Assembly (NCBI GenBank): GCA_030603365.1
Contig: JAUVXV010000014.1
Location: 59,752 to 123,751 of the forward strand
DNA: 64,000 nucleotides
DNA from: Candidatus Heimdallarchaeota archaeon
Lineage (GTDB): Archaea; Asgardarchaeota; Heimdallarchaeia; Heimdallarchaeales; Heimdallarchaeaceae
Direction of reading: 5' to 3'
Shown: in pieces, positions 1 to 64,000 of the stretch
Layout of the letters: each line of letters starts with the position of its first letter
How positions within the stretch are numbered: the first letter of the stretch is position 1
Program-made: the position numbers and the translations under genes
The notes under the pieces: model-generated
Databases searched by the model: none
Told to the model about the DNA's origin: nothing
What the model saw: the letters and a program-made list of their open reading frames with translations, nothing else

Positions 1-1764
1 GAAAGAGCTCAAATTCTTGCTCAAGAAAATTTTACTCTAAGTAGGGAACAAAATAATCCTGAACTCATAGCATCTGCATATTATGTCAATGGTTGGGTGA
101 GCATGCATAAAGGCGAGTTGTCAGATGCTATATACAATTACCATGAGAGTTTAACTATTAGAGAAAAACTCAACAATCACCCATATGATTTAGCTCATTC
201 TTTGTTCGGTCTGGGATATGGTTATAAGAACATAGGTGATTTGGATAAAGCATATTCGTGTCTTAGTCGATGCAAAGAAATCCGTGAAAAAATAGGTAAT
301 CAACAAGACATAGCTTGGACTTTGCTAAACCTTGGAGATGTTTTTTACCAAAAGAACGAAGTTAAAAAAGCTCAAGAATTTTATGATCATTCTTTGATAA
401 TCAATCGTATGATGAACTATACCTTCGGTATTATTTTTTCATTAAGACGTTTAAGTTCCGTTTATGAGAGTATGAAGGAACCTCAACTAGTAATAGACAC
501 ACTTGAGAAAGCACTTGAATTTGCAAAGCAGCTAGAAGATGTGGACCCAGAAGTATACACATTGTTCGATTTGATAAAATACGATATTGAAAACAAACTT
601 GATTCAAATAAGCTCAAAAGCTACCTTTCAAGTTTGAAAAACATAAATCAGAGGTACAATAACAGAATATTTGATCAGATTTATAGACTCGCCCAAGCCT
701 TAATATTTAACTCAGAAGCTGATAAAAGAAGTCAACTGAAAGCTAGAAATCTATTTCGAGAGATTACTGAGGAAGAGATTATGAATTTTGATTACACTCG
801 AATTGCAATGCAGAGATACAGTAAACTGCTTGCAGAGGAATTGAATAGATATCTAAGTGATGAGAGTTTATCAAGCCAATTAACAGATCTCTCAGAGAGT
901 ATTAATCCAGTAGTGCTCTATAGATCATATTCTATGGTTGCAGAAAATTTTCTTGATTTGAGTCAAATAGCACTCGAGGAGATTGACATTGATAAAGCTA
1001 GAGAGTTATTGAAACGAGCTCAATATCTATGTGATTTTCTAAACTTATACAATAAAGGTTCTACTCCTTTCAGGATAATTTATTCATTATTTGTTAAAGA
1101 GAGAAACTTAAACGAATTAAGCAAATTTCTAAAGATAACTAAAGGTGCTTTAAGCAGTCAATTAAAACTTCTAATAGATTTAGACATTGTTAAAATTTCT
1201 AGAGAAGAGCAAATAAGATCTGCAACTATGCTCAAAAAATATTACTCCTTAGGTAACAAAGGTTTTGAATTATTACAACCTTTAAACCTAGAGTTATATA
1301 ATAGTCTGAATCTCAAAGAGACAAATTCCGATCACTTAGTTGATACTCTGATGAAACCTAGATTATTGACAAAGATAATTAGAGATGCGACAATACTAAC
1401 TGATAACTTTCAGAATTTCTTTGAAGAACAAGTTCTTATGAAACCTTCGAAACCAACAGATGAAGGTTTGAGTGATAAAAACCTTGAAGATGTTAAGAAA
1501 ATCTTTAGTCAATCAATTGATGTTCAGGTTGAACAATTTCTGCTTTCAGAAAAACAATATCAAACATATAAGAAACTATGGAAGGAATTTTCTGAAAAGA
1601 TAAAATCAGAGATTATTAAGGAAAACATTGATTCTGCTGAATACCATGCAACAGAAAAGCCAATTTATGTTGCTAATCTAGTTCTTCCAATCAGTGATTT
1701 AATGGAACTTGAAAGATATCAGCTTAAGAAACGAAAGCAAAATGAGAAATCTAATGAAGAATAG
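1..1764 (+). CDS. TPR-repeat protein with internal ArsR-like winged HTH (5'-truncated by window edge)
   Basis: Frame is open from base 1. TPR-like repeats (IAWTLLNLGDVFYQKNEVKKAQEFYDHSL) are followed by an HTH segment (RNLNELSKFLKITKGALSSQLKLLIDLDIV...KKYYSL). Confidence 0.8.
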   Translation, partial: ERAQILAQENFTLSREQNNPELIASAYYVNGWVSMHKGELSDAIYNYHESLTIREKLNNHPYDLAHSLFGLGYGYKNIGDLDKAYSCLSRCKEIREKIGNQQDIAWTLLNLGDVFYQKNEVKKAQEFYDHSLIINRMMNYTFGIIFSLRRLSSVYESMKEPQLVIDTLEKALEFAKQLEDVDPEVYTLFDLIKYDIENKLDSNKLKSYLSSLKNINQRYNNRIFDQIYRLAQALIFNSEADKRSQLKARNLFREITEEEIMNFDYTRIAMQRYSKLLAEELNRYLSDESLSSQLTDLSESINPVVLYRSYSMVAENFLDLSQIALEEIDIDKARELLKRAQYLCDFLNLYNKGSTPFRIIYSLFVKERNLNELSKFLKITKGALSSQLKLLIDLDIVKISREEQIRSATMLKKYYSLGNKGFELLQPLNLELYNSLNLKETNSDHLVDTLMKPRLLTKIIRDATILTDNFQNFFEEQVLMKPSKPTDEGLSDKNLEDVKKIFSQSIDVQVEQFLLSEKQYQTYKKLWKEFSEKIKSEIIKENIDSAEYHATEKPIYVANLVLPISDLMELERYQLKKRKQNEKSNEE

Positions 1765-1776
1765 TTGCTTTCTAGT

Positions 1777-2820
1777 CTACTTCTTTGGCTTTAAAGATCT
1801 TCTAAATGCTAGTAATCCTTCTACAACTACAAAGATAAGTGATGAATAACTTAAAAACACATTTAGAATAATACGATGATAAAGATCATATGTTCTATCA
1901 TTTCTCAAATTATAATATATCAAAATATCACCAAGTCTATAGAAAGGTGAAAAAAAGTCATAGAATTTATTATATTCGAATTCTCCATGTCTTTCAATCC
2001 CAAACTGATTTATGATGATTTCTGTTTTGTGAGATCTTAGAGCATTCATAACAGCTTCTTCTGAAAAAGAAGAAATATTAAGAGCTGTCCATGCATGTAC
2101 CCTTCCACCATCTTCTTTTTGAGGAGAATGCATATCTGTTCCAGTAATCATTCCAATTGAATCATTGTTCTCTTGAACAAAGTAATATGAATCTTCATCA
2201 AAATCAACACCATTTATTACCTCAATGAAATCTACTCCCCAGCTCATTAGAACATAATTTGGAGGGATATACTCTTCAACAAATCTTCTTGTATATTCTG
2301 GGTGGTTAAAAGTTACTGTTCCATTTTGTCTGTGAACTTCATCTATTGCTTGCTTGATATCTACATTTGTTGGATTTCTTGGTATTTTTAAATTCCATTC
2401 TTTAATACCTATGAAATTGAGGTGTACAGTATTAGTTGTCCATTCCATTCCTTGAATTATGATACACTTATTGGCATATTCAGAAGCTAATATTTGAATT
2501 TCATCTGCATTTTTCAGTGTATTATGATCTGTTATAACAACAGCTGTAAAACCAAGAGCTAAGTGCCATTCTATGTTTTGCTTGAGAGTTAGTTTTCCAT
2601 CACTATATTTTGAGTGTGAATGTTGATCGAGCAATATATCATAAATTATATCGGTTTGAGGATTGAAAGGAACTGAATTTTCCCAACTATCATCAGAGTA
2701 GATATACCTTGGTGCTCCAAAAACTCTAGTTAACACACTAGCACCCAAGATAATTCCTACTATAATTACAAATATTAATAGATGAACTGCTATAATTCGG
2801 AAATTCTTCAAAAATCCCAT
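1777..2820 (-). CDS. Membrane-anchored PHP-domain metallohydrolase
   Basis: PHP motifs DQHSHSKYSDG, ITDHN, GMEWT, NHP and GTDMH; N- and C-terminal hydrophobic helices. Confidence 0.8.
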   Translation of the reverse strand: MGFLKNFRIIAVHLLIFVIIVGIILGASVLTRVFGAPRYIYSDDSWENSVPFNPQTDIIYDILLDQHSHSKYSDGKLTLKQNIEWHLALGFTAVVITDHNTLKNADEIQILASEYANKCIIIQGMEWTTNTVHLNFIGIKEWNLKIPRNPTNVDIKQAIDEVHRQNGTVTFNHPEYTRRFVEEYIPPNYVLMSWGVDFIEVINGVDFDEDSYYFVQENNDSIGMITGTDMHSPQKEDGGRVHAWTALNISSFSEEAVMNALRSHKTEIIINQFGIERHGEFEYNKFYDFFSPFYRLGDILIYYNLRNDRTYDLYHRIILNVFLSYSSLIFVVVEGLLAFRRSLKPKK

Positions 2821-2888
2821 CTAAAAAATAGATTAGATAGGACTTAAAAAATATTAGTATAAATCAAAAATGTTGGTAAAAGAAAGAA

Positions 2889-3245
2889 TTACTCATGCTT
2901 CTTTCTATGTTGTTCGTGAAATTGTTTCAGGACATTAGATACTTCGGCAATAAAATCTACCTTCATTGCAGCAGTTTCATAGAACCTAGCTAGTTTGTTT
3001 TCTGAAAGAACAATTGAATCTTCTTCATTGATTTTGTATTCAGAAATCTCAAAATCAACAATGGGTTCTAGAATCATTTCTGTTGTATTTTCACGACGAA
3101 GTCGTTTTAGTTTCTTTATTCTCTTTCGAAATTCTGTAATTTTAGTTTCATGAGTAATGTCTTCTTCCGCTGTATAGAGATCCAGCACGTTAGATTCCAG
3201 TTCAATAGCAAACTTCAGTATTGCTCCAAGTGTTCCTAGGTTCAT
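2889..3245 (-). CDS. Ferritin/rubrerythrin-like small protein
   Basis: ILKFAIELE...LY and ENKLARFYETAA...EQH helices. Probable ATG at 3245 (ORF track start 3272 overlaps the upstream gene). Confidence 0.5.
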   Translation of the reverse strand: MNLGTLGAILKFAIELESNVLDLYTAEEDITHETKITEFRKRIKKLKRLRRENTTEMILEPIVDFEISEYKINEEDSIVLSENKLARFYETAAMKVDFIAEVSNVLKQFHEQHRKKHE

Positions 3246-3262
3246 AATTTCACCAAATTCTT

Positions 3263-4720
3263 CTAAAACCATCTAGTAATAACTACTTTTTCTTCTGTGA
3301 AGAAGTCTACAGCATTTTTACCCTGTCCATGAAGATCTCCTTTGAAACTATCCTTCATTCCAGAAAATGGAAAAGAGGATATTGGAGCAGCTACACCTAT
3401 GTTTATACCAATATTACCTGCTTTAACTCTATACTGATATTCTCTTGCTGATTTACCACTCGATGTAAATATTGAGGAGGCATTGCCATATGGATTTTTG
3501 TGTATAATATCAATAGCTTCATCTAGATTTTGTACTTGTATGATTGGAATTACAGGACCAAAAATCTCCTCTTGAGCTATAGTCATTTCAGGAGTAACTT
3601 TATCGAAAATTGTGGGCCCTACAAAATATCCATTCTTTAATTTATCTTCAACTTCAACATCTCTTCCATCTAAGATCAATTCAGCTCCTTCTTCAATTCC
3701 TTTTTGGATATATTTCAAGACATTATTCTTACCAACTTCGGAGGCTAATGGACCCATCTGGACATCGTCTTCAAGACCATACCCTATCTTTAGTTTCTTA
3801 GCTGATTCTAAAATAGCATCTCGTAAAGGCTCATAAATTTCTCCAACCACTAATAATACTCCACCAGCAAGGCATCTTTGTCCTGAATTACCATAGAATG
3901 TTGTAATAAGATTTGGAACAGTTCTTTCTAGATTTGCATCAGGCATTACTGTTATGAAATTCTTTGCTCCACCTTGAACTTGAACTCTTTTTCCTTCCTC
4001 TCCACATTTCTTATAGAGAAGTTTACCAACTTTTGTAGAACCAACAAATGAAAGACCAACGGTATCTGGACTTTCAATAAGTGTGTTTACAACTTCTGCT
4101 CCTCCATGTACCATATTTATCACACCATCTGGCAACCCTAAATCATCAAGAAGCTCAAACTGCTTAGCCATAGTCATAGGGCATTGTTCAGAAGGTTTCA
4201 CAATGTAGGTATTTCCAGTAGCAATTGCATAAGGCCAGAACCATGAAGGAACCATAGCGGGAAAATTAAATGGAGCGACACAGAAGAATACCCCCAAGGG
4301 TTGTTTTATTACCATTTCATCTATACCCGAAGCTACATCTTCAATGTTATATCCCATTTGTAAAGTAGGGATACTTGTTGCTGTCTCAATGTTTTCTATA
4401 GTTCTTCGATATTCTCCAATAGATTCATCAATTGGTTTACCATGTTCTATAGTTGTAATTTCTGCCAGTTCTTCAAAATTCTCTTCCAATGCATCTCTAA
4501 AATCATACAAGTATCTAATTCTGGATTGAGCAGGAGTTTTTCTCCAACTCCAAAAAGCATCATTTGCTACTTTTATTGCTTCAAGTGTATCTTCTTTTGT
4601 GCTCATTGGGGTTTTGGTGATAATCTCTCCAGTTGCAGGATTTATTACATTTCTAGTTTTTTCGGTTCTTGATGCAACCCATTGACCATTGATATAGTTT
4701 TTAAGAACTTCTCCATTCAT
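3263..4720 (-). CDS. mmsA: CoA-acylating (methyl)malonate-semialdehyde dehydrogenase
   Basis: ALDH motifs PFNFPAM, KPSE, SFVGST, GGAKN, GQRC and EEIFGP; C-terminal DFFTEEKVVITRW is typical of MmsA/IolA. Confidence 0.88.
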   Translation of the reverse strand: MNGEVLKNYINGQWVASRTEKTRNVINPATGEIITKTPMSTKEDTLEAIKVANDAFWSWRKTPAQSRIRYLYDFRDALEENFEELAEITTIEHGKPIDESIGEYRRTIENIETATSIPTLQMGYNIEDVASGIDEMVIKQPLGVFFCVAPFNFPAMVPSWFWPYAIATGNTYIVKPSEQCPMTMAKQFELLDDLGLPDGVINMVHGGAEVVNTLIESPDTVGLSFVGSTKVGKLLYKKCGEEGKRVQVQGGAKNFITVMPDANLERTVPNLITTFYGNSGQRCLAGGVLLVVGEIYEPLRDAILESAKKLKIGYGLEDDVQMGPLASEVGKNNVLKYIQKGIEEGAELILDGRDVEVEDKLKNGYFVGPTIFDKVTPEMTIAQEEIFGPVIPIIQVQNLDEAIDIIHKNPYGNASSIFTSSGKSAREYQYRVKAGNIGINIGVAAPISSFPFSGMKDSFKGDLHGQGKNAVDFFTEEKVVITRWF

Positions 4721-4832
4721 CTTATCACTTCATAAAGCTCGTTAATTGATTATTTGTTGACAATTTTTAAATGTTAGCAATTTTAAAGAAAATCATCAAT
4801 ATAATAAAGATTCAGTATTCAGAATCTAAACT

Positions 4833-6134
4833 GTGATTAATATGAAATCTGATGATATTAAAAGTAAAGATAAGGAGTTTTATATTCAAGGTTATACTCG
4901 TGTTCCAATTGTTCTTACGGAGGGTAAGGGCGCTCTACTAAAAGATTTGGATGGTAATGAGTATATTGACTGTTTTGCGGGAATCGCAGTAACTAATGTA
5001 GGTCATGCTCATGAAAGACTTGTCAAAGCTGCAACAGACCAGATGTCGAAACTAATCCACACTTCTGGAAGATTCTTTAACATTCCTCAAACATTACTTG
5101 CAGAAAAAATAGCTGAAATAACTCCTGGTGATTTGAAGTATTCTTATTTGTGTAACAGCGGTTCAGAAGCCATTGAAAACGCAGTTAAACTTGTTAAGAA
5201 ATATGCCACTTCTAGAGGAAAAACAGGTGCTGCACTTATTGCTTTAGAAGGTTCTTTTCATGGTCGATTGGGGTATGCATTTAGTTTAACTGGCCAATCA
5301 AAATATAAGAAAGGATTCTCTTCCTACGCTAATTTGCAAGGAGTAGTTCATGCTCCTACTCCCTATCCATATAGGTCAAAATTATCTGAAGAAGAATGTG
5401 GAGAGGAAGCTGCTCTAGCTGTTGAAAATGTGATAGACTATCATACAGCTGGTGATGTTGCAGCTTTTTTCATTGAACCTATTCTGGGTGAAGGTGGAAT
5501 AATAGTACCTCCTGATTCTTATTTCAATACACTATTAGGAATTCTGAAAGAAAGAGATATACCTTTTGTATCAGATGAGGTTCAATCAGGTTTTGGTAGG
5601 TCTGGAAGGATGTTTGCAGGAGATCACTGGAATCTTAAACCAGATTTGATGACACTTGCTAAAGGATTTGGTGGAGGAATGCCTATTGGTGCAGCAGTAG
5701 CTACAAGTAAAATTGCAAATTGCGTTCAACCTGGAGATTTCTTTTCTACATATGGTGGAAATCCTGTCTGTTCAGCTGTAGCCTTGGAAAATATTAATAT
5801 CATCGAAGATGAGAAACTTGTTGAAAATTCCGCAAAAATTGGTAATATGTTCATGCAAGGATTAGAGGACCTTCAGAGAAGAAATACAATAATTGGAGAT
5901 GTTAGAGGAAAAGGATTAATGATAGGTATAGAATTAGTAAGTGATCCAAGTACTAAGAAACCTGCATCAGAAGAAGCAAAGAAGATAGTTAATATACTAA
6001 AAAATGATGGTGTTATTCTTGGTCTTGGTGGAATACTTGGAAATGTTCTAAGATTACAGCCTCCTTTATGTATTACAGAAGAACAATCTAAAACAGTTTT
6101 AGATAAATTTGAGGTAGGACTAAGCAGACTTTAA
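4833..6134 (+). CDS. Class III PLP aminotransferase (GABA/beta-alanine/acetylornithine type)
   Basis: SGSEAIE, SFHGR, EPILGEGG, DEVQSGFGRSG, AKG (PLP Lys), STYGGNP. Confidence 0.9.
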   Translation: MINMKSDDIKSKDKEFYIQGYTRVPIVLTEGKGALLKDLDGNEYIDCFAGIAVTNVGHAHERLVKAATDQMSKLIHTSGRFFNIPQTLLAEKIAEITPGDLKYSYLCNSGSEAIENAVKLVKKYATSRGKTGAALIALEGSFHGRLGYAFSLTGQSKYKKGFSSYANLQGVVHAPTPYPYRSKLSEEECGEEAALAVENVIDYHTAGDVAAFFIEPILGEGGIIVPPDSYFNTLLGILKERDIPFVSDEVQSGFGRSGRMFAGDHWNLKPDLMTLAKGFGGGMPIGAAVATSKIANCVQPGDFFSTYGGNPVCSAVALENINIIEDEKLVENSAKIGNMFMQGLEDLQRRNTIIGDVRGKGLMIGIELVSDPSTKKPASEEAKKIVNILKNDGVILGLGGILGNVLRLQPPLCITEEQSKTVLDKFEVGLSRL

Positions 6135-6178
6135 TTTCCAATTTCTAGCTACTAAGCAATGAAGAGAATATGGAGATG

Positions 6179-7294
6179 CTAAGTTTCAACGATTCTATTA
6201 TATTTTACTAATATCTCTTTTATCCTATCATGAGAAATTGAATAAACAGTATTTCCATTTATTCCTTTCATGGTTTCAGCATTTACAAGTGCATTTATTA
6301 TTGCTTCTTCAGTTGCTTCTGCAGTTGCTTTGAACATTATCGAGAGTTGTGAATCATCAAGGCTTTCCAATTGATGTATATCTTTAGGAAATTTACTTTT
6401 AGAATCAAATTTATTATGTGTAGAAAATGCTAGAAAAATATCTCCCGAAGTATGACCGCCGTAACCTCCAACTCTTGCTAATCCTGCAGGTATTCTTTTT
6501 GTTAGCCTTTTCAGTTGATATGGTAAAAGAGGAGCATCTGTAGCTAAAATAACAATAATAGAGCCATTCTCGTTTTCTGAGTCAATGCCTTCTTCTCTTT
6601 TAATTTTAGGGAGGTCTTCATTCTTCATCTCTTCTCCAACAGGAACTCCTGAGATAGTTAGATGATTTCTTATTCCATAATTTGCTTGAACAAGAACACC
6701 TAGACCAAATTTTCCTTGTTCAGTAACTATAATTCGGGAACTAGTACCGATACCACCTTTGAATTGATGACATATCATTCCTGTTCCACCACCAACATTC
6801 CCCTCTTGTACTTGCCCATCTGTCGCATTTTCAAGAGCTAATATGACATGTTCTTCTTTAACATGAAAACCATTAATGTCATTTAGTATTCCATCATAAG
6901 TCTCCGCAACAACAGGTAGAAACCAAACAAATTGCTGGTTAAAAAAACCATTTTCAATAGACCATTTTATTATTGAATCTCTTACTAAACCTACACTATG
7001 AGTGTTTGTTATGCAAATTGGTCCTCTCAGTTTTCCAGCTTCTTTTATCCAGTGAGAACCAGTCATCTCTCCATTTCCATTATAAGAATATATAGCAGCA
7101 TGAACTTCTGCTAATGTCTTATTAACTGGGAAAATTGCTGTTACACCTGTACGAATAGGTCCTTTACCAACAGCAAGATCACCATCTTTTTCTATGATTG
7201 TTGAATGCCCGATTAAGACTCCTCTAACATCAGTAATTGCATTGTTTTTTCCAGCTAATCCATCAAAGATAATTCCTAGCTCTCTAGCTTTCAT
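6179..7294 (-). CDS. dmpA: P1 family (DmpA-like) aminopeptidase / beta-peptidyl aminopeptidase
   Basis: NAITDVxGV, NGNGEMTG, PVVAETYDG, GNVGGGTGM, autoprocessing GS|IIVILATDAP, SGDIFLAFST. Confidence 0.88.
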   Translation of the reverse strand: MKARELGIIFDGLAGKNNAITDVRGVLIGHSTIIEKDGDLAVGKGPIRTGVTAIFPVNKTLAEVHAAIYSYNGNGEMTGSHWIKEAGKLRGPICITNTHSVGLVRDSIIKWSIENGFFNQQFVWFLPVVAETYDGILNDINGFHVKEEHVILALENATDGQVQEGNVGGGTGMICHQFKGGIGTSSRIIVTEQGKFGLGVLVQANYGIRNHLTISGVPVGEEMKNEDLPKIKREEGIDSENENGSIIVILATDAPLLPYQLKRLTKRIPAGLARVGGYGGHTSGDIFLAFSTHNKFDSKSKFPKDIHQLESLDDSQLSIMFKATAEATEEAIINALVNAETMKGINGNTVYSISHDRIKEILVKYNRIVET

Positions 7295-7354
7295 ACTTTC
7301 TGATTCTGAAAATCACATTTAAGTTTAGTGAAAAAAAGAGAAGAAAGAATCTCA

Positions 7355-8539
7355 CTATTTTCTTTTTCTTCTAATAATAGTTGTTATAAAAATGACACTT
7401 ACGATCAAAGTTGTTAGTGCAAAATAGCTACTTTGTTCTGTTAGTGTAGGTGTAGGTGTAGGTGTTATCAGTATAGATGGATCTAATACTGCTCTTACGG
7501 CTTTTGAAGCATTAAGAAGACCATATCCAAAGTAGATATCTTTACCTGAATCACCTAGATCAGTTGCAGAGTTAAAAAGGATGTATTTGATTTCATCCAC
7601 CGTTAATGAATTATTCAGAGATTTCATTAAGGCAATTACTGCAGCTACTTGAGGTGCAGCGAAGGAAGTTCCCCAACCAGAGTAATAGAGATCTGGTGGT
7701 GCTGTACTTCTGATATTTATAGCGTTTTCATCACCAACTGGTGCTACTATGTCAGTCCAGTTACCATAATTACTATAATCAGCTTTAAGCTTATTGACAT
7801 TTGTTGCTCCAACAGAAATAACTTCATCATATCCTCCAGGATAGGATTGATATTCTTGCCCACCCAAGGGAAGGAAAGTATTTCCCGTAACTGAAACTAC
7901 TGGAACATTTTGGCTTATGGCATACAGAATGTCATCATAGTATTCCGCGCTATCTGGATAATAGTGAAGACTCAAATTAATAACATCAGCTCCATTGTCA
8001 ACTGCATATCTGATAGCATCTCCAAATTCTTCCATAGTAACTCCATTATAGTTATTTTCTAGTAAAACACGGATATCCATTACAGTAACATTAGGTGCAA
8101 CACCAACTACCCCCTCATTATCTTTTGGAGCAGTTATGAGCCCTGTAATAAAAGTTGCATGCCAATTGATAGGATCATCAAATTCTGGTCCTGGAACACT
8201 ATCATTGGAAACAAAATCCCAGCCATTGATATCATCTATGTATCCATTTCCATCATCATCAATAGAGTTATTGAATATCTCACCAGTATTGACCCAGGCT
8301 GAAGCGTTCAAATCTGGATGGTTGAAGTCGATTCCTGAGTCAATTACAGCGATGGTAATATCTTTTGAACCGTAAGTAATTTCCCATGCCCCTTCAGAAT
8401 GAATATGAGAGTGATGAAAAGAGTTTTCATAATTTATTGCTGATACGAGATTTAGATTGCTATTTTGTTTTGGATTAAACGATAATAGCACTAGTGTCAT
8501 AACAAATAATAATGAATACTGAAATTTCTTATTAATCAT
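7355..8539 (-). CDS. Secreted, C-terminally anchored S8 (subtilisin-like) serine protease
   Basis: Catalytic D (VIDSG), H (WHAT) and S (GTSFAAP); signal peptide; TPTPTPT linker, TM helix and RRKRK tail. Confidence 0.88.
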   Translation of the reverse strand: MINKKFQYSLLFVMTLVLLSFNPKQNSNLNLVSAINYENSFHHSHIHSEGAWEITYGSKDITIAVIDSGIDFNHPDLNASAWVNTGEIFNNSIDDDGNGYIDDINGWDFVSNDSVPGPEFDDPINWHATFITGLITAPKDNEGVVGVAPNVTVMDIRVLLENNYNGVTMEEFGDAIRYAVDNGADVINLSLHYYPDSAEYYDDILYAISQNVPVVSVTGNTFLPLGGQEYQSYPGGYDEVISVGATNVNKLKADYSNYGNWTDIVAPVGDENAINIRSTAPPDLYYSGWGTSFAAPQVAAVIALMKSLNNSLTVDEIKYILFNSATDLGDSGKDIYFGYGLLNASKAVRAVLDPSILITPTPTPTLTEQSSYFALTTLIVSVIFITTIIRRKRK

Positions 8540-8620
8540 AATTATAATTTAGTACACAAGTTCATAAATTTATTCTAAAAACATTAAATATTGAGCTCTT
8601 AGTATTTTTGTTCAAACAGA

Positions 8621-9472
8621 GTGATTATTAAACACTTCAATAGAAAACAGTTTGAAATGATTAAAGAGCATCTTGAAAATCTCAATAATTACTTTGTGAA
8701 CAAGAAGACTGTCATAGCCTTTTCAGGAGGAGTAGATAGCACTGTTCTACTTGAGTTTGCACTGCAGAATGCAAAAAGTGTTTTAGCAGTAACAGTTCAA
8801 TCAAGTCTTGTCCCCACTGAAGAACAAGATTATGCTATTGGTTATCTTAAAGAAAGAAATGTTCAGTTCAAAGTAATTCAAGTTGACCCTCTGCAGCACC
8901 TAAAAGTGGTAAATAATGATGAAAGAAGATGCTATTACTGCAAGAAACTAATTTTCGAAACTATTATTCATGAATCAAAAGATTTTGATCCTGACATAAT
9001 TGTTGAGGGGTCCAATGTTACTGATCTATCTGATTATCGACCTGGGATGGAAGCTGTTAAGGAATTAAAAATTAGAAGTCCATATCTCGAATTGAATATC
9101 ACAAAAAATGAAATAAGGGGATTAGCAAAAATTCTTAGTTTGAAAATTGCACATAAACCAGCTACAACTTGTTTGGCTACAAGAATTCCTTATGGTCAAA
9201 TTATAAGCAAAGAAAGATTAAGCAGAATTGAAGAAGCTGAGAAAATTATCAAGAAAATCATCCCTGTTTCTGTTTTAAGAGTAAGAGATCATGAAGATAT
9301 AGCTAGAATAGAAATTCTAGAAGAAAATTTTGAAATGTTTCTACAAAAGAAAACTAGAAACAAAATTAAGCAAAAGCTGAAGAAAATTGGCTTTTCATAT
9401 ATAGCCCTTGATTTGAATGGGTATAAACAAGGGTCGATGAATATTAACATAGAAGGTGTAGAAAATGACTAA
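8621..9472 (+). CDS. larE: ATP-dependent sulfur transferase LarE (NPN cofactor biosynthesis)
   Basis: PP-loop AFSGGVDS, RCYYCK, DYRPG, CLATRIPYG, RVRDH, GYKQGSMN; adjacent to larC and larB. Confidence 0.9.
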   Translation: MIIKHFNRKQFEMIKEHLENLNNYFVNKKTVIAFSGGVDSTVLLEFALQNAKSVLAVTVQSSLVPTEEQDYAIGYLKERNVQFKVIQVDPLQHLKVVNNDERRCYYCKKLIFETIIHESKDFDPDIIVEGSNVTDLSDYRPGMEAVKELKIRSPYLELNITKNEIRGLAKILSLKIAHKPATTCLATRIPYGQIISKERLSRIEEAEKIIKKIIPVSVLRVRDHEDIARIEILEENFEMFLQKKTRNKIKQKLKKIGFSYIALDLNGYKQGSMNINIEGVEND

Positions 9473-10700
9473 AGCAATTATTATAGACCCAAGAAATGCA
9501 GGTAGTTCTGGAGATATGTTTCTTTCTGTTTTTCTTGACTTATTTGAGGATGAAGTTTCTTTACAAGAATTAGTGGAGTTAATAAATAAGAAGTTTAATT
9601 CAGGGATGTCAGTTGAGGTTCAAAAAATTCAAAAAAAAGGAATCCAATCAACTCACCTGCAAATAGAAATAGAAAATGATATTAAGAAAAAGCATGCAAA
9701 AGATCTTCTTTCGTACTGCAAAATGGTTTTAGCTGAATTAAACATAACAGAAAAAGCAGCAAAGCTAGCTGAAAAAATGTTCATGACATTATTTGAAGCT
9801 GAGTCAAAGGTTCATGGGGAAAATATTGATGAACTTCATTTACACGAAACAGCTAGTTTGGATACCATCCTAGATATTATTGGTACTGTATTTTTGTTAG
9901 AAAAGAATAATGCCCTCGACATGTCTATCTTAGGATTACCAGTTAATGTTGGAAGTGGTTTTGTAACCTTCTCCCACGGAAAAATGGCTGTTCCACCACC
10001 AGCTGTTTTAGAGATTCTAAAGAGTAAAGAATATCCGTTCTTTAGTGATGAAGTAGATGGAGAATTATTAACACCAACAGGTGCAACAATTCTAACTAAT
10101 TTGGTTAATAAGAAAATTCAAACTTTACCTCCAGTTAAAATACAAAAGATAGGATATGGAGCTGGTAACAAGGAAATTCCTTCCAGATCTAATGTAATTA
10201 GAGTAATGGAAGCAGAAATTGAAGATGAACAATCAAAGAATTACTTAATGATGCTCGAAACACATCTAGATGATGTAACTGGTGAGTTATTGGGTGGTAT
10301 AATGAAGAAATTACTAGAAAACCAAGCTCTGGATGTTTCTTATTATCCATTGTTGATGAAGAAGAATCGTCCTGCATATTGTCTTAGAGTTATTTGTGAG
10401 GAAGATAAGTCTCCTGAACTTGCGAATATGATTATGAAAGAATTAGGTACTTTAGGAGTAAGAGAAAACCGATTTGCTAGGTATGAATTAGAAAGAAGAG
10501 TTGTTACAAAGAAATTCTTCATTGAAGAAAAAAAATTCGAATGTAGATACAAAGAAAGAATTCTCAATGGTGAAGTGATTGGAGTAAAGCCAGAGTATGA
10601 AGATGTGATAGCTATTTCTGAAGAAACTAATATACCTTTAATCGATTTAGAAAGCAAACTCGTTAATTTTTATCACATAGGAGATGAATTCTGTGAATAG
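9465..10700 (+). CDS. larC: Nickel insertion protein LarC
   Basis: GSSGDMF, AESKVHG...HLHE, HG.MAVPPPA, ELLTPTGA, ETHLDD, MKKNRP, TLGVR, KPEYED. Confidence 0.92.
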   Translation: MTKAIIIDPRNAGSSGDMFLSVFLDLFEDEVSLQELVELINKKFNSGMSVEVQKIQKKGIQSTHLQIEIENDIKKKHAKDLLSYCKMVLAELNITEKAAKLAEKMFMTLFEAESKVHGENIDELHLHETASLDTILDIIGTVFLLEKNNALDMSILGLPVNVGSGFVTFSHGKMAVPPPAVLEILKSKEYPFFSDEVDGELLTPTGATILTNLVNKKIQTLPPVKIQKIGYGAGNKEIPSRSNVIRVMEAEIEDEQSKNYLMMLETHLDDVTGELLGGIMKKLLENQALDVSYYPLLMKKNRPAYCLRVICEEDKSPELANMIMKELGTLGVRENRFARYELERRVVTKKFFIEEKKFECRYKERILNGEVIGVKPEYEDVIAISEETNIPLIDLESKLVNFYHIGDEFCE

Positions 10701-11469
10701 AAAAGAAATCTTAGAAAAACTAGTGAACAATGAGATTTCAATCGAAGAAGCTGATAGAATTTTATCATCTGTTCAGATTGAAGAAGTAGGAAATATCGCA
10801 AATTATGATCTGTTCAGAGAAAGAAGAACAGGAATTCCTGAGATCATCTATTCAGAGACAAAAAGTCCTGAAATGGTATTAGAGATTGCTGAGAAAGTAT
10901 TGACTAAGAAACCAATTGTTTTGCTATCCAGAATGAAACCCGAACACGTTGAAATAATTAAGAAGCTTGAACAGAACTACGACCTTGAATTTGGAACTAA
11001 TCACAATTTCTGCAGGATTAAACACAAAAACTTCACTCTTAATTTAGATAAAGGAAAAATTGGTATAATAACAGCTGGCACATCTGACTTACCAGTTGCA
11101 GAAGAAGCCAGAGCTATTGCAGAAATGATGGGTTGCGAGGTTCATCTAATCAATGATGTTGGTGTTGCTGGCATTCATAGACTCTTTCAACCATTAAAAG
11201 AATTAATAGAAAAACAAATTGATGCTCTTATTGTTGCTGCTGGAATGGAAGGAGCTTTACCTACTGTAATAGCAGGATTAGTTGACATACCAGTTATTGG
11301 ATTACCAATATCTACTGGTTATGGTTTTGGGGGTAAAGGTGAAACAGCATTGATGAGTATGCTCCAAACTTGTTCTCTAGGTTTAGCAGTAGTAAATATT
11401 GATGCTGGAATCAGTGCAGGAGCTATGGCGGCAAAAATCGCATCTAGAAGATATGAACAAAAAGGTTAA
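10684..11469 (+). CDS. larB: NPN biosynthesis carboxylase/hydrolase LarB (AIR-carboxylase fold)
   Basis: TAGTSDLPVAEEA, DVGVAGIHR, AGMEGALP, PISTGYG, CSLGLAVVNID. Confidence 0.92.
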   Translation: MNSVNRKEILEKLVNNEISIEEADRILSSVQIEEVGNIANYDLFRERRTGIPEIIYSETKSPEMVLEIAEKVLTKKPIVLLSRMKPEHVEIIKKLEQNYDLEFGTNHNFCRIKHKNFTLNLDKGKIGIITAGTSDLPVAEEARAIAEMMGCEVHLINDVGVAGIHRLFQPLKELIEKQIDALIVAAGMEGALPTVIAGLVDIPVIGLPISTGYGFGGKGETALMSMLQTCSLGLAVVNIDAGISAGAMAAKIASRRYEQKG

Positions 11470-11494
11470 TATTATCAAGTAGAGATTACGAACA

Positions 11495-12286
11495 ATGAAT
11501 ATAGTAATTACTGGTAGTTCTAAAGGGATAGGATTAGCATTAGCAAAAGAATTCTTGAAATATGGAGATAGCGTTGTAATCTCATCTCGTAATGAAGAGA
11601 GAGTAAATGGCACAGTTAAAAACCTAAAATCAGAATTTCCTGAGACAAAAGTTCTAGGTATAAAATGTGATGTAACTCAACCATCCGATGTAGCAAATCT
11701 AGCTAAATCCACATTGGATACATTTGGAACCATAGATATTTGGATAAACAATGCTGGAACCAGTGGATTTCAATATCAACCCCTACAAGATGTAGATGAT
11801 GAAATTCTTCAACAAGTATTTGAGACAAACATTCTTGGAACCCTTTATGGTTGTAAAGAAGCAATCAAGATAATGAAAGAACAGAAACAAGGAAAAATCT
11901 TCAATTTCGCAGGGATGGGAGCAAATGGAATGGCTTCACCCAATCTGGCAGCATATGGAGCATCAAAAAGTGCTATTCCTCAGCTAACTAAATCTCTCGC
12001 TAAAGAACTCAAAGAATCTGGAGTTCTAATAAATCACGTAAATCCTGGTTTAGTAGTAACAGATTTTATAACTACTAATACTCCTTCTGAAGCAGCAACT
12101 ATTTTCAACATCTTGGCCAGTAGACCTGAAAAAGTTGCTAAATTCATCGTACAAAAAATGAGGACTATCAACAAGAGTAACAAAAACATAAATTACATGA
12201 AAACAGGTAAAGCATTCTGGAGATTTATGACTGCAGGTTTCAGAAAAGGGAAATATTTCGATAAAGAAGGTAATTTCAAAGGTTGA
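11495..12286 (+). CDS. Short-chain dehydrogenase/reductase
   Basis: TGSSKGIG, WINNAG, YGASK (YxxxK). Confidence 0.9.
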   Translation: MNIVITGSSKGIGLALAKEFLKYGDSVVISSRNEERVNGTVKNLKSEFPETKVLGIKCDVTQPSDVANLAKSTLDTFGTIDIWINNAGTSGFQYQPLQDVDDEILQQVFETNILGTLYGCKEAIKIMKEQKQGKIFNFAGMGANGMASPNLAAYGASKSAIPQLTKSLAKELKESGVLINHVNPGLVVTDFITTNTPSEAATIFNILASRPEKVAKFIVQKMRTINKSNKNINYMKTGKAFWRFMTAGFRKGKYFDKEGNFKG

Positions 12287-12305
12287 ATATGAATGCTTTG
12301 CTTAT

Positions 12306-13943
12306 TCAATCTTGCTTCATAGTATTTCTTCCTATATTTCTGAGGAAATGCTTAATTCGTTTATAAAAACTGATTGAACTTGTTTTAATATATTTGAAAA
12401 ATTCTTTGAAATCAGTTTTTAGGGTTTTGTAGTTAGTCTTCTTGAAAACTTCTTTGTAATAAGAACCAGGCAACAATGGAGAAAATAGCATTAACACTCC
12501 TAACAGTAATAGTGGGTGCAAGAATCGGATTTCAATCATTATTATCCAATTAATGTAGTAAATAACAATAGTAAGAGAAAGCAATAAGAATACAACTAGA
12601 AGAAACCATAATGCTTGTTTAACTGCATTTATTTGAATAGTTTTTTTATTTTCCACTTCTATAGTTTTCTTCTTTATTATCAAATTTTGCAAATAATCCA
12701 CAAAATTGTTGATGAAAAGAATACAAGATATTATCAAAAAAGGATTAAGAAATGCGTCATAATATTTGTAGATCCCTCTTGAAATAAATGTGTGAACAAT
12801 AAGAAATAGCCACGTTATGTAGTAAAAAAATATGCTATCATCTGATCCAAGCTTTTTTGCATTAAAATGTCCTACAAACAGTCCAAACCCATAAGTTAGA
12901 ATAAATGGCAACATAGGGATATTTATCCACATGTAGAAATTAGCTAGAGCTTTAGAGCCAAAATAGAGGATGGTATTTGCAAAAGTTACACCATGTGAAA
13001 AACCTTCTGATCCAAGTGTTACATACCATAATGGTCTTCCAGCTGCAAAGATTCTACCTATATAGAGATGAGGAGTAATGAATATCCATGGAATTGAAAA
13101 TACTAAGAAGGAAACTAGAAATGGTCTGAGAAATTTCTTAAAAGCTGTTTTAATATCATGCTTCTTCCAAATGATAGAAAACATTGGGATTAAGATAAAC
13201 AAGGGAATCTGCTTGGTTAACCAAGCCACAGAAAGTGAGTATGCAGATAGTTTATATTTCTCTTTAACAAAGAACAGTAGACTTAGCAAAGTAAAGAAAA
13301 CCATTTGAGGGATATTTAGATAATAAGCGTCAATATAAAGAAGATTTATTGGCATGAAGATAAAAGCAAAAGCACCAATTAATCCTAGTAAATGTTTCTT
13401 TATTCTTTTTTCTTTTAAAGATGAGAAATTAATTATTAGCAGATATACCATTACAGCTGAAAGAGCATCAAAATTCAAGGCAGTCCACTTAACAGCATTT
13501 TCTACTAATAGCTCTTGTGATAATCCTGGAAACGCTATATTTAGAAGTAAAAATGTGAAATATAGCCCATAGATGAACATAGGTCCATAAAGATAGTAAT
13601 CCAATGGTCCGTCATATCTATTATAGGGATTCCACCAATCAACAAATTCATTCAGATAAGTTGTGTAATAATAAGAAGCATCACTATAAATTTCTAAGTT
13701 CCAAACTACAGCTGTTTCGGATGAGTTGATCCATGTGTAATTAAATGGAGGAGTATCAAAAGGACTAACAGTTGCATGAATCCAAGATGCTATTTTTGTT
13801 TTAAAAACAAGGGCTAAAACAAACACTAAACACGAAAGAATGATTGCCACAACGGAATCTATCTTAATCTTCTTCTTAATATCGATGTAAAAAAAGTTGA
13901 TTACTTTACCCTCTTTCTCTCGTAATTCAGCCATTAAATTCAA
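12306..13943 (-). CDS. Polytopic membrane protein, GT-C-like glycosyltransferase
   Basis: About 12 TM segments; luminal YSD...NPY...YLYGP loop and TKQIP motif typical of GT-C enzymes. Confidence 0.55.
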   Translation of the reverse strand: MNLMAELREKEGKVINFFYIDIKKKIKIDSVVAIILSCLVFVLALVFKTKIASWIHATVSPFDTPPFNYTWINSSETAVVWNLEIYSDASYYYTTYLNEFVDWWNPYNRYDGPLDYYLYGPMFIYGLYFTFLLLNIAFPGLSQELLVENAVKWTALNFDALSAVMVYLLIINFSSLKEKRIKKHLLGLIGAFAFIFMPINLLYIDAYYLNIPQMVFFTLLSLLFFVKEKYKLSAYSLSVAWLTKQIPLFILIPMFSIIWKKHDIKTAFKKFLRPFLVSFLVFSIPWIFITPHLYIGRIFAAGRPLWYVTLGSEGFSHGVTFANTILYFGSKALANFYMWINIPMLPFILTYGFGLFVGHFNAKKLGSDDSIFFYYITWLFLIVHTFISRGIYKYYDAFLNPFLIISCILFINNFVDYLQNLIIKKKTIEVENKKTIQINAVKQALWFLLVVFLLLSLTIVIYYINWIIMIEIRFLHPLLLLGVLMLFSPLLPGSYYKEVFKKTNYKTLKTDFKEFFKYIKTSSISFYKRIKHFLRNIGRNTMKQD

Positions 13944-14005
13944 TATTAATGGAAATTAAATCAGTTTTAAATATTGTTGAAGAAATGTAATTCTCATCTT
14001 TATTA

Positions 14006-14536
14006 TTACCCATGAAAATTTCTTTCTCCAGCTTTGATTTCTACTTTTAGGTTATTTTCAAAAGGTGTCAGAGGACAAGTCCATTTGTCACTATAAGCGC
14101 AGTAAGGATTGTATGCCAAATTAAAATCGAGAATAAATGAGTCTTTGGATTGTTTCTCCAATTCTATATATCTACCAGCTCCGTAGGTTTCTTCTCCACT
14201 AGTTTGATCTTTAAAAGGAACGAAGAGATAATCTGAATTAGGTTGTTTATAGACAGTTAAACTATTGGTTTTTCCCTCAACATCAAATTCCACATAACCA
14301 AAACGGATGTAATTTTGTATATTCCCTGTGGATGTTCTCATTTCTATTTCTTGTTGTTGTGAATATTCTTTTAACTCGACAGAGTAAAGATAGCTCTCAT
14401 CTATGTCATAATAATCTAAAGCTTTGAAACTGGAAATTTGTTTTTCAGTCAGTGGTGAATAATGTTGATTTTTGAAGAAATCATTCTTCTGTTCTCGATG
14501 TTTTTCTACATCTTCTTTGTAATTCATGAGACTCAA
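14006..14536 (-). CDS. DUF1684 family protein
   Basis: PFKDQTSGEETYGAGRY and LDFNLAYNPYCAYS...CP...AGE. Confidence 0.88.
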   Translation of the reverse strand: MSLMNYKEDVEKHREQKNDFFKNQHYSPLTEKQISSFKALDYYDIDESYLYSVELKEYSQQQEIEMRTSTGNIQNYIRFGYVEFDVEGKTNSLTVYKQPNSDYLFVPFKDQTSGEETYGAGRYIELEKQSKDSFILDFNLAYNPYCAYSDKWTCPLTPFENNLKVEIKAGERNFHG

Positions 14537-14623
14537 TATTTCATGGTTTTTTCAGTATTTATTTTATCGCTTTTTACTAAAATTGGACAGATACAAAATC
14601 TTATTAGAAAAATCAACTGATTT

Positions 14624-15520
14624 GTGCTCGGGATGACTGGACAGACAGCAAAACAGAACCCAGATGATACTATCAAAGAAGGGAACTTTCAATGGATATT
14701 AGATGAATTGCCTTTTGGAGTTTCTGTGCAAACATTAGATCGTAAGATTCTCTATGAAAATGAAGTCGTTAAAGAATTAGTCGGCTCCTACATTTATAGA
14801 CATTGTTTCAATAGATGGCACTATCTTCCAGGACAAGGAGATCAACCTTGTAAAGATTGTCCTGCTATTATTGGATTTGAGGATGGTAAATCACACAGAA
14901 TTTTTCGTAAAACTAAAGATATTGATGGAAATGATTTGTACATTGAGATTCAATTCATACCCGTTTTCAATGAAAATAATGAAATAGATAAATTTATTGA
15001 GATAGTAAGAAATGTTACTTTACTGGATAAAGCAAAGGTATTAGCTGTTACATCTCTTGAGGAGATTAGTAAATCAGTCCAGATATCAATTGTTAAGTTT
15101 GGTGAAACCGGTGGAGAGATTGTCTCAACTGACAAATTAGATTTTGCCAAGAATGAGAATCTTGAAGATATAATCATCCAATTGACTGTATACATCTTCA
15201 GTGGAGTTATCCAAGGTTTTGAAAATCAAGAAGGTCTTTTTGGTCCTTTTCCAGTTCTAGATAAAACTGATTATCTGATGGAAGCTTATTTATTTCGTAT
15301 AAAGGATGAGGAAGCTAAAGATCCTAGACTCCAAGGTATGCAACCATGTATGATATTGTTTTTCTTTCCAAGAGAATATTATTTCTTATTTGAAAAAAGG
15401 AATGAACTTGCAAATTTTGTATCTCACTACATAGATAAATGGGAAAAACTTCAAAATGTAACTGAAGAAGTGCATAAACAATTTACTATAGACATTAGAG
15501 ATTTTTTTGAAAATCAATAA
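14624..15520 (+). CDS. PAS-domain protein with C-terminal longin/uDENN-like domain
   Basis: PAS with Cys motif (LDELPFGVSV...HCF...PCKDCP...IEIVRNVT); C-terminal ISIVKFGETGG...GPFPV...KDPR pattern. Confidence 0.55.
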   Translation: MLGMTGQTAKQNPDDTIKEGNFQWILDELPFGVSVQTLDRKILYENEVVKELVGSYIYRHCFNRWHYLPGQGDQPCKDCPAIIGFEDGKSHRIFRKTKDIDGNDLYIEIQFIPVFNENNEIDKFIEIVRNVTLLDKAKVLAVTSLEEISKSVQISIVKFGETGGEIVSTDKLDFAKNENLEDIIIQLTVYIFSGVIQGFENQEGLFGPFPVLDKTDYLMEAYLFRIKDEEAKDPRLQGMQPCMILFFFPREYYFLFEKRNELANFVSHYIDKWEKLQNVTEEVHKQFTIDIRDFFENQ

Positions 15521-15616
15521 TAATATCACAATAATTTTCCGTCATACTACAAATTTTAAGCTTTCAAACTTAAATACAAAAAATAAGAATGATGAGAGAG
15601 ACTAATCTTCCTCTCG

Positions 15617-16075
15617 TTAATATGATCTTCTGTTTCCGTAAGAACTTCGTTTTCTATCCCATTTTCGAGGAATATCATGCTCTTCTAAGGAGAGATTATT
15701 TTCGTTATTTATTTCGTCAATCTTTTCTTCTGAATCTTCTATGGTACCTTGTCTTCCTAAAGATAATCTAATATTTTTTTGGAATAGAATTGTTTTAGCT
15801 TGTAAGAATTGAAAAGTTTCATTTTCTTTGATTCTATCTATTTGTTCGTTCCATGCAGAAAAATATAAAACACCTGTGTCGTCTCCAACTAGAACATCCA
15901 TTACTTTATGTTCTTCACCAGAATTTCTACTTGTTACGGTTCTTTCTTCTCCTAATTCTAGAACTTTTGCAACTACATTGATATCGCGGATATTTGGAGC
16001 GATTTCACTAACTTTCATAAATTTTATTTCTTCTTCACTCAATTTTTTCACTTCAGTGATAGTTTTTGTTTGCAT
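15617..16075 (-). CDS. ssb: Single OB-fold single-stranded DNA-binding protein (crenarchaeal SSB/RPA-like)
   Basis: MKVSEI...INVVAKVLELGE...VGDDTG...FSAWN; basic C-terminal tail. Confidence 0.75.
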   Translation of the reverse strand: MQTKTITEVKKLSEEEIKFMKVSEIAPNIRDINVVAKVLELGEERTVTSRNSGEEHKVMDVLVGDDTGVLYFSAWNEQIDRIKENETFQFLQAKTILFQKNIRLSLGRQGTIEDSEEKIDEINNENNLSLEEHDIPRKWDRKRSSYGNRRSY

Positions 16076-16257
16076 TAAAATTGCTTTTAGTATTACAAGA
16101 GAGCTTTAAAGCTGAACTTGAAAATAGTTGAACATCAATTTCATATGCTAATCAAAGCCTATGATTTACCTATAAAAGTAATATGTTTTGTCAGAAAATA
16201 TACTTCGAAAACCTTAACTGAAGGTAACAATTAAAAAGTAAATGATATTGTTAAACT

Positions 16258-17190
16258 ATGAAGTTTGGATATTATGTTAGAACTGAGCACATCTATCCTA
16301 AAATCAAAGAACTCACACAGAGAGTTGAAGGAATGGGTTTTGAATCAGTTCATGTGAATGATCATCTGATAGGATTTGATGAAAAACAAGAAAAAAAAGA
16401 GCCTTATCTAGAAGCTCTAATGCTCATGAGCGCTTTGGCTATTGAAACAAAAAAAATCAAACTAGGTCACATCGTTCTTTGTAACTCCTTCAGAAATCCA
16501 GCTTATTTAGCAAAAATGATTAGTACCCTTGATCATATATCAAATGGTAGAGCTCTCCTTTGGTTAGGTGCTGGTTGGTATGAAGAGGAGTATAAAGCAT
16601 ATGGTTATCCTTTTCCAGATGGAAAAAGACGGGTTGATGAATTAGAAGAATCATTAACAATTTACAAGAAATTATTTACAGAAGAATCAACTGATTTTAA
16701 AGGAGAATTTTGGTCTTTAGAAAATAATAGAAATTATCCTAAACCAGTGCAAAAACCACATCCTCAAATTGTCTTAGGAACTACAGGTAAAAGGATGACA
16801 GAGATTGCATGCAGAGAAGCTGATGGTATCAATCTTCCTTACGTTAAGATAGATGATTTACCTAAGAATATTACAACTATCAAAAAACACCTTTCTAAGT
16901 ATAATAGGGATCCAGAAAATTTTGAAATTTCCTATTTCGGTATCATCAATATTGTCAAAGATCAAGAAGAATTAGATAAATTAGTTCAAACAATTATCGA
17001 GAGAGCTCCTGAAGATAAGAAACCGTCTAAAGAAGAAATTCTACGCAATCAACTAATAGGCTTTCCAGAAGATATAAAAGTGAAGATAAACACATTGGAA
17101 AACATAGGTATTGATAAGATGGTAATAATAGTTAGAGAATCTGAAACTATCGAAGATCCCTTGAAATTATTAGTTGATAAAGTAATATAG
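16258..17190 (+). CDS. LLM-class (luciferase-like) flavin-dependent oxidoreductase
   Basis: GFESVHVNDH, FRNPAYLAKMISTLDHISNGR, LGAGW, PKPVQKPHP. Confidence 0.9.
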   Translation: MKFGYYVRTEHIYPKIKELTQRVEGMGFESVHVNDHLIGFDEKQEKKEPYLEALMLMSALAIETKKIKLGHIVLCNSFRNPAYLAKMISTLDHISNGRALLWLGAGWYEEEYKAYGYPFPDGKRRVDELEESLTIYKKLFTEESTDFKGEFWSLENNRNYPKPVQKPHPQIVLGTTGKRMTEIACREADGINLPYVKIDDLPKNITTIKKHLSKYNRDPENFEISYFGIINIVKDQEELDKLVQTIIERAPEDKKPSKEEILRNQLIGFPEDIKVKINTLENIGIDKMVIIVRESETIEDPLKLLVDKVI

Positions 17191-17442
17191 GTGACAAATG
17201 TGTACTCAAGTATATTTCATCGATTTAGAAAAATCATAGTAGAAGTAGCAGATGTAAGAAGATATGTAGTTACAACAAATACTTATTTTGTAGACGATTT
17301 GCAGATGACCGAAGATAATTTGGTTGAATTAAGATTGAGAATTGTGAACGAGTTTGATATTAGTGTTCCCAAAAATATTTTCAAAGAATTCACTACAGTC
17401 GGAGAAATTGTAGGTTTTATAGAATCAGAACTAGGAAGGTAA
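17191..17442 (+). CDS. Acyl-carrier-protein-like protein lacking the phosphopantetheine Ser
   Basis: FVDDLQMTEDNLVELRLRIVNEFDISVP...TTVGEIVGFIE follows the ACP pattern, but the DSL motif reads TED. Confidence 0.65.
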   Translation: MTNVYSSIFHRFRKIIVEVADVRRYVVTTNTYFVDDLQMTEDNLVELRLRIVNEFDISVPKNIFKEFTTVGEIVGFIESELGR

Positions 17443-17456
17443 GTTCTTAAGAACTT
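17441..17456. terminator. Perfect 16-bp palindrome between convergent genes
   Basis: AAGTTCTTAAGAACTT directly after the ACP-like stop codon. Confidence 0.35.
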
Positions 17457-17482
17457 CCTTTCAAGAACTGTAAATAAAGAAG

Positions 17483-18766
17483 TTAGAGGAGCTTTTCTCC
17501 CTCTTCTAAACTTAACATTGTAAAACCGCTAATCATTTTTGGATAGAAATCTGTAGCTTTTTGTGGCATTCTTTCTCCATGTTTTGCAACTTTTAAGACT
17601 TGGTCAGCACTAGTCGGATTAAGAAAGAAAGCAACTTGGTATGTACCATTATCAACTTCTTCTACAGCTTCGTTCCACCATCTTTCATAGAAGATATCAT
17701 CATCAATATGCAAGTCACCTAATCCCATAATTCCATGGAAAATCATATCTCTAAGAATAACAACATCAAGACTTTTGAAATCGTCACTAACCTCACCAAC
17801 ATATCGATTAATAGAGGAAGGATCTTTCATAATAAGAGAAACAGCTCTACCATCTTGATAAAGAACAAAAACATGCTTATCCCTGTTTTCTTCCAAGAAT
17901 TTAGGAATGTCAGATTTGAGGATTTCATTCAAATCAAAGAATATCTTAAGTTCATTCATTTTCTCTTCTGAAACCTTAACTTTAGCTAAACAACGATGAG
18001 TAGCTAAAATGACTAAACCTTCATCTTCAACAGGAACCAAATAAGTCATACGAAATTCTGTAGCATTATCTTCCTTTAAGGGGTCTGCTGTTTCTCGACG
18101 CATATTTCTATAGGTAACTGCTGTTTCATAACGGTGGTGCCCATCAGCTATTACTAGTTGCTGATCTTTGAATACTTCTTGAACAATCTTGATATGAACG
18201 GAATCAGATAACTTCCAGATGCGGTTAATAACACCTAAATCATCTTTAGCATTAATCAAAGGAGGTTGCTTGGATATTTCATCAAATAGATTTATTGTTT
18301 TCTTATCTGGATCTGAATAGAGAATAAATCCTGTTTCAAGTGTATGTCTCGTAGTTTTCAACATATTCAATCTATCAATTTTTGGACCTTTGTGGGTCTT
18401 CTCATGTGGTAAAACTATTTTTTCTTCGAATGGATGTAAACGCAAAGCACCAATGAAACCTTTTCGGACATATTTTTTTCCAAATAATTCAAACTCTTGA
18501 TAGTAGATGTAGATCCCAGGAACATCATCTTTCACAAGAATTTCTTCTAACAGCCATCTCTCTAAACGCTGTCTAGCTATTTCATAACGATTTTCTTCAC
18601 TTGGTAAAGTTAATCTGCAATAATTGTAATCTGATTGATTATAATATTGTATTTGCATTTCTGCATCGATTTTATCATAGGGTTGAACAATTAATTTTTC
18701 AATATCCCCAGCTTTTTCTGTATATCTAATAGCCTTGAATGGTCTGATATCTACCATTGTAATCAA
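17483..18766 (-). CDS. DUF1015 family protein (ParB/Srx-like fold)
   Basis: IRPFKAIRY, PYD, LPHEKT, IADGHHRYETA, MPQKATDFYPK. Confidence 0.88.
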   Translation of the reverse strand: MITMVDIRPFKAIRYTEKAGDIEKLIVQPYDKIDAEMQIQYYNQSDYNYCRLTLPSEENRYEIARQRLERWLLEEILVKDDVPGIYIYYQEFELFGKKYVRKGFIGALRLHPFEEKIVLPHEKTHKGPKIDRLNMLKTTRHTLETGFILYSDPDKKTINLFDEISKQPPLINAKDDLGVINRIWKLSDSVHIKIVQEVFKDQQLVIADGHHRYETAVTYRNMRRETADPLKEDNATEFRMTYLVPVEDEGLVILATHRCLAKVKVSEEKMNELKIFFDLNEILKSDIPKFLEENRDKHVFVLYQDGRAVSLIMKDPSSINRYVGEVSDDFKSLDVVILRDMIFHGIMGLGDLHIDDDIFYERWWNEAVEEVDNGTYQVAFFLNPTSADQVLKVAKHGERMPQKATDFYPKMISGFTMLSLEEGEKLL

Positions 18767-18977
18767 ACTAGCTCATCAAGAACTCTATTTTAATTTTTTC
18801 ATTAGAATATAAATTATTTCGAGTTTTTTCGAGTTTTGTCTGATGAGAAGAACTTAATTTAATTTAAAAATAATGATATACCATTTCAATAGGATATATC
18901 GTCTTTAAGATATATCTTTAACAATGTTTATTAAAACCCATATCTGATGTTTACAAAAGAAGAAGGTGACATAAAAC

Positions 18978-20429
18978 ATGCCAAAAACAAAGCCTAAACA
19001 CTGTGAAAAGGTAATGCATCGTCTCTACATAAGAAAAGGTACTGAGAAAAGAAAGTGGATAGCAGTTGGCTATTATTGTGATGAATGTTCAATTATGATG
19101 AAGGAATATGACTTAACAAAATTAGGGGGAATACAAGAAATAACAATTGATGCTTCTAAATTAGTAGAAAAGGTTACGAATCCAAAGAAAGTTGTCCTAG
19201 ATCCAGGTTTTTCATTAACCAAAGTTGGTTTTACAGGAGAAAAAGAACCTAGATATATTTTTGATTCTGCAGTTTATTTCTCAGATACAGGAGAATCTTT
19301 CATTCAATTTGCAGATAAAGTTGAAACAAAAACTGAAGTTAAGATGAAAAAACCAATTTTTCGTAAAACAGAGCAAGGTGAAACCTTAGATAAAGATATC
19401 TTTAAGCTATTTCTCAAACATATTTTCGACAAACTTAAAGTGAAGTCTTCAGAAACAGCTTTTTGGGTTATTGAGAAATATCAGAAAAGAAATTTTGCAG
19501 ACTTCTTAAAAGGCAGATTAGATGTAATCAATAATAGTACTTTACCAGAAGAAGCTAAAGACGTTCTCAGAAAGGAAGGAATGGTTGAGTATGTCAATGG
19601 ATTTGAATCCTCATTCTCTATTCGACGAGCTATTGCTGAAGTATTCTTTAATGGTTTTAACATTCCTAAAGTTTATTTCTCACTCGGAGAACTCCTCTCA
19701 CTCTATGCTGATGATCAAGTAACGGGTGTTGTTATAGGGATAGGTTCAAACTCGACCCGAATCACTCCCATCTATGAAGGATATATTATATCTCATGGAT
19801 TAAGCATACGCGAGAAAGGGGGATTGGATGTTGTCAAACAGCTGGAAAAACACATCCAAAAAGAGGGCATAGATATACCCAAATCATATCATGCAAACTA
19901 TCAAATTCTAAAAAACACTCGATTAGCATCTGAAGAATTGTGCTTTGTTTCACAGAATGTCAAAGATGAGAATAAGAAATGGAAACAATCTGATAAACTT
20001 ATGAGATCTATCAATATTATCAATGATAAACACATTAGACTAAATGAAATCAGATATAAGTCAACTGAAATACTATTTGAAGAAGAACCTTTGAGTATTC
20101 TAAATAATCCTGGGGATTTAGCTGATGCAGTCATTGAATCTATTCAAAAATGTGACAAAGGATTGGTTAAAAGTCTATATGCTAATATTCTGCTAGTTGG
20201 AGGAGGTACAATGTACGAAGGATTTAAAGAAAGATTCACTCAGTCTTTCAAATCGAAAGTTTCAGATCAACTAAATTTCAACATCACTGCAAAATCTGAT
20301 AGACTTATATCAGCATGGATAGGGGGGTCAATACTCTCTGGAATGAAAATTTTCGAGGAACGTAATTTCTGGGTATCTAAAAATGAATATGATGAGAAGG
20401 GTTCATCAGCTGTAGATCAATGTATCTGA
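18978..20429 (+). CDS. Actin-family (actin-related) protein with N-terminal zinc-ribbon-like extension
   Basis: VVLDPG...TKVGFTGEKEPRYIFDS, LLSLYA, TPIYEGY, LYANILLVGGGTMYEGFKER, SAWIGGSIL, WVSKNEYDEKG...C. Confidence 0.9.
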   Translation: MPKTKPKHCEKVMHRLYIRKGTEKRKWIAVGYYCDECSIMMKEYDLTKLGGIQEITIDASKLVEKVTNPKKVVLDPGFSLTKVGFTGEKEPRYIFDSAVYFSDTGESFIQFADKVETKTEVKMKKPIFRKTEQGETLDKDIFKLFLKHIFDKLKVKSSETAFWVIEKYQKRNFADFLKGRLDVINNSTLPEEAKDVLRKEGMVEYVNGFESSFSIRRAIAEVFFNGFNIPKVYFSLGELLSLYADDQVTGVVIGIGSNSTRITPIYEGYIISHGLSIREKGGLDVVKQLEKHIQKEGIDIPKSYHANYQILKNTRLASEELCFVSQNVKDENKKWKQSDKLMRSINIINDKHIRLNEIRYKSTEILFEEEPLSILNNPGDLADAVIESIQKCDKGLVKSLYANILLVGGGTMYEGFKERFTQSFKSKVSDQLNFNITAKSDRLISAWIGGSILSGMKIFEERNFWVSKNEYDEKGSSAVDQCI

Positions 20430-20437
20430 TGATGAGA

Positions 20438-21508
20438 TTATTTTAAATCCCATATCTCTTTTGTTTTTCTTTCTAAATCTTCTAAACCTTCAAATGAAGG
20501 CTTCTTCTTTCCTTCCTCAATTTCATGAACAGTATCCAGAAGATATTTGTTTAGAGGAGTAGCTATACCTAATTTTTCTCCTTCTTGAACCAAATAACCA
20601 TTAAGATAATCAATTTCTGATTTTCTTCCCCATTCAATTGACTGAAGACTTGATGATTTTAGATTCTTATATTTCCTGCCAATAATTTTGATTATAGTCT
20701 GCTTAAAGAAATATCTAAATGAAAAACCGTGAAGCTCTTTTTTCTTAATTACTAAGGAATAAAAACTCAGATTGTTAAGTTTCTGTATCTCCAGATTTTT
20801 AGCATTAGCTACTTGTATTCCCTCTGTAATTATGGTTAAGAAAGCAATTCGAGTAGTCCTTCTTTTAAGCATCTCCCCCAATGTCATACCACTAATAACT
20901 CCAAAAGAAGCAATAGATAAGTTAATCAAAAGTTTGGAGAATTTGTCGTTTAAAATATTGTTTGACCATTTTGTTGGGACAGTAAAGGACAATTTCTCAA
21001 TAATATTGTCATCAATCTTTTGTTTTTCTCCAGTCATTCGCCCATAAACCATTTCACCTAATGAGGTTTTATTAGATTCAGCAGGACCTGTCTTCGATGC
21101 TCCAAAACTAACAACACAGCCAACAAGATTCTTTGCATTCAACCTTTCACTTAGTTTCTCTTCCATCATCCCATTTGTCATTGTAACAAGAGTGTAATCA
21201 TTACTTAGTTTTGGTTTAATTCTCTCTATTGCATCTTCTAAATGGTTAAGTTTTGTTACCATGAAAACTAAATCTAAATCATCAGGTAAATCTTCAATTT
21301 GTAAAACAGGTGTAAGATTTTCTTTTACTAGATATTCTCCACTAATCCCTGTTACTTTCAAACCACGGGAGTTTACAAGATCCAGTACTTCTTGATGTTT
21401 ACATACTACATATAATGGAAAATCATTCTTTGCTAAATCTGCAGCTATTACTGTGCCTATTGCTCCCAATCCTACTAAAGCCGTTTTCATTGAAAACCAA
21501 ATCATCAA
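20438..21508 (-). CDS. panE: Ketopantoate reductase family protein
   Basis: GLGAIG, MTNG, KLLIN, SSLQS, SEIDYLNG, TPLN. True start is probably the third Met (MKTALVG). Confidence 0.8.
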   Translation of the reverse strand: MMIWFSMKTALVGLGAIGTVIAADLAKNDFPLYVVCKHQEVLDLVNSRGLKVTGISGEYLVKENLTPVLQIEDLPDDLDLVFMVTKLNHLEDAIERIKPKLSNDYTLVTMTNGMMEEKLSERLNAKNLVGCVVSFGASKTGPAESNKTSLGEMVYGRMTGEKQKIDDNIIEKLSFTVPTKWSNNILNDKFSKLLINLSIASFGVISGMTLGEMLKRRTTRIAFLTIITEGIQVANAKNLEIQKLNNLSFYSLVIKKKELHGFSFRYFFKQTIIKIIGRKYKNLKSSSLQSIEWGRKSEIDYLNGYLVQEGEKLGIATPLNKYLLDTVHEIEEGKKKPSFEGLEDLERKTKEIWDLK

Positions 21509-21559
21509 GTAGATATTAAAACTTTCCTTGACAAATAAAAAGAAAATAGAAAAAGAACT

Positions 21560-22492
21560 TTACAGTTCTTTCAAAGCTTCGATAACACGCTCAGCTGCTT
21601 GAACACTAGCTCTCATGTTTCCTTCTTTGGTTTGAGCACCAATATGAGGACTGATTATGACATTTTCATGCTTTAATAGAGGATTATCTGCATCTGGAGG
21701 TTCTTTCTCAAATACATCAGTGCAGTAATAACCTAGTTGTCCTGAATCAAGAGCTTCGACAGCTTCTAATTCATTTACAATTCCTCCACGTGCACAATTG
21801 ACTAAAACAGTACCAGGTTTCAATAACTTGAATTGGTCTTTTCCAATCATATTCTTTGTTTCGTCAGTTAGCGGAAGATGTAAGCTTATATAATCAGCAT
21901 TTTGGAGAATTTCTTCCATTGATCCTTTCATATCGATTACTGGATTTTCAGGAGCAAATTTATCATATCCTATTGCATTCATTCCTAGTGCTTTGCACTT
22001 TACAGCAAGGCTTGTTCCTATTCGACCTGTACCTATCAATCCAAGAGTTTTTCCATCAATTTCTCTTGAGAATAATTCTTTCTTCATTGATTTGAAGGAT
22101 TCTGGATGAGCTTTAATCTCGCAAGTACCTTTAACAACATCCCTTGTAGAAGATAAAATCATTGTGAGAGCTAATTCAGCTACAGAATTTGTTGTTGCAG
22201 CTGGTGTATTTACTACTTTTATTCCTCTCTGCATTGTTGTTTCAAGATCAATATTGTCTAAACCTACTCCTGCTCTTCCAATTACTTTAAGATTTACTGC
22301 TTTTTCCAGAAGTATGCCACGCATTTTAGTTGCTCCACGTACAATTACTGCATCATACTCATGAATAATTTTGGGGAGCTCGTCTTTAGGAAGATCCCAA
22401 GCAACATTTACTTCAAATCCTGCATTTTCTAGAATTTTTACCGCTTTTTCATTTAATTTATCTGTTAGAATTACTTTTAGCATTTTATTCAC
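21560..22492 (-). CDS. serA: D-3-phosphoglycerate dehydrogenase / D-2-hydroxyacid dehydrogenase (no ACT domain)
   Basis: IGRAGVGLDNID, SVAE, GTGRIG, NCARGG, DVFEKEP, PHIGAQT. Confidence 0.8.
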   Translation of the reverse strand: MNKMLKVILTDKLNEKAVKILENAGFEVNVAWDLPKDELPKIIHEYDAVIVRGATKMRGILLEKAVNLKVIGRAGVGLDNIDLETTMQRGIKVVNTPAATTNSVAELALTMILSSTRDVVKGTCEIKAHPESFKSMKKELFSREIDGKTLGLIGTGRIGTSLAVKCKALGMNAIGYDKFAPENPVIDMKGSMEEILQNADYISLHLPLTDETKNMIGKDQFKLLKPGTVLVNCARGGIVNELEAVEALDSGQLGYYCTDVFEKEPPDADNPLLKHENVIISPHIGAQTKEGNMRASVQAAERVIEALKEL

Positions 22493-23569
22493 CTATAAAT
22501 TCCATACTTCTTCAATTGCTGTAAGGAGTTCTTTCAAACCTTCTAGAGTATGATCACCCATGTGTCCAATTCTGAAAGTTAGTCCTTTTAGCTTGCCATA
22601 ACCGTTTGCTATGACCAATCCTTTTTCAGCAAGTCCTTTGTTGAGTTCTCCAACATCTTTCTCCAACTTATTTTCTACAGTTGTAACTGTAACTGATCTA
22701 TATCCTTCTTCTGCGAATAGACCAAAACCATGTTCTAGAGCCCATTCATGTGTGTAATCAGCCATCTCTTTGTGACGTTTGGAGATATTCTCAGCACCTT
22801 CTTCCAGCATCTGTTTAAGTTTATAATCCAGTGCAAATAGAAGAGATATGTTTGGTGTTGAGGGAGTTTGTTTCTTCTTTTCATAATATCCAAGCACTTT
22901 TTCTAGATTGATATAAAGTCCCTTATTAGGAACTTCTTTTGCTCTATCCAAAGCTTTCTGAGACACAATCCCAATAGCAAGACCTGGAGGTAATGCGAAA
23001 CACTTTTGTGTTGAAGCAAAAACCAAATCTGTTCCCCATTCATCTGGTAATAATAAATCTCCACCCATTGAAGAAACAGCATCTACAACCAGTAAAGTGT
23101 TCGGATAATCTTTCAACAATTCACCAATTGCTTTCAGATCTGCTTTTACTCCTGTACTAGTTTCATTGAAACAAACAGTCACAATATCATAATCAGATTC
23201 ATCTAATTTTTCTTTAATCATTTCTGTTGTAATGGCCTTTCCCCATTCAACATCTAACTTATCAGCTGTTAGTCCGCTATCCACAATTGCTTCATACATT
23301 CTAGATGAGAATGAACCATTTACACATGCCAAAGCTTTTTTTCCGGGTCTAATTAGATTTCTTGCGGCTATATCCATAAACAGAGTTCCTGAAGCTGTAA
23401 GAGCCATAACATGTTGCTCTGTTTTGAAGAATTTGTGCAACTGAGTTAAAACACTATCATAAAGTAGTGTAAAATCATTACTTCTGTGCCCAAACAAAGG
23501 TTTAGCTTGTTGTTTTAAAACATCCTCTTTAACTTCTGTTGGTCCTGGTATCCATAATTTCTTTTGCAT
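22493..23569 (-). CDS. Class V PLP aminotransferase (serine-pyruvate/archaeal phosphoserine type)
   Basis: IPGPT, NETSTG, DAVSS, TQKCFALPPG, FRIGHMG; abuts serA. Confidence 0.88.
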   Translation of the reverse strand: MQKKLWIPGPTEVKEDVLKQQAKPLFGHRSNDFTLLYDSVLTQLHKFFKTEQHVMALTASGTLFMDIAARNLIRPGKKALACVNGSFSSRMYEAIVDSGLTADKLDVEWGKAITTEMIKEKLDESDYDIVTVCFNETSTGVKADLKAIGELLKDYPNTLLVVDAVSSMGGDLLLPDEWGTDLVFASTQKCFALPPGLAIGIVSQKALDRAKEVPNKGLYINLEKVLGYYEKKKQTPSTPNISLLFALDYKLKQMLEEGAENISKRHKEMADYTHEWALEHGFGLFAEEGYRSVTVTTVENKLEKDVGELNKGLAEKGLVIANGYGKLKGLTFRIGHMGDHTLEGLKELLTAIEEVWNL

Positions 23570-23631
23570 TATATCACCTTAATTATCACGTTGATTCAGC
23601 TTATAGGATAAAAAAGGTTATTGTCTCACGC

Positions 23632-24054
23632 CTAATCTTCAATGGATGGAATCTTATAAAGAAGTTGTTCAATAGGTCCTTCATCTATCTTCTCAGGGAT
23701 AGGAAGACCACTTGATTTACTATTTAACCAAATTTTGATAGCAGAATAAATCAGAGAACTGATCATTAGTGATAAAGTGAAAATGACAACAAACATCCAG
23801 GTTTCTATTGGACTTCCACCGAACATCAAAAGGTAGATGGAAACAGGCAATATCAAGATGCAAATTGATGCTAGAGGAAGACCTATGAAAAGAAAGAGAA
23901 TTTCATTCCAAATAAAAAGCATAAGCTCACTCCTTTTTTCACTAAAATATGAAATAAAGAAAACCATGAAGAGAGTAATTGCTACCATTGAGAGTAAAAG
24001 AATCCCAAAAGCTAACAGCCATAGGTTTTCAACAAAGCTATGAACTACAAGCAT
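23632..24054 (-). CDS. Hypothetical membrane protein (3 TM)
   Basis: Three hydrophobic segments; no recognisable motif. Confidence 0.55.
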   Translation of the reverse strand: MLVVHSFVENLWLLAFGILLLSMVAITLFMVFFISYFSEKRSELMLFIWNEILFLFIGLPLASICILILPVSIYLLMFGGSPIETWMFVVIFTLSLMISSLIYSAIKIWLNSKSSGLPIPEKIDEGPIEQLLYKIPSIED

Positions 24055-24358
24055 TAAGATCCCTTCGATGAGAAAGAATAAACCGATAACGATTCCTTCT
24101 TTGAAAATATCTTCATCTTTATATTTAGATCTTAATCTTATCTAAAATTTCTACATTCTCATCTTCTATAAATCTTATTTATTTATAATTTTCAAGGATG
24201 TTTTTGTAAGTTGTATTACGATTGCTTTTATATCTCTTAAATAATTGGGGAAAAAAACGTTTAAAGCCCCTAATTCTTTATTTTCAAAGCCTCTAAACTG
24301 TTTTTCACATGTGAATGTTATGGTAAGGTTTTTTAGGGAAAGTTTCGAATGATGTCTG

Positions 24359-25981
24359 ATGGCTATCCAAGATAGAGATAAACAGAAGTCAGCTCTTGAG
24401 AAGACTATGCGGAAATTTTCAGATCTACTGCCTTCTGTTAAACTAGAAGTTGCTCCTGCTGAAAAAGCCTTAGTAATTATTGATGGAACAGATAAGTCTA
24501 AAGCAACTGTTCTAGTTGCAGGAGAGCTAAATAGACATTTTGGTACAAAAATAGATGTAATTTGCTTCTATGAAGATCAATCTACCTCTACTGCATCTGC
24601 TTCTAAAGAAAGTTATGAAGATTCTTTATCGTTTGCATATGAACATCTTCGCAGTGACGATTTTGAAATCAAAGGTGAGGTTATCGAAAATATAGAAAAT
24701 CTAAAATCAATTCTAGATAATGTCATTCAAACAGTAAAATACGACATATTTTTAGTACCCTCTTCATTCATTGGACTAGAAGAAATAGAAATCCAAGAAG
24801 ATGAGGATGAAGATACTGAGGCAAGCGTTACTGTATTAGGCGATGTCTTCGAATATCTACTCGAAGAAGTAAAGAATATTCCTGTTCTACTCATAGAAAG
24901 CGAAAAAATAAATCTAGAGCTTCTGTGGAAGAATATAGCAATTGTCTTCAGTAATACAACTCAACTCAGCTATTTGTTTGAAAAAGCAATGAGATACAGT
25001 TTAAAGAAATCAGAGGTTCATCTCTTAATAAATATTGATCCAATTTACCATGAGGATAAAAGTCAAGATGAATTAGAAGCATTAATAAAGAAAAGTACAG
25101 AAGACTTAGAGATATTTGAAAAAGCAAATTCTCAAGTGTTTAAAGAAGCTTCTAGATATGTTGATAGCCACCTTCTATCTACCGATAATTTTGATGATTT
25201 TAAGAAAGAATTACATACAATTGGCAAAGATGTTGGTATGCTTATCATTTACATGCCTTCAAAACATTCTAGTCTTTATGGATTCTTTACAGAACTCCTA
25301 GAAGATAGTGATATCACCTTTCCAATCCTTATAGCCAAGAGAAAAATTGATGTTAAAAAAGAGGAAGTTGGACAACCAAAGAAAGAAGAAGCAGAGGATT
25401 CTCCTAAGGATGAAGAGGAAAGTGAAGCAGAAATTAAAGAAGAAGTAGAAGAAAAAATAGTGATTGACGAATCTTTAAAAGAATCTATAAAAGAAGAAGT
25501 CAAAAAAGATATACTAGGACTTACAGCGAAACCTGAAGAAAAAGAAGAAGAAGTAGTCGAAGAAAAAGATACTAAGAAAATTAAAACAAAAGAAATAGAA
25601 GAAAAAGAGGAGGAAGAGGAAATGTCAGAGATTGAAGAAATAAAAGAAGAAGTAATAGAAGAGGTCATTGAAGAAATCAAAAAAGAAGTCGTTAAAGAAG
25701 TCAAAGATGAACCTAAGAAAGAGATCAAGGAAGAGGTCGAAAAAGAGCTCAACAAAGAAGAAAGTATTGAGGAATTAAAAGACACTATTCTTGAAGAGAT
25801 CAAGGAAGAAATCAAGGAAGAAATCAAATACGAACTCAAGAAAGACCTAAAAGAACCTAAAAAAGAACTCAAAGAAAAAGTAATTGAGGAAATGAAAGAA
25901 GAAGCTGAAGAAGCAACTAAGGAAGAAGAAGAGGAAGAGGAAGAGGAAGAGGAAGTTACTTCAAGAATGGACTTTGAGTAA
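24359..25981 (+). CDS. Tandem USP-like domain protein with long Glu/Lys-rich C-terminal tail
   Basis: KALVIIDGTDKS...YDIFLVPS...PVLLI pattern, apparently twice; about 210-aa tail of KEEI/KEEV repeats. Confidence 0.6.
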   Translation: MAIQDRDKQKSALEKTMRKFSDLLPSVKLEVAPAEKALVIIDGTDKSKATVLVAGELNRHFGTKIDVICFYEDQSTSTASASKESYEDSLSFAYEHLRSDDFEIKGEVIENIENLKSILDNVIQTVKYDIFLVPSSFIGLEEIEIQEDEDEDTEASVTVLGDVFEYLLEEVKNIPVLLIESEKINLELLWKNIAIVFSNTTQLSYLFEKAMRYSLKKSEVHLLINIDPIYHEDKSQDELEALIKKSTEDLEIFEKANSQVFKEASRYVDSHLLSTDNFDDFKKELHTIGKDVGMLIIYMPSKHSSLYGFFTELLEDSDITFPILIAKRKIDVKKEEVGQPKKEEAEDSPKDEEESEAEIKEEVEEKIVIDESLKESIKEEVKKDILGLTAKPEEKEEEVVEEKDTKKIKTKEIEEKEEEEEMSEIEEIKEEVIEEVIEEIKKEVVKEVKDEPKKEIKEEVEKELNKEESIEELKDTILEEIKEEIKEEIKYELKKDLKEPKKELKEKVIEEMKEEAEEATKEEEEEEEEEEEVTSRMDFE

Positions 25982-26082
25982 TCAAGATAAAATAAATGTG
26001 ACTGAAAATCACATATATATTAACACCAAGAGTTAGTTTGGTTTAAGTAGATGCGTTATTATATTTCGAAAACGGTGATAGA

Positions 26083-27600
26083 TTGGCTAGTGTATTAGAT
26101 AATTATGGTTGGATTGCAACAATTATAATTGTCATAATTGTACTAGCTACAATATTGCTACTAATGAAGGAAGGAGTAGATGCAACAAAAATTACGGTTA
26201 CAGGTGCAGTAGTTGTAGCACTGATATATATGTTTGCTATGGATTGGAAAGTAGGTTTCGAAGAAAACCTGAGTTTTGAACACGTCCCACATAACTTCTT
26301 GGAAGCTTTATCTCAAACAATTAATGTCGAAGCTATACTGATAATTTTCTCTGTGAGCATTATTGTTGCTCTCACTAAAGGAGCAGGTTTCTTTGATTTC
26401 ATTTCTCTATCCATTGTTAAGCTTACTAAAGGGGACCCAAGAAGATTAATGGTATCATTAGGGGCACTAACTTTCTTTGTTTCAATGTTTTTCGATAATC
26501 TTTCAGCAATTATTCTACTAGGATCACTTACAGTAGTAATTTGTAAGCAACTTGAATTAAGAATTCAACCATTTGTGCTCTTTGTTGGCATAAACACCAT
26601 TATAGGTGGTTTACCTACACCAGTTTCTTCTCTTCCTAACATCATCTTTTTCAATTTACTCAAACCAGGAACATTAACAAAAGAAGTTAGTTTTATTACT
26701 TTTATGGGTTACATGCTTCCAATTGCCATATTTTTCTTCGGGATTGCTACAGCATTTTTCTTCTTCATTTATAGAAAAGACATTCTTATCCAAGTTCCAG
26801 ATGAGAAGAAGGAGCAATTAAGTAGAATTAACCCTTGGTCAGGTGTTGAGGATAGAAAGAACATTTGGAAATCTTTAGTTCTTCTAAGCATTTTATTTGT
26901 TGGTTTTCTTCTAACTAGTATCCAAGTTGATGCAACACAAATAAGCATTGGATTGAGAGACGTCGTGCATTTATCGTCTGTTGAGAGTCTTTCTTTTGGG
27001 TATAATAGTCATGTCGTTACTATATTCCAATTTCCTGATGTAGCTTTTATGGCACTTATCGTTGCTATAATAGGTATTTTCCTATTTAGAAAAGACTTGA
27101 AGCATTATCTGGAGGAAGGTGTAGAATGGGAAATGATCGTTTTCTTCATTGCTTTATTCGTACTCATGGGCGTTTTAACAGCTTCTGGTGCTCTATCTCC
27201 TCTAACAAAAATCATGAGCAGTTTCCTCACTCCTGATGCATCAGGAAATATACCTGTTGGAGGACAAATATTAGTTGCACTAATTATTGGTGTAGTTGGA
27301 TTACCTATTACGGGGTTCTTGAATGGATCTTCAGCTGCACTGATATTCTCATATATCTTCCAAACTCTTCCACGAGGCATATTACCTGGATTATGGATTG
27401 GGTTTGTTTTAGGAGGAAATATAGGTGGGGCACTGTCACCGTTGGGGTCAATTACAATTCTAATGGCGCTTGAGATTCTAAAAAGAGAAGGAGATAAGAT
27501 TTCATTCCTTCGATATATCGTTAAGATGCTCCCTTTGACACTTTTATTTAGCGTACTTAGTATAGGTTACTCAATGCTGTTAATAGGGATAGGTTTGTAA
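26083..27600 (+). CDS. ArsB/NhaD/SLC13 (IT superfamily) permease
   Basis: SMFFDN, GGLPTPVSSLPNII, VEWEMIVFF, GGNIGGALSPLGS; about 12 TM. Confidence 0.82.
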   Translation: MASVLDNYGWIATIIIVIIVLATILLLMKEGVDATKITVTGAVVVALIYMFAMDWKVGFEENLSFEHVPHNFLEALSQTINVEAILIIFSVSIIVALTKGAGFFDFISLSIVKLTKGDPRRLMVSLGALTFFVSMFFDNLSAIILLGSLTVVICKQLELRIQPFVLFVGINTIIGGLPTPVSSLPNIIFFNLLKPGTLTKEVSFITFMGYMLPIAIFFFGIATAFFFFIYRKDILIQVPDEKKEQLSRINPWSGVEDRKNIWKSLVLLSILFVGFLLTSIQVDATQISIGLRDVVHLSSVESLSFGYNSHVVTIFQFPDVAFMALIVAIIGIFLFRKDLKHYLEEGVEWEMIVFFIALFVLMGVLTASGALSPLTKIMSSFLTPDASGNIPVGGQILVALIIGVVGLPITGFLNGSSAALIFSYIFQTLPRGILPGLWIGFVLGGNIGGALSPLGSITILMALEILKREGDKISFLRYIVKMLPLTLLFSVLSIGYSMLLIGIGL

Positions 27601-27748
27601 CTAGTTCTTTTCTATCCAAGTGTTTACATTAGAAAGGATAATTGGTTTTCTTCTACGGGTTTTACATTCTATAAATTATGATATTAGTAAATATTTGTTT
27701 GATATTGGTGTTTGAAGAATTGCTGGAAAAACTAGAAGAAAAAGAAAA

Positions 27749-28801
27749 TTAATTCTTTTCCATCCAGGTTCGTCCATCCCAATGGGTCATTCCTTTGGTT
27801 GCAACACCATCAGGTTTCTTCCCAGCTGCTAAATCTTCCTCTGATAACCAATACATTGATGGATGTTCAGCATTGTATAGGATGTTATAAGCTTGAGGCA
27901 TGTGTTCAACAATAACATGTTCACTAACATCCCCATCATAGATCTCTCCGTCATGTTCCATACCTATGGGACTTTCTAACTGCACTTCCACTTTCTTGGC
28001 ATATTTGTATTGTACACCTTTGAGGTTCAAATGTTCTCCTTTGAATATCTTCTGAATTCCTAAGAGCGTTTGGAATTTTGTCATATTTTTTGATATCATC
28101 ACATCGAAGAAATCATTCTGAGGATGTGCATTTACACATGCAAGCATTCCCCCACCAACACTTTTACCTATACCTATCGCTATCAACATTAGTTTGAAAT
28201 CAATTGGATCTCCATCATCTAGAATTATAGTCCCTTTTCTTTGCTTAACTGTAGCAAGCTTCTTCAGAGCTAGTAATGTGTATTTTGATGGACCTTTAAT
28301 CCAGCTCATTTCTCCATCCATATTACCTAAGTTTACAAGCGATGATATACCAAAATCAAACATATTGCCAAAAAATACTTCAAACTTTGTGTCTGGATAT
28401 TTAACACTACCAATTGAAGATGGTGAAACAACTGTTTTTTCTATTAGAGTTTTAGCAGCATTTTCAGGATCCCAAGGTATCCCCATAAAAGTACAGAAAT
28501 CATTACCTGTACCAAAAGGGAGCACACCAAAAGCTATACTCTTTCTTTTTTGTTCTGAAAAACTCATTATACCATTAACCGCTTCATTGACAACACCATC
28601 ACCACTAGCAACGATGATTCGATTAAAACCATCATCGATTGCTTGTTTTGTTATTTCCTGTCCTTGAGCTCTTTTAGTAGTAAAAACAACATCATAATCT
28701 ATCCCACTTTCTTTGATTACTGGTTCAGCTTTTTCCCATCTTTTTGGACATAATCTTGAACCTGCATTGGGATTTACAATAAACTTCCATTTTAAAGCCA
28801 T
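27749..28801 (-). CDS. Diacylglycerol kinase family lipid kinase (YegS/DAGK-like)
   Basis: IVNPNAG, SGDG, PFGTGNDF, GGGM, HDGE. Confidence 0.88.
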   Translation of the reverse strand: MALKWKFIVNPNAGSRLCPKRWEKAEPVIKESGIDYDVVFTTKRAQGQEITKQAIDDGFNRIIVASGDGVVNEAVNGIMSFSEQKRKSIAFGVLPFGTGNDFCTFMGIPWDPENAAKTLIEKTVVSPSSIGSVKYPDTKFEVFFGNMFDFGISSLVNLGNMDGEMSWIKGPSKYTLLALKKLATVKQRKGTIILDDGDPIDFKLMLIAIGIGKSVGGGMLACVNAHPQNDFFDVMISKNMTKFQTLLGIQKIFKGEHLNLKGVQYKYAKKVEVQLESPIGMEHDGEIYDGDVSEHVIVEHMPQAYNILYNAEHPSMYWLSEEDLAAGKKPDGVATKGMTHWDGRTWMEKN

Positions 28802-28991
28802 GAGAGCTAGTTCTTTGGAACTTGCTTAAAAGCCTTTTAGTGTTATATGGTGAAAGAACAGTTCGAATTCAATTAGAGTTTATTCTTCTTGTAAAATTAA
28901 TCTCAGGATATATTGGTTCTAGTTTTAGAACAGAAAAAAGAGAGAATGTTCTTGTTCTAGGCTTATAAGTAGATTAATTCTACAATTTCAT

Positions 28992-31253
28992 ATGGTTAGA
29001 TTTACTAGAGCAACTAAAAGTATGTTGAAAGGAATAGGTCTTGCAGTTTTAGTCTCAGCTTCAGTTATTAGTCCCTTGCTCTATCCTCGTTTTTTTGTTA
29101 ACAGAAACAATCTTTGGAAAGATATCGATAATTATACTTGGGAAGATAAAGAAGTGGATAGACTACCTCAAGAGGGGTTCGCTGTAACCCATCAAATCAC
29201 ACAGGAAACTGACACTTCTTTTGGGACCTATATACCCAAGAACATTGAGTATACTCCTGCAATTGTTCCTACACCGATTGCTCCAGATCTTTCGAATGTT
29301 GAAACTATTTTTGAGATGAGGGATTGGAACAATGAATCTCTTGAATTAATAGCTGAACAAGGGTATCTAATAACAGAACTTCCGACAAATTCAATTTATT
29401 ATTTATACGAAACCTATAATGGTTGGGAATCAGATGCAAAATACATCACTACAGATTTATGTCTTCATACTTATCACAATTTATATTCGATGGCTTTGAA
29501 ATTTACAGAGGGTGCGTATCTATTTCATGATTTTGAAATTTTGATTAAAAAGCTGAGAGATTCACAACTATTATTATTAGATAATTCTATGCATGAAGAT
29601 GTTCAGGATGCAATATTGAAGAACATAGCTTATCTTTCCACATTACTAAATCTATTAAATCAATCATATACTATTCCAGCAGAAGTTTATTCCATGACTA
29701 CTCAAGAGCTATTCAACATCAATAATAGCGCAGGTTTTGCTTATTCACCTATTTTTGGTTATCAGGAAGATTACTCTCAATACAAAGTGAGAGGACACTA
29801 TACAACAAATCAGATATTATCTAATTATTTCCAAGCAATGATGTACGCTGGAAGAATGGGTTTTCTTTTTCAGTATGAACAGCTGAATAGTGAAATGATT
29901 AAAGAACAAACTCGAATGGCTCTTTTACTTGTATCCTCATTCAATGAAACAGTAGATGGTTCTCAGTTATGGGAATATTGGGAAAGAATCTATAGTATAA
30001 CTTCTTTCTTCGTAGGTGAAAGTGATGATCTTACGATTCTAGATTATTACAAAATCTGGAAACATTACGGTTATCCAGAATTAAATGACATTGCGGATGA
30101 TGCTTTTATTTCTAAGGTAATCGAGGACTTAAAGAGTGCTCCACTCCCCAAAATTCTATCAATGTTAGTTACCTCATCTTCAGAAACATCTATTCCTCGT
30201 GGCTTGAGATTATTTGGGCAAGCATTCATCCCTGATTCATATATTTTTCAAGAGCTAGTACACGACAAAGTACCTCTCAGAATAATGCCAGATCCTTTGG
30301 ATATTTTTTCTGTTTTTGGGAGTGAAAGAGCTTCCTATCTCCTTCAAAATGAAACAGATATTTATCCAGAATATGAGTTACAAGTAAATCAATTACGTGA
30401 TGAATTTAGCAGCCTTACTGATTATGATTGGTGTCAATCACTTTATTGGCTCCAACTGTATTCTCTCCTTCCTCTCCTACAGGAAAACTATACTGGATAT
30501 CCAGGATATATGAAGAAGGATTCCTGGAAGGATAAATCACTACTAACAGCATTAGGTTCATGGACACAATTAAGACATGATACGCTTCTATATGGAAAAC
30601 AGGGATATACAGCTCTAGGTCTTCATGGGGGATTTGGATATGTAGAACCTTATCCAGAGTTATATGCGAGGTTATCTAGTACAATCCAAATGATGAATGA
30701 TGGGTTAAAAGCTAGAGGACTGCTCATTGAAGATTTTGAAAATAGATTGAACATTACTATGGGAATTTTTGATAGATTAACTGAAATCAGTATCAAAGAA
30801 TTAGAAGATGAAGAACTAACTATAGATGATATTGACTATATTGATAATGTAGGAAATACTATGAATGTTCTAACAAGTTTTAGTAGTCCTATTTATAGCG
30901 AATGGATAAGAGAAAATGATGGTAGAGATGCTTTAATCGCTGATGTTCATACTGATCCAAATACTGGAACTGCATTAGAAGTTGCAATTGGAAATCCGCT
31001 CTCAATCTTTGCAATTGTACAGGATCACTTAGGTAATTTGAGGGTAGTTCATGGGGGAATGTATTCTTATTATGAATTCACTGTTCCCATACACAGTAGA
31101 TTAACAGATGAAGAATGGAGAGATATAGTGGATACTGATCCTCCAGATATGCCAGATTGGATTCTGGATGGCTTACCATATCTTGATTTTGATCAGCTTT
31201 CTTATGAGATGTTAAATCCCAAATGCTACATAAAGATTAGAAAAAAGATATAA
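28992..31253 (+). CDS. DUF3160 family protein (N-terminally anchored)
   Basis: YITTD...HTYH, EDYSQYKVRGHYT, LGSWTQLRHDTLLYGKQ, GYVEPYPE, IADVHT, SYYEF, RLTDEEW. Confidence 0.85.
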   Translation: MVRFTRATKSMLKGIGLAVLVSASVISPLLYPRFFVNRNNLWKDIDNYTWEDKEVDRLPQEGFAVTHQITQETDTSFGTYIPKNIEYTPAIVPTPIAPDLSNVETIFEMRDWNNESLELIAEQGYLITELPTNSIYYLYETYNGWESDAKYITTDLCLHTYHNLYSMALKFTEGAYLFHDFEILIKKLRDSQLLLLDNSMHEDVQDAILKNIAYLSTLLNLLNQSYTIPAEVYSMTTQELFNINNSAGFAYSPIFGYQEDYSQYKVRGHYTTNQILSNYFQAMMYAGRMGFLFQYEQLNSEMIKEQTRMALLLVSSFNETVDGSQLWEYWERIYSITSFFVGESDDLTILDYYKIWKHYGYPELNDIADDAFISKVIEDLKSAPLPKILSMLVTSSSETSIPRGLRLFGQAFIPDSYIFQELVHDKVPLRIMPDPLDIFSVFGSERASYLLQNETDIYPEYELQVNQLRDEFSSLTDYDWCQSLYWLQLYSLLPLLQENYTGYPGYMKKDSWKDKSLLTALGSWTQLRHDTLLYGKQGYTALGLHGGFGYVEPYPELYARLSSTIQMMNDGLKARGLLIEDFENRLNITMGIFDRLTEISIKELEDEELTIDDIDYIDNVGNTMNVLTSFSSPIYSEWIRENDGRDALIADVHTDPNTGTALEVAIGNPLSIFAIVQDHLGNLRVVHGGMYSYYEFTVPIHSRLTDEEWRDIVDTDPPDMPDWILDGLPYLDFDQLSYEMLNPKCYIKIRKKI

Positions 31254-31292
31254 AGCTCGTAATTCTCTTTTTTTTGTGATAGAAATAATATA

Positions 31293-31799
31293 GTGAGACC
31301 AATGTTTCTAAGAAAAAGGACAAGCAAACCAGAGAAAGTACTGGAGCATCCTACAACTCTAAAATTGTACCTATTTTTGAAAGCAAAAGAACCTAATGAA
31401 ATTGGTGTAAGAGAAGCACAAAGAGCGTTAGAGCTAAGAAGTTCAAGCACAATAGCTTGGCATCTAGATAAATTAGAAGAAGCACAATATGTTGAAAAAA
31501 GAGCAAATAACAAATATATACTTACAAAAAAAGGGATAGAAAAACAAGGATTGAAAGTTCCTGTTCTGATACCTGCGCAAACCATTAAGGGGTTGATGAT
31601 ACCAAGGAACATATTCTTACTTAGTTTTCTTTTAGTTTCTGCAATTGCAGTTGTAATCTCTCTATTCTATTCATATTTGGTAGCTACTTATGCAGGATTA
31701 GCAGGATTGGTGGTTGGATCAGTTTTGGTATTCAGAGAATACTTACAGTTGAGAAAACAATTTAGGTTCTACAAATTCATATCTGAAGAAACTGATTAA
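31293..31799 (+). CDS. Membrane-anchored winged-HTH transcriptional regulator
   Basis: IGVREAQRALELRSSSTIAWHLDKL followed by two C-terminal TM helices. Confidence 0.75.
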   Translation: MRPMFLRKRTSKPEKVLEHPTTLKLYLFLKAKEPNEIGVREAQRALELRSSSTIAWHLDKLEEAQYVEKRANNKYILTKKGIEKQGLKVPVLIPAQTIKGLMIPRNIFLLSFLLVSAIAVVISLFYSYLVATYAGLAGLVVGSVLVFREYLQLRKQFRFYKFISEETD

Positions 31800-31870
31800 G
31801 AAACGATTCTTCATTTTTTGATTAAATGAAAACATTAAATGTTATAATTAGCATGTTTATATGATAATTA

Positions 31871-33304
31871 ATGTCCAAAAAATATGATCTCATTATAATT
31901 GGTGGGGGTACTACTGGTCTAGTAGCATCCAAATATTCTGCTTTATTTGGAGCAAAAACATTACTTGTTGAAGCTGAGAAGATAGGAGGGGACTGTACTT
32001 GGACAGGATGTGTCCCTAGTAAATCACTTCTTTATGCTGCTTCATTAATCAATAACATCTCCATAGCTGAAAGTTTAGGAATGATTGAGGGCAGATATGA
32101 ATTAAATTTCAACTCTATCATGAGTTATGTGAAGAAGATCATTAAAGACATCTATGAAGAAGAAAAACCTGAGGTTTTAGAAAAACAAGGAATAGATGTA
32201 ATTTTAGGAGTAGCTAGATTCATTTCTCCTAAGGAAATAGAAGTCAAAGGTGAAATATATAAGTCTAAAAGGTTTATATTGGCAACTGGAGCAAGACCTA
32301 TTATTCCTTATGATTCGATTGAAGGGCTTGATTCTACTCCTTTTCTTACTACTGATTCTATTTTTGGCATACCTGAACTTCCTCAACATCTAATTATCAT
32401 AGGTGCAGGGCCTATTGGGTGTGAGTTAGGACAAGCATTCAAACGACTGGGAGCTGAAGTAACAATTGTTGATATGATGGAAAGATTGCTTCCTAAAGAC
32501 GACCAAAAAGCAAGTGAGGTAATTCAATCAATTTTCACGCAGGAAGGGATAAAGGCTGTTTTAGGAGAATCAGTCACCAAGGTTAAGCAAAATTCCATAG
32601 GGGAAATTGAAGTGATTACAACTAAAGGAAAGAAGATCTTAGGGTCTGATTTACTTCTTGCTATAGGAAGAGAACCAAACTTCACAAAATTAAATCTAGA
32701 AGCAACAAAAGTTAGAGTTGAAAATAATAGAATTCTAGTTAATAGCAAACTTCAAACCTCGCAGAAGAGCATTTTAGCAGCTGGTGACTGCATCAGTCCG
32801 TATCATTTTACACACATCGCAGGATATCAAGGTTTTATTGCAGCTAGAAATGCTTTGCTTCCCTTTAGTAGTAAAGGCTTACCTAATCTCATAACTTGGG
32901 TTACCTTTACTGATCCAGAGGTTGCTTTTGTTGGAAGAACCGATTATTTGAAAGATAATACAGCTGGCAGCTTCAAGGAAGAGTTTTTTCTAGAGAAAAA
33001 AGTAGATAGAGCTTTGACAGATTCGAAATCTAAAGGTTTCATTAAAACTATTTCTAACGAAAAAGGGAAATTAATGAGTGTTACAATAGTGTCTCCAAGA
33101 GCTGGAGAGATGATTCATGAGTGGTTACTAGCAATGGACAACAGCATCAAAGTATCTAGTATTGCAACAGTAGTTCATGCCTATCCCACATATTCAATGG
33201 GAACAATGCAATTAGCTGGAGAGATGACAGAAAAGAAGTTACTAGAAGGTTCATTAGGTAGTTTCTTGCGAAGGATTTCGAAAGTGTATAGAAGTTTTAA
33301 ATAA
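31871..33304 (+). CDS. Class I pyridine nucleotide-disulfide oxidoreductase (dihydrolipoamide dehydrogenase/MerA-like)
   Basis: GGGTTG, GGDCTWTGCVPSK redox motif, GAGPIG, FTDPE, HAYPT. Confidence 0.88.
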   Translation: MSKKYDLIIIGGGTTGLVASKYSALFGAKTLLVEAEKIGGDCTWTGCVPSKSLLYAASLINNISIAESLGMIEGRYELNFNSIMSYVKKIIKDIYEEEKPEVLEKQGIDVILGVARFISPKEIEVKGEIYKSKRFILATGARPIIPYDSIEGLDSTPFLTTDSIFGIPELPQHLIIIGAGPIGCELGQAFKRLGAEVTIVDMMERLLPKDDQKASEVIQSIFTQEGIKAVLGESVTKVKQNSIGEIEVITTKGKKILGSDLLLAIGREPNFTKLNLEATKVRVENNRILVNSKLQTSQKSILAAGDCISPYHFTHIAGYQGFIAARNALLPFSSKGLPNLITWVTFTDPEVAFVGRTDYLKDNTAGSFKEEFFLEKKVDRALTDSKSKGFIKTISNEKGKLMSVTIVSPRAGEMIHEWLLAMDNSIKVSSIATVVHAYPTYSMGTMQLAGEMTEKKLLEGSLGSFLRRISKVYRSFK

Positions 33305-33335
33305 TATCAAACAATTGAGCTCTAAATTTAGATAA

Positions 33336-33593
33336 TCATTCAGGCCATCTTCTCTGTTCTAAATCATTTTCGCACTTTCTACAAATATTGTTTTTAAATT
33401 GAGAATAACCAAATTTGTCAGCTTCATTTACAGCTTTGATAGCTTGAGTGCAAATATAATCAAAATTACAAGCTGGGCAATGATAATAAGAGGTGGATTT
33501 CTTTATTGCAGGAGATATCATTTGTCTTGGACAAGTTGCAGATTTGATTGCTTTAGAACAGTCGCATACTAGATGATTGCCTAGGATAGTCAC
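33336..33593 (-). CDS. Small Cys-rich (zinc-binding) protein, paralog of 47846..48172
   Basis: CDC...C...YYHCPACNFDYIC...CRKC...WP. Confidence 0.65.
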   Translation of the reverse strand: MTILGNHLVCDCSKAIKSATCPRQMISPAIKKSTSYYHCPACNFDYICTQAIKAVNEADKFGYSQFKNNICRKCENDLEQRRWPE

Positions 33594-33665
33594 AAGCCAT
33601 CAAATAAGCAAGTTAATTTAAAATTTTACGTATGTAAAAAAAAAGAAAGAAAAAGTTGTATCAAT

Positions 33666-34133
33666 TTAGGGTATATCTATAGCTATTGGAGGTATTTCCA
33701 TTGCTAAGAAATTAAGTGGAATTCCAATATAAATTGGAGTTGCTAGAGCTTCTACTGTAAATGAGATAGTACCTCCTCCTGCAATAATTATAGCGTCTGC
33801 AGTTTCGATTATTACCGTGAATTCGATTGTTTGGTTACTACCTAACGGAACTGTAACCTGTATCGGATCTCCGTATTCTACTGACCCTTTCTTTATTATA
33901 ATATCGAGACGAACTGATTTCGGCATATACCCCAATTTAGGTGTTACTAAAGTAGCTGATACAACAGCGGATTCATTATTACTTGCTAAAACATAGGTCA
34001 TGTCTACTACATCAAAAGCATCAGGATTTTCATTGAATGCTTTATAGCTGAGATAAACATCTACACCTATGATAGCACCACCTGCCAGAACGACAAACAG
34101 TATTGATAAAAATATGGCTATACCTTTTCCCAT
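33666..34133 (-). CDS. Membrane-anchored beta-rich protein, paralog of 34199..34666
   Basis: Shared GGAIIGxDVYxSY...TPxLGYxPKS...ATPxYxGIP; probable ATG at 34133. Confidence 0.65.
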   Translation of the reverse strand: MGKGIAIFLSILFVVLAGGAIIGVDVYLSYKAFNENPDAFDVVDMTYVLASNNESAVVSATLVTPKLGYMPKSVRLDIIIKKGSVEYGDPIQVTVPLGSNQTIEFTVIIETADAIIIAGGGTISFTVEALATPIYIGIPLNFLAMEIPPIAIDIP

Positions 34134-34198
34134 GAAGCCTAAAGGACAATCCACCGTTATAAATGTTTGCAGATTACTAGAATTGATTCCAAGTTTAT

Positions 34199-34666
34199 TC
34201 ATTGGATTATTAGAAAAAACTCATCAAATTCTTGTGTTAAAGATGCTATTGGTATTCCTAAATAAACTGGAGTAGCTGTAACTTGAATATTAAAGTGCAA
34301 ACTCATCCCAACTTTCAGTCTGTCAACGTCTATTTGGCTAATGGTTACAGTGAAATCTACACGAACTGTTTCTCCAATTTTAATTCTAAAACTAATTGGA
34401 TCACAATACTGAGCAGAATTTTGCATAACTATGACTTCGACATCTGCAGATTTAGGTATATATCCTAATGGGGGAGTATAAACAAATACAGTTATTTCTG
34501 CTGATAAATTGCTTTCAGATAGAACATATGTTGGCTCGGAAATATCAAAAGCATCTTCATTCGCCTGGTAATCTTGGTAACTCATGTAAACATCTATACC
34601 AATAATCGCTCCTCCAGTAAGTAAAAGACCAAGTATTGATAAAGTAATTATTATTGCTTTTCGCAT
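34199..34666 (-). CDS. Membrane-anchored beta-rich protein, tandem paralog
   Basis: Same motifs as the neighbour; probable ATG at 34666 (MRKAII). Confidence 0.65.
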   Translation of the reverse strand: MRKAIIITLSILGLLLTGGAIIGIDVYMSYQDYQANEDAFDISEPTYVLSESNLSAEITVFVYTPPLGYIPKSADVEVIVMQNSAQYCDPISFRIKIGETVRVDFTVTISQIDVDRLKVGMSLHFNIQVTATPVYLGIPIASLTQEFDEFFLIIQ

Positions 34667-34800
34667 ACCTAGCAAGATAAAACTGTTAATATAAGTATTT
34701 TGGAGAAAACCAAGAATGCCACTAAACTATGGAGAGGAGTAAGTGTAATCAATAGTTTTCTACGAAATTTTAAATAAAACCAAAGTAACAATTGTAATTT

Positions 34801-35679
34801 ATGAGCTACAAGTTTGGGATAATTACTGATTCTGGAGCAGATTTCAGCCCAGAGTATCAAAAGGAGCATGATTTGATTCTCATACCAACAAGAATCATCG
34901 TAAATGGAGAGGAATTCATTGATAGAGAAAATATCTTCAGAGAAGACATTATTCACAAGATGAAGAATGAAAAAGCTAAGACATCAACTTCAGTTGCACC
35001 ACCTATAGAATTTAACAATATCATCAGTAAAGCTTTAGATAAATATGATAAGTTATTATATATTGCAATAAGCTCAAAAATGTCTGCTACATTTCAGAAT
35101 GCAGTTTTAACTGCAAAAAGATTGAAAACTGATAATTTTATAGCAATAGATACAGAGTCAGTTTCAAGGGGAATGTCTTTACTTATTGATCATGCGATTA
35201 TCCGAAGAAAGAAAGGTGTCTCTATTGAAGAGATAGTAGAAGAAATAGAGTTTATGAAAAATAATCTTGAGCTTTACTTCATAGTAGATACTTTAGAATA
35301 TCTGCGAAGAGGAGGAAGAATAGGAGCAGCTAAAGGGCTTTTAGGGAAACTAATAGGTGTTAAACCGATTCTAACAATTAAGGAAGGAGAGATTTCTCCT
35401 GTTGAATCTGTTAAAAGTTTGAAAGAAGGATTAGAGTTTTTCTATCATATTTTGGAAGAGAAAACAAAAGAATTCAAAGATTATTCAATAACAATGATTT
35501 ATGGTATAGAAACTCCAGAATTCAAGGAATTTGCATCTCAGATTAAGCATGATTTCAAACCGATTAAATTCTATTATAGTCCAATTGGTGCTAACATCAT
35601 AAGCCATGCTGGACCTGAACTCTTTGGATTTGGAATAATTAAGGTCCCTGAAAAAGCAATTGAATCATATGAGAAGTAA
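34801..35679 (+). CDS. DegV family fatty-acid-binding protein
   Basis: IITDSGAD, TSTS, ISSKMSATFQNA, LEYLRRGGRIG, VKPIL, SHAGP. Confidence 0.9.
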   Translation: MSYKFGIITDSGADFSPEYQKEHDLILIPTRIIVNGEEFIDRENIFREDIIHKMKNEKAKTSTSVAPPIEFNNIISKALDKYDKLLYIAISSKMSATFQNAVLTAKRLKTDNFIAIDTESVSRGMSLLIDHAIIRRKKGVSIEEIVEEIEFMKNNLELYFIVDTLEYLRRGGRIGAAKGLLGKLIGVKPILTIKEGEISPVESVKSLKEGLEFFYHILEEKTKEFKDYSITMIYGIETPEFKEFASQIKHDFKPIKFYYSPIGANIISHAGPELFGFGIIKVPEKAIESYEK

Positions 35680-35770
35680 TACAAATTATGAGGGAAGTTC
35701 TTCTCTCACATTAACTTTTGTCTTTGAAAGATACGAACTTCTTAAAAATCATTAGAAGCATCTCATCAAG

Positions 35771-36325
35771 ATGTCAGATAAACAACCAAATTCAAATGTT
35801 TCAGTTATTCTTCAAAATTCAAGATTAGAGAAAATTCAGAGTCTAGTTCTAGAAGAATTGGAAGCAAAAAGAGATATTTCTAGAGATCAACCATTTAGTT
35901 GGAGTCTGAAGCATGTGATTTCATGTTCTCAAATATGTAAATTATTAGCTGCTGCTAGAGGACTAGATAGTGAAATTGCTGGTATTGCCGGAGCAATACA
36001 TGATTTAGCAATTATACGAACTGGTAGGTTTGAGAAACATGGACCAGTAGGAGCTCCAATGGTAGCAGAATTTCTTCAGAATTATAATATTGAATTTGGG
36101 AATGAATGCGGTAATATTTCTCAAGAGCAAATAGATAAGATTGTTCAAGCTACACAAAATCACACATATAAGACTGAATTCACTGAAAATGAATTTGACG
36201 AACTGATAAAAGATGCAGACTCATTAGATAGGTTTCTACATGGAAAAGAGACTTATGATTTCTATTATACAAGAAGTGAAAAAGCTTTAACTGACATAGG
36301 ATTGAGAATTAAAGATATTATATGA
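35771..36325 (+). CDS. HD-domain phosphohydrolase
   Basis: KH...AIHD...HG...NH...IKDADSLD. Confidence 0.8.
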   Translation: MSDKQPNSNVSVILQNSRLEKIQSLVLEELEAKRDISRDQPFSWSLKHVISCSQICKLLAAARGLDSEIAGIAGAIHDLAIIRTGRFEKHGPVGAPMVAEFLQNYNIEFGNECGNISQEQIDKIVQATQNHTYKTEFTENEFDELIKDADSLDRFLHGKETYDFYYTRSEKALTDIGLRIKDII

Positions 36326-36520
36326 ATAAATAATCTCATAAGTTTTTTAAAATACTAGCAGGGTTCTTGCTCTACTCTGATTAGAATGCAGTTTAGGTGT
36401 TATTTACTTATTAACTATTTTAATAATTCTTCTTGGATTTGCTTTCAGAGCTTTGAGTGGAGCAATAGCTAATGGCATCAGAATAATTGTTGAATACAAG
36501 AAAGAGAAATAATTCTCTTT

Positions 36521-37321
36521 TTATACTTCTTTCTTTTCAAACAGACTAATCGTTTTCTTTTCAATCGTTTGTGCTCCAACAGTTTCAAATATTAGTTCTT
36601 CCGTTTCTCCTCCAATACTTATACCCTTATCCTTTAACAAAGTCCATCCAAAGAAAAGTATAGGCACTCCAGAATTGAATTCTATAAGACTATTGAAAAT
36701 CAAAACAGAAAAGATATCTGAAGGAGGTCTTATTCCAGATGAAAGAAGAGTTATTTCCATAGCGAAATGGACTGCAAACCCTAACAACACAAGATATCCA
36801 AGTTTTTTCCATGTTAGAGATTTGAAAGGCTTCCAGGTATGCTTCAAAATTACTAGCAATAAATACCCACCTACAGCCATACCAATTTGTGTCCATCTGG
36901 TATCTGACATGTGTCTTACGATATCAACTGAGGTATCATCCATTGGTAAAACCTTAGGAAAGAATGCAATGAAAAACCAGCCAATATACAAGAACATCGT
37001 CCAGTACATCATTTTTCGCCAATTCTTTGCACTGAACATAACAGCAACATAACTAAATTCAACCATACCATAGGTGAAAGAAAAATACATTAGGAAAGTT
37101 AGTGGATTCAAACCTGTTGGCAAACTAATTATCTCCCTAGAGTCTCCAATTACATACCAGAAAACATAATCTGTAAGGAAAACAACTAAGGCACCAAACA
37201 ATCCAAATAACCATTGAAGATAATATTTTTTCTTTATAAGAAAAGCCATCCACATTATGCAAAAGATAATATCTAATATAATGAACTCCCATCCAAAGTT
37301 CCTAATAACGTCATGCCCCAT
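36521..37321 (-). CDS. Hypothetical polytopic membrane protein
   Basis: About 7 hydrophobic segments. Confidence 0.65.
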   Translation of the reverse strand: MGHDVIRNFGWEFIILDIIFCIMWMAFLIKKKYYLQWLFGLFGALVVFLTDYVFWYVIGDSREIISLPTGLNPLTFLMYFSFTYGMVEFSYVAVMFSAKNWRKMMYWTMFLYIGWFFIAFFPKVLPMDDTSVDIVRHMSDTRWTQIGMAVGGYLLLVILKHTWKPFKSLTWKKLGYLVLLGFAVHFAMEITLLSSGIRPPSDIFSVLIFNSLIEFNSGVPILFFGWTLLKDKGISIGGETEELIFETVGAQTIEKKTISLFEKKEV

Positions 37322-37365
37322 AAAACACCAATCTTTACTAGTTTATTTTAAATCTTGTTCATTTT

Positions 37366-38172
37366 TCAGATGAAATGATTAATTAAGAAATCAGCAAGTG
37401 CTTGGGGGACAAGTTCTAACAATCTTCGCTGTTTATTATTCTTAACTCTGTATCTTCGTTTTGGATTTTTCTTATGAATTGCCTTATGAACTGCTTTTGC
37501 TACAAAAATAGGATCTGCATATCTTTCTTTATCTAAAACATCCCACACTCTATTAATTTCATCTTTAAAGTGTGAATTTTCTTTGTATTTTTTGTAATTT
37601 TCTGCTGTTTTCTGAGCTAGACTTGTTTTAATAGCTCCAGGCTGGATTATCACAACTTTCATTCCTAGAAATGCTAATTCTCTTCTTAATGAATCTGAGA
37701 AAGCTTCAACAGCATATTTTGTCATAGAATAAGGACCATTGAATGGAAAAGCTATTCTTCCAACTTCTGAGCTCATATTTACAATTCTACCCTTTCTTTT
37801 TTGAAGTAATTCAAAAAGAGCCTTTGTAACTCTTATATAACCCAAAACATTGACATTGAAAATTAATTCAAAGTCTGTAATCTCAACCTCGACTAATGGC
37901 CCTCCTATGAATAAACCAGCATTATTAACTAAAGAATCGATGCCATCAGTTATTTGTTCTACTTTTGTTACAGCATCTTTAATGCTCTCTGGGTTTGTTA
38001 CATCCAATTCGATAGTGTGGATTTGGTCATTTGAGCTATATTTAGATAAACCTTCAGAATCATAATCGGTTGCAATAACTAAATCTCCTTTATCACTTAG
38101 ATACTCAGTAATAGCTTGACCGATTCCATGTGCAGCTCCAGTTACTAAAACTACTTTTGATTTTTTAACCAT
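37366..38172 (-). CDS. Short-chain dehydrogenase/reductase (17-beta-HSD/RDH-like)
   Basis: TGAAHGIG, LVNNAG, YSMTK, IQPGAIKT. Confidence 0.9.
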   Translation of the reverse strand: MVKKSKVVLVTGAAHGIGQAITEYLSDKGDLVIATDYDSEGLSKYSSNDQIHTIELDVTNPESIKDAVTKVEQITDGIDSLVNNAGLFIGGPLVEVEITDFELIFNVNVLGYIRVTKALFELLQKRKGRIVNMSSEVGRIAFPFNGPYSMTKYAVEAFSDSLRRELAFLGMKVVIIQPGAIKTSLAQKTAENYKKYKENSHFKDEINRVWDVLDKERYADPIFVAKAVHKAIHKKNPKRRYRVKNNKQRRLLELVPQALADFLINHFI

Positions 38173-38225
38173 ACAAATCAGTAAATCTTCAGATTATTGA
38201 CTTGAATATAAAATTAATGTGATGA

Positions 38226-40214
38226 TTACTCCCCATCTGTTTTAAATATCCACACTGTCATAGCTGATTTTCCTTTGTTTCCCCATGAATAATATGGTCG
38301 CGCAAACAAATCTCTTTTCTCCTTAGTAGGTATTTTCAGTTTCATCATTTCATCTGAAACAACTATGCTGGGTTTGCTGTTTAGATTTACAATTTCTGTA
38401 AGTAAATGTGTATCAGAGTTGTCATGACTTTCAAAACAATAGACTATCGGTCCTCTAGAAAAAGCAGCTTTGTTACGATTATTTTTAACTTTCTTATGGG
38501 ATTTATGAGTTCTAATAATCATCGGAAAATCAATTTCAACTTTGTTTTTTGATTTCCAATCCTCTTCTATGATAATGTAGTATGATCTGTATGGTGATAT
38601 TCCAGAAGCAGTGATTACCTCTCCTAATTCTAGACTAGTTTTATTCAATCTCCTTCCATTTACCTTTATCTCAGGATTCTCTGTCCAACTTGGAATACGA
38701 ATATTTAATTTAAAATCGGAGTTTTCTTTGCATTCTAGATTAATTCTTACTTTCCCTTCCCAAGGCAGGTCACTTTTCATCTCTATTTTAATCTTCGACT
38801 TTTTATTTTCATTCAGCATAAAACTAGTTTTGTTACCTATACACTGATGAATCCAAATATTAGTATCATCATAACTATAGATGTATTTAGAGAGATTAGC
38901 TAATGTACGAGAAATGTTCGAGGGACAACAAGCAGTTTTATACCATTCTTTTCTAGTAAAGCTATTACCTACCTCTAAGGGATTCCTATAGAAGTAAGAT
39001 TTTCCATCAGATGACATTCCTACCAGTACTGCATTATAAATTTGCCATTCCAATAAATCCGCATATTTTGCATCTCCTGTGGACAATAACATTTCCCAGT
39101 TCCAAAAAACAGAACTTATGGCTGCACATGTTTCATTGTAAGCAGATTTATTGTTTAGCTTAAAATTTCTCCCAAATCCCTCTAGAAGTGGTAAAGATCC
39201 AATTCCACCTGTTACATACATTCTCTTAGTAACCATATTATCCCATGCTTTCTGAAGAGATTTCAGTAATCTTGTATCTCCATTTTCTTGATAAAGCATT
39301 GTTGTTGCGGTTGCTAGATATCCCCATCTTACACAATGCCCAACAGGTACTTTTTGCTTCCTAATGGGTTTATTCTGCTGGAGGTATTTACCTGAAAGTA
39401 CTGATAAAAGGAATCTTAACTCTAATCCTTTAGATCTATCTTTGGATAAGTCACTCACTATTTTGTCCTTTGTTACTATTGCATCATAATAGACATTCTT
39501 CTGTCTTGATACTTCTTTGGCTCGTTTCTGTTGAGAAGCATTTTCTTTGAAAATCTGAGCTCCGAACAGAATGAATTTACCCCTTTTTTCAAGAAACTTC
39601 TCTGCAAGTTTCATGTATTTCGTTTCCTTTGTTAATCGATATAATTTGATTAAGGCGATTTCTATTTCAGGATGACCAGGAGTGTTTTTTGCAGAAGCAT
39701 TTTGAAATTCTTTAACCAACAGATCTGCTGCTTTTTGACCCAAAGCGAGAATCTGTTCAGAATTAGTTAATTTGTATGCAACTATAGAAGCTTCAATCAG
39801 ATGACCAAGTGTATATAGCTCATGTTCTATTTGGTGGTTTATCCACCTCTTGTTTGGGAAGTGATATTGGTTATATGTGAAAATATATCCATCTTCCTCT
39901 TGGACTGATTTTAGCAACTCAAGATAATTAGTTAGAATATTAAGCAATTTACTATCATCATTAGATATCAGAATTGTAGCTGCTGCTTCAGCCCACTTAT
40001 GAGCATCTGAATCAACATAGACAAATCCTTCTCTAAAAGCATCTTTTTCTCCCTTAATGATTCTAAAATTATCTATCGTTTTCGATTCTTCAAGTTTCTT
40101 CCATTGATGGAATATAGCAGATTCTGAATTTACTTTAAGTCTTTCAGACCAGAAATCATCTTTGATTCTTACTTTCTCTATAGGGATTTCTCTAGAAACT
40201 TGAAAAGAATTCAC
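38226..40214 (-). CDS. GH127 family glycoside hydrolase (beta-L-arabinofuranosidase-like)
   Basis: DSDAHKW, HELYTLGH, GHPEIE, GHCVR, ETCA, YRNPL, ACCPSN. Confidence 0.88.
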   Translation of the reverse strand: MNSFQVSREIPIEKVRIKDDFWSERLKVNSESAIFHQWKKLEESKTIDNFRIIKGEKDAFREGFVYVDSDAHKWAEAAATILISNDDSKLLNILTNYLELLKSVQEEDGYIFTYNQYHFPNKRWINHQIEHELYTLGHLIEASIVAYKLTNSEQILALGQKAADLLVKEFQNASAKNTPGHPEIEIALIKLYRLTKETKYMKLAEKFLEKRGKFILFGAQIFKENASQQKRAKEVSRQKNVYYDAIVTKDKIVSDLSKDRSKGLELRFLLSVLSGKYLQQNKPIRKQKVPVGHCVRWGYLATATTMLYQENGDTRLLKSLQKAWDNMVTKRMYVTGGIGSLPLLEGFGRNFKLNNKSAYNETCAAISSVFWNWEMLLSTGDAKYADLLEWQIYNAVLVGMSSDGKSYFYRNPLEVGNSFTRKEWYKTACCPSNISRTLANLSKYIYSYDDTNIWIHQCIGNKTSFMLNENKKSKIKIEMKSDLPWEGKVRINLECKENSDFKLNIRIPSWTENPEIKVNGRRLNKTSLELGEVITASGISPYRSYYIIIEEDWKSKNKVEIDFPMIIRTHKSHKKVKNNRNKAAFSRGPIVYCFESHDNSDTHLLTEIVNLNSKPSIVVSDEMMKLKIPTKEKRDLFARPYYSWGNKGKSAMTVWIFKTDGE

Positions 40215-40276
40215 AACTCATCAATTGCTTATCAATATAAGAAATTTTGTGAAAAAAAGAAGTGTTAAAGAAAAAT

Positions 40277-41371
40277 TTATTTCTTCTTTTTCATGAATCT
40301 TGGATCAATTTCATCTCGTTTTGATGCATCTTGATAATTTTCTTTTGCTTGTTCCTTTGCTTCTTCCATAGTCTCATCAGAATGACATTTCCATCTTAGA
40401 TGAGTTGTAGCAGGTTTCCCACACCAAGGGCAGAAAAGAACTTCTAATGCATCTAGAATTTTGTTATGAGCTGCAAGATTCCTTCTGTGTTTACCACGTT
40501 CTTCAATAATAGGTTTAGTCAGAATTTCTACCTGCTTCTTTTTGCCAACAGAAACAGCCCTCTTTACCGTATCTATCTCGTCTTTGGGTATTTCGATACT
40601 GAATCCCTCTCTAGAATCTCCAATTACTTCAATTGGAATTCCTTCTGTCAGAATTGCTTCTTGTTCATCTTGAGGAATTTTCTTTATCTGTGAAACAAAT
40701 TTGCTTGCTTCATCCTTACCCATATCTTGTTCAACAATTTTAAGGTATGTGCTTTTTTGTAAATCAGTATCTGGGATAGTTGATAAACGTGATAATATTC
40801 TTTCTGGAATTCTATCATAAACTGGTTTAGATAATTCTTCTTTGATAATATCAGGTGCAACAGAAGCTGCTTCAAGCCATAAACGTAATGTGTTTGCTTT
40901 AATAAACGTCTTTTGACAGATTTCGTCTATCTTATCCTCAGTAGGAATAAGTGATAAGTTTCTAGATTTCTTTCTTTGAATACTGTTGATAATATTTGCT
41001 AAGTTTTTAGGTGTTTGAACAATACCTTCGCTCCTGAAAATCTCCATGACTCCCCTTCCTTTCTCGATCATATAGAGATCTTTTCTATGAATGTTTTCTA
41101 TCAAGGATTCTATCCTTTGACGAGACTCGTCTATGTCTTTAACAATTGCATAGATAGTTTTCATTTTTGCAAATTGAGCAGCACGCCAACGTCGTTCTCC
41201 TGCAATAATTTGATAAGTATCATCTCCAGTTTTTCTTACCAATATAGGATTTAGGAGATCATACTCCTTAATTGATGCAGCTAATTCTTCCAATGCATCT
41301 TTATCGAAAGTTTCTCTTGGCTGAAATGGACTTGGAGCTATTTTTTCTATAGGAATTTGTGTTACTTCCAT
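40277..41371 (-). CDS. parB: ParB/RepB/Spo0J family protein with C-terminal Cys/His motif
   Basis: PFQPRETF, IIAGERRWRAA, IENIHRKDL; C-terminal CPWC...KCH. Probable ATG at 41371. Confidence 0.8.
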   Translation of the reverse strand: MEVTQIPIEKIAPSPFQPRETFDKDALEELAASIKEYDLLNPILVRKTGDDTYQIIAGERRWRAAQFAKMKTIYAIVKDIDESRQRIESLIENIHRKDLYMIEKGRGVMEIFRSEGIVQTPKNLANIINSIQRKKSRNLSLIPTEDKIDEICQKTFIKANTLRLWLEAASVAPDIIKEELSKPVYDRIPERILSRLSTIPDTDLQKSTYLKIVEQDMGKDEASKFVSQIKKIPQDEQEAILTEGIPIEVIGDSREGFSIEIPKDEIDTVKRAVSVGKKKQVEILTKPIIEERGKHRRNLAAHNKILDALEVLFCPWCGKPATTHLRWKCHSDETMEEAKEQAKENYQDASKRDEIDPRFMKKKK

Positions 41372-41372
41372 T

Positions 41373-41606
41373 CTATTCACCACTTTCTTTAATTAATTCA
41401 AATGCAATATCTTTCCATGGATATTGCTCTATTACCCAATTATCACCCTCAGTATTAACACTCAGGAGTTTTGTTTTCTCTCCATTTCCAGATTTTACTA
41501 CTTTTTTCATCTGAGTTATTGCTTCAAGACGTGTTGTGAAAAGCCATTTTTCTTCTCCAGCGTCTAGAACATAAAATTGATTGTTATCTAGTTTCAAAGT
41601 TTTCAC
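41373..41606 (-). CDS. Small hypothetical protein co-transcribed with parB
   Basis: 77-aa ORF whose stop abuts the parB start. Confidence 0.65.
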   Translation of the reverse strand: MKTLKLDNNQFYVLDAGEEKWLFTTRLEAITQMKKVVKSGNGEKTKLLSVNTEGDNWVIEQYPWKDIAFELIKESGE

Positions 41607-41659
41607 CTGTTTTTGCCTATAAAGCGGTTCTAAAGCGTTTTAACATATATATTTTCGTG

Positions 41660-41678
41660 AATCACTTAAAAAGTGATT
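41660..41678. promoter_or_regulatory. Perfect inverted repeat upstream of the parB operon
   Basis: AATCACTT-aaa-AAGTGATT next to a TATA-like ATATATAT (about 41645-41652). Confidence 0.45.
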
Positions 41679-41831
41679 GTATTACTCTGTATAGATGGTA
41701 TTTTGAACCTTTTTGTCGGGAAGATTTTTGATATTTGTTGTTTTACAAGAAATTAAAACTACACATCTTAAAATGAATTGACTATCATTTCATGTAAAGT
41801 ATTATTAATAAGTAGGATTATTTTTCTATTT

Positions 41832-42707
41832 GTGACAGATTCATACGCAATAGTTTTAGATTCTACATCAGATATTCCTGAAGAATTAGAGAAAAAATAT
41901 AGCATTCCAATTGTTCCAGCTCATGTAATAATTGGGGGTAAGGATTATTTAGATAGAGTTGGAATTTCAAGAGAACAGATATTCTATGATTTATTAAATT
42001 CTGATGAGAAAATAACTACAACTCAACCATCTCCTATCGATTTTTTCAATACATTTACAGAAACTTTGAAAGAATATGATAAAATTCTCTACCTTGGAGT
42101 TAGCTCAGGTCTTTCAGCGACTTTTCAAAATGCTACCATTGCGGCTAAAAAATTTGAGAAGGGAAAAATCATTCCTATAGATACTTTATCAGTTTCCCTT
42201 GGAATAACATTGATGGCTCAACATGCTATGCTTTGCCGTGAAAATGGAGTGGAACTTGATTCCGTAATAGAACAGATAAATGAGATGATAACAAAGACAC
42301 GCATCTATATTCTTGTTCAAGAGTTAAAGTATCTTCAAAGAGGAGGAAGAATTGGAAAAGCAAAACACGTAATAGGTTCACTACTAAATCTCAAACCTAT
42401 TCTTCACTTTGTAGACGGAGAAATTGATGCATTAATGAATGTAAGAGGAACTGAAGCGGGTTATGAAGCCATGATAGAATTGGTGACTAAGGATTCGAAA
42501 AGCTACTCCAATTTCGCTTTTTCTGGTGCTTATGGACTTGAAAATAAAACATTTGAAGGAATCTCTAATTCGTTAAGAGATAAATTTAATCCACTAAACT
42601 ATCATTATCACCCTATTGGACCAGCTGTTGCTTGTCATGTAGGACCAAATGTTGAAGCATTTATCACTACTCAAATACCTGAAGATTCTGTTAATCTGTA
42701 CAAATAG
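41832..42707 (+). CDS. DegV family fatty-acid-binding protein (second copy)
   Basis: LDSTSD, TTQPSP, VSSGLSATFQNA, YLQRGGRIG, CHVGP. Probable GTG start at 41832. Confidence 0.9.
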   Translation: MTDSYAIVLDSTSDIPEELEKKYSIPIVPAHVIIGGKDYLDRVGISREQIFYDLLNSDEKITTTQPSPIDFFNTFTETLKEYDKILYLGVSSGLSATFQNATIAAKKFEKGKIIPIDTLSVSLGITLMAQHAMLCRENGVELDSVIEQINEMITKTRIYILVQELKYLQRGGRIGKAKHVIGSLLNLKPILHFVDGEIDALMNVRGTEAGYEAMIELVTKDSKSYSNFAFSGAYGLENKTFEGISNSLRDKFNPLNYHYHPIGPAVACHVGPNVEAFITTQIPEDSVNLYK

Positions 42708-42719
42708 TAACTCTTGCAT

Positions 42720-43529
42720 TTAGTTCTTGTTAGCTCTAATTGAGAATATTAACGGTAGATTGTACTTATCCTTTTTGAATCTCCATACTCCCTTCTCGAA
42801 CTCTTCCATAAATGGAAATTGAGGAAAGAAAGTATATGGATATTCTTTTACTGATTCAATAGTTAGACCTACATCTATCAAAGCAGAAATAATATCACCA
42901 AATGTATGTTGCCAATTGTAGGAATCAATGTTATACATTTCTTCTTCCTGATCAGTATAAGTATAAGCTGATGTATAATATAATGGTTCTTTCCCAAAGA
43001 AATATGCATATTTATAGATGAGCTCATTAGGATGCTCATCATCAAAAATCCAGGCAAATGGATGAAATTCAGCTATGAAAAAGGTTCCTCCTTTTTTGAG
43101 GAAATGTGCAACTATTTTCGCCCATTCTTTTAGATCAGGTAACCAAGCTAAAACACCATATGATGTAAAGACAATATCAAACTTTTCATCGAGCTTTTGG
43201 GGTAAATCATAGATGTTTGTACAAATGAAATCAGCAGGAAGCTTTAATTGTTCATTAATCGAATTTGCTAATTTGATTGCTTTGTCAGAATAGTCGATTC
43301 CTACAACTCTAGAAGCCCCCAATCTTGCCCATGAGAGTGTATCCAAACCAAATTGGCATTGTAGATGTAATAGTGATTTTCCTGAGATATCACCTAGTTC
43401 TTCTAGTTCTATTTTATGCAGACTATTCTTACCTTTCATGAAACTTTCAAGATCATAATCCTTGGATTTAGCATGAATTTCAGTAGCTTCATTCCATCTT
43501 TTTAGGTTTTTTTTCATGAACTCTTCCAT
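42720..43529 (-). CDS. Class I SAM-dependent methyltransferase
   Basis: LLHLQCQFGLDTLSWARLGA, FDIVFTSYG, AEFHP. Probable ATG at 43529. Confidence 0.88.
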   Translation of the reverse strand: MEEFMKKNLKRWNEATEIHAKSKDYDLESFMKGKNSLHKIELEELGDISGKSLLHLQCQFGLDTLSWARLGASRVVGIDYSDKAIKLANSINEQLKLPADFICTNIYDLPQKLDEKFDIVFTSYGVLAWLPDLKEWAKIVAHFLKKGGTFFIAEFHPFAWIFDDEHPNELIYKYAYFFGKEPLYYTSAYTYTDQEEEMYNIDSYNWQHTFGDIISALIDVGLTIESVKEYPYTFFPQFPFMEEFEKGVWRFKKDKYNLPLIFSIRANKN

Positions 43530-43605
43530 TTTATTCAAATCATTGAAAAAAATACGATATAAATTCTTATCTTTAAGATAGGAAAAAAAAGGAAAAATGG
43601 TAAAA

Positions 43606-44388
43606 TTATTCTTTGGGAAGTTTGACTTCTCTAGTAGCAGGATTGAACTCAACAACTTCCAATTCTTCCAAGCTGAGAAGAGAGGATTTAATCAAAACAG
43701 CTGTTGTATCTAGAAGATTTGAAAGGTCATCTATAGTCATGCTATTAGGATGGGCTGCAATTAAAGCAAGAAATATCTTGCCTTGTTCAGTAGAATTAAG
43801 AATTCTTCTTAGACTCTCATTTTGAGCCATAACTGGTTCTTCTCTTGATTTGAAGTCTGTAAATTCCTTTTCTACAGAACCCAGTTTTTTCTTCAATTCT
43901 TTCTCAAGGGTTTTTGTCTGATCAAATTTCGACTGTACTGCTTCAAAATCAGCTTTAATCTTAGCCATTTGATTCAAAGTATCTTTCAATTCTTTCTCCT
44001 TGTTCTTCAAGTTTGATTCTTTTTCTTTAAGGATTACATCCTTTTCTTTGACTTGATTACGTAATTTTTCCAGGAGTTCATCTTTTTCAGCTACTTTCTC
44101 AAGTTGTTCTTCTAATTGTTTCTGAAAAGCGTTGAATTCATTTATAGTCTTTTGAAGTAAATCACCTTGTTCTTCAAACTTGTCATCAAAATTACTAGTA
44201 ATCGATTGTACTTCCAATTTAGTGCTTTTGACTAAATTATCAAATTCCTTAGATGATTTTTCTAGTTGATCAACTCTCATATCTTTCTGCTTCTTCTCAT
44301 CATTTATGAATTTCTCAAGAGTTCGAATTTTTGATTCTAAATTCTTTAGATCAGCAGTAAGTTCCTCGTTACTTTTCTTTTTGGCCAT
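43606..44388 (-). CDS. Long coiled-coil protein with C-terminal winged-helix domain
   Basis: About 190 aa of heptad-rich K/E helix, then GKIFLAL...MTIDDLSNLL...LEELEVVEF. Probable ATG at 44388. Confidence 0.65.
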   Translation of the reverse strand: MAKKKSNEELTADLKNLESKIRTLEKFINDEKKQKDMRVDQLEKSSKEFDNLVKSTKLEVQSITSNFDDKFEEQGDLLQKTINEFNAFQKQLEEQLEKVAEKDELLEKLRNQVKEKDVILKEKESNLKNKEKELKDTLNQMAKIKADFEAVQSKFDQTKTLEKELKKKLGSVEKEFTDFKSREEPVMAQNESLRRILNSTEQGKIFLALIAAHPNSMTIDDLSNLLDTTAVLIKSSLLSLEELEVVEFNPATREVKLPKE

Positions 44389-44475
44389 CAATATCACCAA
44401 CAAATATATATTATCATCATAGGATGAGGAATTTTAAAGATTACCTTAAGGGAAAATAAAAGCAAGGTAGAAATT

Positions 44476-45264
44476 TCAGTTTTCTTTAACTTTTCTTCCT
44501 ACAGGTGATAAATAAACTGTGAACTCATCTTCACCATCTACACCTATTATTTTATCAGCAGTTTCCTGATCATAAGCAGCTATGGCACAGGTTCCTAAAT
44601 TAAGTGCTTCACAAGCTAAATACAGGTTTTGACAGATATGACCAGCTTCTATACCAATAACTTTGAAAGAAGGAATAGAATATCGCCATTCCATCCTATA
44701 GGGAATTGCTACAAAAAAGAATATAACTGCTCCTTTCAAAATAAATGGTTGGTGAATGAGATTCTCTAAGGTCTCTTTTTCGATTTCTTTTATTGACTTT
44801 ATGAAAAGAAGTTTATGTCCTATTGCTATGTATCTATACACACCTGGCTCAAGATTGTCAACATTGTTAACTATCATGTAAATTTCATAAGGGTGTCTTG
44901 CTCCACCAGAAGGAACAGTACGTTTTGTACCTGAACCATGATGTTTAGTAACTTCGTGAACTCCATCGCTAGCCCATAGTAAATATGAAAGTTCTTCCAA
45001 AGTAAGTGATTTATCCTTGTAAGTTCTATGACTTCTTCTTTCCTTCAATGCTTTGAATAATGAATGCTCTAAGCCAATTGAAAAATTGTCAACTTCGACT
45101 AGATTAATTAATTTTGCATTCTCAGGATATGGTTTCTGAAGAGGAGGATTAGGAACTTTTTTCTGTTGATCGGTTTGAAAACCTTCAGGAATTTTCTCAA
45201 TATCATCACCAAATACTCTTAGAAATCTCCGATATTTCAGAGTTGTATTTCTATCAATTGACAT
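44476..45264 (-). CDS. SagB/ThcOx-type nitroreductase family protein
   Basis: RRSHR, RTVPSGGARHP, EAGHICQNLYLACEA. Confidence 0.88.
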   Translation of the reverse strand: MSIDRNTTLKYRRFLRVFGDDIEKIPEGFQTDQQKKVPNPPLQKPYPENAKLINLVEVDNFSIGLEHSLFKALKERRSHRTYKDKSLTLEELSYLLWASDGVHEVTKHHGSGTKRTVPSGGARHPYEIYMIVNNVDNLEPGVYRYIAIGHKLLFIKSIKEIEKETLENLIHQPFILKGAVIFFFVAIPYRMEWRYSIPSFKVIGIEAGHICQNLYLACEALNLGTCAIAAYDQETADKIIGVDGEDEFTVYLSPVGRKVKEN

Positions 45265-45368
45265 GAGAAAACAGTTGTCTTTTCACATATAAATCTAATT
45301 AAAAAAGAAAAGAAGAATAGAGAAGAGAGTCAATGTAAATAAAAGAAAGGAGGGTAGAAACTTCGCGG

Positions 45369-45632
45369 TTAATAGAATGTTCCTACTACCCTAAACTTTA
45401 ATCCTAAAGCTTTAATCCTTTCTTTTTCAAGATCTTTCTTTATTTGATAATTCTGATAAATTCTCTTTGCAGGACATTCTTCATCATTATACTGACATTC
45501 GAACAATGTTTCAGCTAACTGATCTATTAAGCTGAAAAGTTCGTCTTCTTTCTCAAATTCAAAGTTATTTAATTCTTTTATATTTTTGAAAGATCTCTTG
45601 AAGATGCTTTTATATTCTGATTTTAGTACCAT
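45369..45632 (-). CDS. Small protein A (87 aa), partner family of the wHTH cluster
   Basis: ATG at 45632 with AGGTGG SD; paralog of 45739..46002 and 53999..54238. Confidence 0.7.
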   Translation of the reverse strand: MVLKSEYKSIFKRSFKNIKELNNFEFEKEDELFSLIDQLAETLFECQYNDEECPAKRIYQNYQIKKDLEKERIKALGLKFRVVGTFY

Positions 45633-45738
45633 TACTACCACCTATATTATTTTCTTATATTGTATTCTTAATATACAATGCTCACAACTTGTCAACACAA
45701 TTTGTGTTATTCATACTAAAAGAAAGGTAGATGAGTAA

Positions 45739-46002
45739 TCAAAGTAAAGATCCCTTATGCAGAAGTAGTTTTGTCATGCTTTTGTTTCTTTCTTCAGAGA
45801 AAGATTGACGGAGGAGATGCTGCTCATAGATGTGATAATCAGCAGAATACTCGTTGGCTAGGTTGTAATTAAACATATTCTCTGCAACCTGTGTGAGGAG
45901 TTGAAACAAGTTCTCTTCTTCATCAAACTCATACTTATACAGTTCCTTTAGAGCTTCGAAACTTCTTATTAATTCATATTTTTGTTCAACTTTTAATACC
46001 AC
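45739..46002 (-). CDS. Small protein B (87 aa), partner family of the wHTH cluster
   Basis: GTG at 46002 with GGTGA SD gives MVLK..., the same start and length as protein A. Confidence 0.7.
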   Translation of the reverse strand: MVLKVEQKYELIRSFEALKELYKYEFDEEENLFQLLTQVAENMFNYNLANEYSADYHIYEQHLLRQSFSEERNKSMTKLLLHKGSLL

Positions 46003-46043
46003 TTTTTTTTCACCCGAGATATTTTTGTGTTTTTTAGAGGATA

Positions 46044-46060
46044 TTCTCAACCTCTGAGAA
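46044..46060. promoter_or_regulatory. Palindromic operator TTCTCA-N5-TGAGAA
   Basis: TTCTCAacctcTGAGAA, downstream of the minus-strand TATA (TTTATATA, 46084-46077) of gene B. Confidence 0.7.
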
Positions 46061-46087
46061 CATAGTCCCACTGCAATATATAAATCT

Positions 46088-46104
46088 TTCTTATACTGTG
46101 AGAA
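46088..46104. promoter_or_regulatory. Second operator copy TTCTTA-N5-TGAGAA
   Basis: TTCTTAtactgTGAGAA on the other side of the same TATA box. Confidence 0.65.
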
Positions 46105-46193
46105 TACCAGTCCATTGTTGTAGAATATCTTCTTTGTCCCACAGAAACATATATATATTCCTATACTTTAAATTTAATTGGTGAAGAAGAAAA

Positions 46194-47024
46194 ATGAGCC
46201 TACCAGAGCCACAAGATGTAATAACGTATGAACAAAAACCTATAGAAATTGTCAAAGAAAGAGAGAAAGTGGAAATGTTTTATGACCAAGGATATTGGCC
46301 AATTCTGGTAATTTTGCGAGAGGGACCTTTAACAGTTAGAGAAATGACTGTGAAATCTAATATTTTAATCGAGAAAAAAGTTAGACCTGAACTTGATAAA
46401 AAATTTAAAGATTATCAAGTGACTAAGGAAAAACTAGAAGATATTTTGAAGAAAATAACAACTTTTACTGCTGAAGAGAAAAAGCAGTTGAGGGATAAAA
46501 AAACATTGTCTGAATCCGATAAAAAACTAGTTATTGACAGAATTAAAGATTATAAGTTAAGCAAAGAGCAAAAATCAGAAAAAACTATTTATCGCTATGT
46601 GAAGGATTTGTCTCTAGCAGAGCTAATTGTAGCTGCGGGACAAAGAGTAATTATTGGTAAGACTGCCACAGAAACGCTTTATGCTAGAAAAGCAAAAATT
46701 TTCATTATTCGTCAACACTCCGATGACACTTGGAACTGTGAAGAATGTAAAACAACTTTAGATAAAGTTGGAAAACTATTAGCTTTATCGATGGATATCA
46801 AGCAACCAAAGGTAGAACATCTTGCAAAATTAATGTCTTCCATTGACATGTTTCATGAAGATGAGCAAATACGTTTATTTGAACAATTTGATGATGAAGT
46901 TAAAAGAATTATTAAGGATTGCTCGTTCAAGGAAACTAATCACCTATTAACAACTTTTAAGTCAATATACCTAGTATTGAAAGCTGAAGAATTTAAAGAA
47001 GAAATAAAGAGTTGTTTCAAATAG
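46194..47024 (+). CDS. Winged-HTH regulator W1 (paralog family, with long insert)
   Basis: DVITYEQK...GPLTVREM...KSEKTIYRYVKDL...GQRVIIGKTATETLYARKAK. Confidence 0.75.
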   Translation: MSLPEPQDVITYEQKPIEIVKEREKVEMFYDQGYWPILVILREGPLTVREMTVKSNILIEKKVRPELDKKFKDYQVTKEKLEDILKKITTFTAEEKKQLRDKKTLSESDKKLVIDRIKDYKLSKEQKSEKTIYRYVKDLSLAELIVAAGQRVIIGKTATETLYARKAKIFIIRQHSDDTWNCEECKTTLDKVGKLLALSMDIKQPKVEHLAKLMSSIDMFHEDEQIRLFEQFDDEVKRIIKDCSFKETNHLLTTFKSIYLVLKAEEFKEEIKSCFK

Positions 47025-47106
47025 AAGCAAACTCTTATACTACAATTTTTTAATCCTTGTTTTTGAGACAAACTTTTAAGAAATAGTTTTCATTTATTCT
47101 TTTAAC

Positions 47107-47790
47107 ATGGAACACAGAGATTTTCTTGATACTGAATTTAAGCCTGATGGGATAAAAACCATTAGGGACCCCAAGATTATTGAGTATTTTGAAGATGAAA
47201 ATTTCTCTGTAATTCTAAATGTTTTAAGAGAAAAACCTATGACAGTTAAAGAATTAACTCAAAGATACAATGATTATGTTACTGAAAGAGCAACAAAACA
47301 GAGATTACCTCAGGAACGTATTCTCGAGAAACTTCGCACCAATAAAACCATGTATAGATACATCAAAGAGCTAACTAAGGTGAAATTGATAGCACCAGCT
47401 GGTCAGAGGATGGTCATAGGTAAAACAGCCACAGAAGTGTTATATGACAGAACTGCAAGGATTTTTTATACCAGTCAAGAATCACTAGATTGGTGGGTGG
47501 GAGAAAATGGAAAGAGGACTACAGCTGCATCAGGGGGATTGATCAGCCTTACATTAAATACATCCGCTCCTAAAGGTGATTGCTTAGCAAAAATTATGCA
47601 AAAAATTGTTTCAGAAAACGAACAAGCAATGTTCAAGATTTTTGATGATAATCAAGAAGAAGTAACAAAACTCATCTACACACTTGAGGGGAGAGAAACA
47701 GATAGAGCTCTCTATGCAATGAATATATTGTTAGCAATTATCAATTCTGAAAAATATAAAAAAGAATTAGAGGAGTGTCTAGGAATTTAG
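47107..47790 (+). CDS. Winged-HTH regulator W2
   Basis: PMTVKELT...KTMYRYIKEL...GQRMVIGKTATEVLYDRTAR. Confidence 0.75.
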   Translation: MEHRDFLDTEFKPDGIKTIRDPKIIEYFEDENFSVILNVLREKPMTVKELTQRYNDYVTERATKQRLPQERILEKLRTNKTMYRYIKELTKVKLIAPAGQRMVIGKTATEVLYDRTARIFYTSQESLDWWVGENGKRTTAASGGLISLTLNTSAPKGDCLAKIMQKIVSENEQAMFKIFDDNQEEVTKLIYTLEGRETDRALYAMNILLAIINSEKYKKELEECLGI

Positions 47791-47845
47791 CTTAACTTTG
47801 GCTTTTTGGCGAGTTAAATATATATAGTAGAACATTCTAGCCCTT

Positions 47846-48172
47846 TTGATGACAGAGATAGCTTATCATTTGCGTTGTGATTGTAAAAAAGCAGTGAATG
47901 CCTATTCCTGTCCAGTAGGGTTGCTCAAACCAACAACCAAGCATAACTATGATTACTATCATTGTCCACACTGTGATTTTGATTATATCTGTGATCATTC
48001 TATAAAAATAAAATTTGATTACGATGAGAAAGGTTTGCCAGAGCAAAATCAAATTGTGTGTAATAGATGCGGATCACAACTAGAAGCCTATTTATGGCCT
48101 AAGCAAGCAGAAGAGCTTGAAGAAGGAGCTTATGGTACTAAGTATGTAAGCATCTACAGACGAAACTATTAA
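47846..48172 (+). CDS. Small Cys-rich protein, paralog of 33336..33593
   Basis: HLRCDC...C...YYHCPHCDFDYIC...CNRC...WP. Confidence 0.65.
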   Translation: MMTEIAYHLRCDCKKAVNAYSCPVGLLKPTTKHNYDYYHCPHCDFDYICDHSIKIKFDYDEKGLPEQNQIVCNRCGSQLEAYLWPKQAEELEEGAYGTKYVSIYRRNY

Positions 48173-48417
48173 TTTCATTCGGACGGAGAATGTGTAATAC
48201 AGAGGTGATACTTTTCTTACATTTCATTTATAAAGGATGAAAAAAACGCAAGATTCTATAGATTATCTAGATTCTAATTAGAAAAGCTTTGTTTTTCTCT
48301 GACTCCTAACCATGTTCATAGTAGATTAAATTATTTTTGGAATTTTTATAAAAAAATTTCTTGTTTTTTTCACTTTTTTCCCAATTTTTAAAAGGAAGAA
48401 GAGAGATTGTTATTATA

Positions 48418-48930
48418 ATGAAAAGAAATCTTGCTTATTTATTGGTCGTAGTTGGGTTGATTCTTATTGTTTCAAATTCTACTGTTGCGGAAGCTGAATA
48501 TTATTCAATCAATATGGATTTGGAAATTACTGATTCCTATTATACCAATATAGAAGATGACAAGAATAAACCTGATGATGATATTATAATTGATTTTGAA
48601 GTAAATCTTGAATTTTATCAATACTTCTATGAAGACGATAATAATAATTTCATTGGAACTTATACATTATTTCAAGTAAAATTCAAAGTACAACTAATCT
48701 TACCTTCAGGTTTTGTGTATGAATATTCATTCTTGTTGTATATTTCAGTTGGTAATTCAGAATTTAGAATATATCTCTATAATCACGCTACTGAATCAGG
48801 ATGGTACATTGTGAAGATATGGGGAGTCTTAAGGTATACTCATATCTCAGTATATGATGAGATGATTTTCGATCCTCCAGGGCAAACTGGTGACACCGAT
48901 CCTCCAGAGATAGAATTCATTACATTGTAA
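48418..48930 (+). CDS. Secreted hypothetical protein
   Basis: Probable ATG at 48418; signal peptide MKRNLAYLLVVVGLILIV; beta-rich; C-terminal IFDPPG. Confidence 0.6.
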   Translation: MKRNLAYLLVVVGLILIVSNSTVAEAEYYSINMDLEITDSYYTNIEDDKNKPDDDIIIDFEVNLEFYQYFYEDDNNNFIGTYTLFQVKFKVQLILPSGFVYEYSFLLYISVGNSEFRIYLYNHATESGWYIVKIWGVLRYTHISVYDEMIFDPPGQTGDTDPPEIEFITL

Positions 48931-48997
48931 GACGACACAATAATATATAATGAAAGAATAAATAGATTCAGATTAATCAGATTCGGGGTGAACGAAG

Positions 48998-50101
48998 TTG
49001 AGTTTAAACACTAATGATCTTGCATTGCTTCTTGCACTGGAAGAGAACCCATTTATTACTATCACAAATTTAGCAGATAAACTCAAGCTTTCTCGTCCCA
49101 CTGTCAAAAAACGACTTGAAAATCTCAAAGATGCTGGGATGCTTGATAAACCAGTTGCACTATATAAACCAGAAAAAATAGGTTTAGAGAGAAAACATAT
49201 CTTTGCTACTGTTCCTAACCGAGAATCTTTAGAAGTAATGGAACAGGCTTGTGATAAGCACCCATACACTAAATATAGAGCAAGAACATTCGGGGGAAAA
49301 TTCGGAATTTATATGCAGTTTGAAATCCCCCCCAATACATCTAATCTGCTAAATGAATTCTTCAAAGCATTAAAAGAAGGGGATATATTAGACGATTTCA
49401 GAATATTATCAAGCACAGGATTAAGAGCTGTAACTTATCCTGATCTCAAAAAGTTTGATGCAAACAATCTTACATGGAATTTCTCCTGGGAAAAATGGTT
49501 TAAGTCGCTAAATAATTACACTTATACAATCAAGAACCAAATTAAACCAGAAACAGATTTTTCAAGCTATAAACCAATTCACTTTAGTATTTTGAGAGAC
49601 TTAACATCAGATGCTTCAATTAAACAAAAAGACATTAAGGATAACTTTAAACTAAGCAAAACTGAAGCTCATAGACATTATAAATATGTCATGGATAATT
49701 ATGTAGATAAAGTCAGACTAATGTATGACCGAAAATCATTCAATCTAACAGAGACATATATTGCTCTCGCAAGGATAGTAAATAATACTACCAGAGGACA
49801 AATTTACAATCAACTGAAAGAAAATCCACCACCATTTTATGTATCTATAGACTTACTAGAAGGTTCAAATTTTGTTATGTGGGGAAATATGAGCCCTGCT
49901 CAAGCTAATGAATTTGCTTTTTCTATCTGGAAAACTTTAGAAAATGTTGAGATTCATATCTTGAGTACAAAACATGGGGGATCAAGTATATATTGGTTCT
50001 ACCCAAATAATTTCGATTTTGATAAGGAAGAATGGAAGAAATCAAGAGAATATATGGTTACAAAACCATTAAAAGAGTTGAAAATAACTATCTCTGACTA
50101 A
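48998..50101 (+). CDS. Lrp/AsnC-like regulator with tandem HTH/RAM-like halves
   Basis: ENPFITITNLADKLKLSRPTVKKRLENL; second HTH at ILRDLTSDASIKQKDI. Confidence 0.75.
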   Translation: MSLNTNDLALLLALEENPFITITNLADKLKLSRPTVKKRLENLKDAGMLDKPVALYKPEKIGLERKHIFATVPNRESLEVMEQACDKHPYTKYRARTFGGKFGIYMQFEIPPNTSNLLNEFFKALKEGDILDDFRILSSTGLRAVTYPDLKKFDANNLTWNFSWEKWFKSLNNYTYTIKNQIKPETDFSSYKPIHFSILRDLTSDASIKQKDIKDNFKLSKTEAHRHYKYVMDNYVDKVRLMYDRKSFNLTETYIALARIVNNTTRGQIYNQLKENPPPFYVSIDLLEGSNFVMWGNMSPAQANEFAFSIWKTLENVEIHILSTKHGGSSIYWFYPNNFDFDKEEWKKSREYMVTKPLKELKITISD

Positions 50102-50128
50102 TCACCAATTTAATCAGTTAAGATTTTT

Positions 50129-50425
50129 TTAGCTTGTTTTTTCAAATAATTTATCAGAGTTGTTTGATGGATCAGAGTTGTAGACTAATTTCTTAAGTGT
50201 TTGATTGTTAAAAGAGTTCTGATTAAAGAACTTTAAATCAAATGTACCACAACATTTTGAACACTCACAGGATATAATATCATAATGATATCCATCTTCA
50301 ATAAGAGGCATACAATGTTGAGGATAACAACCTCCACTTTCTCTGCATTTTAAACAATACATTTTCTTAATAAAATATTTAGCATCTTCTGATTGTTCGA
50401 TTGGAATAATAAATTCATACACCAT
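50129..50425 (-). CDS. Small Cys-rich hypothetical protein
   Basis: CLKC...C...HC...CECSKCC. Confidence 0.5.
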   Translation of the reverse strand: MVYEFIIPIEQSEDAKYFIKKMYCLKCRESGGCYPQHCMPLIEDGYHYDIISCECSKCCGTFDLKFFNQNSFNNQTLKKLVYNSDPSNNSDKLFEKTS

Positions 50426-50577
50426 GGGTGGTCCTCTTTTCTAAATTAACTGATAGACATCCCCTATGAAACTATTGTCAAGTATATTATATAAATATTG
50501 CCATTTGTTCCAGTTTGTGTTTTTTAATGTATTCAGAATTCTTAAACTTTAAAAAAAAGTGTGCAAACTAGTCCCAC

Positions 50578-51402
50578 ATGGGAAAGAAGAAACCCCGTTA
50601 TGAGAAATTCTCTATAGAACGTCAGATACTAGCAAATTTCAATGAAATTATCTATCAGTTTCCGTTTATGAAAGGATTAGTGGAAGTGGATATAACTGAA
50701 GCTAGAAGGAAACTCAAAGAGTACTCAGAAAAGACAGACAACAGAATTTCATTCACGGGATGGATAATTAAAGCAACCAGCGAAGCAATCATGGAAAACA
50801 AGAGTATTCAGGCATATCGAGTTAGTAAAAGGAAGTTAGTAATTCCTGAAGAAGTTGATTTTGGAATCATGGTGGAAAGAAAAACACATGATGAAAAGAA
50901 AGTACCAGCGATGGAGATCATTAAATCAGCTCAAAGAAAAAGTGTGATTGAAATTTCTGATGAAATTAGACAGCTTCAAAACAAGATTATCAGTGAAGAA
51001 GAACAACTAATGGGTGAACAGAATTTTACTCGAAAACTCCAATACTTTCTCTTCTCGATTCTACCAAATTTCATAAGTAAGAAACTTATCAAGAGAATAG
51101 CTACAAATAAGAAATTCATCACTAAATTTAGCGGTACAGTAGGTGTTACAGCTTTAGGTATGTTTGGAAAAGGAAAAAGTGCTAGTGGTCATGTGATTCA
51201 TTTTCCCACTAGAACAATAGACTTAGCACTTGGAACAATAACAGCAAAACCAAGATATATAGAAGATAAGCTGGAAAAAAGAGAAATCTTGAATATGACA
51301 TTTTATATTGACCACAATATAGTAGATGGAGCTCCTGCAGCAAGATTCGTTTCACGAGCTATTGAATTGTTAGAAACCGCATTTGGATTAGAAGAATTGT
51401 GA
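50578..51402 (+). CDS. 2-oxoacid dehydrogenase acyltransferase catalytic-domain-only protein
   Basis: EVDIT, ISFTGWIIKA, DHNIVDGAPAARF (HxxxDG); no lipoyl domain. Confidence 0.85.
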   Translation: MGKKKPRYEKFSIERQILANFNEIIYQFPFMKGLVEVDITEARRKLKEYSEKTDNRISFTGWIIKATSEAIMENKSIQAYRVSKRKLVIPEEVDFGIMVERKTHDEKKVPAMEIIKSAQRKSVIEISDEIRQLQNKIISEEEQLMGEQNFTRKLQYFLFSILPNFISKKLIKRIATNKKFITKFSGTVGVTALGMFGKGKSASGHVIHFPTRTIDLALGTITAKPRYIEDKLEKREILNMTFYIDHNIVDGAPAARFVSRAIELLETAFGLEEL

Positions 51403-51428
51403 TATTGCAAACAATGTAAATAGATTAA

Positions 51429-52061
51429 TTATGGAAAACATTTTTTGAGTTCATTGGCATATTTCTCTGGTTCTAGTAGAATCATTACTAAAGAGAATAG
51501 ATTAACAGTTTCTCTTACTTCTTCTTGAGAACTGTCAGCGAGTATGGTTTTCAATGAATCACCATAACTAGTTACAAACTCTTTCAATTTGAGTGAGGAT
51601 ACAGAATATATATTTTGAAGTAATGCTTTAAGATCGCTGGAAGAAGGTGAATCTTCCCCGGTATGGAAGGAAACAAGAGATCGAGAGGCATCGAGTAACT
51701 CTTTACTCTCCTCAGTTTCCCAATATTTGTCTGTCATCAATACCATTGGGAACATCAATTGAGCCTTACGAGAAAACAGTTGGGTTGCAGATGTACTTCC
51801 ATAAGAAATTCTTTGTCCTGCAAGAATAACCAAATCTGCATCTTCTAATGTTTTGATATAGTTATAAATGGTAATTTCAGATTTAGGTTTAGGTATTCTT
51901 CTGTTGTATTCATAAGTTATTTCTCTAACTGTCATTGGTCCTTTTCTAAGTGTTTCTAAAAGAATAGCTAATTTGGGATCATTGTATGCTTTCAACTGTT
52001 TCTTACCCTCAATTAACATCAAAGGTTTCTGTTCAACAGTTATGTAATCGCCTAAACTCAT
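51429..52061 (-). CDS. Winged-HTH regulator W3
   Basis: DYITVEQK...GPMTVREI...KSEITIYNYIKTL...GQRISYGSTSATQLFSRKAQ. Confidence 0.75.
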   Translation of the reverse strand: MSLGDYITVEQKPLMLIEGKKQLKAYNDPKLAILLETLRKGPMTVREITYEYNRRIPKPKSEITIYNYIKTLEDADLVILAGQRISYGSTSATQLFSRKAQLMFPMVLMTDKYWETEESKELLDASRSLVSFHTGEDSPSSSDLKALLQNIYSVSSLKLKEFVTSYGDSLKTILADSSQEEVRETVNLFSLVMILLEPEKYANELKKCFP

Positions 52062-52070
52062 TTAGTCAAC

Positions 52071-52745
52071 TCACTTATCTTTTAATTTTGAAGGGAAACA
52101 CGCCTTTAATTCGTCCTTATATGATTTTGAATTAAGAACCATTATCAACATATTTAGTACAGCTGTAGTTCGTGATAGTTGCCTGAAACTTAAAGGGGAA
52201 ACAATTTTATTAATCTTATCAGAATGCTCATTAAAAATCTTGCCAACTTCAGTATGGAAATTAGAAAATATATTGTGAAATAATGCAGTTAAATTCTCCT
52301 CAGAAAGACCTTCAGAAAGAGTATAGATATTCAGCATTTGATAGATTTTCGAGATGATAGATTTCCCCTGTCCAGTCGTCCAGTATTCTTCTGTCAATAC
52401 TGAGGAATAGTATAATTTTGCTCGTTTACCATAAAGAACCTCAGTAGCAGTTTTTCCACTTATTATTCTCTGCCCAGCCTTAATTATCAAATTCTTGTTT
52501 ATCAAATCCATCAAGTAATTGTAAATACTTGTTTGTTTTTTAGGAGACTCAGCAATTCGATTATATTCGGTTACAAGTTCTTTCAGGGTTAATGGACCAT
52601 GGTTTAAAGCTTCGAAAATGGGACTGTATTTTGAATCACTGAGTAAACGATATATTCCCTCTTCTTTAATTACAAAAACTTGTTCCTGCTCTTCTGTAAT
52701 GAAGTCCTTATGAAGCATTAATTCACGTCTAAGCTCAGTGCTCAA
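52071..52745 (-). CDS. Winged-HTH regulator W4
   Basis: DFITEEQ...GPLTLKEL...TSIYNYL...GQRIISGKTATEVLYGKRAK. Confidence 0.75.
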   Translation of the reverse strand: MSTELRRELMLHKDFITEEQEQVFVIKEEGIYRLLSDSKYSPIFEALNHGPLTLKELVTEYNRIAESPKKQTSIYNYLMDLINKNLIIKAGQRIISGKTATEVLYGKRAKLYYSSVLTEEYWTTGQGKSIISKIYQMLNIYTLSEGLSEENLTALFHNIFSNFHTEVGKIFNEHSDKINKIVSPLSFRQLSRTTAVLNMLIMVLNSKSYKDELKACFPSKLKDK

Positions 52746-52812
52746 GTAGATTTCACCTACCTAAATATAAATTTATCTTTTTTTTGAAAAACAATTTATA
52801 TTTTATGATAGA

Positions 52813-52833
52813 TATTCTCATAGTGTGAGAATA
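52813..52833. promoter_or_regulatory. Perfect operator TATTCTCA-N5-TGAGAATA
   Basis: Lies downstream of TATA TTTATATT (52795-52802) of small gene C. Confidence 0.7.
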
Positions 52834-52848
52834 AGAAGGATTGAGACT

Positions 52849-53127
52849 ATGGGAATCAAACAAGAGAACATTAAGAAAAGTCCATTCCAGATAGTATATG
52901 AACTATCGAAGAAACTTAACGAAGTTGAGGAACTAACAAAAGAAAAGCTGCTGGTCATCTTTGATGAAATGGCAGAAGAATTTGCTAGTGAAAGCTATGG
53001 ATACAGGTATATGCCGGAGTTCCTGATTAATTAAAAAGATTCTTCAGAAGAAAAAAAAACCACTAAAAAAAACCCTCCAAAAGATAATATAGTTCTTAAT
53101 GGAACCTTCTGTGCACTCTCACGCTAA
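52849..53127 (+). pseudogene. Small protein C, family member interrupted by in-frame TAA at 53032-53034
   Basis: N-terminal half resembles A/B (L..IFDEMAE). The same frame continues past TAA to IVLNGTFC, matching the family C-terminus (VVGTFY, LHFGTINF). Confidence 0.5.
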
Positions 53128-53193
53128 CTAAAAATTAATTACAAATGCTGATTTGATTGCTCACCTTTTCAAATCTTCATTTTTTTTCTTCAG

Positions 53194-53832
53194 TTAGCAA
53201 CCACATTTTTCAATATCTTTTGCGAAATCATCTCTGTGTATTAGCAGAATCAAAGTTGATAACACATCAAAGATTTTGTTTACTTCTTTGAATGAAAGTC
53301 CTGAAAGAGCTTTAGTGACCTCATCATCATTTTGATCAAAGAAATTTGCCATTTCTACAGAAGAGGTTTTAGAGGTAAGAGCTAAGAGATTACTCAAATT
53401 ATTAGAATTAATTTTCTCATCACTTTTATAAAGAGAGACGAGAGTTCTAAGAGGTTCAAGTAGTTTTTTACTATTATGAGTTTTCCAATAATCATCAGCA
53501 TCAGGTAAATTCCAGAAAATTTTTGCAGTACGACCATATAGAGTTTCAGATGCAGATTGACCTTTCTTAATTCGTTTACCAACTTCAGTAACAATATCTT
53601 CACGATCTAAATCTTTGACATAACGATAGATTGTCATTTCAGATTTTGGATCTTCTGCCATGAGATTATATTTTTCAACTAACTCTTTTATAGTAAGAGG
53701 GCTTTCCCTTAGTAAGATAATAATAGGCTCAATATTAGGATCGGAAAGTTTCCTAGTTAAATCCTCATCCCTTATCACTTTTACTCCCTTTTGTTCGTAT
53801 GTTATTACATCTTGAACATCTTGTGAATTCAT
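53194..53832 (-). CDS. Winged-HTH regulator W5
   Basis: QDVITYEQK...PLTIKELV...KSEMTIYRYVKDL...GKRIKKGQSASETLYGRTAK. Confidence 0.75.
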   Translation of the reverse strand: MNSQDVQDVITYEQKGVKVIRDEDLTRKLSDPNIEPIIILLRESPLTIKELVEKYNLMAEDPKSEMTIYRYVKDLDREDIVTEVGKRIKKGQSASETLYGRTAKIFWNLPDADDYWKTHNSKKLLEPLRTLVSLYKSDEKINSNNLSNLLALTSKTSSVEMANFFDQNDDEVTKALSGLSFKEVNKIFDVLSTLILLIHRDDFAKDIEKCGC

Positions 53833-53969
53833 TGTACCACTTTAATCGCTACCATAACATGTTTTTACAAACTAATAAATGTTTTTATAAGACATGTTGT
53901 GACAATTATCATAATATGTGGCGATTGTTTCATATAGAGAAACCTTTATTAACATTAATTGGTATATTG

Positions 53970-53986
53970 TTCTTAAGCAATGAGAA
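53970..53986. promoter_or_regulatory. Operator TTCTTA-N5-TGAGAA upstream of small gene D
   Basis: TTCTTAagcaaTGAGAA, 25 nt after the start of TATA TTTATTAA (53945). Confidence 0.7.
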
Positions 53987-53998
53987 TGGTGAAAGAAA

Positions 53999-54238
53999 AT
54001 GGCATCAATAACAATATCAAAAACTCAAAAAATATCAGACTTCAGGTTTAGGAAGGAAGAATCAATCTATGAGCGCCTTCAAGGATTAATTCAAGGTGCT
54101 AAGGGATTTCATTCAGAGGACAGATTTAACTACAACGAGGAATACAGTTCAGATAAAACTATTGAACAACAACTTCAAGCTCAAAAAGACAAAGCATTAA
54201 AACAAGCTTTACTTCACTTCGGAACAATCAACTTTTAG
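53999..54238 (+). CDS. Small protein D (79 aa), partner family of the wHTH cluster
   Basis: GGTGA SD; FRFRKEESIY...FNYNEEYS...KDKALKQALLHFGT aligns with A and B. Confidence 0.7.
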   Translation: MASITISKTQKISDFRFRKEESIYERLQGLIQGAKGFHSEDRFNYNEEYSSDKTIEQQLQAQKDKALKQALLHFGTINF

Positions 54239-54308
54239 ATTCTTCCTTCTTCTTTTTCTTATTTTTAAATAATAATCATTAAATATGAACAATCATGTAT
54301 ATCGTTTA

Positions 54309-55829
54309 ATGGTTTCTCACGAATATGATTCAATTGTTATTGGAGCAGGCGTTTCGGGATTATCTTGTGCAGCTCATCTTGCTAAAGCAGGTAAGAAGGT
54401 AATTGTTCTTGAACAAAGTAAAAAACCAGGTGGTTACTGTTGTTCATATACTCGCAAAGGGTTAATCTTCGATCCTGGAGCTCATTGGATTCTTGATGGA
54501 CCAGGATTCAATGAATTACTTACTTCTTTTGGTGTTGAACCAATTGAATTTATCCAGCTTAAGGCAGTTTATCGTATTTTAGGACCAACTAAGTATGTCG
54601 ACATTCTAATGTCAACTAAAGAATTGTTTGTTAAATCTATAAGAAAGTCATTTCCTAATATCCGAGACGAATCCTTAGAGAAACTAATAGAAATCGGAAA
54701 TCTTGTTAAGTTTGAATTGGATAATATGCCAACAAATAGCATGGAGCTCATTTCTCTTTTTGGTAAAATCAAGATGGGAGTCACTATGATGCTCAAAGCA
54801 AGAAATGTGATAAAGTACAGTTCTTTAAATCTTCAAAAATTCCTGCATGAGCTTTTTCCAGGAGAAGAATACAAAGATTTACGTGCAGCTTTACATATAG
54901 CACCAGGCGAAGAAACAACAGCAATTGCTCTGTTAGTATTCTTGGCTTTTGGAATGACAGAATCAGCTTGGGGGATAAGGGGTGGAGCTCAAAGCATTCC
55001 TGATGCTTTAGTTAAAGCAGTCAAAAATAACAGGGGAAAGATTCAATTTTCTAAAAAGGTTTCTAAGATCAAGGTTCAAGATAAGAGAGTTACAGGAATT
55101 ATTCTAGAAGATAAAACAGAATATAAAGCAAATACAGTGATTGCTGCAGTAGATGCCAAACAGCTTTATAATCAATTTCTAAAAGGTGTAGAAGTCCCCA
55201 AAAAACTTATGCAAAAAATAAATGAAACAACGTTTGCAGGTTCATGGTTTAGTGTTTCTCTTGTTACAGATCTTAATCCAGCAGATTATGATTTTGATGG
55301 AACAGATGTTTTGTTCCTAAATACTAATGATGTTGTAGAGGCAGGGAAGCCAAATAATCCTGAGAAAAATGGTGTAGTAGCTAAATTTAACTCTCTCCAT
55401 GATGAATCATATCGAACTAGTAAGGCAAAAGAGAATCATCATAGTATTAACATTCTTGCTCCAGCTACATTTGGATTTCAAAATTATTGGAAAGCTGGAA
55501 AAAAACTCAAAAGAGGAGATAAGTATGAGGAATTAAAACAGAAATATGCGAAAAAACTTATTTCAAGACTAGAAGAAAGAATACCTGATTTGAGTAAGCA
55601 TATTATCCATTCTGATGTTAGTACTCCTCTGACTTATCACAGATATACACTAAATCACCATGGTTCTGGATTAGGTTGGCAAGACATGATATTATGGAAG
55701 CAACGATTGAAATTTGTCAAAGGGCTCTATCACGCTGGTATGTGGAGTTTCCCTGGACCAATGGTTGAACCATCTATAGAATCAGGAAAAAATGCTGCAG
55801 AGCTAGTTCTAAGAGATTACCCATTGTGA
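54309..55829 (+). CDS. Phytoene desaturase-like NAD(P)/FAD-dependent oxidoreductase
   Basis: IGAGVSGL, GGYCCSY...FDPGAHW, STPLT..RYT, LYHAG. Probable ATG at 54309. Confidence 0.82.
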   Translation: MVSHEYDSIVIGAGVSGLSCAAHLAKAGKKVIVLEQSKKPGGYCCSYTRKGLIFDPGAHWILDGPGFNELLTSFGVEPIEFIQLKAVYRILGPTKYVDILMSTKELFVKSIRKSFPNIRDESLEKLIEIGNLVKFELDNMPTNSMELISLFGKIKMGVTMMLKARNVIKYSSLNLQKFLHELFPGEEYKDLRAALHIAPGEETTAIALLVFLAFGMTESAWGIRGGAQSIPDALVKAVKNNRGKIQFSKKVSKIKVQDKRVTGIILEDKTEYKANTVIAAVDAKQLYNQFLKGVEVPKKLMQKINETTFAGSWFSVSLVTDLNPADYDFDGTDVLFLNTNDVVEAGKPNNPEKNGVVAKFNSLHDESYRTSKAKENHHSINILAPATFGFQNYWKAGKKLKRGDKYEELKQKYAKKLISRLEERIPDLSKHIIHSDVSTPLTYHRYTLNHHGSGLGWQDMILWKQRLKFVKGLYHAGMWSFPGPMVEPSIESGKNAAELVLRDYPL

Positions 55830-56010
55830 TCTCCCACAAGCTCAAGAAGTAAAAAATAGCTGTTCATTACTTTTTTAAAGCAGTTGAATTCGTTCTTCAC
55901 TATGGAATGGAAAGTATTCTTAAGCAAGCATTCAAAGCGTCTATTAATTTATGGTGTAACAAAATTGGAAACCAGAATGAAAAAGAAACAGGAAGTGTAA
56001 GTCAAAGAAT

Positions 56011-57021
56011 TTAATCTATGAATAAAATTCCTTCTTGAAACTCTTTGTCAACTACCTTAAAACCGTTTTTAAGATAAAGTATCTTAGCTGCATCATTTGT
56101 TGCAGTTACAGCCAACGAAATATTATTGCACTTTAATTCTTCGAAGTATTTAATTATTGTATTCCTAAACAGAACTTTTCCTAGACCCATTCCTTGATAA
56201 GCTGGATCAATTACAAAATCAGCTGTAAAACCATTTTTATCAATAGGTTCTAGATTTATTACATAACCCACTAACTCACCTTTAGTTGTTTCAACAAACA
56301 TAGATAAATCATTACTAACCTTACCATAGAATCCTGTTAGTAATTTCATCATTATTGAAATATTGTAGCTAGGAAATTTCTGGGAGAGAAGAACAACATT
56401 ATCTACAAATTTACTGTTTGAATAAACCTTATTCATTAATCTAGCTATTTTGTCTGTTGAGATTTCATGAATAGGCTTAATTCTAAACTCATAAGATTTC
56501 CTTCCTCTCTTGAGTTTGATTGTTTTATTAAACTTAAGAAAGTCATACTGAGATTTCAGAATGTTTTTCTTCTCCAAATCGTACCATTTTTGTTTATAAG
56601 TTTCTAAAGACAGGTTAAGATTCATTCTCTTGTGAGTAGTTATTTTTTCTGCTAGTTTCTCCAAATGGATATTAACAAAACCTTCTGAGTTGAAATTATG
56701 AGCATAAACAACATCGATAAACTCTGTTTTGCAGAAATTTATTAACTTGAAAAAAGCATTATTTTCTTGAAAATCGATTTCAGGTAGAAATGCTATATAC
56801 AGTAATTCTACGATTGTTGGAGCGACTTCATCTTTAACAGAAATAAGCGTACCAAGTATTTTACCTGAATTATCTAAGAATTTTAAGACAAACATCTCTG
56901 GAACGTTAACAAAACGTTCAACAATCTTCTCTGGTGTAATATTAAATAACTCTCCAAGGAAATTTGCTATATTTTCGAAGTTGTCTTCAATAACCCACTT
57001 CATCACTATCAACTTTTCCAA
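56011..57021 (-). CDS. GNAT family N-acetyltransferase
   Basis: IDPAYQGMGLGK and NDAAKILYLKNGF. Confidence 0.8.
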   Translation of the reverse strand: MEKLIVMKWVIEDNFENIANFLGELFNITPEKIVERFVNVPEMFVLKFLDNSGKILGTLISVKDEVAPTIVELLYIAFLPEIDFQENNAFFKLINFCKTEFIDVVYAHNFNSEGFVNIHLEKLAEKITTHKRMNLNLSLETYKQKWYDLEKKNILKSQYDFLKFNKTIKLKRGRKSYEFRIKPIHEISTDKIARLMNKVYSNSKFVDNVVLLSQKFPSYNISIMMKLLTGFYGKVSNDLSMFVETTKGELVGYVINLEPIDKNGFTADFVIDPAYQGMGLGKVLFRNTIIKYFEELKCNNISLAVTATNDAAKILYLKNGFKVVDKEFQEGILFID

Positions 57022-57064
57022 TATGAATTATAATGTTTTCCTTATTTTTGGGTGAAAATTAACT

Positions 57065-57856
57065 TTAATTAACTCGATTTATCAGATTTTTTAACCAATT
57101 AGGCATAATATACCCCAAATAACCAAATATTATACCAATCAGGGCAAAACACCAACCTAAATAATAGAAAGGAGTATATCCAGCAATAAAAGAACTGACA
57201 TATGTGATCAGGAGTGTATCACCAGTGAAGAAAACAAACATCAAAGGGATACAAATCCCATAAACACCAATCAGATTAAAACCTATCTTAGGGAGTCGAT
57301 CAATATTTAGTTTAGCTTCCTTGAACGCAAAAAACGTTATTAAACCATATGAAATTAAGGCCATTATTGCAATAGAAGCTATTACCAAGTTAATCGTTCT
57401 TGTTCTAATAAGGCCAAATTTCTGATCTACAAAAATCCAATAATAGATTTTTGGTAAAATTAGACCTATAATTGCTCCATTTATTAAAAAGAAAGGAAAT
57501 GCAAAATTTAATCCTTTATGAATAAAGATACTATCAACGAAAGCTACAGCAAAACAATTTGATAAAGCAATAAAAATATAGCTTATCAAAGTCGTTAAGT
57601 CTGTTATACTTAGAACTTCATAAGATATTGGAGAGAAAAAACCTACCCATCTACCTATAGCAGTACTTAAACTTGCCAGAGTAAAATTCAGAAAAGTCAA
57701 ACCAAGATATAGATTTGTTTTCTTCTTACGTTCTTGATATTTGATGAATAGAAAAATAGTTAGAACTAATAGAATTAAAGCTACTATTGTTTCAAATACA
57801 ACTGCCCCAAAAGGGATCTTATTGTTCCACCACGCCATTTTCTCACCAGAAAGCAT
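57065..57856 (-). CDS. 7-TM membrane protein
   Basis: Seven hydrophobic helices and C-terminal GYIMPNWLK; overlaps the upstream longin-like gene. Confidence 0.65.
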   Translation of the reverse strand: MLSGEKMAWWNNKIPFGAVVFETIVALILLVLTIFLFIKYQERKKKTNLYLGLTFLNFTLASLSTAIGRWVGFFSPISYEVLSITDLTTLISYIFIALSNCFAVAFVDSIFIHKGLNFAFPFFLINGAIIGLILPKIYYWIFVDQKFGLIRTRTINLVIASIAIMALISYGLITFFAFKEAKLNIDRLPKIGFNLIGVYGICIPLMFVFFTGDTLLITYVSSFIAGYTPFYYLGWCFALIGIIFGYLGYIMPNWLKNLINRVN

Positions 57857-58289
57857 CTGATATGATTTTAGTTGCTTTTCTTTGAGCTATCTCCTTATCT
57901 CCCTTCTGAATCATCGTATCAATAAATTCTCTAATTTGTTCTAGCTGTTTCTCTGTTAGAAGGTTATAATCTGATAATTTTGGAAAATTATCGTAGATTT
58001 GTTTTAAAATCTCTGCTTTTATTTCGTGCATAATATTTCGTTCTACTTCCTTAGTAGCTTTCCTAAGAAGAGCAACTGCGAAATTCTCGGATAATTCGAT
58101 AAACACTTCGAATATTTCTGTATCAACAAATTTTGGCACTCCAACATCGATTTCTTCCATTGCTGATTGAATAGCTGTCATTATTCCGCTAAAGAGAGCT
58201 TGATCTGAAAAACTGCTGTGTTCATCTCCTTTATCCACTACAACTATTGGTAAGCCTGTTCTTGAGATGATATAAACAGCTTGAATCAT
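57843..58289 (-). CDS. Longin-like domain protein
   Basis: MIQAVYIISRTGLPI...DQALFSGIMTAIQSAMEEI, a beta-beta-alpha-beta-beta-beta-alpha pattern typical of Asgard longins. Confidence 0.6.
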   Translation of the reverse strand: MIQAVYIISRTGLPIVVVDKGDEHSSFSDQALFSGIMTAIQSAMEEIDVGVPKFVDTEIFEVFIELSENFAVALLRKATKEVERNIMHEIKAEILKQIYDNFPKLSDYNLLTEKQLEQIREFIDTMIQKGDKEIAQRKATKIISDAFW

Positions 58290-58364
58290 TGATAAATGAA
58301 AAACTTGCTTAAATTTAAATGTGACGCATGAATTTTCTAAGAATATCTTCAGGAAAGTTGAGGA

Positions 58365-58589
58365 TTAGAGATTATATCCTTTGTACAAAGCTCGGAAAAC
58401 TTCCTCTTTAGAGCCACCATGCTTGCTAATGATATCAATTATAATTGCAGCAAGGAGTTGTATCTCTTCTGCAGAAAATTCTCTTTCATCCAGTTCTTCC
58501 TGCAATTTTCTTAAAGCTGTGAACTTATTTGCTTCAAAATTTATTCTCCCTTCGTACCTATCTTTAATTTCATCCATTAAGTAGCTCAT
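58365..58589 (-). CDS. Small hypothetical protein
   Basis: 74-aa helical ORF with upstream TATA-like TTTAAA. Confidence 0.5.
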   Translation of the reverse strand: MSYLMDEIKDRYEGRINFEANKFTALRKLQEELDEREFSAEEIQLLAAIIIDIISKHGGSKEEVFRALYKGYNL

Positions 58590-58716
58590 TATTAATCTGA
58601 TTGTAAAAAGTCTCGTGATTTAAAAATCTTAACTATTGAGGATAAGCAGAAATTATTATCCAAAACATTTATGAGAAAGTCTCGGTTCTGAAAATTAAAA
58701 AGAGAGAGATCAGATT

Positions 58717-59319
58717 TTGAGACTTAAAAAAAGCAGAATATTACAGGAAAGGAAAATTGTCTACTTAATATTTATTGCATTTTCTACTCTCTTAATTACT
58801 TCTGCTGTTGTTCTAGCAGATGATGATGACGATGACGATGACGATGACGATGGATTTATTGGTGGGGATGCAGCTAAGGATATTGGATACATAGCAATTG
58901 GTCTTTTTGTTGCTGGAATGATGAATGTAATAATATTATACTCTTTCAAACTGTCTAAAAGATTGTTGGGGGAAGAAGGAGTATCTGGAAAAGTTAGGAA
59001 TTTCACTAGAGAAACTTACTTAAAAACGAGAAAACCTCTTAATTGGTTGCATTACATACTAGCTTTTTCTGCTACAACCATAATTTTCCTTCATGGATTA
59101 ACATTTATCAATAAAGATGCAGAAGTTGGTGTTTTTGGATGGATAGCTATTGGAATCTTTATGTTTTATGTTGTAACCGGTCTAATAATCAAACTCAAGA
59201 TTAAACCCTTCTGGTCATCAAAAACAGCAAGAAAAGTTATAAATACACTTCACAGAAACCTGATTATCATAATAGGAGTGATAGTTGTTCACATTTTACA
59301 TATTTTGCTGGCGGATTAA
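58717..59319 (+). CDS. Membrane protein with poly-Asp tract and four TM His (cytochrome b-like)
   Basis: Signal/TM, D11 run, WLHY, FLHG, TLHR, VHILH. Confidence 0.55.
   Translation: MRLKKSRILQERKIVYLIFIAFSTLLITSAVVLADDDDDDDDDDDGFIGGDAAKDIGYIAIGLFVAGMMNVIILYSFKLSKRLLGEEGVSGKVRNFTRETYLKTRKPLNWLHYILAFSATTIIFLHGLTFINKDAEVGVFGWIAIGIFMFYVVTGLIIKLKIKPFWSSKTARKVINTLHRNLIIIIGVIVVHILHILLAD
58819..58851 (+). repeat. GAT/GAC microsatellite encoding Asp11
   Basis: gatgatgatgacgatgacgatgacgatgacgat. Confidence 0.9.
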
Positions 59320-59409
59320 TATTGAAGGCTTTTCCTTAATGATTTATCTAATTAAATCAATTTATTAGCTACTGTAAGATTTATATGCTTGAAAAACTGA
59401 ATAATTGTC

Positions 59410-59850
59410 ATGTCAGAATCGACAACAACAACAACTACAACAAAAAAAGCAACATCCCCCATTCCTTCAAGTTCGAAGGATAAATGGATATTTGCTGGTT
59501 ATTGGAATGTATTAATAGGTGCATTTATATTAATTATTCAAGGATTTCTAACATTCTTTTGGCAACTAGCTCCTGGTTTATACTTGTTCATTGGAATGAC
59601 AAACTTCTTCGTTCTATCAGGTGGAGTATGGGCTGTATGGTTTAATGCTGTAATTCAAATGCTACTAGGCTTCTTCATTTTAATTCTTATATGGGCAGCA
59701 GTACAGAAACTCTTGAAAACAGGAGTTTTAATCAAAGATACCATGTGGCTAGGAGTTGTTCTCTTGGTAATTGGTCTTTTAACCATGGGTCCAGGCGGAA
59801 TTCTTGTAATTGTAGGTGCAATATTCTACCTATTAAGCATAAAGAAATAA
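59410..59850 (+). CDS. Hypothetical membrane protein (4 TM) with N-terminal Thr run
   Basis: Hydrophobic helices; TTTTTTT. Confidence 0.65.
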   Translation: MSESTTTTTTTKKATSPIPSSSKDKWIFAGYWNVLIGAFILIIQGFLTFFWQLAPGLYLFIGMTNFFVLSGGVWAVWFNAVIQMLLGFFILILIWAAVQKLLKTGVLIKDTMWLGVVLLVIGLLTMGPGGILVIVGAIFYLLSIKK

Positions 59851-59907
59851 ATCTCAATCCACTTTTTTTTATTTTTTTCAAAGACTTTAAAATGGAATAG
59901 AGAATCT

Positions 59908-59949
59908 TTCATTTTCTACACTACTTCATTTTCTACACTACTTCATTTT
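59908..59949. repeat. 17-bp tandem direct repeat (about 2.5 copies)
   Basis: TTCATTTTCTACACTAC x2 plus TTCATTTT. Confidence 0.85.
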
Positions 59950-60023
59950 TTTAACGCAGAAGCTTTAAATACAAAATATAGCCATATTAGAGAATTAGTA
60001 ACAAATTATACAAGCGATTTAAA

Positions 60024-62666
60024 ATGAGAAAAAAATATTCAATTATGATACTTCTTACTCTTCTACTTCTCATGCAACCTTTTGTTTCAACAAACACAGG
60101 TTCAGCTAAATTGGATGCAATTGAAGCTCTCAGTCCCACTGAGTTTTCAACTTCCATCCCAGTTAAGCAAGATATTGGAGTAGGTGGAGAAGAACAGATT
60201 AAAACAGATTTCAATCCAAATTATGGATTTGAAGAAACAACCACTAATGGGGGACCAGATGATTATAATTATTATGGTTCTGCCTATCAATATGCAGATG
60301 AAGCATATATGGCAAATATATATAGCGGAAATTATGCATGTGACATACAAGCGTTTGGTACTGAACAGTTCTATGCAAATGCTTACCTATACAGAAATAT
60401 TGCTGGTGGACCTCTTGCTTATTTGCAGGAAGACATAGAAATGAGCTTCTGGTACTTTCTGGTCTCAAATCCGGATGTTGCTTCAGGAACCTATATCTAC
60501 CTGCGAATTCGCTTTTATGATTCCGTCCTATTTAATTCATACACCATTTACTATTATCTATCAACATCTAGTGTTTCTAGTAATTCTTCAAACACAGCTT
60601 ATTTTGATTTAAGTAGTAGTACTTCTTTTGGGGTATGGGAAAATTTCCAAAGAGATATTACAGCAGATTACACAGCTGTATTTAGTCCTCCCTCAGCAAA
60701 CATATATTATCAGTATGTATATTTCTATGCAACCTCAAATCCAAATTCTACAGGAATGACTGAATTTATTATCGATGATGTAAGTGTTGAAAATGCTGCT
60801 ACCTTTGACTGGTGTTCAGATAATGGTGGTTTTGAACAAGGTGATGGAAGCAATTGGTCTTCTTATGATCGAGGTCCAGCCTCTATTTACCAAACTACTG
60901 ATAACACTGAAGGCACTTATGCAGCTAATTTGACAGCAACTACTGTAAATGATTATGCAGGTGCAGATGCTTATGTAGAGAGTTACTGGGGAGACTGGTA
61001 TACCCCACCTTTAGGATCATACGTTCATCAACCCGGTGATCTAACAATTAGCTTTGATTGGAAATATAATGAATATAATCCTAGTAACTATCATTATGCT
61101 ATTTTCTATGTCCAAGGTAGTAATGGTACCTATGACCTTTCTCTGAATTGGTTCTTAGGAGAGGATACAGATATTGTGCCATGGGGTAATTCTACTTATG
61201 CGACTTATGCGTACTATTATTATGCTGCGCCTGGATTTGGAGTAAGAAACAGCTGGTTTACTTTAACTGTTGACATCTACGAATATTTGAATGAACTCAA
61301 CATAACAAATATGCCAATTATATACTGTGGTGTGCAGATTGTTTCAGGAAATTATGCTGGAGCAATAACTGAACTTCTTGTTGATGATTTCCACATCATA
61401 GCTGATCCAGTTGGTGACCCATCATTTGAAGAAGACTGGTACTATAGTGCGAGTAACTCTATTCCATCTTGGGTGCAAAACGATCCTGACCCTTATGTGA
61501 GTCTTACTTCTGATGCACATTCAGGAGATAATGCAGCTAATATATCAGCTTACAGTTCTTCTGGAAATGTGCGAATTTATCGTTATACAAATCTCGAAGT
61601 TGCAAATAATCTATTTAGTGACATATGGTGGAAACTAGACGATATTTCTATAACAGATAATAATTATGCTCAGATAAGACTGGATCTGGATGATGGAAGT
61701 AATATTTTCTATATACTTGGAATGGGATCTAGTTATACTGTATCTAATTATACCGATAATTGCTACTATATTGTAGATAATTATAATGAGATTGGTGTCT
61801 GGAATAATCTCTTTAGGGACATAGCTGGTGATATAAATGAAGCGTTTGGTGATGGAGATTGGAGCATAGATCAAATTCGATTAGAGGTATATACTTCAGA
61901 TACTGATCTAATTTCTTTGCTTATTGATGATGTTCATTTTGTTCGAGACACAAGAGGACCTCAATTAATAAGTGCAGTACTGTTGAATTCTCCAATCTAC
62001 TACAATGATGTTAATATGGAAATTATGGCAGTAGATTCTCTCTCAAGAGTTGGTTCAGTAACTGTCTATTATAGAACCGATGTAACTTGGACTCCTGTAG
62101 TTGGCTCTATGATGGGAATGTATTTCCTTGCGACAATTCCAAAGCAAGATTTTGGAAACATAGTAGAGTACTATATTGTTATGCAGGATCTCTATGGCTT
62201 TGTATCCACAGATAATAATGCTGGAGCATATTACTCGTATGAAATAATTGACGATGTTGAACCTACAATAGCAATTGTGAGTGTCAGATGGGATGAGAAT
62301 CAGCTAGTTCAAATGAGGTTGCACTGTCATGACAAAATGGGAAGTGGTATTGATCATATTGAAATATATGATAATGGAACTTACCTAGATACACTGACTT
62401 ATCCTTCATACCCAGATGAATGGTATTATAATTGGAATACAAGTATTGTTCAGGAAAGTGGAATACACATCTTATCTGCAATAGCATATGATATGGCAGG
62501 AAATACAGCTGAGGATTCATTTAGTGTATCGGTAGATTTCTATGAACCTCCAGGGCCGTTTGTATCCTTCTTCCAGTCTTGGGGAACTTTAATCGGAGCA
62601 GCGATAGTTGGAACTGCTTGGGTCACCGTCATTGCAGTTAAATTCTTTAAAAAACCCAAAACATAA
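60024..62666 (+). CDS. Large cell-surface protein with three CBM-like jelly-roll repeats, Ig-like domains and a C-terminal anchor
   Basis: Signal peptide; repeats NYGFE/NGGFE/DPSFE ... IIDDV/LVDDF/LIDDV; C-terminal TM plus KKPKT. Confidence 0.72.
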   Translation: MRKKYSIMILLTLLLLMQPFVSTNTGSAKLDAIEALSPTEFSTSIPVKQDIGVGGEEQIKTDFNPNYGFEETTTNGGPDDYNYYGSAYQYADEAYMANIYSGNYACDIQAFGTEQFYANAYLYRNIAGGPLAYLQEDIEMSFWYFLVSNPDVASGTYIYLRIRFYDSVLFNSYTIYYYLSTSSVSSNSSNTAYFDLSSSTSFGVWENFQRDITADYTAVFSPPSANIYYQYVYFYATSNPNSTGMTEFIIDDVSVENAATFDWCSDNGGFEQGDGSNWSSYDRGPASIYQTTDNTEGTYAANLTATTVNDYAGADAYVESYWGDWYTPPLGSYVHQPGDLTISFDWKYNEYNPSNYHYAIFYVQGSNGTYDLSLNWFLGEDTDIVPWGNSTYATYAYYYYAAPGFGVRNSWFTLTVDIYEYLNELNITNMPIIYCGVQIVSGNYAGAITELLVDDFHIIADPVGDPSFEEDWYYSASNSIPSWVQNDPDPYVSLTSDAHSGDNAANISAYSSSGNVRIYRYTNLEVANNLFSDIWWKLDDISITDNNYAQIRLDLDDGSNIFYILGMGSSYTVSNYTDNCYYIVDNYNEIGVWNNLFRDIAGDINEAFGDGDWSIDQIRLEVYTSDTDLISLLIDDVHFVRDTRGPQLISAVLLNSPIYYNDVNMEIMAVDSLSRVGSVTVYYRTDVTWTPVVGSMMGMYFLATIPKQDFGNIVEYYIVMQDLYGFVSTDNNAGAYYSYEIIDDVEPTIAIVSVRWDENQLVQMRLHCHDKMGSGIDHIEIYDNGTYLDTLTYPSYPDEWYYNWNTSIVQESGIHILSAIAYDMAGNTAEDSFSVSVDFYEPPGPFVSFFQSWGTLIGAAIVGTAWVTVIAVKFFKKPKT

Positions 62667-62673
62667 CAATTGA

Positions 62674-62698
62674 AAGGAATTTCAATTCCTTCTTTTTT
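62674..62698 (+). terminator. Hairpin plus T-tract terminator
   Basis: AAGGAAT-ttca-ATTCCTT followed by TTTTTT, just after the stop codon. Confidence 0.55.
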
Positions 62699-62707
62699 CA
62701 TTTTTAT

Positions 62708-63778
62708 TTGATAGGAAAGTTTCTAAAACACTGCTGTTATTCTGTCTTAATGTCTAACCAAACAGAGATAACAGAACCAGGATTACTACTGGATGAGGAA
62801 GGCAATCTTAATACAACAGGATGGTCCAGAAAACCTCTTTTGAAGTACAAGAAGAAGAATCTTGGTAAGGGGTGGTTCAGAACCAAAGAATGGGACTATT
62901 ATGCAATAGTCAATCCTGATTATGCAATTACTTTTACAATTACAGATCTTGGAATAATGGGTTTATACAGTGTTGTTTGGCTTGATTTTAAAGAGAAATT
63001 ATTCCTACCTGATAAGGAATCAAAGCTATTTACCAAAGGAAAAACCAACATGTCTCAATCCTCAGAAGAAGGGTTAGCAAAATATGTAGGAAAAAGACTT
63101 CAAATCAAATTTCTAAAGAAAGGATCAACACGAATAATTGATTTTGATTTTCCATCTTTCAACAAAAACCAAGGCATTAAGGGAAAATTAGAAATGTATC
63201 AGGATCCAGACATGGATTCAATGACAATAGCGACTCCTTGGAAAAATAAGCCAAAATGTTTTTACTACAATCATAAGGTTAATTGTATGCCAACTGAAGG
63301 GAAGGTTGTTTTAGGAAAAAAAATATTTACGTTTGAGAAAGAAAACAGTTTCGCTGTTTTGGACTGGGGGAGAGGTATTTGGCCTTACTCTGACACCTGG
63401 TATTGGGGTTCAGCTTCTGGAAATTCTGGAAAAAACACAGTTGGTTTTAATATTGGATATGGATTCGGAGATACATCTGCAGCCTCTGAAAATATATTTT
63501 ACTATAATGGTAAAGGACACAAACTTGATCAAATAACCTTTCATTATAATCCGAAAAACTTCCTAGAACCTTGGAAATTCACTAGTAACGATGGTAGATT
63601 TGAGATGGATTTTGAACCTATTCTAGATAGGAATTCTATCGTAAATCTGCTTATCTTTAAATCTATTCAACACCAAGTTTTTGGTTATTTCACTGGAGAA
63701 GTAACTTTAGATGACGGTAGAAAAATAAGAATAGAGAACTTGTTAGGTTTTGCTGAAGAAGTCAAGAACAGGTGGTAG
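62708..63778 (+). CDS. DUF2804 family protein
   Basis: GWSRKP, KEWDYY, FYYNHK, LDWGRG.W, ASEN, HQVFG, GFAE...RW. True start is probably MSNQ. Confidence 0.82.
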   Translation: MIGKFLKHCCYSVLMSNQTEITEPGLLLDEEGNLNTTGWSRKPLLKYKKKNLGKGWFRTKEWDYYAIVNPDYAITFTITDLGIMGLYSVVWLDFKEKLFLPDKESKLFTKGKTNMSQSSEEGLAKYVGKRLQIKFLKKGSTRIIDFDFPSFNKNQGIKGKLEMYQDPDMDSMTIATPWKNKPKCFYYNHKVNCMPTEGKVVLGKKIFTFEKENSFAVLDWGRGIWPYSDTWYWGSASGNSGKNTVGFNIGYGFGDTSAASENIFYYNGKGHKLDQITFHYNPKNFLEPWKFTSNDGRFEMDFEPILDRNSIVNLLIFKSIQHQVFGYFTGEVTLDDGRKIRIENLLGFAEEVKNRW

Positions 63779-63782
63779 AATC

Positions 63783-63999
63783 GTCTAACTAAGAGAAAAG
63801 TAGAAAAAGAGTATAATGAATATAACCTGCTATGCTTTTTTATTAACCAACAGACCCAAAACCGTCGTCCACTGAGAGCAGGAAAGTTGACTGATCTTGC
63901 CATACGCTCTCTACCCGAGTAAGAAGAATAGCAGGAGCGAGTAAACCTGAACGATTTTTCTACGGGTTTATATATGAAAGTACACATAGCAAGTTAGAC
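63783..63999. ncRNA. Candidate structured non-coding element
   Basis: 50% GC core (63851-63950) with nested inverted repeats; no convincing ORF. Confidence 0.3.
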
Positions 64000-64000
64000 A

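Follow-up and report, generated by a model that had tools for sequence, protein, structure and literature searches.

What an actin-related protein (ARP) might do with a cysteine- and histidine-rich head is the question raised by a gene of a Candidatus Heimdallarchaeota archaeon, located at positions 18978-20429 (+ strand) of the window, the whole stretch of 64,000 nucleotides analysed here. The gene is monocistronic and encodes 483 aa in a single frame, with a ribosome-binding site (AAGGTGA) at 18963-18969 (+) and its 3' end 8 bp from a convergent panE-like gene. The product comprises a head predicted to be a sequence-specific DNA-binding zinc ribbon (residues 5-42; 18990-19103, +), a variable linker helix modelled at low confidence (residues 43-62; 19104-19163, +) and an actin-fold body delimited by sequence and structural alignment (residues 68-483; 19179-20426, +). 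Both profile match and fold place the protein in the actin family: Pfam Actin (PF00022) spans residues 70-481 (E 5.9e-61, 206.7 bits against a cut-off of 27), and the AlphaFold model of the 483-aa protein (pLDDT 84) aligns with actin from residue 68-70 onwards (Z 40.6, rmsd 2.3 A over 350 residues). Among solved structures the closest in sequence was PDB 9wc4 'HC1 actin' (E 1e-45). The sequence-only reading of this DNA had proposed an N-terminal extension of about 70 aa with an HC...CDEC pattern; the Cys/His head is indeed in the same frame, but the extension is shorter, at about 65 aa (a 38-aa ribbon plus the linker helix). A separate N-terminal gene, which would have undone that proposal, was rejected because the head is fused in one frame here and in all 28 aligned full-length homologues.

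The modelled head consists of an HC knuckle, a long beta-hairpin with a YIRKGT...RxW motif, a CxxC and a helix, with pLDDT >90 over residues 11-40. Among the 28 aligned homologues H8, C9, C34 and C37 were invariant where present, giving the two knuckles and four conserved ligands around a beta-hairpin that are typical of a zinc ribbon. The head was also the best-conserved part of the protein (column identity 75% versus 60% for the whole). A profile search of 1.8 billion proteins matched small standalone proteins with the same hairpin, in which the first knuckle is CxxC or CC, and this supports H8, C9, C34 and C37 as putative zinc ligands. These standalone ribbons (P0044-P0067; L112-L116) form a related family of 37-90 aa, some in tandem, and several sit among runs of short unannotated ORFs, which suggests mobile elements. 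Residues 1-66 had no Pfam match, PF13408 included; neither the head nor the insert in the actin body belonged to a family in Pfam, NCBIfam or PHROGs. Foldseek with the head gave no significant match, all scores of an Atlas feature search were <0.9, the head was absent from the viral contigs searched and there was no second copy in its own genome. The recurring structural neighbours, at weak scores, were the DNA-binding zinc-ribbon domains of large serine recombinases (PF13408), with TM 0.57-0.60 in five of the best six Atlas rows and Z 3.0-3.2 (weak, <4). That ribbon reads 9 bp of major groove through its beta-hairpin (PMC3783163). The head resembles the ribbons of the LI, Bxb1 and SPbeta integrases in having four ligands and a hairpin with aromatics of the kind that reads the major groove, but it has an HC knuckle rather than CxxC, no recombinase domain and no sequence match to them. 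A homodimer prediction with zinc (score 0.01) has no bearing either way.

Three palindromic boxes of consensus ATGRTATAYCAT (18873-18918) adjoin the TATA region upstream of the gene. Box 1 (18873-18884) is a perfect match to the consensus (ATGATATACCAT) and is near-invariant in 17 genus-level loci. Comparison of the same 17 loci defined box 2 (18891-18902), 18 bp after box 1, and box 3 (18907-18918), 16 bp after box 2, both with the core GATATATC. The GRTATAYC cores start at 18875, 18893 and 18909, the first inside the palindrome ATGATATACCAT. Directly after box 3 lies a putative BRE and TATA box of the actin gene (18920-18934, +; TTTATTAA at 18927-18934), recognisable as a conserved TTTA-tAa at near-fixed distance from box 3 in the 17 loci, with the TATA-like motif ~10 bp past the box. 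Boxes and spacing were fixed among the genus-level loci and the spacers were variable. The triple array is the only such cluster in the 3.65-Mb genome. It was present once per genome in 18 of 83 genomes of the class, always at this locus: 17 arrays lie directly before the fusion-actin gene and one before its remnant. A divergent DUF1015 gene (17483-18766, - strand) shares the intergenic region, but assignment of the boxes to it was rejected, as DUF1015 genes without the fusion gene have no array; the boxes accompany the actin gene where it sits apart from DUF1015.

The position of the boxes relative to the promoter differs between groups. In this genus they stop at the presumed BRE, which fits either an activator or a block to TFB. 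At L136, L141, L137 and L015/L016 they lie on both sides of the TATA-like motif or extend to the start codon, as would suit a repressor; at L136, L137 and L015 some boxes are located past the TATA box or at the start codon. Ss-LrpB of Sulfolobus likewise has three regularly spaced palindromic boxes before its own gene and shows concentration-dependent autoregulation with both activation and repression, but it is an unrelated HTH/RAM protein that controls neighbouring genes as well (PMC4046817).

To which part of the fusion the boxes belong was apparent from proteins in which the head is attached to another body. The box consensus was derived from actin loci and then applied out of sample to other head fusions. 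At least two boxes were present at all head loci (28 of 28), non-actin fusions included, and at none of 68 headless actins. P0043, P0076, P0082 and P0085 carry the head on a BtrH/C39-like body that is unrelated and shows no similarity to actin; the P0076 head is identical to the fusion-actin head at 25 of 33 positions. Four boxes lie upstream of three of these genes (L111, L136 and L142) and two at L141 (shuffle p 0.001 for the sets of L111 and L136). Between the BtrH/C39 loci compared, boxes were 98-100% identical (47-48/48) and spacers about 60%. Three boxes, differently spaced, also precede a distant actin fusion (p 0.005-0.01). Boxes were found in none of three full-length closest headless relatives of the BtrH/C39-like body; in a set of ten headless relatives, nine had none and the tenth had two overlapping weak matches. 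Elsewhere this body occurs alone or behind N-terminal ECF sigma, ArsR or AraC modules; the position taken by the head is thus one usual for DNA-binding domains. Four standalone small relatives of the head had no boxes; recognition would therefore be confined to the YIRKGT subtype.

The boxes thus track the head and not actin, which makes the head most likely a sequence-specific DNA binder, and their conservation despite changing number and spacing argues for binding by the head itself. On this comparative evidence the head very probably binds the box, and it is likely, with somewhat less assurance, that it autoregulates the fusion-actin gene. It would most probably represent a zinc ribbon of a new kind, one that binds a specific DNA sequence and thereby controls its own gene. 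Palindromic sites in the own promoter that follow the DNA-binding domain are what an autoregulated one-component factor should have; perfect boxes marking targets other than itself were not found. The suggestion that the protein is a scaffold or nucleic-acid-associated ARP therefore holds for the nucleic-acid association and not for a generic scaffold, since head-linked boxes at its own promoter point to sequence-specific binding. The non-actin head fusions probably go back to a single event. The head-BtrH/C39-like gene is followed by GyrI-like and GNAT genes (L136:2673-5103, L111, L141, L142 and L143), its four boxes flank a TATA-like motif, and from this layout the system looks like an autoregulated small-molecule response operon.

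ROK repressors such as NagC and Mlc combine an actin-like ATPase-superfamily fold of the sugar-kinase branch with an HTH DNA-binding domain. By analogy, the fusion could be a one-component transcription factor whose actin fold senses ATP/ADP, a metabolite or an actin-binding protein, although this appears unlikely, and equally so that its true targets lie beyond its own gene, for example at the divergent DUF1015 gene or at degenerate single sites. In its favour are the nucleotide-site residues retained in the body (D11, G13, K18, G156, E214 and G302), the normal regulator layout in which the non-actin head gene leads the GyrI-like/GNAT run, and the modulation of DNA binding by ATP in Arp8 (PMC4191963). 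However, single perfect boxes away from the gene occurred at control level in 31 genomes, and the two other perfect boxes in the own genome are both inside coding sequences. This excluded a wider regulon of perfect boxes, though degenerate sites may exist; the constancy with which the boxes stay with the actin gene apart from DUF1015 also speaks against a DUF1015 target.

About 30 full-length homologues of the fusion actin were found, nearly all from Heimdallarchaeia. Of these, 28 align end to end at 45-100% identity, the named ones nearly all from Heimdallarchaeota/Heimdallarchaeaceae. Of 400 Asgard genomes, 21 carried the head, each a single time and all in one order; there was one marginal match besides. 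In phylogenetic trees the head-bearing actins came together on a single branch (99/99 and 100/97) that excluded lokiactin and the other headless ARPs; the trees are unrooted, with long branches and no resolution at the base. Within those limits the earlier assignment to a non-canonical Asgard ARP agrees with a clade of its own (100/97). Its sister group is a fusion that stands nearer to lokiactin (P0078, 42% identical to it). None of the 2-5 unassigned divergent ARP-like sequences in the trees grouped with the fusion actins; no reference Arp4, Arp8 or Arp11 was among them. Three or four more headless divergent ARP lineages of 346-386 aa, without boxes, occur in related genera (L184-L189). Divergent Asgard ARPs are described in the paper on Ca. 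L. ossiferum as patchily distributed and expressed below lokiactin (PMC9834061). Among the papers listed on Asgard actin paralogues, judged mostly by their titles, none described the head-bearing clade.

The neighbours of the fusion gene differ between genera; in this one it is antisense to its surroundings, with a serC/serA/panE-like run on one side and DUF1015 on the other. In G008, G024 and G031 the site is otherwise intact but the gene has disappeared; in G024 (L183) apparently no more than its final two or three codons survive. In G025 the three boxes persist, together with ~16 terminal codons and a premature stop (L105:6190-6310). The repeated loss indicates that any role is dispensable, and the fusion gene with its boxes is an accessory cassette. 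The serC-like, serA-like, panE-like and DUF1015 genes occupy 17483-23569 of the window on the - strand; serC, serA and DUF1015 are contiguous in G002, G003 and G004, indicating that cassette and panE interrupt an older cluster. A copy labelled Thorarchaeota (L128, JBHLQZ010000118.1) shares its promoter and neighbour with the Heimdall genus and may be mis-binned or mislabelled. Also in the window, an 83-aa acyl-carrier-like ORF (17191-17442; PP-binding E 0.003, below cut-off), seemingly without a clear DSL serine motif, adjoins a luciferase-like monooxygenase gene.

The parMRC partition system also pairs an actin-like protein with promoter repeats, ParM being an active polymer with a separate ParR adaptor. 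An actin fold with a DNA-binding module and an upstream repeat array echoes this layout, and with one array per genome and a surface pattern suited to a pointed-end binder, the boxes might be a parC-like site at which the protein tethers the locus to lokiactin pointed ends for chromosome positioning. This is improbable, however: there are just 2-5 boxes, placed around a promoter, the same array occurs at a non-actin gene, the cassette sits in varied neighbourhoods and is repeatedly deleted, and no cdc6 gene was found on the contig of the fusion gene. Type II parMRC, with its polymerising ParM, separate ParR and long plasmid-borne iteron array, also differs in arrangement: here there is a single fused gene, with three boxes, in a chromosomal housekeeping context.

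Equally improbable is that another host factor binds the boxes, the head being a non-specific nucleic-acid- or protein-binding ribbon of a scaffold ARP, carried along with the promoter through linkage. Promoter and head are contiguous, so joint transfer by linkage could occur, and the P0078 head is nearer to the P0076 head (28/33) than to the fusion-actin head (23/33), which suggests a swap of the 5' module. Against this, a trans-acting factor with one target per genome would be required in several lineages despite changes in box number and spacing, and the conservation of the head above the rest of the protein would be left unexplained.

For the actin body, residues were compared with the lokiactin of the same genome (L001), to which the fusion actin is 32% identical. 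The degenerate hydrolysis site that had been read from the letters was recovered in this alignment. The phosphate-1 loop is DPGF (D75-P76-G77-F78), Q137, D154 and H161 are replaced by G237, G254 and R261, and the Pro-rich loop is exchanged for an insert, put earlier at ~40 aa, of 49 residues in place of 8 between E107 and R116 (net 41 aa). The actin-like C-terminus is retained, C374 included. The inserted segment (19476-19622, +), which follows the retained E107 (E166), is family-wide and predicted to be helical. H73 of lokiactin is also replaced. The protein therefore lacks the Q137/D154/H161 set and intact Pro-rich loop of conventional actin. Several of these changes vary within the family: DPGF is no family constant, position 137 is G in 65% of members, position 154 is N in 70%, G154 not being constant, and positions 14, 15, 137, 154 and 157-159 vary freely. 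Other positions are family-specific constants (E238, 95%; R261, 100%; R278, 100%), the almost invariant Glu being at position 138 (E238), and these three may form a structural salt-bridge network or a rebuilt site.

The residues D11, G13, K18, G156, E214 and G302 of the nucleotide site are kept, and Q137, D154 and H161 mainly position waters in actin, the lytic water among them (PMC9618068). With the nucleotide residues retained and the water-positioning ones variable or exchanged, the protein likely binds nucleotide but does not hydrolyse it efficiently. The description 'catalytically dead' is probably apt, with the reserve that the six nucleotide-site residues are kept and E138 could act as a substitute carboxylate. 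R161 by itself is no sign of inactivity, as a headless archaeal actin clade shares it. That clade (L027-L104; 370-373 aa, ~42% identical to lokiactin) is large and conserved, has D137, E154 and R161, and is a candidate for an alternative active site. The sister actin fusion (P0089/P0078, 500 aa; L139:254-1756 and L140:350-1852) has a longer insert, has lost the P1 and P2 glycines, and has E137 and the original H161, a pattern indicating degeneration by another route than in the fusion family.

Conservation was unevenly distributed over the filament surfaces. Family identity to lokiactin was 0.67 at barbed-cleft sites, placed by general knowledge of actin positions and including half-buried residues, against 0.31 overall, whereas it fell to 0.06 for subdomain 2 on the pointed face, 0.17 for subdomain 4 and 0.16 for the inter-strand sites. 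Barbed-cleft identity was only moderate in the sister clade (0.50), and the barbed excess was less strong in other divergent actin groups. The D-loop region is six residues shorter than in lokiactin and unrecognisable, and subdomain 4 has five extra residues. Filament surfaces were not conserved even inside the fusion-actin family; the D-loop and inter-subunit surfaces are not those of a conventional actin. The earlier view that this is rather not a filament protein fits the loss of the pointed and inter-strand surfaces, and in all probability the fusion actin does not polymerise. An active polymerising ATPase with a rebuilt site, in which E138 and R161 replace Q137 and H161, would suit the three family-specific constants, the R161 of the headless clade and the mainly water-positioning role of the replaced residues (PMC9618068), but is very improbable given the freely varying positions of the site, the replaced Pro-rich loop, the unconserved filament surfaces and the loss of P1 and P2 glycines in the sister clade.

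The same surface pattern, with the barbed face kept and the pointed face altered by a subdomain 2 deletion and insertions, led to the prediction that Arp11 of dynactin caps pointed ends and binds nowhere else on the filament (PMC2174220). Arp11 has no DNA-binding head or operator, and orthology is not claimed. Possible partners are encoded in the own genome, with two canonical lokiactins (L001 and L002) elsewhere and also gelsolins; profilin had no match in the genome, but the control matched nowhere either. The second lokiactin (L002:582-2622; G000 C13) is immediately preceded, perhaps with some overlap, by a 303-aa ORF encoding a basic GRPKKY motif and a coiled coil. Compared with lokiactin/asgardactin 01 (L001, L002; 9wc4), the fusion actin shares the fold, barbed cleft, C-terminus and the six kept nucleotide-site residues, but differs in its head, 41-aa insert, shortened and diverged D-loop region, replaced Q137/D154/H161/H73, separate long-branch clade, patchy and dispensable distribution, and promoter boxes.

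Taken together, boxes, promoter, head and pseudo-actin may constitute a self-dosing accessory cassette. The comparative evidence, which is strong, suggests that the head folds as a zinc ribbon through H8, C9, C34 and C37 and that its basic beta-hairpin would read ATGRTATAYCAT half-sites, with two heads per box. Occupancy of the 2-5 boxes around its own TATA box would set transcription of the gene, most likely by repression at high free concentration and possibly, as for Ss-LrpB, by activation at low occupancy. Since the gene is monocistronic and no regulon was detectable, what is useful must be the regulated product itself. The actin body, to judge from its surface pattern, could not extend a filament for want of a pointed face, and its kept barbed cleft might bind a lokiactin pointed end or a helix-bearing actin regulator such as gelsolin. 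The body is thus probably a dose-controlled, non-polymerising cap or decoy. That its output is a barbed-cleft partner is slightly favoured, as is the full proposal, in which a non-polymerising actin under its own control either caps the pointed ends of lokiactin or titrates a regulator of the gelsolin type. More speculatively, partner-bound protein might be drawn off the promoter, so that supply would track demand.

A more tentative and rather doubtful extension is a coupling, in a prokaryote, between DNA and the state of the lokiactin cytoskeleton: the fusion protein would grip pointed ends or actin regulators with its barbed cleft and specific DNA with its zinc ribbon, and would serve either to sense actin state for transcription or to tether the chromosome. 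Read in this way, with the same reserve, it would be an Asgard parallel to DNA-linked nuclear ARPs that arose independently. Nuclear Arp8 of INO80 is likewise a non-polymerising ARP whose N-terminal extension aids DNA binding, which ATP lowers (PMC4191963), but it acts inside a remodeller, prefers ssDNA, has no known sequence motif, and lacks a zinc ribbon or own-promoter boxes. The narrow, dispensable distribution favours a lineage-specific invention over an ancestor of nuclear ARPs.

A 38-residue domain and a predicted 12-bp site make this clade cheaply testable. If the proposal is true, the fusion would be an actin-family protein with sequence-specific DNA binding, for which we know of no precedent, and its head, together with the motif, a new family of DNA-binding domains. 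Asgard archaea would then also have experimented with DNA-linked, non-polymerising actins.

Follow-up and report, generated by a model that had tools for sequence, protein, structure and literature searches.

What does the palindrome at the promoters of several small genes in a Heimdallarchaeaceae genome do, and which protein reads it? Asgard archaea are the closest prokaryotic relatives of eukaryotes, and to our knowledge experiments have so far said almost nothing on how they control the transcription of individual genes; a literature search found no paper on Heimdall operators. We analyzed a 64-kb stretch (the window) of a Heimdallarchaeaceae MAG with a genome of 3.65 Mb, in which small genes lie beside genes of winged-helix (wHTH) proteins, here called W. 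Scanning for the 17-base palindrome TTCTYA-N5-TGAGAA revealed four sites in the window, i.e. six strand matches compared with 0.15 expected, and none of 100 shuffles reached six. These are the four operator sites of Table 1, all of which a preliminary description of this DNA had placed correctly, and they are the only matches to the pattern in the window. The palindrome is often extended to TnTTCTCA-N5-TGAGAAnA. As argued below, TTCTCA-N5-TGAGAA is quite likely the operator of the W family, at which bound W would block the small genes at their predicted start sites.

Table 1. Genes and promoter elements of the W cluster, numbered from the first base of the window
Feature	Position	Strand	Remarks
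Small gene A	45369..45632	-	87 aa; paralog of B; without TTCTCA-type operator ahead
Tandem palindrome upstream of A	45680..45709	.	CACAAnTTGTG type; conserved in orthologs; outside the TTCTCA operator family
Small gene B	45739..46005	-	88 aa from GTG start; predicted dual-operator target
Proximal operator of B	46044..46060	.	TTCTCAacctcTGAGAA; centred on predicted start site of B
TATA box of B	46077..46084	-	TTTATATA on minus strand; between the two operators of B
Distal operator of B	46088..46104	.	TTCTTAtactgTGAGAA; over BRE position
W1, PH1932-like wHTH regulator	46194..47024	+	276 aa, insert inside wHTH; divergent from B
W2, wHTH regulator paralog	47107..47790	+	227 aa; same strand as W1
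W3, wHTH regulator paralog	51429..52061	-	210 aa
W4, wHTH regulator paralog	52071..52745	-	224 aa as called; divergent from C
TATA box of C	52795-52802		20 nt before operator of C
Operator of C	52815..52831	.	TTCTCAtagtgTGAGAA; palindrome extends to 52813-52833
Small gene C	52849..53034	+	61 aa here; in-frame TAA
W5, wHTH regulator paralog	53194..53832	-	212 aa; divergent from D
TATA-like element of D	53945-53952		TTTATTAA; 25 nt before operator of D
Operator of D	53970..53986	.	TTCTTAagcaaTGAGAA
Small gene D	53999..54238	+	79 aa; of the A/B family

Exploring the W sequences, we found that they form a lineage-specific, previously unannotated family of Asgard two-domain winged-helix regulators, with an N-terminal wHTH followed by a C-terminal helical domain. 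The genome carries the five window genes and three paralogs elsewhere, and up to 12 family matches occur per genome; the true start of W4 may be an ATG nine codons further in. Scans of W1-W5 against Pfam and NCBIfam gave no match above threshold. The gathering threshold of HTH_5 (PF01022), the Pfam domain of ArsR/SmtB, was not reached: in the Pfam scan only W3 matched this domain, scoring 16.6 bits where 22 are required, and W1, W2, W4 and W5 did not match it at all. In Atlas clusters of relatives just 25-37% of the members carry HTH_5. The only solved relative of W is PH1932 of Pyrococcus horikoshii (PDB 1ULY, 2CWE; deposited as 'ArsR homologue DNA-binding protein'), which Foldseek aligned to the AF2 model of W5 (pLDDT 84.6) over ~200 columns with E values of 4e-10 and 3e-9, TM scores of 0.59-0.66 and 22-23% identity. 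A search of PDB sequences with the A1 profile likewise returned PH1932 (E 2.9e-7, 33.5 bits, profile positions 15-194). Judged by profile and model, W is thus a remote homolog of PH1932, an ArsR-type archaeal regulator for which we know of no operator or regulon, the passing mentions found in the literature giving none. A winged-helix family 'PH1932' of SCOP is listed in PMC6316755. The two proteins have in common the two-domain architecture over the whole length, a TIY motif in the recognition helix and a YGRTA strand in the wing, whereas a conserved C-terminal Cys motif and the expansion within genomes belong to the Asgard family. The C-terminal Cys is near-invariant in W, and members from a distant Asgard family (f16) carry further Cys residues.

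To relate the palindrome to the W genes, we counted it genome-wide. The strict pattern occurs nine times in the whole genome, and five of these sites (the four of the window and C12:14740) lie in promoters adjoining W family genes, at most 170 nt upstream of W units; as the stretches upstream of W units make up ~1 kb of the 3.65 Mb, our own binomial estimate puts the probability of this by chance at the order of 1e-15. Five exact TTCTCA-Nx-TGAGAA palindromes have x=5, compared with 0-2 for each other spacing from 0 to 12, whereas one-mismatch sites (32) were at the background level of other spacings and controls (22-37). Over-representation in bulk holds for exact N5 palindromes only, and the signal lies in the placement of the sites rather than in their overall frequency. 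The same site accompanies the W paralogs at C12 and C6, and W8 on contig 15 has N6-spaced variants only. One perfect site, C9:141669, is intragenic without a downstream ORF and was taken as chance.

The association was followed across Asgard archaea. Among 45 W transcription units at 20 syntenic loci from 18 genomes of the genus, which are related and thus not independent samples, an operator with at most one mismatch was present 46-166 nt upstream in 35, and one with at most two mismatches in 40. The proximal operator of B is kept at the orthologous position in eight other genomes, that of C has orthologous sites in L031-L033, L035, L037 and L038, and that of D is identical, spacer included, in L031, L033 and L003-L005. 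At f16, a family of 40-46% GC that is probably Thor-like, 13 of 16 loci carry a perfect operator flanking W's own TATA box; a second, half-degenerate site also flanks it, so that the two bracket TATA and start site. No S gene (the small-protein family) was found at the f16 loci, leaving W as the only constant neighbour of the operator. The palindrome thus accompanies the W family from paralog to paralog, from genus to genus and as far as f16. Over this same range KSxKTIYRY[VL]K of the recognition helix and AGQR..GKTATETL of the wing are kept to the same degree as the half-site. Autoregulation of W is clearly predicted from the f16 promoters and not evident in the present genus, where the operator does not lie at W's own core promoters.

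Analysis of promoter geometry placed the palindrome at the predicted start sites of the divergent targets. The preliminary description had put the site 20-25 nt after the first TATA base in B, C and D, and measurement gave 24, 20 and 25 nt, respectively; in most of the aligned promoters the distance is 23-24 nt. In the anchored alignment, cgAAAc and TTTATATA stand at a constant distance ahead of the palindrome, and the operator centre lies 21-60 nt before the ATG of the divergent target gene (21 nt for D). Assuming that the general archaeal TATA-to-start spacing can be taken over to Asgard promoters, start sites are predicted to fall at operator positions 6-8, inside the palindrome. A covarying hairpin in the 5'UTRs of B-type genes begins at operator position 6, which fits this prediction. 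The operator thus overlaps the predicted start site downstream of BRE and TATA, a start-site-occluding arrangement. At dual-site promoters the BRE is overlain by another copy of the palindrome, at 42-44 bp from the first; at B the distal copy ends 3 nt before the TATA box, 44 bp from the proximal site centre to centre, and the same layout recurs at C6:22305/22347, C1:316765/316809, L032, L034 and L038.

Together, these observations suggest how W may act. Given that the half-site centres are 11 bp apart, a W dimer would set its two recognition helices in successive major grooves; proteins of 450-520 aa in which two W units are fused fit such a dimeric unit. W bound over the start site would block recruitment of RNA polymerase, and at stronger promoters a second site 42-44 bp off, about four helical turns, would cover the BRE, so that the TATA box is clamped from both sides. 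Dual sites around TATA and BRE and a predicted start site inside the palindrome support repression by occlusion. The earlier reading of the palindrome as the site of repressing wHTH dimers is therefore favoured by comparative genomics, i.e. by its co-occurrence with W, the parallel conservation of helix and half-site, the fused proteins and the position of the predicted start site, from which we infer W binding, dimerisation, repression and a signal that releases W. Cross-regulation between W modules is plausible, since the paralogs share the half-sites and have almost the same recognition helix.

W could also bind the palindrome and mainly activate, or regulate dually, e.g. its own divergent promoter from upstream. 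The site lies upstream of W's own BRE and TATA, 46-166 nt before the W start codons, distal sites sit directly upstream of a TATA box, and archaeal wHTH and TrmB regulators such as SurR and TrmBL1 are known to act either way, depending on where they bind. However, the distance to the TATA box of the divergent target and to its ATG is held within the narrow limits given above, whereas that to the W start varies threefold; distal sites end 3 nt from TATA and hence cover the BRE rather than lie beside it, and the f16 sites bracket W's own TATA box and start site. We consider activation or dual regulation unlikely.

It is very improbable that another factor binds the palindrome and W is merely co-located, be it the S proteins, the HTH_24 protein encoded at 48998-50101 or a general factor. 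An AsnC/MarR-like gene does lie inside the cluster, but the S family was found in no more than two genera, both of one family, whereas site and W co-occur across the phylum, also at loci with quite different neighbours, and the conservation of W's recognition helix parallels that of the half-site.

An RNA hairpin in the 5'UTRs of the small genes, controlling stability or translation, could form in principle, with a perfect 6-bp stem and a 5-nt loop 12-40 nt before the start codons. Yet not one compensatory change was seen in 46 distinct sites, although these come from paralogs of ~30% protein identity and reach over phylum-level distance (in none of the 6 pairs did both sides change), and C:A breaks were as frequent as U:G (5 each), while the adjacent hairpin of B-type UTRs does covary. 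Distal copies, being upstream of TATA, would stay outside the transcript, the predicted start site falls inside the repeat, and there is no Rfam match. Half-sites that never covary indicate a protein-DNA site, and the hairpin reading was rejected. Chance AT-rich palindromes, with which the background level of one-mismatch versions would agree, are refuted by the comparative data, the position being kept at promoters of orthologs and paralogs alike despite a shift in GC content.

The operator reading does not extend to gene A. The string TGCTCAcaactTGTCAA is present at 45679-45695 and had been taken for a degenerate operator copy, but it differs from the operator by three mismatches, a background level shared by 3356 sites genome-wide, and the orthologs conserve in its place a palindrome of the CACAAnTTGTG type; it was discarded as an operator copy.

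If the operator marks W targets, the regulon would comprise the S-family genes B, C and D, a D-like gene on contig 12, two weakly GNAT-like genes and one family-5 solute-binding protein. The predicted regulon thus reaches beyond the small genes of the earlier proposal. The dual-site promoters include those of B, the weakly GNAT-like genes and the solute-binding protein. The SBP_bac_5 gene has the same operator in six genomes, and its nearest orthologs, from five genomes and with 76-86% identity, have the site at an unchanged distance from the ATG.

Among known systems, MDR1 (Archaeoglobus) and Phr and LrpA (Pyrococcus) are repressors that bind the TATA box or the DNA behind it and keep polymerase from being recruited. 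The predicted arrangement of W is alike in that a palindrome at the start site, downstream of an intact BRE/TATA, would be bound by a wHTH-type dimer; it differs in that W is another protein family, many W paralogs share one operator, the BRE of some promoters is covered by a further copy and the targets belong to a small-protein family not otherwise known. SurR and TrmBL1 of Thermococcales, position-dependent repressor/activators, likewise have one palindrome at several divergent promoters, with an effect predicted from its position relative to BRE/TATA. W, however, is related to neither in sequence or in fold beyond the winged helix, and a redox switch or a sugar ligand would be hypothetical for W, though its invariant Cys makes the former worth considering. 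The pair of W and operator, conserved from Heimdall-group genomes to f16, is accessible to experiment, as a site of 17-21 bp, a soluble protein of ~210 aa and a small regulon can be studied with recombinant protein and synthetic DNA and need no culture, and it is a natural setting in which to study the sharing or division of one operator among many paralogs.

As to the S proteins themselves, no Pfam or NCBIfam model matched A-D above threshold, the Atlas held no credible relatives of small protein B, and its three-helix model (pLDDT 71, pTM 0.32) was too weak for a fold search. Orthologs of small protein C have 92 aa, and their match reads through one TAA in this genome. The only near-invariant part of the family is the extreme C-terminal LLHxG[ST]F, which is kept even in a 34-aa version; no signal peptide was seen in S proteins, nor any export signal or evidence of processing found. 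A small gene with such a conserved C-terminus adjoining W, and a family-5 (OppA-type) solute-binding protein with the same operator as the S genes, recall RRNPP systems of Firmicutes (Rgg/SHP, PlcR/PapR, and PrgX with the OppA-like PrgZ). W differs from these in domain of life and in DNA-binding fold, lacks a TPR domain in the Pfam scan and has its best structural matches among PH1932, PadR and ArsR types, and the S proteins are without signal peptide. That W, the S proteins and the solute-binding protein form an archaeal counterpart of RRNPP peptide signalling, with LLHxG[ST]F binding the C-terminal domain of W and lifting repression at the shared operator, is a speculation that we regard as unlikely. 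Were it true, the S peptide could act within the cell that makes it or be released and taken up again, and the paralog pairs would be several parallel channels able to cross-talk.

Scanning the window with the palindrome TTCTYA-N5-TGAGAA, the proposed operator of the two-domain winged-helix regulators (W), we found that it occurs at 46044, 46088, 52815 and 53970 and at no other position in the 64 kb (6 strand matches where 0.15 would be expected, a count not reached in any of 100 shuffles). Pattern scan and reading of the sequence confirmed the sites previously claimed for the small genes B, C and D, as well as the flanking of the TATA of B by two copies and the start of the site 20-25 nt after the first TATA base, the offsets being 24 (B), 20 (C) and 25 (D). 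The assembly of 3.65 Mb and 33% GC, in which the window is contig 2, carries nine strict sites, five of which lie in promoters beside W genes. Next to W7, a divergent, weakly GNAT-like gene has its TATA bracketed by two one-mismatch copies. The genome-wide enrichment proposed as a check in the preliminary description was borne out for exact palindromes with the N5 spacer (5 versus 0-2 at other spacings) and failed for one-mismatch sites, which sit at background. Bulk frequency is not the right test; the evidence for the operator is the position of its sites.

To follow the operator across genomes, we compared 20 syntenic loci, drawn from 18 genomes within the genus, plus regions of the genome itself, calling W genes with the family HMM. 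In 35 of 45 W transcription units the leading W gene is preceded, at 46-166 nt, by an operator with at most one mismatch, and in 40 of 45 by one with at most two; the genomes are related, so these counts are not independent trials. The distant Asgard family f16 (40-46% GC) has a perfect copy at 13 of 16 loci and symmetric variants such as ATCTCA-N5-TGAGAC at the other three. The neighbours there differ from those in the window's genus and no gene of the small-protein family S was found beside the f16 operators, indicating that W is the only constant companion of the operator. The pattern holds across paralogs of ~30% identity and across the shift in GC content.

W1-W5 share 25-33% pairwise identity, and the genome encodes three further paralogs, W6-W8, on contigs 12, 6 and 15. 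None of the W genes reached threshold against Pfam or NCBIfam, and every close homolog of W5 carries the name of a hypothetical protein from a Heimdallarchaeota or Heimdallarchaeaceae MAG. The MAG AB_125 belongs to the window's genus. In the AlphaFold model of W5 (pLDDT 84.6, built on 15 sequences), two short strands at the N-terminus precede a winged helix whose beta-wing is long, and the C-terminal domain consists of five helices. The sole strong PDB matches to this model, 1ULY and 2CWE (full length, E 4e-10, TM 0.60-0.66), are structures of one protein, Pyrococcus horikoshii PH1932, whose deposition describes it as an ArsR homologue; the W profile also finds PH1932 by sequence (E 2.9e-7). 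The family is small: 1.84 billion representatives yielded 403 clusters at 50% identity, 312 of which reach E 1e-10 or better. It was found in 54 of 151 sampled genomes of the phylum, including nearly all of the window's family and 19 of 19 from f16; an Atlas look-up pointed to clusters from Heimdall, Thor and Hod. From the window's genus to f16 the recognition helix and wing hardly change, matching the invariance of the half-sites. About a fifth of the best family matches carry two W units in one protein of 450-520 aa, which fits a two-unit working form. Such polypeptides with two complete units (P0033, P0035, P0037 and others in public metagenomes; open frames of 500 and 517 aa in G165 and G162) would be covalent pseudo-dimers of the regulator. 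A cysteine 2-3 residues from the C-terminus (xCF, CGC; in W5 at 53194-53205) is near-invariant across the phylum, and f16 proteins have two additional conserved ones (WxC and a mid-domain C), suggesting a possible redox or metal switch.

Anchoring 42 promoters on the palindrome and reading towards the divergent gene revealed a purine-rich, BRE-like cgAAAc followed by TTTATATA (TTTATTAA in D-type promoters). The TATA element starts 23-24 nt before operator base 1 in most of them, and 20-25 nt in the window. Given this distance, and with archaeal start sites usually ~26 nt from the centre of the TATA, transcription is predicted to start at operator positions 6-8. The operator centre precedes the ATG by 21-33 nt in D- and C-type genes and by 46-60 nt in B-type genes, whereas anything between 46 and 166 nt separates the operator from the W start; its fixed partner is therefore the promoter of the divergent gene. 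Four promoters, those of B, two weakly GNAT-like genes and a solute-binding protein gene, have a second copy 42-44 bp away, about four helical turns, so that both dimers would face the same side; the distal copy ends 3 nt before the TATA and thus covers the BRE. The most economical reading of this geometry is repression, in which W would occlude the start site of the divergent gene and, at dual promoters, the TFB contact as well. Like the preliminary description, we infer both dimerisation and repression. The f16 genomes place the same two-site clamp on W's own promoter, a putative classical autorepression, and W promoters in the window's genus appear to lie outside the operator. Candidate releasing signals are the C-terminus of S, a solute, and a redox change or a metal sensed by the invariant cysteine.

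Coordinates of the features; C followed by a number denotes a contig of the window's genome, other positions are in the window
Feature	Position	Strand	Remark
W1	46194-47024	+	wHTH gene
W2	47107-47790	+	wHTH gene
W3	51429-52061	-	wHTH gene
W4	52071-52745	-	wHTH gene
W5	53194-53832	-	wHTH gene
TATA of B	46077-46084	-	between sites 46044 and 46088
TATA of C	52795-52802		upstream of site 52815
TATA-like box of D	53945-53952		upstream of site 53970
CACAAnTTGTG-type tandem palindrome	45680-45709		upstream of A; kept in eight genomes
B-type 5'UTR hairpin	46036-46055	-	stem between AGAGG (operator spacer plus following bases) and CCTCT, 10 nt downstream
Fifth W-associated strict site	C12:14740		15 nt before ATG of D-like 78-aa gene divergent from W6
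D-like small gene	C12		operator-bearing promoter
Weakly GNAT-like gene	C6:22387-23286		operator-bearing, dual-site promoter
Weakly GNAT-like paralog	C3		operator-bearing, dual-site promoter
SBP_bac_5 solute-binding protein gene	start at C1:316725		operator-bearing, dual-site promoter; Pfam E 5e-17

An RNA hairpin formed by the palindrome was rejected. Among 48 aligned sites (46 distinct), two-sided changes are absent from all six putative stem pairs; the sole variable pair departs to U:G five times and to non-pairing C:A five times, a symmetry to be expected of a protein-bound palindrome rather than of a selected stem. In addition, distal copies lie 5' of the TATA and no Rfam match was found for the operator. 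Unlike the operator, B-type 5'UTRs hold a covarying hairpin (AGAGG/CCTCT, AGAGAC/GTCTCT, TAGCGC/GCGCTA; orthologs in L031, L032, L034, L036, L038, L044, L045 and L046), a probable 5'-terminal mRNA hairpin, individual fold z-scores being weak. In 9 of 9 orthologs the 5' arm of this hairpin begins at operator position 6, which independently fits a start site inside the palindrome.

The degenerate operator copy reported before gene A did not hold: the string is present at 45679-45695, but it has three mismatches to the operator, as do 3356 sites in the genome, and what seven other genomes conserve at the orthologous position is another tandem palindrome, of the CACAAnTTGTG type. Gene A is therefore probably either controlled separately or transcribed together with B. 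Either a different regulator or a W paralog whose specificity has changed may bind the tandem, and a similar one is found at C17:34148. Variant elements were also seen at W genes. W8 is without an N5 site and has two N6-spaced look-alikes upstream, TTCTTGacatgcTGAGAA and TTCTTAtcgtcaTGAGAA (C15:309000-309243, L055), which may reflect a shifted spacing preference. Immediately 5' of W1's TATA-like stretch lies TTCTTTgtcccACAGAA (TTCT-N9-AGAA, 46131-46147), possibly a weak or variant site for control of the W1-W2 promoter; it is kept in four orthologous loci, closely related and hence weak evidence of conservation.

Iterative search grouped A, B and D with the contig-12 gene and with isolated copies on contigs 7 and 13 as one family, S, which C joins weakly and only with A as seed (E 8e-4). 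S proteins are predicted to form three helices, their sole near-invariant part is a C-terminal LLHxG[ST]F, and among the sampled genomes of the phylum only two genera, both in the window's family, were found to carry them. C (52849-53112) has an in-frame TAA at 53032-53034, beyond which the C-terminal part of the family continues in frame, and its orthologs have 92 aa; in the window C is truncated, decaying or read through, and its operator is perfect. One relative has a 34-aa, lysine-rich S version with the same C-terminus directly after an operator. Lysine-rich ORFs of 34-40 aa follow operators in some relatives (L042:4260-4395, L045 near 1013, L042 near 2672) and end in LLVRGSFL or LHSSSFL; they look like minimal S versions keeping only the C-terminal motif. 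Beyond the small genes, the five closest orthologs of the solute-binding protein (76-86% identity) keep the operator 48-55 nt before the ATG, a feature that more distant paralogs lack. Several paralogs of this protein (L140-L142) have an inverted pair, TTCCACT...AGTGGAA, upstream, and the motif AGTGGAAG recurs in long 5'UTRs of some C-type small genes (L031:6815-6900, L035 near 2779, L037 near 2386, L039 near 2881); these could represent a further element regulating the same set of genes.
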